A DNA stretch of 41,929 nucleotides. Source: a virus (taxonomy: Duplodnaviria > Caudoviricetes). The notes beneath the pieces are model-generated. The model was given only the letters and a program-made list of their open reading frames with translations, was not told where the DNA came from and did no database searches. Location of the stretch: IMG/VR virus record IMGVR_UViG_3300005326_000077, positions 1 to 41,929 of that record, one strand, 5' to 3'. Of this stretch, positions 1-41,929 are shown piece after piece; position 1 is the stretch's first letter; every line of letters starts with the position of its first letter. The position numbers and the translations under genes were made by a program.

Positions 1-158
1 CCCGCGGCACGTGCACGTAGGTTTAAAATGGCATTTACTTCGGGAATACCTGTGAAAGCTGCAATCCTGGATGCATTTGAGAAACCACCACCAAACGAAA
101 AAGTAGCACCACTTCCAATTATTTGAACAAATTGCTCATTAAATTCTTCAAGTATAGC
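1..158. repeat. Terminal direct repeat (copy of 41772-41929), indicating a circular or terminally redundant assembly
   Basis: cccgcggcacgtgcacg...ttcttcaagtatagc is identical at both ends except g42 vs a41813. Confidence 0.97.
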
Positions 159-269
159 TGCTTGGTCTGCTGGTGTTACGCTTATACCCTTTGTAATAGA
201 TTCCTCTATCGGTATGGTTTTTACTTCATCAACATCTGCAGAGCGCTTTTTAAGATTCCAGAATCCCAT
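1..269 (-). CDS. Portal protein, 5' part (continues across the contig join into 41771..40715; about 441 aa in total)
   Basis: Manual translation from ATG at 269, MGFWNLKKRSADVDEV...FTGIPEVNAILNLRARAAGNIRIVAVDKAGHE, runs in frame with no stop into MEVDDYL of the 40715..41731 ORF. Confidence 0.9.
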   Translation of the reverse strand, partial: MGFWNLKKRSADVDEVKTIPIEESITKGISVTPADQAAILEEFNEQFVQIIGSGATFSFGGGFSNASRIAAFTGIPEVNAILNLRARAA

Positions 270-424
270 AGGTATATGTTTTCAATTGTAAATATAACCG
301 CAAGTACTATAACTGCCAAACGGTAACGAATAATCCTCTTTTGAGTTACTAGAAGCATGTTTGACACTAAGATAAGCCTCTTGTAATAAGGTTCTGCCGT
401 TGAACTAATTGTATTTCTTTTCAT
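221..424 (-). CDS. Small putative membrane protein upstream of portal
   Basis: ORF 221..463; likely ATG at 424 (MKRNTISS) lies downstream of a TATATTTG box; hydrophobic segment LAVIVLAVIFTI. Confidence 0.45.
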   Translation of the reverse strand: MKRNTISSTAEPYYKRLILVSNMLLVTQKRIIRYRLAVIVLAVIFTIENIYLWDSGILKSALQMLMK

Positions 425-450
425 ACTTATATTATTACGTTTGTCCTTGA

Positions 451-458
451 CAAATATA
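451..458 (-). promoter_or_regulatory. Bacteroidota-type -7 promoter box (TATATTTG) for the head/tail operon
   Basis: caaatata on + reads TATATTTG on -, matching the TAnnTTTG consensus, upstream of portal. Confidence 0.5.
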
Positions 459-802
459 AACAATTATTTAATACGTTGTACAGATTTTAAGACTTTTTTT
501 TCATATTATTTATTATAGTCGCACTGCAAACTATTTTAGGCTACTAGTGTGTGAAAAATTGAGTGAGTTGATTTGATACTGCGAAGATATTTGAAGTTGC
601 AAAAATTTATAACCGTAGACCTAGAACCAAGTTGGCCTTTCCATTTTTTTGCGTTTTTTAACGTATTTTAGCAGTTATTTTAGCATTTATTAGTACTTTT
701 TATTTTATAGTTCTAATTTAAAATGCTATCTTTATTCTATAATAATAAACAAATATTATTATTCAAATCAAATCAATTATTAATCTATTAATTAAATTTA
801 TT

Positions 803-1213
803 ATGAAAGCAAAAAATTTAACTACAAATGAAGTTGTTGAAATCGAAATCACTAAAATCGAAGCATCTGAAACTTTAGAACAAAAGATCGCAAGACTAAA
901 GTCAGAGTACGAAGAACAGATCAAAGAACTTAAGAAACAAGAAAAAGATTTGAAAGAACAAGCGAAAGCATTGAAAGAAGAAGCAGACAAAGCTAAGAAA
1001 GAAGCTAAAGAGAAACAATCTGCTGAACGTGCAGAAAAAATGAAAGAATTGTTAGCGAATAAGCCTGAAGTAAAAGAAAATAAGTCTCAAGTTATACGTG
1101 AGCTTATGTTAAAAGGCTATACTAAAGATCAGATTGTTAAAGAAACAAACTACACTAATAAGTTCGTGCTTGACAACATGTGGAGAATTGAAAAGTCTTT
1201 AGGCTTAAGATAG
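803..1213 (+). CDS. K/E-rich coiled-coil protein with C-terminal HTH-like domain (paralog of 8785..9570)
   Basis: C-terminus NKSQVIRELMLKGYTKDQIVKETNYTNKFVLDNMWRIEK; TATCTTTA box at 727-734 upstream. Confidence 0.75.
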   Translation: MKAKNLTTNEVVEIEITKIEASETLEQKIARLKSEYEEQIKELKKQEKDLKEQAKALKEEADKAKKEAKEKQSAERAEKMKELLANKPEVKENKSQVIRELMLKGYTKDQIVKETNYTNKFVLDNMWRIEKSLGLR

Positions 1214-1230
1214 TCTAAAGATCATATGAT

Positions 1231-1258
1231 AAGTCTAGTAGTTAAATCTACTAGACTT
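1231..1258 (+). terminator. Hairpin / probable terminator after 803..1213
   Basis: Perfect 11-bp stem aagtctagtag-ttaaat-ctactagactt. Confidence 0.55.
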
Positions 1259-1438
1259 TAAATATGAAGTTTCTATGGAACTTCGGAGGGGAGGTGTGCC
1301 CATATATGAAAGTGCAAACAAAAGTTAAAAAGTGTTAAAAAATGTTAAATAGTTTCCTGGATTCAAAAATATTTATTAAATTAGTATATGATTAAAAAAT
1401 GAGTATAAAGAATTAATAGTAACTAATAATCGCAGAAT

Positions 1439-1609
1439 ATGATTACACAACAAAATGCAGACATTGTAATAACTGTTAATTCAGTTGATGATTTACAATA
1501 CATGTTTAGTAGTTTACTTCTTAAAATAGCAGTTAATTGCTTAAAAGAAGTTGGTTACTATAGATTTGAGAAGCAAAACAAAAAGTATTACATAACACTT
1601 AAAAAGTAG
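1439..1609 (+). CDS. Hypothetical protein (56 aa)
   Basis: Manual translation MITQQNADIVITVNSVDDLQY...KYYITLKK; below the ORF-track cutoff; tightly packed with the next ORF. Confidence 0.55.
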   Translation: MITQQNADIVITVNSVDDLQYMFSSLLLKIAVNCLKEVGYYRFEKQNKKYYITLKK

Positions 1610-1614
1610 TAAAA

Positions 1615-1758
1615 ATGAAAGCACCAAAAGTAAACAAAAAGAAGGCTTTTAAAGCTGTTTCTAAAGTACTAATGGATGAGTACAATAGAAACATAATAAC
1701 ATTAGAAGAGTATAAATTTAAAATGGCATTTGCCAAAGGACAATATGGTATCAAGTAG
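1615..1758 (+). CDS. Hypothetical basic protein (47 aa)
   Basis: Manual translation MKAPKVNKKKAFKAVSKVLMDEY...GQYGIK; A-rich start context. Confidence 0.55.
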   Translation: MKAPKVNKKKAFKAVSKVLMDEYNRNIITLEEYKFKMAFAKGQYGIK

Positions 1759-1866
1759 AACTATAAAAACAGTATTAATGCTATTATTAATATCAATAGT
1801 AGTATTTACACTTGGAATATGGACTGTATTATTAGTAATATCATTAACATTCAAATACATAAAACT

Positions 1867-2112
1867 ATGACACGAGTAGAATTAAACTGGGATAACAATA
1901 CATTTAAGGCTTTTGATGTAGATTATATTGTTCAAGATAATCACTTCAGACCTTATACAATAAGTGACGATTGTACTGGAACTTTCAACCCAAGAGTTGC
2001 GAATGGTAATTACTATGGTTGCACAGTTGAGTTTGATGATAACGATCTTCCTGAAGACTGGGAAAAGATTGAAGAAGAAGTAATTTCACAAGTAATATTA
2101 GAATATAGATAA
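1867..2112 (+). CDS. Hypothetical acidic protein
   Basis: ORF 1819..2112; probable start MTRVELNWD after cataaaact. Confidence 0.65.
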   Translation: MTRVELNWDNNTFKAFDVDYIVQDNHFRPYTISDDCTGTFNPRVANGNYYGCTVEFDDNDLPEDWEKIEEEVISQVILEYR

Positions 2113-2130
2113 ACCTTAAAAATAGAAATC

Positions 2131-2226
2131 ATGAACGGTAAGTTAGACAATCAAGTATTAAAACTTTTTGCAGCGCTTTTGACAGCCATATTATTAACCT
2201 CAATACTGTTACTTTATGTGCACTAG
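2131..2226 (+). CDS. Small single-TM peptide (31 aa)
   Basis: MNGKLDNQVLKLFAALLTAILLTSILLLYVH; start context ttaaaaatagaaatcATG. Confidence 0.45.
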   Translation: MNGKLDNQVLKLFAALLTAILLTSILLLYVH

Positions 2227-2317
2227 AAAAAGAAAAGCCAGGTATCGTAAAATGCGGCTGTTCAATATTGAGTTCAATGTTCTGCGACGATACCACAATG
2301 AAATTAAAGTTTTATAT

Positions 2318-2348
2318 AACCCAGGGAAGCAGTAGCCCTGGGTTTTTT
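2318..2348. terminator. Intrinsic terminator between convergent units (possibly bidirectional)
   Basis: Stem aacccaggg...ccctgggtt followed by a T-run, immediately at the TerL stop. Confidence 0.75.
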
Positions 2349-2349
2349 A

Positions 2350-3540
2350 TTACATGTACATTAGACTTCCAAGTGTAGCATATCGTGTTGCATCCCACAA
2401 GTGATTATACTTATCTTCAGGTTCATTCAACTTTATGCCATTTATAACCTTGTATTTATAGTTTTCTTGTTCCTTTCTAAAGTCTTCATCGCGAACTATG
2501 TGTATGTGAAACTTGTTCACTAAGCCATTGCCATAGTTGATAGAACCCCTAAATTTGTTTATTGCATAGACTGGAAAACCAGCAACCTTCAGGTCATTAA
2601 TCATACCTGGGTCTGCAGAATCTGCCCATATTACGGCGTTTTCGTCTGGGATGATGTCATCGAGGTATTGACACAAGATTTCAGAGTTTGGTGTTGGTAT
2701 ATACAGTCTTTTGCGTAGGAATAGGTCGTGTCCTCTTTGACGCACCTGAACAAGTGCTGAAGGGTCAGATGTATACCCGAAGTCAAGTCCCCATACTTCT
2801 TCATCATAGTCTTGAGATAGAATGTCCCACTGAAATTCACTAATCCAGTTAACATTTGGATGCACTAGACCCTCCATCGCAGCACGAATACCAAGACCGT
2901 AAACCTTCCACTTGTAATTGTCGACAGTGCCCTGGCGTCTATTCTCAGGAGTATCTTCGTATGACAGAATCTTAGCCTTCTCAATATCTGAAATGAATGG
3001 ATTATCCTTGAATGTAGTATGCAAAAATGCTACATCATCTCGTGGTATAATCTTATCATAAACCCAGTGTGATGTTACTTTGGGGTTGTAGTCACCCCAC
3101 CAGAACATCCTTGTTCTCATTTCAGCCTGGTCAAAGAAATCATTCTCAATGTCAAGCATCTCGTTGCAATACATGAAGTCACAACTCATCCCATGCGCCT
3201 TGGAGGCTTTGTCGGCACCAATAAAGTTGATTTTGTTGCCCAGTAAGTCGAAAGTTACAACTTCTCGTGATCGGTCAAAAGGATGTTCAACCCCAAAATC
3301 AGTCATTCTCTTTTTGAAATCATCATATAACGTTGTTTTAAATGAGTTATATGTTTCTTTCAATATATTTATCGTGTAACCAGTACCTATGCGAGCTCCA
3401 ATGTAATGAATAAAATCAACAGATGAAATTGTTTTACCTGATCTTGAAGAACCTTCTAATATAGCACCACGTTTAGATGGATTCTTCTGCTGCTGTACCA
3501 GAAATGCGAAGTTCCTGTTTATCTGTCTCTTGTTTTCCAT
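2350..3540 (-). CDS. terL: Terminase large subunit (PBSX-like)
   Basis: Walker A EGSSRSGKT, Walker B-like MYCNE, DYNP, nuclease motifs GLDFG and HLWDATRYA. Confidence 0.93.
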   Translation of the reverse strand: MENKRQINRNFAFLVQQQKNPSKRGAILEGSSRSGKTISSVDFIHYIGARIGTGYTINILKETYNSFKTTLYDDFKKRMTDFGVEHPFDRSREVVTFDLLGNKINFIGADKASKAHGMSCDFMYCNEMLDIENDFFDQAEMRTRMFWWGDYNPKVTSHWVYDKIIPRDDVAFLHTTFKDNPFISDIEKAKILSYEDTPENRRQGTVDNYKWKVYGLGIRAAMEGLVHPNVNWISEFQWDILSQDYDEEVWGLDFGYTSDPSALVQVRQRGHDLFLRKRLYIPTPNSEILCQYLDDIIPDENAVIWADSADPGMINDLKVAGFPVYAINKFRGSINYGNGLVNKFHIHIVRDEDFRKEQENYKYKVINGIKLNEPEDKYNHLWDATRYATLGSLMYM

Positions 3541-4075
3541 AATCTAAACCGTTTAATTCTAAAGAACTCCAAGTGTTAATTGCCTTAATTTCAGCGTCAG
3601 TAGTTTCTTCCACAACAATTGCATCGATTTCCTCTATGTCTGGAAACAGATCGCTTACCGCTTTCCTTTTATCCTCATGAATATGAGTAACCTGTTCACT
3701 TAAGCCTAAATCCCTAATCATAATTGCAGCAGAGAAAAGACCAACCGCAGCACGTTCATATTTATGTGTGTATATTGCATTTTTTATGACGTCTACAATT
3801 TCTTTATATTCTGGTTCATTTGCGTATTTACAAAATGTGTTTGGGCTCATTCCAGCGAAAAGGCAAAAACCATTAATTGAAAGTGGTCTACCTAAGGGCA
3901 CTTGTTCAACAAGACCAGTTTTTTGTACGAGAGTGTGTCTTACTAAAGGATTTGCTTCATTCCAATCCCAGTATTCACTAAACTTATCAAGTAATTCGTC
4001 TGGATAAAACAATCTAGGTTTTCCAGCATCAAGCTTTCTTAAAGCCCAATATTTATCTCCTTTTTGAAAAGTCAT
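3473..4075 (-). CDS. terS: Terminase small subunit (P22 gp3-like DNA-packaging protein)
   Basis: EYWDWNEANPL...RPLSINGFCLFAG...KYERAAVGLFSAAIMIRDLGL; directly upstream of TerL. Confidence 0.85.
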   Translation of the reverse strand: MTFQKGDKYWALRKLDAGKPRLFYPDELLDKFSEYWDWNEANPLVRHTLVQKTGLVEQVPLGRPLSINGFCLFAGMSPNTFCKYANEPEYKEIVDVIKNAIYTHKYERAAVGLFSAAIMIRDLGLSEQVTHIHEDKRKAVSDLFPDIEEIDAIVVEETTDAEIKAINTWSSLELNGLDYGKQETDKQELRISGTAAEESI

Positions 4076-4130
4076 AATAAAAATGATTTAGTATTTATGA
4101 GGTTGAAGATAGTAAAAATAAATGAAATAT

Positions 4131-4500
4131 GAAAGTGCTAAGGAGAGTTTTTTATAACATATTGAAAATCAATCATTTATAACGGAAAGTGCTAAGGAGT
4201 ATAACTACAGTGCTAACAAAGTGCTCAGGAAATTCCCCTGTAACATATTGGAAATCAGCAAGTTATGGGCCAAAAGTGCTCCAGTGCTTTGACTTTTCCT
4301 ATCTTTTAAATATATGGATTTATCCTATTTAACATTTTATTAAAAATTATTATTTTCTTGTTTTTATATAAAAGTAATAGCACTCAAGCACTTTTTAATA
4401 TAAAATATTGGTTTTCAACAACTTACATTGATTACCCCTTAGCACTCCCTTAGCACTTTTTTGACCTTCATTAGCACTAAGTTGTACTCCTAAGCACTTT
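4131..4500. repeat. Inverted iteron-like array (6x AGTGCT, AT-rich core, 6x AGCACT); candidate replication origin or packaging site
   Basis: AGTGCT at 4134, 4188, 4209, 4220, 4275, 4283; AGCACT at 4379, 4387, 4441, 4452, 4473, 4493; lies in the divergent intergenic region. Confidence 0.8.
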
Positions 4501-4625
4501 TCTCAAAAAACATCAATTTAACAATAATATGCAAAAAAATATTATAATTAAATAGAAATTATTGGTATGTTGAATGGTGTTAGCGATGTGTTGAAAAACA
4601 TGTTTTTTGTTTCAAAATTTATACC

Positions 4626-4633
4626 TATATTTG
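4626..4633 (+). promoter_or_regulatory. Bacteroidota-type -7 box (TATATTTG) for the early operon
   Basis: TAnnTTTG match about 24 nt before ATG 4657; TTTG at 4606-4609. Confidence 0.55.
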
Positions 4634-4656
4634 TTTAAACAATAAGAGTATTACTA

Positions 4657-5016
4657 ATGGACACAAACTACAAAAAATCAAGAATTGACGAACTTTACGT
4701 TGAATACGCAGATGACTTTGGCATGTGGACTAAACACTTGGATGATATGAGTAGTTCAGAACTTCCATTTGAAATTGAAGATTGGATGTATGACTACGCC
4801 ATTGAGAAACAAATGGAGAATGTCATTAATGAGGGCGACCTGGTAGTAACAAGGCTGGGTTTGGTTGAGGGCAATTACTATGGAGAAATGCTTTACATTA
4901 ATGATATGGAGTTAATTGAACCAACTGAAGTTGAAGACATTAATCACATTTGGTTAGCAGTTAAAGGAAAAAGTGGTTATTTATATTCAGTTCAAATGCT
5001 TAATAAAGTAAAATAA
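4657..5016 (+). CDS. Hypothetical early protein with C-terminal SH3/KOW-like repeat
   Basis: First ORF of the + strand cluster; C-terminal EGDLVVTRLGL...YLYSVQML resembles the repeats in 5792..6193. Confidence 0.7.
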   Translation: MDTNYKKSRIDELYVEYADDFGMWTKHLDDMSSSELPFEIEDWMYDYAIEKQMENVINEGDLVVTRLGLVEGNYYGEMLYINDMELIEPTEVEDINHIWLAVKGKSGYLYSVQMLNKVK

Positions 5017-5207
5017 TGGAAAAAATAGAACCAAAAATCGGCGAAGAAATCGAAATCGAAGGCATGAAGTTAATTTGTGTTCAAGATGATAATTGTCACA
5101 AATGCGCATTGTATAATAAGAAAATTGATTGCAATACAATAAAGTGTATTAACTTTCAAAGAGAAGATCTTGAAAACGTAATATTTACACTAAAAGACAC
5201 ATTATGA
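5016..5207 (+). CDS. Small Cys-rich (putative Zn-binding) protein
   Basis: IGE...CHKC...C...C...REDLENVIF; TAATG coupling. Confidence 0.7.
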   Translation: MEKIEPKIGEEIEIEGMKLICVQDDNCHKCALYNKKIDCNTIKCINFQREDLENVIFTLKDTL

Positions 5208-5377
5208 AAAAGACTGAATTGAGAGAAGAAATCATCAGACACATTAGATGTTATCAGAAAAACTTAACAGTTAAGTATTTGAGTGAGTTATCGGATGAAG
5301 CTTTAATTAATAATGTCCATCCAAGTTGTGAAAAGTTTTATGGAGAAAAATTAATTCCATGTAAATACAAAAAGTAA
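5204..5377 (+). CDS. Hypothetical protein (57 aa)
   Basis: Manual translation MKKTELREEIIRHIRCYQ...PCKYKK; ATGA overlap and fills the gap. Confidence 0.6.
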   Translation: MKKTELREEIIRHIRCYQKNLTVKYLSELSDEALINNVHPSCEKFYGEKLIPCKYKK

Positions 5378-5381
5378 TATT

Positions 5382-5789
5382 ATGAAAAAAGTATTATTCA
5401 AGAAGTGGATTCCACGAAAAACCGAAAAGAAAACAGGTTTTAATTATGAAACAACTGTACCTGGTACTGGTTGTTATGAAAAAGATTTCACTCAAAAAGG
5501 TGAATTTCTTGCGTGGTGTATTGACTATATTGATGATGGAACTGGCGCATCATTTACAGTTGCATTAGTTATGATTGACGATGGAACAGTTGTAAAAGTT
5601 CTAGTTGAAAATATTAAGTTTATAATTGAAGAAAAAATTACTAATATATCTTCTAATACTATTAAGTACATTAGAAGCGAAAGAGTAATGTCAATAAACT
5701 TCCATTCATTTAAAACAGATGAAGAGGTTGTTGAGTATTTTGAGAATTTATTTGGAATTGGAAATGTACCTAAATGGTGGAGAGAATAA
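5382..5789 (+). CDS. Hypothetical protein
   Basis: 135-aa ORF in a tightly packed operon. Confidence 0.7.
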   Translation: MKKVLFKKWIPRKTEKKTGFNYETTVPGTGCYEKDFTQKGEFLAWCIDYIDDGTGASFTVALVMIDDGTVVKVLVENIKFIIEEKITNISSNTIKYIRSERVMSINFHSFKTDEEVVEYFENLFGIGNVPKWWRE

Positions 5790-5791
5790 TT

Positions 5792-6193
5792 ATGAAAAAA
5801 TGGGAATTAAAACTAGGTGACAAAGTTAGAGTTAAAAACTGGCTAAGTGATAATAGTAAGGCATCAGATGGTCTAATATTCTTAAAACAAATGAACTGTG
5901 AAAAAGAACTTACTGTTGAATCTATTTCAATTAATGGCAACCTTACAGTGTCTGAACAAAGACCATCATATTATTATTCACCTAAGTTTGTTAACAGGAG
6001 TTACAATCATGGTGACAAGTTTACAGTTCGCACTTACCTGCACGAGGGTGACCTTTGTGATGGTGGTTATTTCTTAAACGAAATGAGATCATCCGAACCA
6101 CTTGAATTAGTTAAATACAACAAAGCAAATAGCATGCTTATGTCTAATGACTTTTATTACACACCAGAAATGCTTATACAATGGAAAGAGTAG
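5792..6193 (+). CDS. Hypothetical protein with two tandem SH3/KOW-like repeats
   Basis: LGDKVRVKNWL...YYYSPKFV and HGDKFTVRTYL...FYYTPEML; start adjusted to MKKWELK. Confidence 0.7.
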   Translation: MKKWELKLGDKVRVKNWLSDNSKASDGLIFLKQMNCEKELTVESISINGNLTVSEQRPSYYYSPKFVNRSYNHGDKFTVRTYLHEGDLCDGGYFLNEMRSSEPLELVKYNKANSMLMSNDFYYTPEMLIQWKE

Positions 6194-6342
6194 AAGACTT
6201 TAAAGAGCTTGTTGTATTTGATGGCATTGACTATTATACAGCAAAAGAATGTAATGATGAAATTGGAGAAGAACTAATGTGTGTCTGCGATGACATTGAA
6301 AAAGCTGGTATTATTGCAAATGCACTAAACAGTATTAAATGA
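6181..6342 (+). CDS. Hypothetical acidic protein (53 aa)
   Basis: Manual translation MERVEDFKELVVFDG...AGIIANALNSIK. Confidence 0.6.
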   Translation: MERVEDFKELVVFDGIDYYTAKECNDEIGEELMCVCDDIEKAGIIANALNSIK

Positions 6343-6539
6343 CCTCAAAAAAACCGACGTCGAAAAAAGACGGTAAAATAAAAGACGAACTTTCACAGTT
6401 GTTTGTGAACCCTAATGGTGTATTGTGTTACACTGTTAAACTTTACGAAATAGATATTTATACAATGATTGGTGTACAGCCTTACTTATATACAAATGAA
6501 AGAGGTTGCATCAAAGGTTGGAGATATACACATATTTAA
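6339..6539 (+). CDS. Hypothetical protein
   Basis: 66-aa ORF with ATGA overlap to the previous ORF. Confidence 0.45.
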   Translation: MTSKKPTSKKDGKIKDELSQLFVNPNGVLCYTVKLYEIDIYTMIGVQPYLYTNERGCIKGWRYTHI

Positions 6540-6550
6540 AAATTAAAATC

Positions 6551-6910
6551 ATGAAAAAACAAGCTATTATTAATGCAATTAATGAGTATTGCGAACGCAG
6601 AAATGTTGAAGAGTTGACAATCGATGATATTATTGAGTACATGTCAATTAGCGGTACAAGTCTTAAATGGGAAATGTTACAATGTGTAGCAAACATATTT
6701 GCAAAAAATGAACAACGTGGACCACGTAGAGTGTTTACTGAAAATAATGAGTCAATACATGTTATCTCTGAAAATTTAGATGATGACATTGCAACACTAA
6801 GAAAAAATGCTGATTCATTAATAGATTCAACATATCCTGACCAAAACGTTATCTTTGAATACAGAGAAAATGGTTTTCTTATTATTATTGAATCACTAAT
6901 TGGATTATAA
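6551..6910 (+). CDS. Hypothetical protein
   Basis: ORF 6506..6910; probable start MKKQAII after aattaaaatc. Confidence 0.7.
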   Translation: MKKQAIINAINEYCERRNVEELTIDDIIEYMSISGTSLKWEMLQCVANIFAKNEQRGPRRVFTENNESIHVISENLDDDIATLRKNADSLIDSTYPDQNVIFEYRENGFLIIIESLIGL

Positions 6911-6911
6911 T

Positions 6912-7121
6912 ATGCACGAATACTATTTAATACAAAGTTTCTTAACATCAGAGTTTTGGAACGAAGAAAAACAAGAGTTTGACTCTTTGGCAAATGGAAC
7001 AAAATACTTTTCTCCACCAATAGAACAACTTAGTAAGAGAAAGTCAAACAATATACACTATCAGTTAACAAAAGCATCTGAAAAAAGAATATGCGTTATT
7101 GTTAAGATATACTGTAAATAA
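6912..7121 (+). CDS. Hypothetical protein
   Basis: ORF 6900..7121; probable start MHEYYLIQ. Confidence 0.6.
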   Translation: MHEYYLIQSFLTSEFWNEEKQEFDSLANGTKYFSPPIEQLSKRKSNNIHYQLTKASEKRICVIVKIYCK

Positions 7122-7122
7122 C

Positions 7123-7359
7123 ATGGCAAGAGACACTAGTAAAAACACAGAAAGACAGATTGGTGAAAAATTCATCGATATGTTCGACAATAAAGTTGTC
7201 GTAAAACAAGCAGAAATTGAAAACAGTTGTGTTGGTTGCATATATTTCTTTGGAAAAAGAGTTGAAAGAATGTGTCCAGGCAGACTTAATGAACTTGGGT
7301 ATTGTACTACACATATGCGATCTAAAAAGGACTCTATAATCTTTAAAATCCGCGACTAA
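7123..7359 (+). CDS. Small Cys-rich protein (same family as 5016..5207)
   Basis: RQIGEKF...CVGC...C...C...RSKKDSIIF. Confidence 0.7.
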   Translation: MARDTSKNTERQIGEKFIDMFDNKVVVKQAEIENSCVGCIYFFGKRVERMCPGRLNELGYCTTHMRSKKDSIIFKIRD

Positions 7360-7676
7360 TGCCAGGTGAAGTAAAAGTAAACACTAATTGGCACTTAAAC
7401 ACATCAATTGAGTTTACAGCCAATGGAATGTATGTACGAGTAAGTCTAAACATTGAGCCAGGACTTGCTAAATATCTCTCACCAAATAATGTAACACGTG
7501 GCAAACAAAGAACCGTTTATGCCCTGAGAAGTTTCATTGACTCAGATTTAGTATGCAAAGCAAACCTTGAAACTATACAAGGAATGTTATTACAAAACTG
7601 TATGAAAAACATTCGCATAGCAAAAGAAAAAAGAGAAAATGCAAACAAGAGAATTAATACTATCTCTAATAGATAA
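7359..7676 (+). CDS. Hypothetical protein
   Basis: 105-aa ORF with TAATG coupling. Confidence 0.6.
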   Translation: MPGEVKVNTNWHLNTSIEFTANGMYVRVSLNIEPGLAKYLSPNNVTRGKQRTVYALRSFIDSDLVCKANLETIQGMLLQNCMKNIRIAKEKRENANKRINTISNR

Positions 7677-8691
7677 GTATAAAGAAAACAAAGCATGTCT
7701 TGGTGGTTCAAGAAGTTTGATGTTGAGAGATATTAATCTTGGAAGAACACCAGTTGATATTGATATAATAGTAAATAAACAAGTTGATTTAAATACTATT
7801 GAAGAAGAAATTAATTCTTACAATGATAAAGTTATTTCTACAAGAATTAATGGCATAAAAGTTGACTTTCTTCTTGAAGAAGAAGATTATTCAATTGAGA
7901 CAATATGTGGTATACCATGTATAAATATTGAATCACTGCTTGCAGCTAAAAAAAGATATAATAGTGGTAAACACATTGAAGATATTAGAATTATTGAAAA
8001 TAACTTATTTAAAAATCAAAAAATGAAAGAATTAGAAGATTACACTGAAAAAGAGTGGTTAGAAATGTCACAATGTGATGTTGAAAACTTAATTAAGTTT
8101 ACGGCAATTAATAGGTGCATACCTATACCAGAAAAACCAGAGTTTATTCAAGAAGAGTATAATGTAGAAGTTAACAGATTTTTTAGATCTGATTTATTTC
8201 CAAATATGTACTTTAATAATGCAGAAACACTTGATTCAATTATTAACATTGTAAAAGATAATGACAATGTTAAGTTTGGCGAACAATACAGGTATTTCTA
8301 TCATAATGGAGTACAAGTAAATAAAATTTTAAACAAACCAAAAGAAGGTTTATTTAAAGTTGATTTTGTACATGGTGTTGATGAGAATGTATACGAGAAA
8401 ATTGAGGTTAGTCTCAAAGAAAAGAACAAAAGAGAAGAGTTGTACAAAACACAATTGGGAGAGTATAAACAAGCTTGTACAGAAATCAATGAAATTCGCG
8501 ATTTCATTAGTACACAAATTGAAAAAGCTCATTACAACGAATCACTTCGTATTAATTTCTCTTCAAAATTTGAGAAAGATTATATGCCATTAATAAGTGA
8601 CACTAAAAAAGCGTTAGAGTTATTTACAAAAACATATAAACTTGATCAGTTTGTAGTTGACTATATTGTTGAAAAATACAATATTCAATAA
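7639..8691 (+). CDS. Pol-beta-superfamily nucleotidyltransferase domain (aa 1-128) in frame with a second uncharacterised domain or gene starting at 8023
   Basis: CLGGSRSL...RTPVDIDIIV (GGS plus DxD), KVDFL, LLAAKKRY...KHIEDI; internal start context ttaaaaatcaaaaaATG at 8023. Confidence 0.65.
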   Translation: MQTRELILSLIDKYKENKACLGGSRSLMLRDINLGRTPVDIDIIVNKQVDLNTIEEEINSYNDKVISTRINGIKVDFLLEEEDYSIETICGIPCINIESLLAAKKRYNSGKHIEDIRIIENNLFKNQKMKELEDYTEKEWLEMSQCDVENLIKFTAINRCIPIPEKPEFIQEEYNVEVNRFFRSDLFPNMYFNNAETLDSIINIVKDNDNVKFGEQYRYFYHNGVQVNKILNKPKEGLFKVDFVHGVDENVYEKIEVSLKEKNKREELYKTQLGEYKQACTEINEIRDFISTQIEKAHYNESLRINFSSKFEKDYMPLISDTKKALELFTKTYKLDQFVVDYIVEKYNIQ

Positions 8692-8739
8692 ACGTGCTAA
8701 AAAACATACACATTTTATAAATTGTATTGTTTTTTTTAT

Positions 8740-8747
8740 TATATTTG
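8740..8747 (+). promoter_or_regulatory. Bacteroidota-type -7 box (TATATTTG)
   Basis: TAnnTTTG match in the intergenic gap before 8785. Confidence 0.55.
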
Positions 8748-8784
8748 TATATAATTAATTATTCACAATTTAAAAATCACAGTC

Positions 8785-9570
8785 ATGAGTAGCTTAGTAA
8801 AAGAAGACCTTGCAAAACTTAGTGTTAAACAACTTGAAAAGTACAAATCAGGTATGAATCCTGAAACAGATGCTGAAGACATCGCGGTTGTCAATGAAGT
8901 TATTGCTGAAAAGACAAACAGCATTGATAAAGTAAAAAACGACCCGTCAGTTGCCACTGAAATTGAAGGTGCAAAAGACAAGAAGGCTGAAATTGAAAAA
9001 CTTCGTGCAGAACGTGAAGAAGCAAAAGCCAAGGAAAAAGCTGAAAAAGAAGCCGCTGCCTTAAAACGCAAAGAAGAAAAAGAAAAAGAAAAAGCAGTGC
9101 GCGACGAAATTGCAGAACTTAAGGCTAAAGAAAAAGCTGAAAAAGAAGCCTTGAAGGCAGAAAAAGAAAAAGAAAAAGCTGGAAAAACTGCAGCCAGGTT
9201 AGCGAAACAAGAAGAACTCAAGGAAGCACGCAAAAAAGCTGCCGAAGAAATTGAACAACGTCGTATTGAACGCGCTGAAGCAGCTGAAAAACGTGCACAG
9301 GAAAACGCAGAACGTCTTGCGCAACTTGCGGCAAATCCAAAGCCAAACAAAACTCAAACTATCCGCCAATTACTAGCCAAGGGCTTCAGCAACCAACAGA
9401 TTGCAGAAGAGACTGGTTTTGCTCGTAAATTTGTTTGCGATACTGTTTGGAGAATTGAGCAAGAAATTAAAACCCAGGAATACATCCAAAAGAAACGCGA
9501 AGAGCAAGCAGCTTCATTAGCAGGCGATGTTTCTTCGGCAGAAGAAAATACAAACACAGTCGCCGAATAG
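8785..9570 (+). CDS. K/E/A-rich coiled-coil protein with C-terminal HTH-like domain
   Basis: AKEKAEKEA repeats; NKTQTIRQLLAKGFSNQQIAEETGFARKFVCDTVWRIEQ. Confidence 0.8.
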   Translation: MSSLVKEDLAKLSVKQLEKYKSGMNPETDAEDIAVVNEVIAEKTNSIDKVKNDPSVATEIEGAKDKKAEIEKLRAEREEAKAKEKAEKEAAALKRKEEKEKEKAVRDEIAELKAKEKAEKEALKAEKEKEKAGKTAARLAKQEELKEARKKAAEEIEQRRIERAEAAEKRAQENAERLAQLAANPKPNKTQTIRQLLAKGFSNQQIAEETGFARKFVCDTVWRIEQEIKTQEYIQKKREEQAASLAGDVSSAEENTNTVAE

Positions 9571-9605
9571 TGTTTGTGGTTAATAGTTTGATTTGATTTG
9601 AATTT

Positions 9606-9640
9606 AAGAGCAACCGTTTAAAATGGTTGCTCTTTTTTTT
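9606..9640 (+). terminator. Intrinsic terminator
   Basis: Stem aagagcaaccgttt/aaatggttgctctt followed by a T-run. Confidence 0.8.
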
Positions 9641-9719
9641 ACAATTGTGTTTTAAAACATTCAAATAAATTTTAATATTAAATAATTAATGGCTATCTTT
9701 ATGAAATAATAATAAGGAA

Positions 9720-10310
9720 ATGGAAGCAAGTAAATTGAAGTTATTACAGGATGGAAACAAATTAAGAAAAGAACTTAATTTAGTTGTAAGGTGGAGGGTG
9801 TTAACAAGCAATGGTGGAAAAGCTAGAATTGTTGCATACCAAGACGCAAGAGACTATCAGAAAGCTCTTGATTATGTTTGTGGACCTGACCATTGGGAAA
9901 ATGAACCAATGAATCTCAATGGAAAGATGTATATGCAGGTAAGAATTAAAATTGATGATAACTGGATTTCAAAAAGTGATGTTGGAACAGAAACATCAAT
10001 AGAGTCAGTAAAAGGTGAAGCATCTGATGCGTTTAAAAGAGCGTGTGTGGTATGGGGCTTGTTTAGAGATCTATATGACTATGATTATATAGTGTTAGAC
10101 TTCGACACAAGAGATAAGTGTCCGGTAACACCAGATGGAATAAAATTAAAAACACCAGATGCAATATCTACTTATTGTAATGGAATAAGTAAACCAATGG
10201 GTAGTTTAATAAATTTATACAAAACAATTGGTACTAACGTTGTTAATGAAAATGAGCAACTACTTAATGCTTTTGGTGTTATTAAGGAATACATTAAACA
10301 AAATCTATAG
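9720..10310 (+). CDS. Sak/Rad52-like single-strand annealing protein
   Basis: AYQDARD...LDYVCGPDHW, WISKSDVGTE...KGEASDAFKRACVVWG.FRDLY; adjacent to an exonuclease. Confidence 0.85.
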   Translation: MEASKLKLLQDGNKLRKELNLVVRWRVLTSNGGKARIVAYQDARDYQKALDYVCGPDHWENEPMNLNGKMYMQVRIKIDDNWISKSDVGTETSIESVKGEASDAFKRACVVWGLFRDLYDYDYIVLDFDTRDKCPVTPDGIKLKTPDAISTYCNGISKPMGSLINLYKTIGTNVVNENEQLLNAFGVIKEYIKQNL

Positions 10311-10312
10311 TT

Positions 10313-11095
10313 ATGTTTGAACAAGAAGAGGAAGACCTAAAAAAACAAATTGAATCATCAAATAAAAATGAAGAAATTATTGATGAATCAAAAGAAGTAA
10401 TCTTACAAGGTTCAAAGAACTGGTTTAAAATGCGACTTGGTTTATTAACTGGTTCAAAATGGCCAAGTATAATGACAAAAGGAAGAGGTTCTAAATATGG
10501 TGATACATTTTATAAAATGTTATACACGATATTTGTAGAGCGCGATTTGTCTGATGATGGTATTGATCTTTATGTTGAAGAAGAATATAACAAAGAGTTC
10601 AGACAAACAAGATGGGGAAACAAGTATGAACAATTTGCTCGTGAAGAGTATGAAAGAATAACTGGTGATATTGTTGATCTAACAACATTCAAAGTATCTA
10701 AAATACTCCCATGGATTGCAGGTTCATTTGATGGTGAGATTCCTTCAAAAAATAAAATAATTGAAATAAAGTGTCCATATGACCCAGTTGTTCACATTAA
10801 AAATTGCGAACTTGCTGAAAGTGGAATAACAGATAAGCATACATACTATCCACAGATTCAATGTAATATATTTGTATCTGGTGCTGATTCATGTGACTTT
10901 ATTTCATACGACCCACGTCGCAAGACAAATAAAATTGTAGTAATAAATGTACCAAAGGATGATGCATTTATAGAAAAAATGATCACCAGAGGCACTATTC
11001 TTGATTCAGCATGTGATTTGATGTTTAGTGACAATTTGACGGCTGAAGATGCGGTTATTCTAGCAGAAAAATATTACAAAGATGGAAAAATCTGA
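10313..11095 (+). CDS. YqaJ / lambda-exonuclease-like recombination nuclease
   Basis: QGSKNWFKMRLG.LTGS, WGNKYE, GSFDG, IIEIKCP, YYPQIQ, CDFISYDPR. Confidence 0.9.
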   Translation: MFEQEEEDLKKQIESSNKNEEIIDESKEVILQGSKNWFKMRLGLLTGSKWPSIMTKGRGSKYGDTFYKMLYTIFVERDLSDDGIDLYVEEEYNKEFRQTRWGNKYEQFAREEYERITGDIVDLTTFKVSKILPWIAGSFDGEIPSKNKIIEIKCPYDPVVHIKNCELAESGITDKHTYYPQIQCNIFVSGADSCDFISYDPRRKTNKIVVINVPKDDAFIEKMITRGTILDSACDLMFSDNLTAEDAVILAEKYYKDGKI

Positions 11096-11360
11096 TTACA
11101 TAGAATCAGCTGAACTATTTGGTCTAAAAACTAAAATACAAAGAGATGTGTTTGCATGTTTTTTAGAATTTCAAGTAGAGGTTGTTGGTAGTGACTTTAG
11201 TTTAGTGCATGAATTTCTATTACTTTTAAGTAACTCAAGAGAAATTCCAGATGACCCGCTTGATATATTTTATGGAATATGCTTAGTATTTCCAATGACA
11301 AAAATAAATATATTTAAACTAATAAGGCTATATTTAGACGAGTATGGTCAACTTGAATAA
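11082..11360 (+). CDS. Hypothetical protein
   Basis: 92-aa ORF in operon context. Confidence 0.55.
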   Translation: MEKSDYIESAELFGLKTKIQRDVFACFLEFQVEVVGSDFSLVHEFLLLLSNSREIPDDPLDIFYGICLVFPMTKINIFKLIRLYLDEYGQLE

Positions 11361-11385
11361 TAATTAATAATTAAAAATCATTAAA

Positions 11386-11769
11386 ATGGAACGTGCAAAG
11401 ATCAATTTGGCAGCATTGCCATCACACAAAATCGTAAAAGTAAAAGTAGGCGGAGAAGAAGTTGAAGCAATTCTTATCCCAATCGCAAAAAACAATTTAT
11501 TCCTTAGTGATAAGGGAAACGTATTCATGGACCTTGTTTTGTTCGAAAATAAAGAGCCATTAAAAGATAAGGATGGTTTGATCATTCAAACACACATGAT
11601 TAAACAGTCTTTACCAAAAGACATGCGCGAAAAACAAACAAAAGAAGAAAAGATGAATCAACCAATTATTGGTTCAGCTTGCATTATTGGTAGTTTTGTT
11701 CGTGACGAAAAACCAGCAGTACAAGACGACGACGTCTCAACACCGGAAGAGGATGATCTTCCATTCTAA
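11386..11769 (+). CDS. Putative single-stranded DNA-binding protein
   Basis: Acidic C-terminal tail ending EEDDLPF; located in the recombination module. Confidence 0.65.
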   Translation: MERAKINLAALPSHKIVKVKVGGEEVEAILIPIAKNNLFLSDKGNVFMDLVLFENKEPLKDKDGLIIQTHMIKQSLPKDMREKQTKEEKMNQPIIGSACIIGSFVRDEKPAVQDDDVSTPEEDDLPF

Positions 11770-11846
11770 AATACTTGCACTAGTTGCATTGCGTTCAGGT
11801 TATTTTAATTAGATTCGTTTTGCCGCATAGATGAGCAGTCTATGCA

Positions 11847-11908
11847 GGGGGATTGCAAATGTTGATATATGGTGCAGTACCGTAGGTTCGAATCCTACTC
11901 CCCCACTA
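11847..11908 (+). ncRNA. tRNA-like element (acceptor stem plus canonical T-arm, no recognisable D arm)
   Basis: GGGGGA (11847-52) pairs with TCCCCC (11899-904), followed by A-CTA; T-arm GTAGG-TTCGAAT-CCTAC (11882-98); only 29 nt between acceptor 5' strand and T-arm. Confidence 0.55.
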
Positions 11909-11921
11909 AATCAAGTCAAAT

Positions 11922-13595
11922 ATGTTGAAGTTATATGATTATCAAAATCAACTTAGATATAAGACTAAGTTGGCAATGATAAATGGTAATAAAAGAATAT
12001 TAATACAGTCACCAACAGGAAGTGGTAAAACTGTTACATTTTCAATGGACGTTTTTGAATCTGGCTCTAAAGGTTACAAATGCCTAATATTAACAGACAG
12101 AATAGAATTATTAAATGGAACAGATGGAACACTTGGAAAATTTAACATTGAGGCAACCACAATAACAAGCGGCGCAAAATACCCACCAAATAGTTACCAT
12201 CATTGCATAGCAATGTCACAGACTTTACGTAGAAGACTAAATTCTGATATATGGTTGAAATTTATTAGATCATTTAAATTAGTAATAATAGATGAAGCAC
12301 ATATACAAGAATTTAATATATACTTTGAGAAAGAAGTATTTACGAAAGATCAATATATATTCGGATATACAGCTACACCGATTAGATCAAAAAAGCAAAG
12401 ACAATTATCAGAGGACTATTCTGTATTAATAGAAGGTCCGCAAGTTCAAGAACTTATAAATTCAGGTCATCTTGTTAAAGACATGTATTATGCTCCAAAA
12501 CACTTTGACCCAACTGGTATATCATTAAATACATTTGGTGAGTATAATGAATATGAAATGTTTAAAAAGTTTGAAGAAGTAATATCATATGATAGTATAA
12601 TTAATAATTGGAAAACAATATGTAATGATACAATATCTATAGTATTCTGTTCAAACACAGAACATGTTTTAAATACATGTAAGGCATTTAATGATAATGG
12701 AATAAAAGCAAAATTTATAGTATCACCACTTAGTAAGCCAAAGTATGATGATGAAATGACAGATGAGCAATTTGTTTCTTATAAAGAAAAATTAATACTA
12801 TATGAGAAATATATTGATTATATGTCTAAGTATTCTGGAAATAGAGATGATGTAATTGAAGATTGGAAATCTGAAAAATTTAAAGTACTTGTAAACACAA
12901 ATATATACACTAAAGGTTTTGATCATAAACCAATAGAAACTGTTATTGTACTTAGAGCAACAACATCAGAGGCACTATGGTTGCAAATGCTTGGAAGAGG
13001 TAGTAGAACGTTTGAAAATAAAACACACTTTAATGTTCTTGATTTTGGTAGTAATGGCGAACGTCTTGGTATGTATGCTCAAGAACGTAAGTTTTATCTT
13101 AATCATGATCAAAGAGATTCAAATGGCGTAACACCAGTTAAAGAGTGTGGACTAATAAAAGGAATTAAAAAAGTAGACAAGAATAATAATGCAGGATGTG
13201 GATGTCTAATACTTTCATCACGCAAGATCTGTAACTACTGTGGTTATATATTTGAGCAAGAAAAAGTTGAAATTGATATAGATTTAGTGCATATAAACTA
13301 TAATTTTGATGATACTAAGTCTGATTTAAAATACAACGACTACGAATTTGGTAAATTAGAAAGAAAAGCAGAAGAACGTGGGTATAAGTTTAGTTGGGTA
13401 ATAAACCAGGTTATAGCACTTGGTGGCATTGATGCTTTGACAGCATTCAGAGATTATAAAAATTATAAGACAAGTTGGATATTCTCAATAGAAAAATCAT
13501 ATGCTGAATCAATAAAGAGGTATAATGAAAAAAACAAAGAAAAAGTGCTTGAGTTGCCAGAGGAAATTGAAATCCAAGGGAAACTATTGTTCTAA
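11922..13595 (+). CDS. Superfamily 2 DEAH helicase with C-terminal Zn finger
   Basis: SPTGSGKT, IIDEAH, YTATP, TKGFD, QMLGRGSR, KEC...GCG...CNYCG. Confidence 0.92.
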   Translation: MLKLYDYQNQLRYKTKLAMINGNKRILIQSPTGSGKTVTFSMDVFESGSKGYKCLILTDRIELLNGTDGTLGKFNIEATTITSGAKYPPNSYHHCIAMSQTLRRRLNSDIWLKFIRSFKLVIIDEAHIQEFNIYFEKEVFTKDQYIFGYTATPIRSKKQRQLSEDYSVLIEGPQVQELINSGHLVKDMYYAPKHFDPTGISLNTFGEYNEYEMFKKFEEVISYDSIINNWKTICNDTISIVFCSNTEHVLNTCKAFNDNGIKAKFIVSPLSKPKYDDEMTDEQFVSYKEKLILYEKYIDYMSKYSGNRDDVIEDWKSEKFKVLVNTNIYTKGFDHKPIETVIVLRATTSEALWLQMLGRGSRTFENKTHFNVLDFGSNGERLGMYAQERKFYLNHDQRDSNGVTPVKECGLIKGIKKVDKNNNAGCGCLILSSRKICNYCGYIFEQEKVEIDIDLVHINYNFDDTKSDLKYNDYEFGKLERKAEERGYKFSWVINQVIALGGIDALTAFRDYKNYKTSWIFSIEKSYAESIKRYNEKNKEKVLELPEEIEIQGKLLF

Positions 13596-13959
13596 ATGTC
13601 AAAGATTAAAAAACCCATATAAATATGCATACCAAACACTTAAAGATAATGCAAAAAGAAGAGGTAAAGAATTTTCACTTACGTTTGAACAATTCTGTGA
13701 ATTTGCTATACAAACAGATTACATTGCTCGCAAAGGAATCAGAAAAAACAGCATTCATATTGACAGAAAAAATGAGAAACTTGGTTATACAATAGATAAT
13801 ATTCAACCACTTACAAATTCAGAAAATGTAAGAAAGTATCTTAAGTATTACTGGGATGAATATAATAAGAAAATGAACTTTGAATTTAAAACTTATAAAG
13901 ATGGAGAAAAAAAAGAATGTTCTGGAGAAAGTGACGGATATAATGATTCACCGTTCTGA
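13525..13959 (+). CDS. HNH-type endonuclease with N-terminal Zn knuckle
   Basis: CLSC...CSKC; NAKRRGKEFSLT; HIDRKNEKLGYTIDNIQPLTNSENVRK. Confidence 0.8.
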   Translation: MKKTKKKCLSCQRKLKSKGNYCSKCQRLKNPYKYAYQTLKDNAKRRGKEFSLTFEQFCEFAIQTDYIARKGIRKNSIHIDRKNEKLGYTIDNIQPLTNSENVRKYLKYYWDEYNKKMNFEFKTYKDGEKKECSGESDGYNDSPF

Positions 13960-14221
13960 GGAAAAAGATAGGGAGTATGGTCCATTTGATGAATCACTTG
14001 AAAGAGCAGCTATAATTGCTACTCAATTAACTGGTATTGAAATAACAACAGAAGTATTCATGAAATGTATGATTGCTTTGAAACTTAGCAGAATGCGTTA
14101 CAACATGAAGGAAGATACCATAATGGACGGTATTGCATACATATATGGTGCATATGAATACTCTGTTAAATTAAAAGAAGAAGTTGAAAACTTACCATTC
14201 CTATCTAAAGACAATGAATAA
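13901..14221 (+). CDS. DUF6378-like small alpha-helical protein (nucleotide-metabolism associated)
   Basis: RSEEKDREYGPF...MIALKLSR...KEDTIMDGIAY pattern; start adjusted to MEKKKNVLE. Confidence 0.65.
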   Translation: MEKKKNVLEKVTDIMIHRSEEKDREYGPFDESLERAAIIATQLTGIEITTEVFMKCMIALKLSRMRYNMKEDTIMDGIAYIYGAYEYSVKLKEEVENLPFLSKDNE

Positions 14222-15005
14222 CTTATTTGAAAGAAGATACAAAGAGTTGATATTTGATATATTAACCAATGGAACTGAAGAAGAAGTTCGTGATGGAAAT
14301 AAGGCTATAACAATGTTTGGCAAGAGTCTTGAGTTTCAGTGTGTATTGAATGTTTTTCCTCTATTAACATCAAAGGAAATGTTCTTTAAGAATGTTAAAT
14401 TTGAATTAAAATGGTTATTAGATGGTCTTACAAATGTACACTATTTGAAATCAAATGGTGTATCAATATGGGATAAGTGGGCTGATGAATCCGGAGATAT
14501 TGGTGATACATATGGAAGACAACTACGTAGTTTCAATGGAATTGATCAACTAAAAACTATAATAAAAGAATTAGTTGAATTTAAAAGAAGTAGACAATTA
14601 GTTATTTCATTATGGAATCCAGTTGCAATATCTCAAGGTAATAGAAGACCATGTTATCCGATGTTTCAATTTCAATATTCTGGTGGAAGATTAAATATAG
14701 CAATAACACAAAGAAGTGCAGATGTTTTTGTTGGTCTTCCATATGATATTGCATTTTTTACATTAATGTTAAGATTAGTATGTGCATATATTGACGAAGC
14801 ACCTGGAAAGGTATTAATAAACATAGCTGATGCGCATATTTACGTAGAACACATTGAAGCATGTAAAAGATACTTAACCAATGAAACGTTTGATTTACCA
14901 AATTTAAGGTTAAATGGACAAGATATATTTAACTTTGAACCAAAGAATGTTTGGTTAACGGACTATCAACACTGTGAGTTTATTAAGGCAAAAATAATCA
15001 TTTAA
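14214..15005 (+). CDS. Thymidylate synthase-family enzyme with dCMP-type active site (candidate dCMP methylase or hydroxymethylase)
   Basis: ThyA motifs FELKWLL, IWDKWAD, YGRQLR, DQL, WNP, PC, QRSAD, DAHIY are present; PCY replaces PCH and GLPYDIA replaces GLPFNIA. Confidence 0.88.
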   Translation: MNNLFERRYKELIFDILTNGTEEEVRDGNKAITMFGKSLEFQCVLNVFPLLTSKEMFFKNVKFELKWLLDGLTNVHYLKSNGVSIWDKWADESGDIGDTYGRQLRSFNGIDQLKTIIKELVEFKRSRQLVISLWNPVAISQGNRRPCYPMFQFQYSGGRLNIAITQRSADVFVGLPYDIAFFTLMLRLVCAYIDEAPGKVLINIADAHIYVEHIEACKRYLTNETFDLPNLRLNGQDIFNFEPKNVWLTDYQHCEFIKAKIII

Positions 15006-15016
15006 ACTAAACAACT

Positions 15017-15472
15017 ATGAAAATTACAAAAGTTAGAGATGTAAAAACACCATCAAGAGGTACATCTGGTTCTGCTGGAATTGATTTCTTTATTCCAAAT
15101 GATATAATAACAAGTAATACAAACAACAAAATTTTTATTGCTCCAGGTGAAAGTATTTTGATTCCATCTGGAATTATAGCAAATATACCACATGGTTATA
15201 TGCTAACAGCTTTTAATAAAAGTGGTATTGCTTCAAAGAAAAAATTACTAGTAGGTGCTCAAGTTTGTGATGAAGATTATCAAGGTGAAATACACATAAA
15301 TCTTCACAATGTTGGTAGTAGTTATGTTACAGTTGAACCTGGTGAAAAAATAGTTCAATTTATACTTGTACCAGTTTTATATGAAGATATTGTTGAAGTT
15401 GCTGTTAATGAACTTTTTGATTCAACAACAGAAAGAGGTGCTGGTGGGTTTGGACATACTGGAAATAAATAA
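15017..15472 (+). CDS. dut: Trimeric dUTPase-family pyrophosphatase (divergent motifs)
   Basis: SAGIDF, NKSGIA, VCDEDYQGEI, GEKIVQ, RGAGGFGHTG. Confidence 0.85.
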   Translation: MKITKVRDVKTPSRGTSGSAGIDFFIPNDIITSNTNNKIFIAPGESILIPSGIIANIPHGYMLTAFNKSGIASKKKLLVGAQVCDEDYQGEIHINLHNVGSSYVTVEPGEKIVQFILVPVLYEDIVEVAVNELFDSTTERGAGGFGHTGNK

Positions 15473-15474
15473 AC

Positions 15475-17892
15475 ATGGAATACAAAATAACTGTATTTAA
15501 AAGCATGACTTCTGATATACCATTTTATTATGATGTATCAGAGGTTTTGTTAAGTATTAAAAGAGGTAAGAATAAAGACTTAATAAGTAAAATACGCTCT
15601 GAGTCTGATAAAGAAAAAAGAGATAGACTTAAAAAGAATTTATTCTATATATGCTTTTCTGGTGAGTTTAGAAAGAGACTAAATGAAGAACTTGTAGAAC
15701 ATTCAGGTTTGATATGCCTTGATTTTGATAACTTTCCAAATAAGAAAACACTTGACACTTGGTTAAATAAAATAAAATCAAACATACATTGTTTTGCTGC
15801 ATTTATTTCTCCATCTGGTATGGGTATTAAAGTATTGTTTAAAATACCAAAGTGTAAAACAAATGATGAGCATAACCTAAGATTTGACGCTATTCACAAA
15901 TACTTTTCTAATTGCGAATACTTTGACAAAAATGGAAAAGGAATGAATAGAGTTTGTTATGAAAGTTACGACCCAAATGTATATGTAAATAAGGATTCTG
16001 AAATTTTTACTGATATATGCACAAACGTAGTTGACAAAAATGATAGATTATCATCAATTAAAGCAACAGTTGATTCTGATGCTTATACTGTATTTAATAA
16101 ATTAATAACGTGGTTTGAAAATAAATATAATCTTAGAAAGGGTTCTAGAAATGAAAACCTTTTTTATCTTGCTTCAGCATGTAGAGACTATTCTATAGAT
16201 GAAAATATTGCAACAGTTTTAATATATAACTACGCATCAAATAAAGCAGATGACTTTTCATCAATATCATCAGAAATACCAATAATAATAAAGTCTGCTT
16301 ATAACAAAGTTTCTGCTGGAAAAAAGATGATAGTTATACCAACAGAAGCTATTGCTAGTGATGAAGATAAAGAAATTGATCTATTATCATTTAATGTTGA
16401 TTTTGATGAAGTTGTTGTTGAAAATATTATTGAAGACACTAAAATTGAAGATGTTAAAGATGAATCAGATGAAAATAAAATTCCAGCATTTTGTGAATTT
16501 TGGAAATGGTCTGGTACTTCAAATAAAATAGATTTCCTTAAACTAAAGAAATTCCTACAAGATAATGGTTTTTATAGATATGAGTTAAATGAAAAGAACT
16601 TTATATTTATAAGAGTTATTGATAACTCAATTCAAGAAGTTGATGTTAGACATATAAAAGATTTCATGTTAAGATGTCTTGAAAGTTGGGATAAGACTGA
16701 TATATATAACATGATTGCTGAAAATACTAAACTTAAAAAGGAATATCTTAACTATCTAGACCCACTTAAAATAATATGGAATAAAGATACAAAAGATATA
16801 TGTTGGTTGTACTTTAATAATACTGCGGTTAAAATAACATCTGAAAGTATAGAACTTGTTCCATATATTGAACTTGATGGATATATTTGGAAAAATCAAA
16901 GAATAAAAAGAAACTTTAAAACATTAAGTGAATCTAAGTCTAATCAAAATGATTTTGCAAGATTTGTTTCAAATGTATGTGCATCGAGTGAAAAAAGAAT
17001 AAATAGTTTTAGGTCTGCAATTGGTTATTTAATGAATAGGCACAAAAGTAAGTCAACTGCTAAAGCTGTAATATTTAACGACGAAATAATAGCAGACGAA
17101 GCAATGGGTGGCACTGGGAAAGGCTTAACAATGCAGATAATAGGAACGGTTAGAAATGTTGTTTTAATACCAGGCGCTGACTTTGATACTGGAAAAGATT
17201 TCGCATGGCAACGAATTGGATTTGATACTGATATAGTTCTAATAGATGATATAGAGAAAAACTTTAAGTATAAAAAACTATTTACATTTATAACCGATGG
17301 GTGGCCAATAAGAAAACTTTATCAAGATGAAATATTCTTACCACCAGAAGATTCTCCCAAGGTTGTTATAACAACAAATTACTCGTTGAAGGGTGATACA
17401 GATAGTTACGAAAGAAGAAAATTCGAATTAGAATTGCATGCTCATTATAGTAAGAAATATCAACCAATAGATGATTTTGGTAAAGAGTTCATAACCGAAT
17501 GGAATGCAGAAGAAAAAAATCTTTGTGATAACTATCTTGCATACTGCGCTAAATACTTTCTAAAAGAAGGTTTAGTTTCTCCAAGTTATATTAATTTGGA
17601 ATACAAAAAGCTAATTGTTAATACCTCGATAGACTTCGCATCATTTGCTGAAACATATCTAAAAGACAACTTAAGATATGTAAAAAAAGACATATACGCA
17701 TTTTATAAGAATGAAAACGGGCTCGGCCCGTATGACTTTCCAAATCAGAAAATATTTACTGACTGGATGGTATATTGGGGTAAATATAAAAATATGAATA
17801 CTATAAGCAGATCTGGGGCTGGTGGTTCTGTTTTTGTATATGGACAAGGTTTAAAAGAATGGAAAAATCCTAAAAACGAAATTGATTTCTAA
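15475..17892 (+). CDS. Primase-helicase (BT4734/VirE-N primase, PriCT and SF3-like helicase)
   Basis: CFSGEF...HSGLICLDFD, ISPSGMGIK, GSRNENLFYLA, GGTGKG, VLIDD, ITTNY. Confidence 0.88.
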   Translation: MEYKITVFKSMTSDIPFYYDVSEVLLSIKRGKNKDLISKIRSESDKEKRDRLKKNLFYICFSGEFRKRLNEELVEHSGLICLDFDNFPNKKTLDTWLNKIKSNIHCFAAFISPSGMGIKVLFKIPKCKTNDEHNLRFDAIHKYFSNCEYFDKNGKGMNRVCYESYDPNVYVNKDSEIFTDICTNVVDKNDRLSSIKATVDSDAYTVFNKLITWFENKYNLRKGSRNENLFYLASACRDYSIDENIATVLIYNYASNKADDFSSISSEIPIIIKSAYNKVSAGKKMIVIPTEAIASDEDKEIDLLSFNVDFDEVVVENIIEDTKIEDVKDESDENKIPAFCEFWKWSGTSNKIDFLKLKKFLQDNGFYRYELNEKNFIFIRVIDNSIQEVDVRHIKDFMLRCLESWDKTDIYNMIAENTKLKKEYLNYLDPLKIIWNKDTKDICWLYFNNTAVKITSESIELVPYIELDGYIWKNQRIKRNFKTLSESKSNQNDFARFVSNVCASSEKRINSFRSAIGYLMNRHKSKSTAKAVIFNDEIIADEAMGGTGKGLTMQIIGTVRNVVLIPGADFDTGKDFAWQRIGFDTDIVLIDDIEKNFKYKKLFTFITDGWPIRKLYQDEIFLPPEDSPKVVITTNYSLKGDTDSYERRKFELELHAHYSKKYQPIDDFGKEFITEWNAEEKNLCDNYLAYCAKYFLKEGLVSPSYINLEYKKLIVNTSIDFASFAETYLKDNLRYVKKDIYAFYKNENGLGPYDFPNQKIFTDWMVYWGKYKNMNTISRSGAGGSVFVYGQGLKEWKNPKNEIDF

Positions 17893-18167
17893 TGAGAAGT
17901 ATAGGAAGAAAATTAGGTTTAAAACCTATTGAAGTTTTAAATCTTATTGATATTGAAGAAAGAATAAACAGGAATAAGTTTATGTCTATAGAAGATTTCA
18001 GAGAAATGTTAACCTATTTGCCTGGATTAACTACAGCATTAACTGAAGCATTACAACTTCCAATACATGAAGCTATTTATATTGTAAAGAAAAAGAAATA
18101 CTCAAGTGTATTGTTACCTGATTTAATTTGTGAATATAAAGTAAGGATTGGAATAAATATAATATAA
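17892..18167 (+). CDS. Hypothetical protein
   Basis: 91-aa ORF with TAATG coupling. Confidence 0.6.
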   Translation: MRSIGRKLGLKPIEVLNLIDIEERINRNKFMSIEDFREMLTYLPGLTTALTEALQLPIHEAIYIVKKKKYSSVLLPDLICEYKVRIGINII

Positions 18168-18433
18168 TGGCAAAACACGAGTTTATAATAGATAATTCGG
18201 TTGATATAACTGAGTTGAGCGACATAGTTAAAGTTGAAGTATGTAAATATTGCGATGTTAAACTATGGACATGGACAAAAAGATTTAAAGATAATTCAAC
18301 AAAAGATTATCAATACATGTTTGTTGGAAACACACAATATTGGAATCCAGATGAAGATTGTAAAGATACATATGGATTAAGAAAACTAAAAGAAAAGAAA
18401 AATGAAAAGCAACTTGAATTATTTAAAGTTTGA
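18167..18433 (+). CDS. Hypothetical protein
   Basis: 88-aa ORF with TAATG coupling; CKYC motif. Confidence 0.6.
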   Translation: MAKHEFIIDNSVDITELSDIVKVEVCKYCDVKLWTWTKRFKDNSTKDYQYMFVGNTQYWNPDEDCKDTYGLRKLKEKKNEKQLELFKV

Positions 18434-18504
18434 CACACTTATTTGGTTACTAATAGGTTTATTTTTATCAATATTATTGTTTCACTTATTAAATTAAAAT
18501 CATT

Positions 18505-18969
18505 ATGAAAAAACTATTATTAATTATCAGTTTACTACTTACTATTGGTGTTAGCGCCCAGGACAAAAAAGTCATCAACGGAAACGAGAGAAAACCAAAT
18601 GGAACTCCAATTGGAAATTCTGAATCGCAGCAAAGACTTGATGTTACCGCTGAAAAAGCGAAAGCCCAGCAAGCAGCCATAACAAACATTCAGCAATACT
18701 TTGACATTTCTGCTGAAGGTACACTTTACCCAAAAGGAACGTTTCCCAGGAAGGTAGATACTACAAAAGTTCTTGTATTATACTCGACACTGGACAAGGT
18801 AACTGGCGAGGATGGAACGGAATTTACCTCTCCTAAAGTATTGCAAAAGGTAATGTATGTGCTTAACAAACCAAACTCGTTTTCTGCCATGGATTACTTT
18901 GATGAAAATATGAAGCCAATAGGTAAAGAATTAATTATTTGGCAGACAAAAGAATTTCCTAAAAAGTAA
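18505..18969 (+). CDS. Secreted protein (Sec/SPI signal peptide), moron-like
   Basis: MKKLLLIISLLLTIGVSA|QDKK; more G/C-ending codons than neighbours; has its own flanking intergenic regions. Confidence 0.75.
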   Translation: MKKLLLIISLLLTIGVSAQDKKVINGNERKPNGTPIGNSESQQRLDVTAEKAKAQQAAITNIQQYFDISAEGTLYPKGTFPRKVDTTKVLVLYSTLDKVTGEDGTEFTSPKVLQKVMYVLNKPNSFSAMDYFDENMKPIGKELIIWQTKEFPKK

Positions 18970-19011
18970 AAAAAAAAATATATGCCACTATACTATAAAT
19001 ATAGTGGCATA
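18968..19011. terminator. Hairpin with flanking A-run (terminator, U-tail on the - strand)
   Basis: Perfect 12-bp stem tatgccactata/tatagtggcata (18981-19011) preceded by poly-A. Confidence 0.6.
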
Positions 19012-19025
19012 CTTAAATAAATATT

Positions 19026-19493
19026 ATGGCAACACGTGGTAAAGCTGAGGAAGCTATTATACAGTCAAACTGTGTAATATGGTTATGGAATAATTATCCA
19101 GAAACAAGGGGTTTATTTTTTGCTGTTGAAAATGAAGGTAGTAGACTTAGTTCAAAACTAATAAAAGACTCAATGCTATATATTCAAGCAAATATAACAA
19201 AACCGGCATTAGTTTCAAATAAGTGCAGGGAAATAATAAATATGTGCATAAAAGGAAACCAAGTTGCTGGTGCACAAGCTAGATCAATGGGTGTAACAAA
19301 GGGTGTTTCAGACTGTTTGTTTATGTGGAATAAAACAATTTATTGTTTTGAATTTAAAACACAAATTGGCAGACAATCCGAACATCAAGTTGAGTGGCAA
19401 AAAACAGTTGAAAATAATAATTATGAATACTTTTTAATAAGAAGTATTGATGATTTTCAAAAAATAATAAAAAAAATAATATCAAAAATTTGA
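19026..19493 (+). CDS. VRR-NUC domain nuclease
   Basis: EAIIQSNCVIW, FAVENEG, MGVTKGVSDC, FEFKTQIGRQSEHQVEWQ. Confidence 0.85.
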   Translation: MATRGKAEEAIIQSNCVIWLWNNYPETRGLFFAVENEGSRLSSKLIKDSMLYIQANITKPALVSNKCREIINMCIKGNQVAGAQARSMGVTKGVSDCLFMWNKTIYCFEFKTQIGRQSEHQVEWQKTVENNNYEYFLIRSIDDFQKIIKKIISKI

Positions 19494-19608
19494 CCATATT
19501 CGAGTTATTTTTTTCATTGATATATATTTTATCACTAACGAAAAAATAATTGGAATATGATTGAATTTTCAATGATATATGGCCAAATTTTAATCGATTT
19601 AATGGTAT

Positions 19609-20115
19609 ATGAAACACGTTTTAAAACATGAGATTTATGGAGATGTTTTATTTGATACTAAGACTCAAACGTTTCAAATAATTGATTATGAACGAATATA
19701 TGGAGAGTCTCTTGTTGATATTAAAAAACATGATGAAATAAAGATGTTTAATGGTGGTAAAAAACCATTTAGATACTTTGATTCCATTGGCGATTTTATT
19801 AATACGACTGTTAGTAAGTGTGTTGTTCCGTTAGTGTGTACTGGTATTAAACAAATAAAAAGGAGAACTATGGCAACATTAATTGATATAAATAATACAG
19901 TAATAGAACTGTATAATGTTGAAATAGGTGGAACAAACATGTATGGCAAACCAATATGGTTGAATAATAAAATAGATAATTTATATAATGGTAGGTGTTA
20001 CTTTTGTATAATAGAGAGAAATACAAATTCAATAAATAATTTCCTACTAATAAACACAAAGGAAATAACAAAGGGAATGCATGAAGCACTCCCTTTAGAA
20101 AACATAAACAAGTAG
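19609..20115 (+). CDS. Hypothetical protein
   Basis: 168-aa ORF, last gene of the + strand arm. Confidence 0.6.
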   Translation: MKHVLKHEIYGDVLFDTKTQTFQIIDYERIYGESLVDIKKHDEIKMFNGGKKPFRYFDSIGDFINTTVSKCVVPLVCTGIKQIKRRTMATLIDINNTVIELYNVEIGGTNMYGKPIWLNNKIDNLYNGRCYFCIIERNTNSINNFLLINTKEITKGMHEALPLENINK

Positions 20116-20129
20116 ACAGAAAAGAAAAC

Positions 20130-20552
20130 CTAACTTATGTGTATAACTATATCATCATTTGATGATTGAAGTTTTAATAAGAGTTTTTCGAATGTATTCT
20201 TGCTTTCTGACAATATTCCAATAGCTTTATTGAATCCAACAAGTATACATCCAGATGTGTGATCTTTGTTAATGCCATTGTGTATTCGTATTCCATCAAA
20301 ACCAGGTACGTTTAACAATAGTGGCATTAATCTTTTAAATCGATTTGACATGTTGATAATAACTTTATAAGTGCCAAATGGAATACAGGTTTCATCTTGA
20401 ATCTTTTCTTCACCGGCATCTTTTAAGTCACCATCGTGATTTAAGTCGCGATTTTTGTCTTCGAGTGTATCACAAAAATACTCACCATTAATAAATAATT
20501 TACCAATTGTATAAGTATCTTTAAATGCAACTCTTTTTAACTCAAGTTTCAT
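20130..20552 (-). CDS. DUF5675-family putative endolysin
   Basis: YTIGKLFINGEYFCDTLED, CIPFGTY, GIRIHNG...HTSGCILVG; next to a holin-like gene. Confidence 0.8.
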   Translation of the reverse strand: MKLELKRVAFKDTYTIGKLFINGEYFCDTLEDKNRDLNHDGDLKDAGEEKIQDETCIPFGTYKVIINMSNRFKRLMPLLLNVPGFDGIRIHNGINKDHTSGCILVGFNKAIGILSESKNTFEKLLLKLQSSNDDIVIHIS

Positions 20553-20719
20553 TACTTATTAACACCAGTAACACCGGCATCTTTAGCAAAAAAACCAAGT
20601 AAACCAATAATAACAGCGGTAATGACATCTTTGATATCTGCACCACCTTGTAGTAATGGAACTGCAATTTGAACTGCTGCTCCAACTAAACCAATTGCTG
20701 TTGTTTTCCAGTTTTTCAT
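20552..20719 (-). CDS. Putative holin (55 aa, 2 TM)
   Basis: Manual translation MKNWKTTAIGLVGAAVQIAVPLLQGGADIKDVITAVIIGLLGFFAKDAGVTGVNK; TAATG overlaps at both ends. Confidence 0.75.
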   Translation of the reverse strand: MKNWKTTAIGLVGAAVQIAVPLLQGGADIKDVITAVIIGLLGFFAKDAGVTGVNK

Positions 20720-21150
20720 TACTCTTCAGCTTTTTCAGAAATTTCTTTTACTTTTTCAAGTGACTTATTAATAATTCCACTTGTAAACATGAGAACTGAT
20801 TTGAAAACCTGTTCTTCATAATCTATAAATGGAATGTCAACAACTGTTGCAAGTTGTTTAGAGCAATATTCAATGAATCCATTTATATCCCTATTTTTCA
20901 ACAAAGAATAAAATTCATTGATTTTAATTTTAAGTTCAGTATTTGCGGTTTTACCAACAACTTCGTCATCAAGATATGCTATTATGAGTTCAAATAGCAT
21001 GCGATCTTTTCTTTCAAGCAAACTACCAATGCTTATTAAGCCAAAAAGCTTTCTTTTTGATTTAAAAATTGCATCGAAGTCAACAAGACCATCAAGAAAC
21101 TTGGAAATATCTTTTTCCATTTCCTTTGTTAGAAATCCATTGTCTCCCAT
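20719..21150 (-). CDS. Hypothetical protein in lysis cassette
   Basis: 143-aa helical ORF coupled to the holin. Confidence 0.7.
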   Translation of the reverse strand: MGDNGFLTKEMEKDISKFLDGLVDFDAIFKSKRKLFGLISIGSLLERKDRMLFELIIAYLDDEVVGKTANTELKIKINEFYSLLKNRDINGFIEYCSKQLATVVDIPFIDYEEQVFKSVLMFTSGIINKSLEKVKEISEKAEE

Positions 21151-21153
21151 AAC

Positions 21154-21387
21154 TTAATTTTTAATTATATACGTGTCTAACTTGTCATTCAGGGATTTAA
21201 AATCATCACGTGATTCTTTACGCATAGTTTCAACCTTTTGCTCTATCTGTGTAAGTCTTGATTCTTGAACTGCAATGCTTGTTATTGTCATTCTATAAAA
21301 TGCAAAAACTCCAATTGCTAATGCAATTATAAAACTTCCAAGAATACCAGTTAGAGTGTTTATAAATTTAGATTCTTTCTCAGACAT
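21154..21387 (-). CDS. Single-TM coiled-coil protein (lysis accessory / holin-like)
   Basis: GILGSFIIALAIGVFAFY followed by a coiled coil. Confidence 0.65.
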   Translation of the reverse strand: MSEKESKFINTLTGILGSFIIALAIGVFAFYRMTITSIAVQESRLTQIEQKVETMRKESRDDFKSLNDKLDTYIIKN

Positions 21388-21660
21388 TCCTATTACTTTT
21401 AATAGTTATTATTCTGGTATAAAAATCAAGTACTTTACAATTAATCTTTATTCTATATTTTTTTGAAAATATATACTTGAATAAAATGAACGCATTGATT
21501 TTCATAAAGATATAAATTTTTATTCAATAACAAAAATTTTAAGCAATATATTTTAATAAAATGCTATCAACAATACCACTCCACAAAAAGTAAAATACGA
21601 AAATGCTAAAAATAAATCAACTTGTAAATTTTCTTTATTTTTCATAATTTATTTATTTAA

Positions 21661-24600
21661 TTAGTTACCATTATATAAAACTTCTACATAAACATTAGTA
21701 ATTATAGTCGCACCACTTGTATTTGTTATTTGTAATACATATGAACCAAGTGAACCACTGTGATATTCTGAAATAAAAACACCACTACCTGGATTTCCAG
21801 ATACAATCTCTTCATTCATAATATTAAATGAACCATCAAAATAGTTATGGTATATTCTCATTCCATAACCATATATTGTGTTGTTTCTTATTATAGTATA
21901 AGTTACCCTTACTATTGAATATGTTTTATCAGATGTTAATAATGGTTGATCTGTTGATGTTCCAGTATTTATTGTATGTTTTGCAGTAAATGAACTTCCA
22001 GAACCATTTGATGCAGAGGTTATTCTACCTTTTGCATCAACAGTTATATTTGCATTATTATATGTTCCAGCGGAAACACCTGAATTTGGTAAATCATTTG
22101 TAACAAGTGCTCTATAACTTGGAACACCACTAGTACCATCTGGTGAAGCTAAATGTAAATTGGCTGTTTGACTACTTAACGAATATGCTATATTTGGCGT
22201 AGTTGTTGGATTTGTAACTGAGACAGTTGCAAAATTTCCTCCAGTTCCAGTTAATATATTACTTGTTGATACAGACGAAACTCCTCCACCGTCTCCTGAT
22301 GGCGCAGTCGCGTAAGTAATTCTCCCATCTGTAGGATTAAAAAACAAGGCATATCCAGTAGAAACATTTCCTATAGCAGACGACGCATACAGCGTACCAT
22401 CTGATAAAAAATTAAATCTTGTAGCAGATGTATTCCCAATCAAAGTCATAATTGGAAGCGATGAATTTGCGGCTACCTGAATACCTAAGCCTCCAGCATT
22501 TGCGTTTGTATTATTAAAATATGATATATATCCACTATTAGATGTTGACTTACTAACATACAATCCAACGTTGCTAAGTGACGCAGACCCAATTCCAACA
22601 TTTCCAGTTTGATAGTTTATTCCGTATGTATCATTGTTCCATTGACTTGTAAATGTAGGTGTAGCGAATATACCATTACCATTTAAAAATTGATTCGCAT
22701 TCCCAGTTAGTGCTATTGTTGAACCCCAAGAAGTGCCACCTGATACTACTGCCAATCCAGAACCAGTTGGATAAACCATTCCACCACCAGATGGCGCTGT
22801 TCCATATGTTACTTCACCATTATTTGAATTATAATATAAAATATTTGTAGAAGTTTGATTTTGAACTGAATACAAATAAGTATTATTTGTTGCAAATTTT
22901 GCATTTTGATAAAAAGCCCCTGCGGTTTGACCAATATAAACAGCGGCACCATCATACCACAACTCTCCATATCTACCAGTAGATGGATTTGTGTCAAAGT
23001 CTGAATCCATAAGTCTTAACGTAGGAGATGGACTTCTAACTTGTAAGATATGGTATGTAGAACCATCTATAATTTTAAAATTATCTGTTCCTTTTATTGT
23101 ACCGTCTCCTGTCCAAATACCAATTTGATTATTTACCGGTGTTCCCACTTTGTATACATCTCCTCCAGTTGGTATTACTATATTTCCAATGCCAAATAAA
23201 GAATAACCATTAATTGTGTTTAATGACACATATCTAGCGCCATTTGTTCCATCTGCAGCAAGTACTTGATTTAAACTTGAACCTGTTGATAAGATATTAA
23301 TCCCTTCTGGATAAGTATAACTAAAATTACCACTACCATCGTTTTTAAGGAATCCAGATGCGTTAGACAGTGCTCCAAAAGTTCCATCGCTAGATGCTGT
23401 TGTCAGGCGTGTTCCGGTACCTGAAAGATTAGAAATTTTTACGCTACCATTATGATAAAACACAATCCTATTACTCCAAGAACTTGAATTATTTCTACTC
23501 TGAAATACCATTGGGTTAACTCCTCCACCTATATCTTGAGAGGTAATCCTCCACCCAGACCCACTTTGATAGTTTGAACTAAATATTTCAATTCCACCAT
23601 CCCTAGTTTGTAAACCTATCTCGGTATCTTCTCCAATATATTCTTTGTCAAATAATCTGATTGCACCTTTATATGTCGGCTCACCACCGCCTCTGTAATC
23701 AAAAAGAAAAGAGGTTGTTGATATATTTGTTGCAATAGAGGTATTCACGAACTTAGTCCCATCCCAATAAGGCAAGTAACCTGAACTCAAAGAGGAATGT
23801 AGGTTGTTGCCGTTGAGAAGGTAACCAGTACTATTGACTGTACTTGAGAAAACAGCATTTCCTCCAAATCCAAAATACAATCTGGATATATCAGGAGTTC
23901 CACTAAGTACTGAACTTTGTTTAATATCAAAATCGCCATATTCCTGATTATCCGTATTAATGCTCCAATTTCTAACATTAGTTGAGTTTGTTTTAGTATT
24001 CTTAAATAAAATACCTGCGCCATAATCTCGCATTGCTATAACTGATACCCCTACAACATCTAGTGTTGTGGTGCCGAATAAACCACTACCATTAACCTGA
24101 AGTGCATTTACTCCATCATTAGTAGCTGTATTTATTAATACATTGCCCCCTAATGGATTTATACTTAATTGTCTTGCCGCATCTGAACTATCAACAAAAC
24201 CTTGTATTGAAGGCTCAGAGCCAGAATCAACCCCAAATTTTATCCCCCTATTGACATACGTATCAGCTAATTTGATATTTGAATTAACCCCGGCAACCGT
24301 TAATGCGCCATTAAAATACCCACTACCATTAACAGCTAATTTGTTGTTGGTTATTTCTGTACCTGTCGAGTAGCCTATACCAACGTTTAAAATTGAATTA
24401 AACCTGACAACTTCTACTGGGTTCCAAAATCCAGAAGTATTTACACCAAAAACTAAATCTGTGTTTGAGTTGCCTGTTGCAGTACTTTCCCCCCTGATAT
24501 AAGCTTTACCTATGCCAGATAGGTTATTATAACTTTTAAAAACAAGTTCTGAATAATTTCCAATTGTTGTTCCAATCGTATTTAAGAAAGTACTAGTCCC

Positions 24601-26748
24601 ATCCGTATAAATAGGGCTATTCCCCAACCCACTAGCATCGCTAATGTGATAAGGAATATAACCATCAGTAAGGTTAGTTAGTTTAGCTGTTGTGGCTTGA
24701 ATAGAACCGTTTGGAACAATTACATTGAAATTAGTTCTATCTAATTGAAGTATATCCAAACCTCCTGTACTATTGTAAAAATGTAGCATTTCGCCACCAG
24801 CATATTGCCCTATTCCTGAAGTTTCTGTTAGAAACATTATGTCAGAGCTATTCCAAACTGATGATTGTTGATACCCTAATTTGCCAACTTGAAATGATTG
24901 CATTACACCACTTCCACTAATATTAAAATTGCCTATTTGCTGACTTATTCCATTCCAAATATACGCCGTACTACCACTTGCAGGAGCTTTCCCAGCCAAC
25001 GCATCAAATAAAGCATTTTCACTTGGTGCTTTGTTTGTTACTCCGTCATTTATTTGATCTTCAACAACTGCTGCTTGAGCTCTTGCATCAGTAAAGTATA
25101 GATTTGTATTCTCAGTGATATGAGAAGTATTTAAAGTAACAACACCTTGTTGACCATTTACTGACACTACGTTATCAGTGCCAACCGAACGTTCCCAAGT
25201 CGTTCCATTATAGATAACCCAATCACCGGAGTAAAAACTTATTGGTCCACTTCCAAAATTAACTGTACCGGCTAAATTATTTTTATAAACCCAACCAGCA
25301 GTTCCAACTCCATCTGTTAAAGTAGGTGTATTTGTTAATGCAGACCAAATACCTTTATAAATCATTAATGAAGCTGGTAATTGTGAGAATGGCACTTTGC
25401 CACCAGCATCTAAAGTAGCAACACCATTATTAGCCCCCATCTCAGTACGCTTGACTTGCGCATCATTAGTTACGTTACTTAAACCAACGCTTTCTTTTGT
25501 TAATGTAACATTAGTAGCTAATCCACCTGAATCAAATCCAGCTATTGTATTTATAGTGCCAGTATGTCCAGCTTTATTCCAAACCAGTGATTCATGTGAT
25601 AAATCACTATGATTTCTAACTCCAGAGTTTTGTATTGCACCTTCCCAAACACGTGGATATGCTGTTCCATTTAAAGCATCTTTTTGAATTACTATTTTAC
25701 CAACATAAACCGTATGTGAAGTCATTACAGATGGAGTTGCAGGCTGTAACTCATTTATAGCGTCAGATTCTTTATTATATTGATTACCATGTATAAAGTA
25801 AACTTCATTGTCATCACCAATATATCTCCAAAAATATTTAGATACCCAATAACTATTGTTAAGTGATAACCTGTTTACTCCATCAGAATAATATGTAGCA
25901 TCATATGATGTTCTTTGTATTTTATTCCAAACACCACTTGATAAATAATACTCATACATTAAACCAGATGTTCCAGCGATATTTTCAGGCATATTATCAT
26001 AATACTGAACCGCAAATATTGCAGAACCAGATGAAACAATTGATTTTCTTGTAGGTATAGTAGATAATATTAAACCAGTCCACCTTATACCACCATTTAT
26101 GTAAATATCTTTTATCATTAACTTATTAGCTAATAATATTCCATATAAATCATACTCTTCAAAGTGTACAGTTGTTCCCTCTCTTGTTGCTATTATTAAT
26201 GGTATTTTTGTAAAATTATCTTTAAATATGGTATTATCAAGAGTTGAAGTATATGTTGGTGTACCAGAACCATAGTCAGCATATATAAAATTAACAACAC
26301 CATCTGATAATGTTATTGTTGATGAACTTGTAATTGCTTTTTGTATAATTCCAGCACTACCATTTGCATTTTTAGAAAAATTAAATACACCATCATTACC
26401 AAGCGTAACGGTACCATCTATATTTTTTATATGTGTAGGCATTACCGCAACACCAATATGTAATGGTAAATTTTGCCCTTTAGCTATAATAGAATTAGTA
26501 TTTAAATCAACATCTCTATTAGCATTATTATATGGAACTAAATATCTATCTGCATAGTATTTTGATATTATTCTCATTTCACCATAACCACCAAGTCTTG
26601 CCCAAAATGCAGAATCACCAATGTTAAAATAAAATGTAACATTATTTGGTGTTTGTAGTTGTTTACATGTTATTGGTTTAACTTCACCAGTTTGAGTATA
26701 ACCAAAATAAAAAGAAAATAAAAGTAGTATTAATATTATTTTTTTCAT
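21661..26748 (-). CDS. Large tail fibre / adhesin (1695 aa) with N-terminal signal peptide
   Basis: Fibre motifs VGLSNVTNDAQ...GVATLDAGGKVP, VVSVNGQQGVVTL, AGTY...ITVDAKGRITSASNG; G/S/T/N-rich; N-terminus MKKIILILLLFSFYFGYT|Q. Confidence 0.8.
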   Translation of the reverse strand: MKKIILILLLFSFYFGYTQTGEVKPITCKQLQTPNNVTFYFNIGDSAFWARLGGYGEMRIISKYYADRYLVPYNNANRDVDLNTNSIIAKGQNLPLHIGVAVMPTHIKNIDGTVTLGNDGVFNFSKNANGSAGIIQKAITSSSTITLSDGVVNFIYADYGSGTPTYTSTLDNTIFKDNFTKIPLIIATREGTTVHFEEYDLYGILLANKLMIKDIYINGGIRWTGLILSTIPTRKSIVSSGSAIFAVQYYDNMPENIAGTSGLMYEYYLSSGVWNKIQRTSYDATYYSDGVNRLSLNNSYWVSKYFWRYIGDDNEVYFIHGNQYNKESDAINELQPATPSVMTSHTVYVGKIVIQKDALNGTAYPRVWEGAIQNSGVRNHSDLSHESLVWNKAGHTGTINTIAGFDSGGLATNVTLTKESVGLSNVTNDAQVKRTEMGANNGVATLDAGGKVPFSQLPASLMIYKGIWSALTNTPTLTDGVGTAGWVYKNNLAGTVNFGSGPISFYSGDWVIYNGTTWERSVGTDNVVSVNGQQGVVTLNTSHITENTNLYFTDARAQAAVVEDQINDGVTNKAPSENALFDALAGKAPASGSTAYIWNGISQQIGNFNISGSGVMQSFQVGKLGYQQSSVWNSSDIMFLTETSGIGQYAGGEMLHFYNSTGGLDILQLDRTNFNVIVPNGSIQATTAKLTNLTDGYIPYHISDASGLGNSPIYTDGTSTFLNTIGTTIGNYSELVFKSYNNLSGIGKAYIRGESTATGNSNTDLVFGVNTSGFWNPVEVVRFNSILNVGIGYSTGTEITNNKLAVNGSGYFNGALTVAGVNSNIKLADTYVNRGIKFGVDSGSEPSIQGFVDSSDAARQLSINPLGGNVLINTATNDGVNALQVNGSGLFGTTTLDVVGVSVIAMRDYGAGILFKNTKTNSTNVRNWSINTDNQEYGDFDIKQSSVLSGTPDISRLYFGFGGNAVFSSTVNSTGYLLNGNNLHSSLSSGYLPYWDGTKFVNTSIATNISTTSFLFDYRGGGEPTYKGAIRLFDKEYIGEDTEIGLQTRDGGIEIFSSNYQSGSGWRITSQDIGGGVNPMVFQSRNNSSSWSNRIVFYHNGSVKISNLSGTGTRLTTASSDGTFGALSNASGFLKNDGSGNFSYTYPEGINILSTGSSLNQVLAADGTNGARYVSLNTINGYSLFGIGNIVIPTGGDVYKVGTPVNNQIGIWTGDGTIKGTDNFKIIDGSTYHILQVRSPSPTLRLMDSDFDTNPSTGRYGELWYDGAAVYIGQTAGAFYQNAKFATNNTYLYSVQNQTSTNILYYNSNNGEVTYGTAPSGGGMVYPTGSGLAVVSGGTSWGSTIALTGNANQFLNGNGIFATPTFTSQWNNDTYGINYQTGNVGIGSASLSNVGLYVSKSTSNSGYISYFNNTNANAGGLGIQVAANSSLPIMTLIGNTSATRFNFLSDGTLYASSAIGNVSTGYALFFNPTDGRITYATAPSGDGGGVSSVSTSNILTGTGGNFATVSVTNPTTTPNIAYSLSSQTANLHLASPDGTSGVPSYRALVTNDLPNSGVSAGTYNNANITVDAKGRITSASNGSGSSFTAKHTINTGTSTDQPLLTSDKTYSIVRVTYTIIRNNTIYGYGMRIYHNYFDGSFNIMNEEIVSGNPGSGVFISEYHSGSLGSYVLQITNTSGATIITNVYVEVLYNGN

Positions 26749-26749
26749 A

Positions 26750-27412
26750 TTATTTAGATATTTCTATTAGTCCAGACATTTCATCAACACTCCCAAATGT
26801 TATATATAGTATTTTACCATTACTATATACTTCATATTGTTTTTCAGATCTTTCTAGTAAATTACCATCAATATCTTGTTGAAATAGTTTACATTTTGGC
26901 TTATCACCATAGTCGTTAAAATATAATTCATCATAAGTATGAATTGGATAATCAATTGGTAATTTTGGTTCTATACTATTTTCAAATGGAACTCTTATTG
27001 CATTAGGGTCATTATTCCAAAGTATATCAAGTTCAATTGATTTACTGTATTCTGATGCAACTTTATCAAGATAATTTCTAAATATAGGCGCTAACACTGG
27101 AGCTCTACCAGAAAATACTGATTTATAGTAAACCGCTTCGCATGATATTGTTGGACAAACATTTGTTCTAAAAATATCAAGTACATCAATATAATTAATT
27201 GAAAATACACTTGTTTCATATGTATGACCAACATAATCCTGTAAATAATAACCAATCGCTTTTTCTTCAAATCCAACGTCATTAGCGTCTATTGACTTAA
27301 AATACACACGCCATTTTGGAAAGTTATCAACATCACCTTCTGATAATAAAATGCAATCAGTTATAAGCATTCTCCATGCTACAGTGTTTATATGTTTTAT
27401 TAAATTACTCAT
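26750..27412 (-). CDS. Tail-tip / structural hypothetical protein
   Basis: Position between tail genes and the fibre. Confidence 0.6.
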   Translation of the reverse strand: MSNLIKHINTVAWRMLITDCILLSEGDVDNFPKWRVYFKSIDANDVGFEEKAIGYYLQDYVGHTYETSVFSINYIDVLDIFRTNVCPTISCEAVYYKSVFSGRAPVLAPIFRNYLDKVASEYSKSIELDILWNNDPNAIRVPFENSIEPKLPIDYPIHTYDELYFNDYGDKPKCKLFQQDIDGNLLERSEKQYEVYSNGKILYITFGSVDEMSGLIEISK

Positions 27413-28233
27413 TGAGATATAATAAGACTTATATTTATACTTCTTCTTATTGTAGCAAGTGAATTTATATATATAATATTATTATTAGATTTAAAACCAC
27501 CGTAAGCATTGAAGAATGGTTTTAAAACTATACTATAGCCATCATTATCAATATAACTAATATTAATGCCAGCCAATTGTCTACCAAGATTGTGAGTTAT
27601 TTTCAAGTCTATACCATTATTACCACTTGCTTCAAATAAAAAATCTGCTGTTCCTGGTCCTCTTGTTATAACTCCATTACATCTATTCGCAACCGAGTCT
27701 CCGTCTGGTAAAGTTATGGTATAAACAGATTGTTTGATAGTTACATCTGAAATTCCCAATAATTGCTTTAATTGTGTTAGTGTCAAATATTGAGGAGCAC
27801 CAGGTATATTTGAATTATTGTAAAGTAATGAAAATGCTGGAAAATTAGCATGCTTAACAAGTGTTATTGCACCATTTTCAACTGCGAGTGATTCATATTT
27901 TTTTACAAGAGTAATTTTATCTCCCATAAACCAATACTCAACACCATTTATATTTACTGTTGAATATGGTAAACGATACTCAAATGGAAAATTATTTAAT
28001 ACATCTTGAATGCTTGTATATGGAACACCATTATTTAAATAATAATTAGAATCAACTGAAACAATTGAATCTATAAATTGAGCAAGTGTCATTTTTTTAG
28101 ACTCTTCCCAACCAAAATAGTCAACAACAATCCAAATATCATTTGGGTTAATATACCCTACTTCACCAGATAATAGTTGAACATATTCGGATAGTGTATA
28201 TATTCTTTTTTGTACAATTATTTCGTTTGCCAT
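27409..28233 (-). CDS. Tail-tip / structural hypothetical protein
   Basis: Position; fibre-like motifs NGAITLVK and ITHNLGR. Confidence 0.6.
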   Translation of the reverse strand: MANEIIVQKRIYTLSEYVQLLSGEVGYINPNDIWIVVDYFGWEESKKMTLAQFIDSIVSVDSNYYLNNGVPYTSIQDVLNNFPFEYRLPYSTVNINGVEYWFMGDKITLVKKYESLAVENGAITLVKHANFPAFSLLYNNSNIPGAPQYLTLTQLKQLLGISDVTIKQSVYTITLPDGDSVANRCNGVITRGPGTADFLFEASGNNGIDLKITHNLGRQLAGINISYIDNDGYSIVLKPFFNAYGGFKSNNNIIYINSLATIRRSINISLIISQ

Positions 28234-28235
28234 AA

Positions 28236-30449
28236 TTATGTTATTGTGAAATTTCCAATGTTAGCAAATGCACTTACTGAAAAACCTATTGATATGGAAT
28301 TACCAATAGTTGTATTTGACTTTATTCTATATCTAAGTTTTATTGTTGTAGTTTGATTTTCTAAATCAATTTTACCTGATTCTATTAAACCATAACCAAC
28401 TTGTGTAGTATAAAATAAAGAATCTTGAGAACCCTTCAACATTATATCAATTCCAATTTTGCAACGTTGTGTAGTTGCAAAACTTCTTGGTATACTATTA
28501 ACTAATCCTACATTTGTTAAACCTTCATATGTAGCAAAGTCTTTTAATATATTAGATGTTGATACAAATCCATTAACTTCCACTGCGCCAATCAAATCAC
28601 ACTGTTTGCTTGTTACAATATTATTTGAATCCAAACATAAAAATATTATACCATCAGAAACGCTGGCTGGATTTTGAATAGCATACTTAATATCTGTTGA
28701 AAATATTTCTGTTTTAAACTCTATACTTTTATCTTTATTTCTATTGTTTGAAACTATTTTATTATACTCAATTTTGTTGTCAATAAAGTCTGGATAACCA
28801 GAATTAAATTGTGTATATTTGAAAATTTCAAACATCATAGATTTGTCATATGAATATTGATTTGTATCAAATATAGATTCGTTAGTTCTGATGTCCTTAA
28901 AACCACCAATTAAATCAGAAAATTTCTTGTGTTCAATTCTAATATAGTTATTTGAATCTACAAACCATATTAGTGTTCCACAAAATAATTTATTTAGATC
29001 ATTGAATATATCATTTATAGTATACTTTGGTATTTTTTTTATGACATTATCCTCAGATGGCAATAAATCTCTTGTAAAAAATAATCTTACATTATTTAAG
29101 TGATTTTTTTCACCAGTAACATAATTTATCCCAGTTGTATTTTTTAAATATGGTATTTGATTTTCAAAGTCATTAAAAAAGAATGTAGATTTAACTTCTC
29201 TTAAACTCAATGATGTATCTGAGTTTTTTACTAAATGATTTAGAAAATCAATTAATTTTATTGATGAAATTAGTTCTAGTGAATTTTCGGAATCATCATA
29301 TGCTATTCTCGATTCAAGATATTTATTCCATGAAAAATTATAACTAGAATCAGTTCCATTATTTAATACTTCAGGTTGTATTTCCCACTGTTCACTATAA
29401 GCACCATTGAATGGTTTTCTTGTCCATATATGCGCAGGTTTACCATCTTTAACGGTTTGTTGTCTCATATTCCAACCATCACCAACAGGCGGTTTATACC
29501 CATATGGTAAATCAGAATCAGATTCATCAACTTTTATAAATTCATCCCTAGAGAACCATGTTTGACAGTACAAATTTCTCCAACGTTTTCCAGATAAACC
29601 ACCAGTTCTAGTTCCCTCATATACTCTAAACCTACTTAATTCAAAATCACCATAATGAATATCAACATTTGGACCATAATTTTCATCATTAGCATTTGAT
29701 GACAACGTTTGACCAAGTGCATCAACTCTACCTTGAAGCCAAAATGGACCAATAGTTAATGGTTGATTAAAATCATATATTTCATTATTTGTTATAAAGC
29801 CATAATAAGAATCTTGAAATAAAGTTTGCTTTGGTTTTCCATTATCAAAATATAAAGAAAGCCCACCGTTATCTTGATAGTCACTCTCTTTTATTCTATT
29901 CCTTGGATATGTTTTAGTGTTATTAAATAATACAATATCACTAAGGCCAAATTTATATGGTGAGTTTGTTGGCCAGTCCTCTATTGTTTTTATTAAAGAA
30001 CTATCCATTTTTATTTTTATTGGAACTTTGTCAAAAACGTAATTTGTAAAATCAACATCACTATCAATGTTTTCAAAAATATCAGTATATCCATCGATTA
30101 CAGATGGTGTTACTGTTAGTATTTTTCTATCATCATTGAAGTTGCAGTCATTTTTTCCAAAGTAACCGTAAAATGTTTTTAATTGTGTAGTTATTTTTAT
30201 TAATACTTTTGTTGAAAAATCTATGTTGTTTAGAATATTATATAGTTTGTGTACTGGAGAGTTACTTGTTTTAAATAAATTAGGCTTATTTGATATGGTA
30301 AGTTCACCCCAATTTATTCTATAAAAAAACTGTTCAATTGAGCCATCTGTTTGTACAGCCTGTCTAACAATTGAAAAACTATTTAGAATATCAGGTTCAA
30401 ATTCCTTATATCCAGTTCCATCGTAGTCAATGTATGCTTTATATTTCAT
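28236..30449 (-). CDS. Putative baseplate hub / tail tip protein
   Basis: About 737 aa, second gene after the tape measure; start adjusted to ATG MKYKAYID. Confidence 0.6.
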   Translation of the reverse strand: MKYKAYIDYDGTGYKEFEPDILNSFSIVRQAVQTDGSIEQFFYRINWGELTISNKPNLFKTSNSPVHKLYNILNNIDFSTKVLIKITTQLKTFYGYFGKNDCNFNDDRKILTVTPSVIDGYTDIFENIDSDVDFTNYVFDKVPIKIKMDSSLIKTIEDWPTNSPYKFGLSDIVLFNNTKTYPRNRIKESDYQDNGGLSLYFDNGKPKQTLFQDSYYGFITNNEIYDFNQPLTIGPFWLQGRVDALGQTLSSNANDENYGPNVDIHYGDFELSRFRVYEGTRTGGLSGKRWRNLYCQTWFSRDEFIKVDESDSDLPYGYKPPVGDGWNMRQQTVKDGKPAHIWTRKPFNGAYSEQWEIQPEVLNNGTDSSYNFSWNKYLESRIAYDDSENSLELISSIKLIDFLNHLVKNSDTSLSLREVKSTFFFNDFENQIPYLKNTTGINYVTGEKNHLNNVRLFFTRDLLPSEDNVIKKIPKYTINDIFNDLNKLFCGTLIWFVDSNNYIRIEHKKFSDLIGGFKDIRTNESIFDTNQYSYDKSMMFEIFKYTQFNSGYPDFIDNKIEYNKIVSNNRNKDKSIEFKTEIFSTDIKYAIQNPASVSDGIIFLCLDSNNIVTSKQCDLIGAVEVNGFVSTSNILKDFATYEGLTNVGLVNSIPRSFATTQRCKIGIDIMLKGSQDSLFYTTQVGYGLIESGKIDLENQTTTIKLRYRIKSNTTIGNSISIGFSVSAFANIGNFTIT

Positions 30450-31212
30450 TACTTGATGCAGCGAAATCAAACTCTTTATAAGAAAATATAATTATTATAG
30501 TATCACTTGCTTGATTGTATTCCTTTACTTCTACATTTGTGTCATAAATTTCCCTTTGATCTCCATTAACAGTAACCTTAACACTACCATTAACTTTCAA
30601 TACCCTCACAAATGCCAACATTCTATATATTTGTGGTGTACCATATATTTCTGTTTTTCTTTTAATTGACACAGCTGAGAAAAGTGGTATGTCACCAAAA
30701 TATCGTTCTGTTCCTTCTTCGTTACCTTCGTGTTCTATTTCAATATTATCATACTTAAGATAGAAGTCAATTTCAATATTTGAATATGGTAAATTTTCAG
30801 TCTTATTATATGTTATATCAGAAGACTGTATATTAATACCAAATAATCCATAAGTATCTTCAACTATTGAAAACACTTCTGAAAATATTTGTTTAGTACC
30901 AATTGCAACAAGTAAATAATAATAACCACAATCAAAGTTATTATATTTACTTCCATTGTATGTTATTATTCTATTTAAACCAGATGTAGTTACTACAGCA
31001 TTAAATACACTAACAGTTGTTTCAACTTTAGTTAATTTATCAATTTTTATTAAATCAATAGTTGCTGCATTGCTTTCAGATTCAAGCATTATTATAAAAG
31101 ATGGTATGGTTGTATTCTTAAACACAACCATGTAGTCCTTTATGTCTGCTCTTTCGAATCTCCTATCTGACTTTCTTTCGAAAAATCCCAATATATTAAT
31201 TCCTTGTAACAT
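30439..31212 (-). CDS. Putative distal tail protein
   Basis: Directly follows the tape measure; beta-rich; start adjusted to MLQGINI. Confidence 0.55.
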   Translation of the reverse strand: MLQGINILGFFERKSDRRFERADIKDYMVVFKNTTIPSFIIMLESESNAATIDLIKIDKLTKVETTVSVFNAVVTTSGLNRIITYNGSKYNNFDCGYYYLLVAIGTKQIFSEVFSIVEDTYGLFGINIQSSDITYNKTENLPYSNIEIDFYLKYDNIEIEHEGNEEGTERYFGDIPLFSAVSIKRKTEIYGTPQIYRMLAFVRVLKVNGSVKVTVNGDQREIYDTNVEVKEYNQASDTIIIIFSYKEFDFAASSNEI

Positions 31213-34183
31213 ACTTACCAAATATATTATTTTTTTTCGACATTTTCATGCCATTTGAATAAAAAGTTTCATTTTTTTTCAACATATTTCTAAGTAAACC
31301 ATTAGTTTCACTTAAATCTATTGTTTCATACTCCTTATTCATATTATTTATTCCTATATGTGCTAATGTTGTTTGTAGTTCTTCATTTGGAATAAATAAA
31401 CCTGATGGCATATTAGCAACAGTTTCCTTTGGTGGTGTTAGGTATGCTTGATTACTGCCGTCTGGTATGAATAACTCCTGCTTACCACCTTCAGAGAATC
31501 TTGCAAAACCTCCAGTATGCTGACCGCCTTCTTCAAATGCAGGTATTGGTTGAGCAAGTACTGTTGCTAACTGTAATGCACCAAGTGTTCCAACCATAGC
31601 CGTAAGCGCTGTAGCAGATATACCAAAGTCAAATTTTGGAACTTCAGCCCATATTGAAATTATGGCTTCAGCGGTGTTTATTGCTATATTTGACGCAGCT
31701 TGTGCTTTTTGTAAAATAGCTTGCCTTCTTTGTATTTTTCTCTTTTCAATATCATACTTAGTATCAGCTGCTATTTGTTTTGCAAGTGAATCACCAGCAA
31801 GAGCCACTTCTTTTTCATGTTGCCATTCAAGTCTTTGTAGTTGACCATCTTGTATTGCTAAAAACAAATTAAATAACTCATTTTGTATTTGCTTTGCAAT
31901 ATCAAATGCTTGCTTCTGTAGTTCAATTCTCTTTTTTGCATCTTTTTCAGCTTGAGACATTTCTGCTTTTGATATTGCAACTTTTGTATCATGAAGTTTT
32001 TGCTCAATATCAGCAATTTCATTTGCTGTAAGGTTTTCAACCTTAAGCATATCTTCATAACCTTGCTTAACAACATTTAGTGCGTCTAGATTTAGCTTTA
32101 CGTCTATTGCTTCAAATTGATATTCTTTTTTAGAACTAAGAGTATCAGTTTTAGCTTTATCATATAATTCTGATAATTTTGAATTTGTTGTCTCATCTAT
32201 AGCAGCTATATCTGCATCTTTTCTTTTTTCTATTTCTTTTAAATATTCATCAGTTTCTCTTTTATCTTCAGAAATAACCCAATCGGTATATTTCTTTTGA
32301 TAATCAGCAGATAAGTCTGTTTGCTGTTTTATTGCTTCTGCTTTTTCTTTTTCATGTGATTTAGCAAAATCAACAAGTTTAACCATTTGTTTAGATCTAA
32401 ATGCAAACAAGTCAGAATCCATATCCATTTCTAATGCTGAATCTGCTCTTTTTATACCAAGTTCATCGGCGCCACTATCAACAACATTCTTGTGTGCTTG
32501 TTGACGCATCGATTCTAAATGTTCCCTATAAGCATTATATTCTACATCAAGTTGATCTTTAAAAGTATTAAATCTTTCACTAAAATCATCCTTCTTTTTA
32601 TTGTCATTAAACGGGTCTGTTTTTTCCTTTTCTTTAACTAAATCTTCAAAGTTTGCTTTAATTAAATCAATTGCATTCTTATAAGATGATGATATTAAGT
32701 CAAGATTTTTGCTTGCAACATTGGCCTCTTCTAATGTTGGATATATACCAGTTATTTTCTTATAACCAGTTCTATATAGCTCTTTGAAAAAATTACTAAG
32801 TGTTTTTCCACCATTGGTTTGTGATTCAAGAGCCATCTTACCATCAACAGTAAGACTTTTGTAAATATTACTTTGTTCTTGTATTAATTTATTTAATTGC
32901 TCAGTTAATATTACCCTTCTCTCTTGTTCTGTGTTTCCCTTATTTAGTTCTTCATTAACTGTACTCACCAACGATTGGGTCCCCTTCTCAACTTTACCTT
33001 CGTCACTACGAACTAAATCAGAAACTCCATATACAAAATCTGCAACTTTATTATATGCGGCAGTTAATGCTGGTGATGCCTTTAATCCATCAATAAAATC
33101 TTTCCAGGCTGTTGTTAGTCTTTGTTGTGCGGAAACTAATGTATCAACTTTATTTAAAGTCTCAATACCAAGAGCTTCTTCAACTCTTTTTGCGAATAGT
33201 GGCAATACAACTTCAGCTGCAACTTTTCCTTCTTTCATTAATTCAAATAACTCAGAAGTTGTTCCACTTACACTTAAACCAGCATCTTTAGCAGCTTTTG
33301 CCATTGCTGATATAGCAACTGGCAAGTGCTGACCCATTTGCCTTCTTAATTCTTCAGACATAATGGTGCCCTTTGATAACATTTGTTCAAGAGCAAGGAA
33401 TACATCATTTGTTTTTTCCTGTGATAAACCAAGCGCAGCAGAAGCCTTCGCTACTGATTCGAATATTTGCTGCCCTTCTTTAACAGTTAAATTAGACTGT
33501 CCAACGGCAGCCCTAAATCTAACATATGAATTTGTTGTTTCAACTAAATCAGTACCAAAGTTTACAGTTATATCCGCTAAATATTTTTTTGTTTGGGCTA
33601 ACTCAAATGTGTTTATAATTACAGTTTTTAATGCAAAATTTAACGAGTCTAATGCTGTAGTATCTTCAACTATTTTATTAAAAAGACGAACACCTGCATT
33701 AATAGTAATATACGCTTTTGCATAAGAAAGTAATGCTACTGTATTTTCTTTTATACTTTTTAATGAAGATTTATTTGCATTTGTATTTGAATTTGTTGCA
33801 TTTGAATTTAGTTTCTTTGCAGAAGTGTTTTTATTAGTTGCGTTTGTATTAGAATTTGCTGCGGATGTATTTTTACTATTTGCAGAAGTGCTTTTTGATG
33901 TTGAACTTGCAGCGGAGTTTTGTGATTGATTAAGCAAGTTAGAAGCTTTGTTTAACTTATTTTCAGCAGCTTGTAACCTCTCAATATTTTCTGCAAGTCT
34001 TTTTATTTGAGAAGATAGTTTTGTTATTTTTGCAGAATCCTTTAATTTTGAATCTAAATCTTTACCAGAAGATAATAGTTTCAAAAGTTCGTTTTGCGCA
34101 TCAGCAAGTAGTTTCTTTAAATCTTCAATAGACTTAAGTGCATCTTTTGTTACTACTTCATTTATTTTATTTTCGTCTGCCAT
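31196..34183 (-). CDS. Tape measure protein
   Basis: Tape-measure domain ASAALGLSQEKTNDVFLALEQMLSKGTIMSEELRRQMG; long helical region; C-terminal QPIPAFEEGG. Confidence 0.92.
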   Translation of the reverse strand: MADENKINEVVTKDALKSIEDLKKLLADAQNELLKLLSSGKDLDSKLKDSAKITKLSSQIKRLAENIERLQAAENKLNKASNLLNQSQNSAASSTSKSTSANSKNTSAANSNTNATNKNTSAKKLNSNATNSNTNANKSSLKSIKENTVALLSYAKAYITINAGVRLFNKIVEDTTALDSLNFALKTVIINTFELAQTKKYLADITVNFGTDLVETTNSYVRFRAAVGQSNLTVKEGQQIFESVAKASAALGLSQEKTNDVFLALEQMLSKGTIMSEELRRQMGQHLPVAISAMAKAAKDAGLSVSGTTSELFELMKEGKVAAEVVLPLFAKRVEEALGIETLNKVDTLVSAQQRLTTAWKDFIDGLKASPALTAAYNKVADFVYGVSDLVRSDEGKVEKGTQSLVSTVNEELNKGNTEQERRVILTEQLNKLIQEQSNIYKSLTVDGKMALESQTNGGKTLSNFFKELYRTGYKKITGIYPTLEEANVASKNLDLISSSYKNAIDLIKANFEDLVKEKEKTDPFNDNKKKDDFSERFNTFKDQLDVEYNAYREHLESMRQQAHKNVVDSGADELGIKRADSALEMDMDSDLFAFRSKQMVKLVDFAKSHEKEKAEAIKQQTDLSADYQKKYTDWVISEDKRETDEYLKEIEKRKDADIAAIDETTNSKLSELYDKAKTDTLSSKKEYQFEAIDVKLNLDALNVVKQGYEDMLKVENLTANEIADIEQKLHDTKVAISKAEMSQAEKDAKKRIELQKQAFDIAKQIQNELFNLFLAIQDGQLQRLEWQHEKEVALAGDSLAKQIAADTKYDIEKRKIQRRQAILQKAQAASNIAINTAEAIISIWAEVPKFDFGISATALTAMVGTLGALQLATVLAQPIPAFEEGGQHTGGFARFSEGGKQELFIPDGSNQAYLTPPKETVANMPSGLFIPNEELQTTLAHIGINNMNKEYETIDLSETNGLLRNMLKKNETFYSNGMKMSKKNNIFGKYVTRN

Positions 34184-34796
34184 TTGGAGTTGGTTTTTTA
34201 GATTTTAACAACTTTATTTTTTCAATCCAATGCGCTAAAATTATTTGATTAGTATCAATTCTTTCACCAGTAACATCCTCGTACTTTGCAACAGATCTGT
34301 AGAAATTAATTTCTTCTTTTTTATTAGCAGTATTTTCATCAATACTATTTTTACTGCTCAATAATTTAAGATATGAGTTTTCCCGGTTTATTCTTTGTTC
34401 AAGTTCCTTTACAGATATATCATTTGGTAGGCCAAAATATACTAAGGTATTAACAATTTCTTGTTTGTTGTCAGTAGCATTTAATTTTAACAACAGGTAA
34501 CAAGCATGAAGTGTTGTTAACTTATTTTTAAGTATTTCTACTTGTTTTCTTTCTGATAAGATTGATTTATAATTAAGTGAATTACTTGCTATTGAATATT
34601 GTTCAAGTAATTCATCCCATGTTTCATTTAGGATTTCTTGTGGAACTTCCTTTTTTGACTTGATCTTTAGTAGAGATTTGTCTCCAGTCTTCATTATTTG
34701 ATAGAATGTTATTGCTCGAATTTGTTCTATCGAACTGTACAGTTTCGGCGATTTCTCCTTGCCAATCAGGAGAGAATTTATAAACTTGAATACCAT
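34167..34796 (-). CDS. Putative tail assembly chaperone
   Basis: Helical protein immediately upstream of the tape measure. Confidence 0.5.
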   Translation of the reverse strand: MVFKFINSLLIGKEKSPKLYSSIEQIRAITFYQIMKTGDKSLLKIKSKKEVPQEILNETWDELLEQYSIASNSLNYKSILSERKQVEILKNKLTTLHACYLLLKLNATDNKQEIVNTLVYFGLPNDISVKELEQRINRENSYLKLLSSKNSIDENTANKKEEINFYRSVAKYEDVTGERIDTNQIILAHWIEKIKLLKSKKPTPNGRRK

Positions 34797-34914
34797 CGCA
34801 TGTTGTTTTATAGATTTTCATATCAACAGAAAGGGAGTTTGCTGCTTTTTTAGCAAGAATCCTTACAATATCCAAATCCCTATATCTTTCATTAATTCTA
34901 TCACTGCAAGCCAT
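34624..34914 (-). CDS. Small tail-region hypothetical protein
   Basis: MACSDRINERYRDLDIVRILAKKAA; start overlaps the stop of 34901..35326. Confidence 0.55.
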   Translation of the reverse strand: MACSDRINERYRDLDIVRILAKKAANSLSVDMKIYKTTCDGIQVYKFSPDWQGEIAETVQFDRTNSSNNILSNNEDWRQISTKDQVKKGSSTRNPK

Positions 34915-35326
34915 CTTTTATCTTTTTATTAAATATTGGAAATACATCTTCATTTAAATATGCTTGAAAATTTTTATTATTTAAAATAAAAACTTTTGCA
35001 CCATATTGTTTTAGTATTTGAGAGTTTTTGCTGTCTCTAGATCTTGCTATTAAACTGTATTTCATTATTCTGACATACAATTTAGACCTAAATGCGCCGG
35101 TTAGTTTTAGATCAATCCTGCCTTTTGCCTTTGGATTCATCTTTCTTTTAATAGCTGAGTACTCCTTGCTTTTATATTTAGACATAAACCCATGACCATG
35201 TTTACCTTCATCAAGTTGGTTATTTAGTCTATCTATATAACTTGATTTGGTATCCCTGATTGATTCATCAAGGATACCTTTAACATCAAGTTCTTCAGCT
35301 TTTTTCCTCAGTTCCTGTATGTTCAT
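34901..35326 (-). CDS. Putative neck / tail completion protein
   Basis: Basic protein with YSAIKRK...RIDLKLTGAFRSKL motif typical of virion morphogenesis proteins. Confidence 0.6.
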   Translation of the reverse strand: MNIQELRKKAEELDVKGILDESIRDTKSSYIDRLNNQLDEGKHGHGFMSKYKSKEYSAIKRKMNPKAKGRIDLKLTGAFRSKLYVRIMKYSLIARSRDSKNSQILKQYGAKVFILNNKNFQAYLNEDVFPIFNKKIKDGLQ

Positions 35327-36225
35327 TACGCAATTGTAATTACAGCAGGTCCAGTTGACTTAATTGGGTCACCAACTGTTGTGGCTGTTGTTGGTGGTTT
35401 AAGATCAACTGAACCACTAACCATTGCGGCACCAGGAAACTCGTAGTTGCCATCACCAAGATCAATCATAGCGGCTGCTGTTGGAGCGGTTGTTGTGAAA
35501 ACAAAGTCTGCTTGCAAAATACCAGCAATTCCAATTTTATTCTTAGAACCATCAGACGCAATTCCGTCAATGTATGAAACGTTGACAACAATCTTTGTTG
35601 CAATTGCAGAAACTACAGTTAACAAAACTGGTGAGACTGGTTTTAACTCATCAACAAACCAGCCCTGTTTGATGAATACACCTTTCTCGTTCCACTGTTT
35701 TGCATCAGCCTGGTCGATAACAATTGGCGTCCATGCTGGAGTGTTATCCTGCATTGCGCCAGACATTTTTTCCGGGTTAAACATTTCAACAGAAAATCCA
35801 CGAACGGTAATACCGTCAGGTGAATATGCGCTGAAGTTTCCAGCACTGTCAACAGTCACGATTTCAACATTTGCATTTCTGAAAGACTGTAATGCTTTGT
35901 GAACTTCTAATGATTTGTTAAAACGGAATACATGTCTGTAATTTCCGAGACGGCGTGGAATACGTTTTCCAGTTGGAGATTCATAGTATTGCGACTCTTC
36001 TGAGTTATCGTCGATTTCAACAACACCGTGAATAGGGATGAGATCTCCTGATTTAATCAGTGATAAGTAATCTGCTTTTGTTGCAAACTTTACAAATGTA
36101 TCAAAACCAATACCGGCTTTGAAAACAAGCAAGGAAACAACGTCAAGAAATGGATTACCTTTTGCACAAGCAAGTGAACCAATAGGCGCAAGTTCACTTG
36201 AACAAACATTTACAATTCCTGGCAT
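35326..36225 (-). CDS. Major tail (tube) protein
   Basis: 299 aa, codon usage like the capsid gene, upstream of the tape measure, Ig-like C-terminal extension. Confidence 0.65.
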   Translation of the reverse strand: MPGIVNVCSSELAPIGSLACAKGNPFLDVVSLLVFKAGIGFDTFVKFATKADYLSLIKSGDLIPIHGVVEIDDNSEESQYYESPTGKRIPRRLGNYRHVFRFNKSLEVHKALQSFRNANVEIVTVDSAGNFSAYSPDGITVRGFSVEMFNPEKMSGAMQDNTPAWTPIVIDQADAKQWNEKGVFIKQGWFVDELKPVSPVLLTVVSAIATKIVVNVSYIDGIASDGSKNKIGIAGILQADFVFTTTAPTAAAMIDLGDGNYEFPGAAMVSGSVDLKPPTTATTVGDPIKSTGPAVITIA

Positions 36226-36243
36226 TTTAGTAATTTTATAAGT

Positions 36244-36774
36244 TTAACAATTTTCAATAATTCTTAAGTTAAGACCATCTATGGTTATTGCATCAATATA
36301 GTCATTGAATACATTTCCGGTATTTCCATACAAACCCTCTCTACCCCATTGTAAGTTTTCAGTATACTTGTGATAGAACTTATTTGTTGATGCAAATTTA
36401 CCAGATTTTTCAATGTAATAAATAAGCAAGTCATATATTGGTCTAAGTATTGGTATGATATTATTTTCATACCTCTCCATTGTGGAGTAATCCTTTTTTG
36501 TTTGGTTGCATATTATTATAGTAACATCTTCAACAGATCTTTTTGTAGCAAGTCTATTATCAATTGTTTCTTCTAATGAATCAGGTATAACAAGCCAAAC
36601 AAGTGGATAACGTGTGTTTTTGTAATCCTTAGACTCTGCCATCTTTTTAAGAGTATTAACAACTTCTATTGTTGTTCCATACTGATAATTAAGAGTAGAA
36701 TTAATTAATTTAGTCCTGACAATATCAACAACTTCACCAATTATATATGGTAATGGTTTATAAGTCGAAGCCAT
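36244..36774 (-). CDS. Putative tail terminator / head-tail joining protein
   Basis: Position before the tail tube; RYPLVWL, RYENNIIPILRPIY, FNDYIDAI. Confidence 0.55.
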   Translation of the reverse strand: MASTYKPLPYIIGEVVDIVRTKLINSTLNYQYGTTIEVVNTLKKMAESKDYKNTRYPLVWLVIPDSLEETIDNRLATKRSVEDVTIIICNQTKKDYSTMERYENNIIPILRPIYDLLIYYIEKSGKFASTNKFYHKYTENLQWGREGLYGNTGNVFNDYIDAITIDGLNLRIIENC

Positions 36775-37309
36775 TTATTCCACCTTTAAGATTAGTAAAA
36801 ATCCAAGAATCAAACTCACTAACAACTGGTTTTTTGGCCGATAAGTAATTGTATGCAGAAGGAATTAATCTGCTTTGCCCAGGATATCCATACATTTCTT
36901 CGAATTCACTGTATGCTGAGTATATTTTCGGAAGTATTGTTGCGACTGAAGATAGTTCGCTATTTCCTGAAAAATTACCAACTTGTTGAAGCGATGATGC
37001 TGATTTTCTCAAATACTCACAATAAATATAATGTGATATAAGTGATATTTTTTCAGCATTTTTTAATCCAGGCCATTTTAATTTAACGGTCTTGCCATTA
37101 TAGCTAATCTCATAAACTCCACCATTTATCAACTCTCTATATGGTTCCGAATCTGCATCTAATACAGAGAAGAGTTCGTAGCCAAGCAAAAAGACTAACA
37201 CTTCTTTTTCAAATTTAGAAATGTAATCTCCAACTGAACCATACTGATTGGCTGATTCTGGAATTGAAATATCAGTATGAAAATAGCTTTCGTCTATAAG
37301 ATTAGCCAT
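36758..37309 (-). CDS. Putative head-tail adaptor
   Basis: Position after capsid; LIDESYF...YISKFEKEVL..LLGYELF. Confidence 0.55.
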   Translation of the reverse strand: MANLIDESYFHTDISIPESANQYGSVGDYISKFEKEVLVFLLGYELFSVLDADSEPYRELINGGVYEISYNGKTVKLKWPGLKNAEKISLISHYIYCEYLRKSASSLQQVGNFSGNSELSSVATILPKIYSAYSEFEEMYGYPGQSRLIPSAYNYLSAKKPVVSEFDSWIFTNLKGGINGFDL

Positions 37310-37322
37310 GGCTGCTGTTTAA

Positions 37323-37637
37323 TTACTCTGTTTTGCCAGCATTAACACCATTAATATCAGTACCATCAGTTTTACCTTCGTTTCCTTCGGTACCTTTAGT
37401 ATCTGATTTTGTTTCAACAGATGTTTCAACTGGGGTTTCAATTACTTTTTTTGGCATATAACCAAGCGGTTTTGTTGTTCTTACACATACACCTTTTTTC
37501 AAAAGATCTTTGTATAAAACAGGGTGCACTTCTGTGACTGTTCCAGCTTTTAAAGCAGAATAGTCTTCGATAATCTCAACTCTAATAACATGTCGAGTTT
37601 GTTTATCTTTTGGCTGTCTAACTTTTGACGTTATCAT
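37323..37637 (-). CDS. Small capsid-associated hypothetical protein
   Basis: 104 aa with a low-complexity C-terminus; typical post-capsid position. Confidence 0.6.
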   Translation of the reverse strand: MITSKVRQPKDKQTRHVIRVEIIEDYSALKAGTVTEVHPVLYKDLLKKGVCVRTTKPLGYMPKKVIETPVETSVETKSDTKGTEGNEGKTDGTDINGVNAGKTE

Positions 37638-37640
37638 TTG

Positions 37641-38060
37641 TTACTCTAAATATAGTTTAACAATCTGATTTGTAACAGTAGATGTACCAGTACCGGTTCC
37701 AGTGTACAATATGTTGTATTTTCTATACCGATTCTCAGTAGCATTACTAATTACAATAATAGTGTCATTTGTTGATAACTTCCAAACAACAGGTGAACCT
37801 ATGTTTACCCACGTATCACCAAATTTACTACCACGCAACTGTACTGAAACAGCTGTTTGTGAACTTGTTCCACCATCAGAAATATTAACCTTAATATCCT
37901 GTGTTGTTGGAAAGTGTTGAGGCATGTCAAACGTAGTTGACACAGGAGTCGCATTTACAACAAGTAAATCATTTGTAACTTCCTTAAAGGTAGTTTGAGC
38001 CATTGTTGTGTTAACTGCAATCGCTACGACTGTAGTTAACATTAAGATAAATTTTTTCAT
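37641..38060 (-). CDS. Beta-sandwich protein (decoration-like) with Sec signal peptide
   Basis: MKKFILMLTTVVAIAVNTTMA|QTT; VQLRGSKFGDTWVNI...RYRKYNILYTG; TAATG-coupled to the capsid gene. Confidence 0.7.
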   Translation of the reverse strand: MKKFILMLTTVVAIAVNTTMAQTTFKEVTNDLLVVNATPVSTTFDMPQHFPTTQDIKVNISDGGTSSQTAVSVQLRGSKFGDTWVNIGSPVVWKLSTNDTIIVISNATENRYRKYNILYTGTGTGTSTVTNQIVKLYLE

Positions 38061-39469
38061 TATGCCTGTACTTTTTCAATTCCAGCAATAACATTTGCAA
38101 TATCGTCATAGACGAATGCTCTTTTTTCCAATTCCTTTACGTATACGTAGAAACGGCCTTCACCAAGCATGGTGAACAAGTTTTTAATGAACTGATCGTT
38201 AATCCAACCAATACGAACACTGTAGGCAACGTAATCAATGATGTTCAGTTTCATGAAGTCACCCATCAAAATTTTTCCTGCTGGAATTTTTGATTTAGCA
38301 ACAATGCGAATACCATCAATGGTCTTATCACCAAACAGTGTGAATGATGGGAATAAATACTGACCATTATTGTCTTTTGTCAAACGCAATCCAGCAAAGT
38401 CACCAGGATTCACAAAGCAAACATTAGGATAAAACTCAACATCATCTGTATAAGATGGAGTTGTGTAAATCTGGTTTGCAACTGCGATAACAGCATCATG
38501 CAAATTTGGTTTAACAATTTTTTCGGCAACCCATGTTGCAGGATTAAATGCTGATGCAATTTTCGTTACGCCAAGTGGATTTTGCTGCAAACCATCACCA
38601 AATAAGATTCCATTCTGACGTTTCAACAAATACTTACGGAACAAATATCCGCGAGCAGTCGATTCAAGACGTGGAATGTCAGTGATAGACTCTTCAGTCA
38701 AAATTTCGTAACCTGCAGCTTTTACTGGAGATGCTGTACGAACTTCAATGTTTAAATCCAACTGTGCTTTCTCTCCACCCTCAGCAATGAAATAAACATC
38801 ACCTTCACCAGGCACGTAATCAACGTATGTGTATACAGGTTTATTTGTTGAGCCGGTGTTTGAAAAGTCCTCAATGAATGGCATCGTTAAACGAATGTCG
38901 TTAATCTCATCAGCATTCAACATATCAAGTAGTGCATTACCACCAGTAGTTGTAGCGACGTTTCCAGTTGTGATAGTTCCAACAGCCTTAGTTACTTCAA
39001 GTGAACCATGGCGAGATTCGTAGAAACTCTTAATTTCATCTGCAAGGCCTTCGCGTTTAAACGCAGACTGAATCATTGACTTGATAGTCATCTTGGCAAC
39101 ATCACCAACTGACTTATTTTCAAGTTCAAGTCCATGTGCTTTAATTGCTTCTGAAATTTCTTTGATGGTTTCAGCTTTGATGCCAAGTTTCTCAAGTTTC
39201 TTATCAATATCTTCCATAGAAGCGGCGCCTTTTGTTTTATACTCTTCCTCAATTGCACTTTTAATGCCATCAGAAAGAGTAGCAAACACACGATTCAATT
39301 CAGTAGCAAGTGCATCGGAATCTCCGATAGCAGCAGATTTAATAACAGGAACTGCCAATGGAATTGCCAGGACAGTTGCAGCCGTTGCGTCTCCAGTGAT
39401 AAATGAAACTGCCAAGAAGGCCATCCAAACCAGAGAGGCTAATACAAAAAGAATTTTTTTAGTCCTCAT
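38060..39469 (-). CDS. Major capsid protein, HK97 fold, with hydrophobic N-terminal extension and delta-like scaffold region
   Basis: Follows the protease; FIAEGGEK, ILFGDG..NPLG, VNPGDF..LRLTKDNNGQYL, IPAGKILMGDF, FIKNLFTMLGE. Confidence 0.92.
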   Translation of the reverse strand: MRTKKILFVLASLVWMAFLAVSFITGDATAATVLAIPLAVPVIKSAAIGDSDALATELNRVFATLSDGIKSAIEEEYKTKGAASMEDIDKKLEKLGIKAETIKEISEAIKAHGLELENKSVGDVAKMTIKSMIQSAFKREGLADEIKSFYESRHGSLEVTKAVGTITTGNVATTTGGNALLDMLNADEINDIRLTMPFIEDFSNTGSTNKPVYTYVDYVPGEGDVYFIAEGGEKAQLDLNIEVRTASPVKAAGYEILTEESITDIPRLESTARGYLFRKYLLKRQNGILFGDGLQQNPLGVTKIASAFNPATWVAEKIVKPNLHDAVIAVANQIYTTPSYTDDVEFYPNVCFVNPGDFAGLRLTKDNNGQYLFPSFTLFGDKTIDGIRIVAKSKIPAGKILMGDFMKLNIIDYVAYSVRIGWINDQFIKNLFTMLGEGRFYVYVKELEKRAFVYDDIANVIAGIEKVQA

Positions 39470-39480
39470 TTTTAAAAGAT

Positions 39481-40344
39481 TTAAAGTTTAAAATTTATTT
39501 TTTTACTAAAATCAGATAGTAGAACCACTTTTTGTGTGTCTTCTTTGGATGAGTCTTTATGAATATCCTTCAAAGACGGAGACATTTCGGCGAGTTCATA
39601 TATCATTTGTTGCAGTTGCGAAAGTTCATAGTTAAATGCTTCTTTATTGCCAATATCCTTTCGCATTGCTTTCTGTGCTAAGATAGCAATTTTTTGTGAA
39701 ATGATATCAGCAATTTCAATTTTATTTTCACTTTTTGTTCCAATATATGGAGTTAATTTATTGGCCCCAAAAGTTACTGTAGAATATTCCCACCACTTAA
39801 TTTCTTTTACAGCCCAGAGGTAGCCAACTTCATCGGCATCTTCTGGATTTATCAAGAGTGACATAATTTTATCCCAATCCTGTGTTCCTTTTTCAATGAA
39901 GTCAAGTAATTTATACCTAAAACCAATTGAATGTTGGTTGTACATTCCAACATTATATTTTATTAAAGTATCTTCACCATCTTCTGTTTCTGGCAGGTAT
40001 GATTCACAAACAAGTGCAAGTTTTCCCTCAACAAGCTCTTCACGTTCATCAAGAGACTTTCCAACCTGTTTATTCATGTCATGATAAAGCAAATGCGCAA
40101 TCTTGTCATTTGCTGTAGTTTTTGCACCACGCTGAGAAATTGAACGGTTTGCACAACCTTTTAGCAATACGTCCATATCATAGTCGAAGAAATTTAATGT
40201 ATTTGCAACAACTGTTACAGTTCTGTTTTCAGTATTGATTTCCTGATTTGATTTTATAAGGTTGCTATTAGCTTTTACTGGAGCTGGTAGACTTCTTTTC
40301 TTTTGTAAAGCTAACTCTGTGTCGAAATTAAATTTATTTTTCAT
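39481..40344 (-). CDS. HK97-family prohead protease
   Basis: DYDMDVL, HLLYHD, QHSIGF, WEYSTVTFGAN. Confidence 0.88.
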   Translation of the reverse strand: MKNKFNFDTELALQKKRSLPAPVKANSNLIKSNQEINTENRTVTVVANTLNFFDYDMDVLLKGCANRSISQRGAKTTANDKIAHLLYHDMNKQVGKSLDEREELVEGKLALVCESYLPETEDGEDTLIKYNVGMYNQHSIGFRYKLLDFIEKGTQDWDKIMSLLINPEDADEVGYLWAVKEIKWWEYSTVTFGANKLTPYIGTKSENKIEIADIISQKIAILAQKAMRKDIGNKEAFNYELSQLQQMIYELAEMSPSLKDIHKDSSKEDTQKVVLLSDFSKKINFKL

Positions 40345-40735
40345 ATACCGAATTTTTTAAGTTTTCTTAATTCTCTTTTTATCTTTTTTATTTTGCGTTC
40401 AAGTATATCATAATTAAAATCCTTATTATAATAAAAAGACAATTGTCCCAACATATAACTATTCATAAATTCGTTTAAATAATCATCTTCAGAAATAATT
40501 ATATTTTTTCTTTTATCAGATGAAATACTTGCATCATAAATGCAGTTATAAAATGATCTTGACGCAAATATAGAATCAGTCTCCATTGCAGCAGTTGATG
40601 CTACTTTTTTAGTTTGTTCAATAAATACTGAATCAGCCCTTGTAAATTCTTTTTCAAATCTATTTTGTCCAAGTGTAAACAATGGAAAAATTAACAAAAA
40701 TAAAACAATTCCTTTCATATACCGAATTTTTTAAG
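40339..40735. repeat. Perfect 23-bp direct repeat (40339-40361 and 40713-40735) flanking the inserted gene
   Basis: tttcatataccgaattttttaag at both positions. Confidence 0.92.
40341..40718 (-). CDS. Inserted hypothetical protein with Sec signal peptide
   Basis: MKGIVLFLLIFPLFTLG|QNR; ends LKKFGI like the portal; ATGA overlaps on both sides. Confidence 0.7.
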   Translation of the reverse strand: MKGIVLFLLIFPLFTLGQNRFEKEFTRADSVFIEQTKKVASTAAMETDSIFASRSFYNCIYDASISSDKRKNIIISEDDYLNEFMNSYMLGQLSFYYNKDFNYDILERKIKKIKRELRKLKKFGI

Positions 40736-41929
40736 CTCAAGTTTATACTGATCGATTGTGATTGCATTATCTTCGAGTGCTTTCGTAAGTGCGTTTACTG
40801 TTAACATCAAACTTTGTGCTCTTTCTTTACGTTCTGTCTCGAAAATTGGCAGGTGATCGAATTTTGGTACCAAACGATAGCCTTTCCTCTCATAAGTAGC
40901 AAATTTCTTATTAATACCAGCGATTCTACGGTTTGCTTCAGGTATAATCGTATCGCGATACCACTGTCTTTGGGCCTCTTTTTTGTTGTCAAAAGTAGTA
41001 TTTCTTATTGAAGAAAGTAGTTCATATGGTGTTCCATAGGCGTCACAAATCTTCAAAGTATCTTCACGTGTCTCTTCAAATAGCTTTAATTTGTCAACAT
41101 CAATAGCCATTTGTTGCCAATTTAGAGCTAAATTAGTAATGATAACTTGCCATTGTGACTTAGTTAAGCCATATTTCTTGAACTCTTCTTGCACCTTTTC
41201 CTTTTCAGCCTTGTTCATTGGTGCGACGCCGCCGATTCCGTCACGTGCTGCATTTGATAAGATACCAATAGCACCACGATTAACAATAAGAACGTTTCTT
41301 GCCTCGTATGCAGCTTTTATGTTCTCAATTGCTGGTTTTAATGCATCAAGTTTAGAATTTCCACGATAAAAATTCTCTTTACTTGTAAAAGTGACGTTAT
41401 TGTCGTTTAAGTGCATTAAATTGTCAATATTCAGCAGTTTTCGATCGCCACCGAAGTCCTGGTAGGTATAAACAAGTTCTTTTGGGAAGGATGTCAATAA
41501 ATAAAATGGCATATTAGATGGCTGCACTCCTGCTCTCTGTTCTATATTAACAGCATGTGGTGGCAGTGTGAACAATCCACTAGGTTGTTTCATTCCAAGT
41601 GGCTTAGGTGCATACATAAATTCGTCGCCGAAAATATCGCGGAAAAGTGTAGTTTGGCCGAAAAGTTCTTCTTTTGTTTGGAAATAGTTTGGTTCTTCAA
41701 TCAAATCAATCAAGTAGTCATCTACTTCCATCTCATGCCCAGCCTTATCAACCGCTACTATTCTAATGTTACCCGCGGCACGTGCACGTAGGTTTAAAAT
41801 GGCATTTACTTCAGGAATACCTGTGAAAGCTGCAATCCTGGATGCATTTGAGAAACCACCACCAAACGAAAAAGTAGCACCACTTCCAATTATTTGAACA
41901 AATTGCTCATTAAATTCTTCAAGTATAGC
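40715..41929 (-). CDS. Portal protein (HK97-like), 3' part; start at 269 across the join
   Basis: LIEEPNYFQT, IFGDEF, LFTLPP, RGNSKLDALK, NRGAIGILS, ICDAYGTPYELL...TFDNKKEA. Confidence 0.92.
   Translation of the reverse strand, partial: AILEEFNEQFVQIIGSGATFSFGGGFSNASRIAAFTGIPEVNAILNLRARAAGNIRIVAVDKAGHEMEVDDYLIDLIEEPNYFQTKEELFGQTTLFRDIFGDEFMYAPKPLGMKQPSGLFTLPPHAVNIEQRAGVQPSNMPFYLLTSFPKELVYTYQDFGGDRKLLNIDNLMHLNDNNVTFTSKENFYRGNSKLDALKPAIENIKAAYEARNVLIVNRGAIGILSNAARDGIGGVAPMNKAEKEKVQEEFKKYGLTKSQWQVIITNLALNWQQMAIDVDKLKLFEETREDTLKICDAYGTPYELLSSIRNTTFDNKKEAQRQWYRDTIIPEANRRIAGINKKFATYERKGYRLVPKFDHLPIFETERKERAQSLMLTVNALTKALEDNAITIDQYKLELKKFGI
41772..41929. repeat. Terminal direct repeat (copy of 1-158)
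   Basis: 157 of 158 positions identical to the window start. Confidence 0.97.

What the first reader, a model, noticed from the sequence alone, without database searches (positions are those of the whole stretch)
13901..15472. Candidate nucleotide-level cytosine-modification pathway: ThyA homolog with dCMP-type active site in a phage lacking its own polymerase
Seen: the ThyA-like protein keeps the catalytic Cys (codon 14652) and the RSAD, Glu58-, Trp80- and Tyr94-equivalent motifs. However, it has Asp (GAT, 14745; GLPYDIA) exactly 31 residues after the Cys, where E. coli ThyA has Asn177, and Tyr in place of His147 (PCY). Established: Asn177 (L. casei Asn229) dictates dUMP specificity, Asn->Asp mutants methylate dCMP, T4 dCMP hydroxymethylase has Asp at this site, and changing the His after the Cys further favours dCMP in engineered enzymes. 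The gene sits between a DUF6378-like gene and a divergent dUTPase. Inference: the trio makes 5-methyl- (or hydroxymethyl-) dCMP and biases dNTP pools so that host kinases and host polymerase insert modified C, giving sequence-independent anti-restriction. No phage DNA polymerase, kinase, glycosyltransferase or DNA methyltransferase was recognised, so this would be an unusually minimal system.
Basis: partly seen in the sequence, partly recalled or inferred. Interest (0 to 1): 0.85.

Follow-up and report, generated by a model that had tools for sequence, protein, structure and literature searches.

The report
Three-gene phage methylcytosine swap kit
A small complete phage genome with no recognisable DNA polymerase or nucleotide kinase carries a three-gene block that likely swaps cytosine for 5-methylcytosine before DNA is made, a known anti-restriction trick, here with a remodelled dUTPase-fold enzyme predicted to destroy dCTP and a small unknown protein that may stand in for the missing kinase.

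Summary
Observation confirmed. The ThyA homologue (14214-15005) has Cys-Tyr and Asp at the Asn177 position. All 35 nearest homologues agree, and other samples show only silent changes there, so it is no error. Asp169 is kept and position 143 is not acidic, which by published rules points to 5-methyl-dCMP, as in Xanthomonas phage Xp12. The complete 41.9-kb genome has no recognisable polymerase, kinase or deaminase.

New here: the 'dUTPase' belongs to a subfamily (NKSG motif, invariant His in the base-binding hairpin). It has an Asp177 TS within 10 kb in 67 of 77 viral loci, against 0 of 80 for ordinary dUTPases. It fills the slot MazG holds in sister cassettes, never alongside it, so it is likely a trimeric-fold dCTPase. 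DUF6378 is in 64 of those 77 loci, fuses to all three partner types, and never co-occurred with a P-loop dNMP kinase (0 of 35 versus 5 of 22), so it may supply the missing kinase step.

No activity was measured. Site-avoidance evidence is weak and one sister phage contradicts it. The scan found the MazG version before on other DNA (four unreviewed notes). Verdict: new variant of a known system.

The parts
13901..14221 (+). DUF6378 protein, 106 aa (TTG at 13880 is an alternative start). All-helical, with conserved R/E/E/K/R/Y/G and K/R/K/D/D/Y clusters. Dedicated partner of Asp177 TS enzymes; candidate for the missing phosphorylation step or a second nucleotide hydrolase
   Evidence: Pfam; model pLDDT 85, four helices; conservation over 150 representatives; fusions to NKSG dUTPase, MazG/PRA-PH and an Asp177 TS; co-occurrence
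14214..15005 (+). ThyA-fold enzyme, 263 aa (TTG at 14184 alternative), predicted dCMP 5-methyltransferase; start overlaps the DUF6378 stop by 8 nt
14643..14657 (+). Active-site loop R-R-P-C-Y: Arg at the E. coli Leu143 position (not Asp/Glu), catalytic Cys at 14652, Tyr for His147
   Evidence: sequence; Ile/Leu/Met in 30, Arg in 4 and Lys in 1 of the 35 nearest homologues
14721..14747 (+). Asp169 equivalent kept (GAT 14721) and Asp at the Asn177 position (GAT 14745)
15017..15472 (+). Trimeric dUTPase-fold pyrophosphatase of the 'NKSG' subfamily, predicted dCTPase. Catalytic Asp85, Tyr88, Ser69, Gln114 and Arg140 kept; Arg>Lys in motif 2, motif-3 Gly lost, invariant His93 (CAC at 15293) at the E. 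coli Met98 position
15475..17892 (+). Context: 805-aa BT4734-like/PriCT primase-helicase, the only large replication protein besides the helicase; not a recognised replicative polymerase
   Evidence: no PDB sequence match
11922..13959 (+). Context: SF2 helicase (11922-13595) and HNH/endo VII-like gene (13525-13959) directly upstream in the same run of genes
   Evidence: the same order in L006 and L088

Best explanation
The three genes likely form a pre-replicative cytosine-replacement kit: the ThyA homologue is predicted to methylate dCMP to 5-methyl-dCMP, the remodelled dUTPase-fold enzyme is predicted to hydrolyse dCTP, and the host polymerase would then copy 5-methylcytosine into phage DNA, likely shielding it from most restriction enzymes. 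The dCTPase would both remove the competing canonical nucleotide and feed dCMP to the methylase; host ThyA would still make dTMP and host DHFR would recycle folate. The step from 5-methyl-dCMP to the triphosphate has no recognisable phage kinase; I favour DUF6378 taking part in it, with host kinases as the alternative. Shown here: the residues, their conservation, the gene order, the co-occurrence counts and the absence of profile hits. Inferred: every activity, the degree of substitution and the anti-restriction role.
For: (1) Asp177 with Cys and Asp169 kept in 35 of 35 nearest homologues. Positions 177 and 147 were the top two discriminators of modified-C contigs in MetaGPA (PMC8670742, section read). 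Xp12's enzyme shares FVGLPYD with this one, and Xp12's plus 5 of 7 other Asp177 enzymes put 5mdC into E. coli plasmid DNA when co-expressed with T4 gp1 (bioRxiv 2024.12.05.627091 passages), so a host replicase can do the incorporation. (2) Published product rules: acidic 143 goes with hydroxymethyl, D169N with hydroxy (PMC13326640 passages and one section); neither is present. The tree puts the enzyme in a ThyA-like Asp clade far from the Asp143 hydroxymethylases (quick tree). (3) A MazG or NKSG-type dUTPase lies beside 31 of 32 Asp177 loci (27 MazG, 4 NKSG, never both) and 0 of 52 Asn177 loci. (4) NKSG dUTPases: 68 of 77 further IMG/VR loci hold a TS homologue, 67 with Asp177 and 1 truncated; 62 of those enzymes are the Asp143 hydroxymethylase type. 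Control: 0 of 80 ordinary dUTPase loci hold an Asp177 TS, and the 4 dUTPases beside Asn177 enzymes are all RSG type. The link spans 29 clusters at 70% identity, 24 with a TS. Isolated Bacteroides phage BF503P1 has the same dUTPase type between two Asp177 TS genes, next to a kinase-like and a carbamoyltransferase-like gene. (5) His93 in 67 of 68 NKSG versus 0 of 74 ordinary sequences, with catalytic residues intact. (6) CCGG, GCGC, CGCG and ACGT are not depleted in the window (O/E 1.21, 1.08, 0.99, 1.19); enzymes for these sites are blocked on fully methylated Xp12 DNA (PMC7653180 Table S3).
Against: No enzyme or virion of this lineage has been assayed; the nearest tested enzyme (Xp12) is only 25% identical, and 2 of 7 Asp177 enzymes gave no 5mdC in the published test. 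This protein has Arg at 143, unlike most of its clade. No kinase is recognisable, and the published reconstitutions added one. The window still avoids CATG (0.65), CTAG (0.55) and AGCT (0.80), whose tested enzymes are blocked by 5mC. One Asp177+MazG+DUF6378 phage (G025) strongly avoids CCGG, CGCG and GGCC. Strong avoidance of GC-rich four-base sites was 2 of 12 Asp177 genomes versus 10 of 20 low-GC Asn177 loci, not significant (p 0.075). Croceibacter phage P2559Y has a 53%-identical dUTPase of this type and no TS hit in the 17.8 kb fetched, as do 8-9 of the 77 loci. Co-occurrence counts include related phages, so they are not independent events.
Confidence: 0.7

Rival explanations
1. dTMP bypass: the enzyme makes 5-methyl-dCMP, but a host dCMP deaminase turns it into dTMP, so the cassette only boosts dTTP supply for a 68% A+T genome and little 5mC reaches DNA.
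For: No phage kinase found. Deamination of 5-methyl-dC nucleotides to thymidine nucleotides is the published reading for Xp12-type deaminases. A deaminase-family profile hits Bacteroides thetaiotaomicron among the control genomes. G025 avoids sites that 5mC should protect.
Against: The same DUF6378 and NKSG partners flank Asp143 hydroxymethylase-type enzymes in most of the 77 loci, and their product cannot become dTMP. A canonical ThyA would do the job more simply. The phage has no deaminase of its own.
Confidence: 0.1
2. It is still a dUMP-using thymidylate synthase with a tolerated Asn-to-Asp change, beside an ordinary dUTPase.
For: About 40% identity to canonical ThyA, much closer than to any tested dCMP enzyme. 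dUTPase plus TS is the textbook dTMP pair. The dUTPase model matches canonical dUTPases best.
Against: Asp177 co-varies fully with Tyr147 in 120 hits. Partner genes track Asp177 and not Asn177 (31/32 vs 0/52; 67/77 vs 0/80). The dUTPase's base-binding hairpin is remodelled. Asn177Asp switches specificity in engineered enzymes (cited in PMC8670742).
Confidence: 0.08
3. The product is another C5 derivative (hydroxymethyl-dCMP or something new), because Arg at position 143 opens the site differently from Leu/Ile.
For: Arg143 in this protein and 4 of 35 homologues; the same partner genes serve hydroxymethylase-type enzymes; the position-143 rule is described as a correlation only.
Against: 30 of 35 clade members have Ile/Leu/Met and none has Asp/Glu; Asp169 is kept; no transferase is encoded to use a hydroxyl handle; Xp12, a proven methylase, also has a polar residue (Asn) there.
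Confidence: 0.08

Closest known systems
Xanthomonas phage Xp12 / Pseudomonas phage PaMx74 5-methyl-dCMP pathway (Xp12 MT664984: TS homologue QNN97214, PRA-PH pyrophosphatase, dCMP-family deaminase, DHFR, PolA)
   Same: Asp177 ThyA-fold enzyme with the FVGLPYD motif and Asp169 kept, next to a nucleotide pyrophosphatase; no kinase hit in Xp12 either with the two profiles run on it.
   Different: Only 25% identity and a separate branch; Tyr rather than Pro after the Cys. No PolA, deaminase or DHFR here. The pyrophosphatase is a trimeric beta-fold dUTPase homologue, not an all-alpha PRA-PH. DUF6378 stands as its own gene.
MetaGPA metavirome cassettes: Asp177 TS + PRA-PH + dCMP deaminase (PMC8670742; bioRxiv 2024.12.05.627091)
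   Same: The same diagnostic positions (147, 177) and a pyrophosphatase neighbour; host-replicase incorporation shown in E. coli.
   Different: Those neighbourhoods list PolA and deaminases; 'dUTPase' and 'dCTPase' do not occur in the bioRxiv main text and 'dUTPase' does not occur in the eLife main text.
T4 hydroxymethylcytosine pathway (gp42 dCMP hydroxymethylase, gp1 kinase, gp56 dCTPase/dUTPase; gp56 fold recalled as all-alpha)
   Same: Logic of synthase plus dCTP removal; Asp at the 177 position.
   Different: No acidic residue at 143, and no kinase, own polymerase or glucosyltransferase; a different pyrophosphatase fold.
Canonical trimeric dUTPases (E. coli Dut 1dud, T5 dUTPase 8qky)
   Same: Fold and catalytic Asp, Tyr, Ser, Gln, Arg.
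   Different: PRSG>NKSG, motif-3 Gly lost, invariant His at the Met98 position, motif-1 Asp>Ser; tied to Asp177 TS genes.

Membership tests
dCMP 5-methyltransferase (Xp12 type) | ThyA fold with catalytic Cys and Asp at E. coli 177 | tested here: met
dCMP 5-methyltransferase (Xp12 type) | No acidic residue at 143; Asp169 kept | tested here: met
   Arg143, Asp169; clade Ile/Leu/Met 30 of 35; rules from PMC13326640
dCMP 5-methyltransferase (Xp12 type) | Makes 5-methyl-dCMP; 5mC replaces C in virion DNA | not testable with these tools
   needs an enzyme assay or DNA analysis
Xp12/Pamexvirus cassette as a whole | In-cis deaminase, PRA-PH pyrophosphatase, DHFR and own PolA | tested here: not met
   none of these found in the complete record
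T4-type dCMP hydroxymethylase | Asp/Glu at position 143 | tested here: not met
   Arg; and a separate branch in the quick tree
5-hydroxy-dCMP synthase (RB69/DLP3 type) | D169N | tested here: not met
   RSAD kept, GAT at 14721
Canonical thymidylate synthase ThyA | His147 and Asn177 | tested here: not met
   Tyr and Asp
Trimeric dUTPase | Fold and catalytic residues of the five motifs | tested here: met
Trimeric dUTPase | Specificity for dUTP over dCTP | not testable with these tools
   the hairpin residues differ from canonical enzymes; needs an assay
MazG-like all-alpha NTP pyrophosphatase (for DUF6378) | MazG helical fold | tested here: inconclusive
   no Foldseek match at E<=0.001; best VIA Z 6.5; PDB 2p06 (AF_0060; MazG-like by my recall) at Z 5.6, rmsd 3.5, 79 aligned
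P-loop dNMP kinase (for DUF6378) | P-loop alpha/beta fold | tested here: not met
   all-helical model, no Walker A motif; any kinase role would need another mechanism

The most novel reading that the evidence does not exclude
DUF6378 is a new, non-P-loop enzyme that phosphorylates C5-modified dCMP, and the NKSG protein is a dCTPase built on the trimeric dUTPase fold. The 1.6-kb trio would then be a self-sufficient, portable kit that makes a host replisome write 5-methylcytosine DNA, and a distant DUF6378-like domain fused to Xp12's pyrophosphatase could be the phage-induced 5-methyl-dCMP kinase reported in 1982.
Probability: 0.2. Interest if true: 0.85.

Novelty: new variant of a known kind. 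Interest (0 to 1): 0.58.

Why it matters
If right, base replacement is not limited to phages that carry their own polymerase: 30-90 kb phages (this one probably of Bacteroidota) can borrow the host replisome with three small genes. It would re-annotate a large phage 'dUTPase' subfamily as dCTPases, giving a marker for modified-cytosine genomes of several chemistries. It would also give DUF6378 a testable role in a step whose gene I found named in no paper. A three-gene kit for context-free 5mC DNA would be a useful laboratory tool. The core chemistry itself is established.

Tried and rejected
Metagenome scan with the clade alignment: its 80 best loci matched at only 35-39% identity, like canonical ThyA; not analysed further.

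First control scan with a single ordinary dUTPase returned only its own contig; repeated with an alignment.

DUF6378 fold: no match by sequence profile to PDB, Foldseek (68) or VIA-align above background (80). The Atlas gave only DUF6378 clusters (51) and nothing once these were skipped (117). This shows neither a new fold nor absence of kinship.

Homology of Xp12's C-terminal helical domain to DUF6378 is not established: hhalign probability 0.4%, and 2 of 200 shuffles outscored it. 'Family 6' versus DUF6378 is only suggestive: hhalign E 0.003; 6 of 11 members beat all 200 shuffles, which were made from the Xp12 domain. I first took 'family 4' for DUF6378; it is unrelated.

Restriction-site avoidance was inconclusive (p 0.075). 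The cassette-less relative G034 avoids GATC, CTAG and GGCC far more (0.08, 0.05, 0.51) than the window (0.54, 0.55, 0.72), but it is a single distant control.

The careful tree did not finish; only the quick tree is used, and Xp12's place is on a long, open branch.

No RNA holder listed. No isolated phage has a TS above about 41% identity to this enzyme or to a sister Tyr/Asp enzyme. No complex prediction was run.

Literature: DUF6378 appears in 3 papers, listing only. Searches for a trimeric-fold dCTPase, N177D phage enzymes (133) and a 5-methyl-dCMP kinase (65, 96, 102) gave no paper on these points among the listings. The library lacks most subscription papers.
Full report
1. Observation. 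The finding's coordinates hold three tightly packed genes on the + strand: DUF6378 (13901-14221), a ThyA homologue (14214-15005) and a dUTPase homologue (15017-15472), between an SF2 helicase/endonuclease pair and an 805-aa primase-helicase. The Cys codon is at 14652, Tyr follows, and GAT at 14745 lies 31 codons later; solved ThyA chains have His and Asn there. The codon is real. A second assembly gives the same protein, 35 of the 35 nearest proteins share Tyr and Asp, and among the 120 listed hits the two changes never separate (39 Y/D, 81 H/N). Four other runs show only silent changes at the Cys and Asp codons.

2. The genome. The window is a 100%-complete virus record with repeated ends. 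Its capsid is closest to a Leeuwenhoekiella phage (39%), with Flavobacterium phages among the next hits, so the host is probably Bacteroidota (inference). No PolA, PolB, DnaE, dCMP deaminase or dNMP-kinase profile matches. Every ORF above 400 aa is a helicase, primase-helicase or a gene of the virion module, and no MTase, glycosyltransferase or integrase was found among 50 ORFs scanned (50 of the 99 listed frames, chosen as the non-overlapping set). Caveat: the BT4734-like primase domain could have some polymerase activity; it has no PDB match.

3. What the TS homologue makes. Position 177 sets the base: positions 177 and 147 were the two top discriminators between modified-C and unmodified viral contigs (PMC8670742, section 11 read). 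Xp12's enzyme and 5 of 7 metavirome Asp177 enzymes put 5mdC into E. coli plasmid DNA when co-expressed with T4 gp1 kinase (bioRxiv 2024.12.05.627091, passages; its supplements were closed). Acidic 143 correlates with hydroxymethylation and D169N marks hydroxylases (PMC13326640, passages and section 28). Here 143 is Arg (Ile/Leu/Met in 30 of 35 homologues, never acidic) and Asp169 is kept. Xp12's enzyme shares the FVGLPYD motif but only 25% identity. A quick tree of 105 rows (near-duplicate loci left out) separates the ThyA-like Tyr/Asp enzymes from canonical Asn177 ThyA (support 97, with two Asp rows on the Asn side) and from the Asp143 hydroxymethylases; Xp12 is on a long open branch. Best reading: a dCMP methylase, inferred.

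4. The cassette across phages. Of 84 IMG/VR TS loci (the window's own copy dropped), 32 have Asp177 and 52 Asn177. A MazG gene (27) or an NKSG-type dUTPase (4) lies beside 31 of 32 Asp loci, never both, and beside 0 of 52 Asn loci. DUF6378 (13) or a small 'family 6' gene (14) is in 27 of 32, against 1 of 52. Of 8 other Asp177 records at least 90% complete, 7 have no PolA, PolB or DnaE hit; the exception, G014, has DnaE, a kinase and DHFR and lacks both partners. Pfam scans of 278 representative ORFs of 110-1300 aa from 13 records found no other replicative polymerase or dNMP kinase (479 family representatives were available and 6 families crossing stretch borders were not scanned). The minimal layout is therefore a lineage trait. 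Four unreviewed notes of this scan describe the MazG version on other DNA.

5. The dUTPase homologue is the new element. It keeps the fold and catalytic residues but belongs to a subfamily with NKSG for PRSG (Lys 66/68 vs Arg 73/74), loss of the motif-3 Gly (74/74 in ordinary enzymes) and an invariant His (67/68 vs 0/74) at the E. coli Met98 position; that this hairpin reads the base is recalled, not tested. A scan with this subfamily gave 80 loci; 3 already known were dropped. Of 77, 68 hold a TS homologue within the fetched flank: 67 with Asp177 and one truncated; two loci also carry a second, canonical ThyA; 62 of the Asp enzymes are the Asp143 hydroxymethylase type. A second count with a broader profile and pattern matching gave 64 Asp177, 5 unread and 8 without TS. 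The control scan, seeded with ordinary dUTPases from Asn177 loci, gave 0 of 80 with Asp177 (1 Asn, 1 unread, 78 none). The 77 loci reduce to 29 clusters at 70% identity, 24 with a TS. Because the subfamily accompanies several unrelated cytosine-type TS lineages and alternates with MazG in one gene slot, I infer that it removes dCTP. Against: P2559Y and 8-9 loci show no TS nearby. My searches listed no paper on a trimeric-fold dCTPase (listings only).

6. DUF6378 and the kinase gap. DUF6378 is in 64 of 77 NKSG loci and 0 of 80 controls. Among 47 longer relatives scanned (of 150 listed), it is fused to NKSG dUTPases (2), MazG/PRA-PH (3) and an Asp143/Asp177 TS (1). Its conserved residues are basic and acidic clusters on a four-helix model with no structural match. 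In 57 records, a phage dNMP-kinase profile hit 5, all among the 22 without a Pfam DUF6378 hit, and 0 of 35 with one (Fisher p 0.006). Caveats: four of the five hits built the profile, most records are fragments, kin are not independent, and G051 (DUF6378-positive) has a weak 21-residue P-loop hit. Two complete hydroxymethylase-type genomes with a Pfam DUF6378 hit (G040, G057) and G051 show no kinase by PF02223, PF21448 or the profile. It stays a lead: DUF6378 could equally be a second hydrolase or a scaffold, with host kinases doing the work.

7. Genome footprint. With the Xp12 digest table (PMC7653180 supplement) as guide, the window does not avoid CCGG, GCGC, CGCG or ACGT and does avoid GATC (0.54) and AATT (0.82), which are cut on fully methylated DNA, and GAATTC (1 vs 10 expected), which Xp12 lacks so it was not tested. 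It also avoids CATG, CTAG and AGCT, which should be protected, and sister phage G025 avoids CCGG, CGCG and GGCC strongly. The group comparison is not significant (2 of 12 vs 10 of 20, p 0.075). This neither supports nor refutes full substitution.

8. Mechanism. dCTP to dCMP by the NKSG enzyme (inferred from co-occurrence and residues); dCMP to 5-methyl-dCMP by the TS homologue (inferred from residues, with tested relatives); phosphorylation by DUF6378 or host kinases (open); incorporation by the host replicase (shown in E. coli for related enzymes; 5-methyl-dCTP is a good polymerase substrate in vitro, PMC9594043 passages); protection from most Type II enzymes (shown for Xp12 DNA, 196 of 218). 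Confidence 0.7. Rivals: dTMP bypass 0.1, ordinary TS 0.08, another C5 product 0.08.

9. Verdict. It works like the Xp12 5-methyl-dCMP pathway but is not a member of that cassette, since its own polymerase, deaminase, DHFR and PRA-PH are all absent. The chemistry is known; the polymerase-free three-gene form with a trimeric-fold dCTPase candidate and a possible non-P-loop kinase was not found in print by my searches. New variant of a known kind; interest 0.58.

Noticed in passing
window 7639-8691 (+): 350-aa ORF whose N-terminal ~125 aa has a GGS...DxD nucleotidyltransferase-like motif (PHROG 1614, E 0.002), followed by a region with no family hit.
   Followed up: partly
window 14199-15010, run X3 record 11: A relative nearly identical upstream carries a diverged TS (about 80% identity over 14364-14749), and 1252 other letters stand in place of 14749-15010: a gene exchange or a ~1-kb insertion at the TS 3' end.
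   Followed up: no
L086:8208-8981 (-), Xp12: The PRA-PH pyrophosphatase has an extra C-terminal helical domain; PRA-PH+DUF6378 fusions of similar length exist (P0346, P0378), but homology of the C-terminal parts is not significant.
   Followed up: partly
L212 (Bacteroides phage BF503P1, OP172670) 5493-11522: An isolated, culturable phage with carbamoyltransferase-like, P-loop kinase-like, two Asp143/Asp177 TS and NKSG dUTPase genes: a ready test case for the dCTPase prediction.
   Followed up: partly
G025 / L042: Complete 35-kb phage with the DUF6378-TS(Asp)-MazG cassette that still strongly avoids CCGG, CGCG, GGCC and GATC; recent gain, partial modification or a non-modifying role.
   Followed up: partly
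L009, L014, L019 and others, gene after TS: In many sister cassettes (60-90 kb phage group) MazG is fused to a ~170-aa N-terminal region, with a weak T5orf172 hit in one member (L030); a small 'family 6' gene (14 loci) follows in place of DUF6378.
   Followed up: partly
L276, L279, L289: A further Asp177 TS type (RVPC...RSCDYVRHFRDD, Arg at 143) beside an NKSG dUTPase, with relatives in cultured Gordonia, Streptomyces and Mycobacterium phages; product unknown.
   Followed up: partly
L089 / G034: A distant relative (33% primase identity) lacks the cassette at this place and has a D12 adenine methyltransferase and its own beta-clamp there instead.
   Followed up: partly
P0270: DUF6378 fused to a UDG-superfamily domain.
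   Followed up: no
window 1-150 and 41780-41929: The two ends share a near-identical repeat of about 130 bases, consistent with a circular or terminally redundant complete genome.
   Followed up: partly
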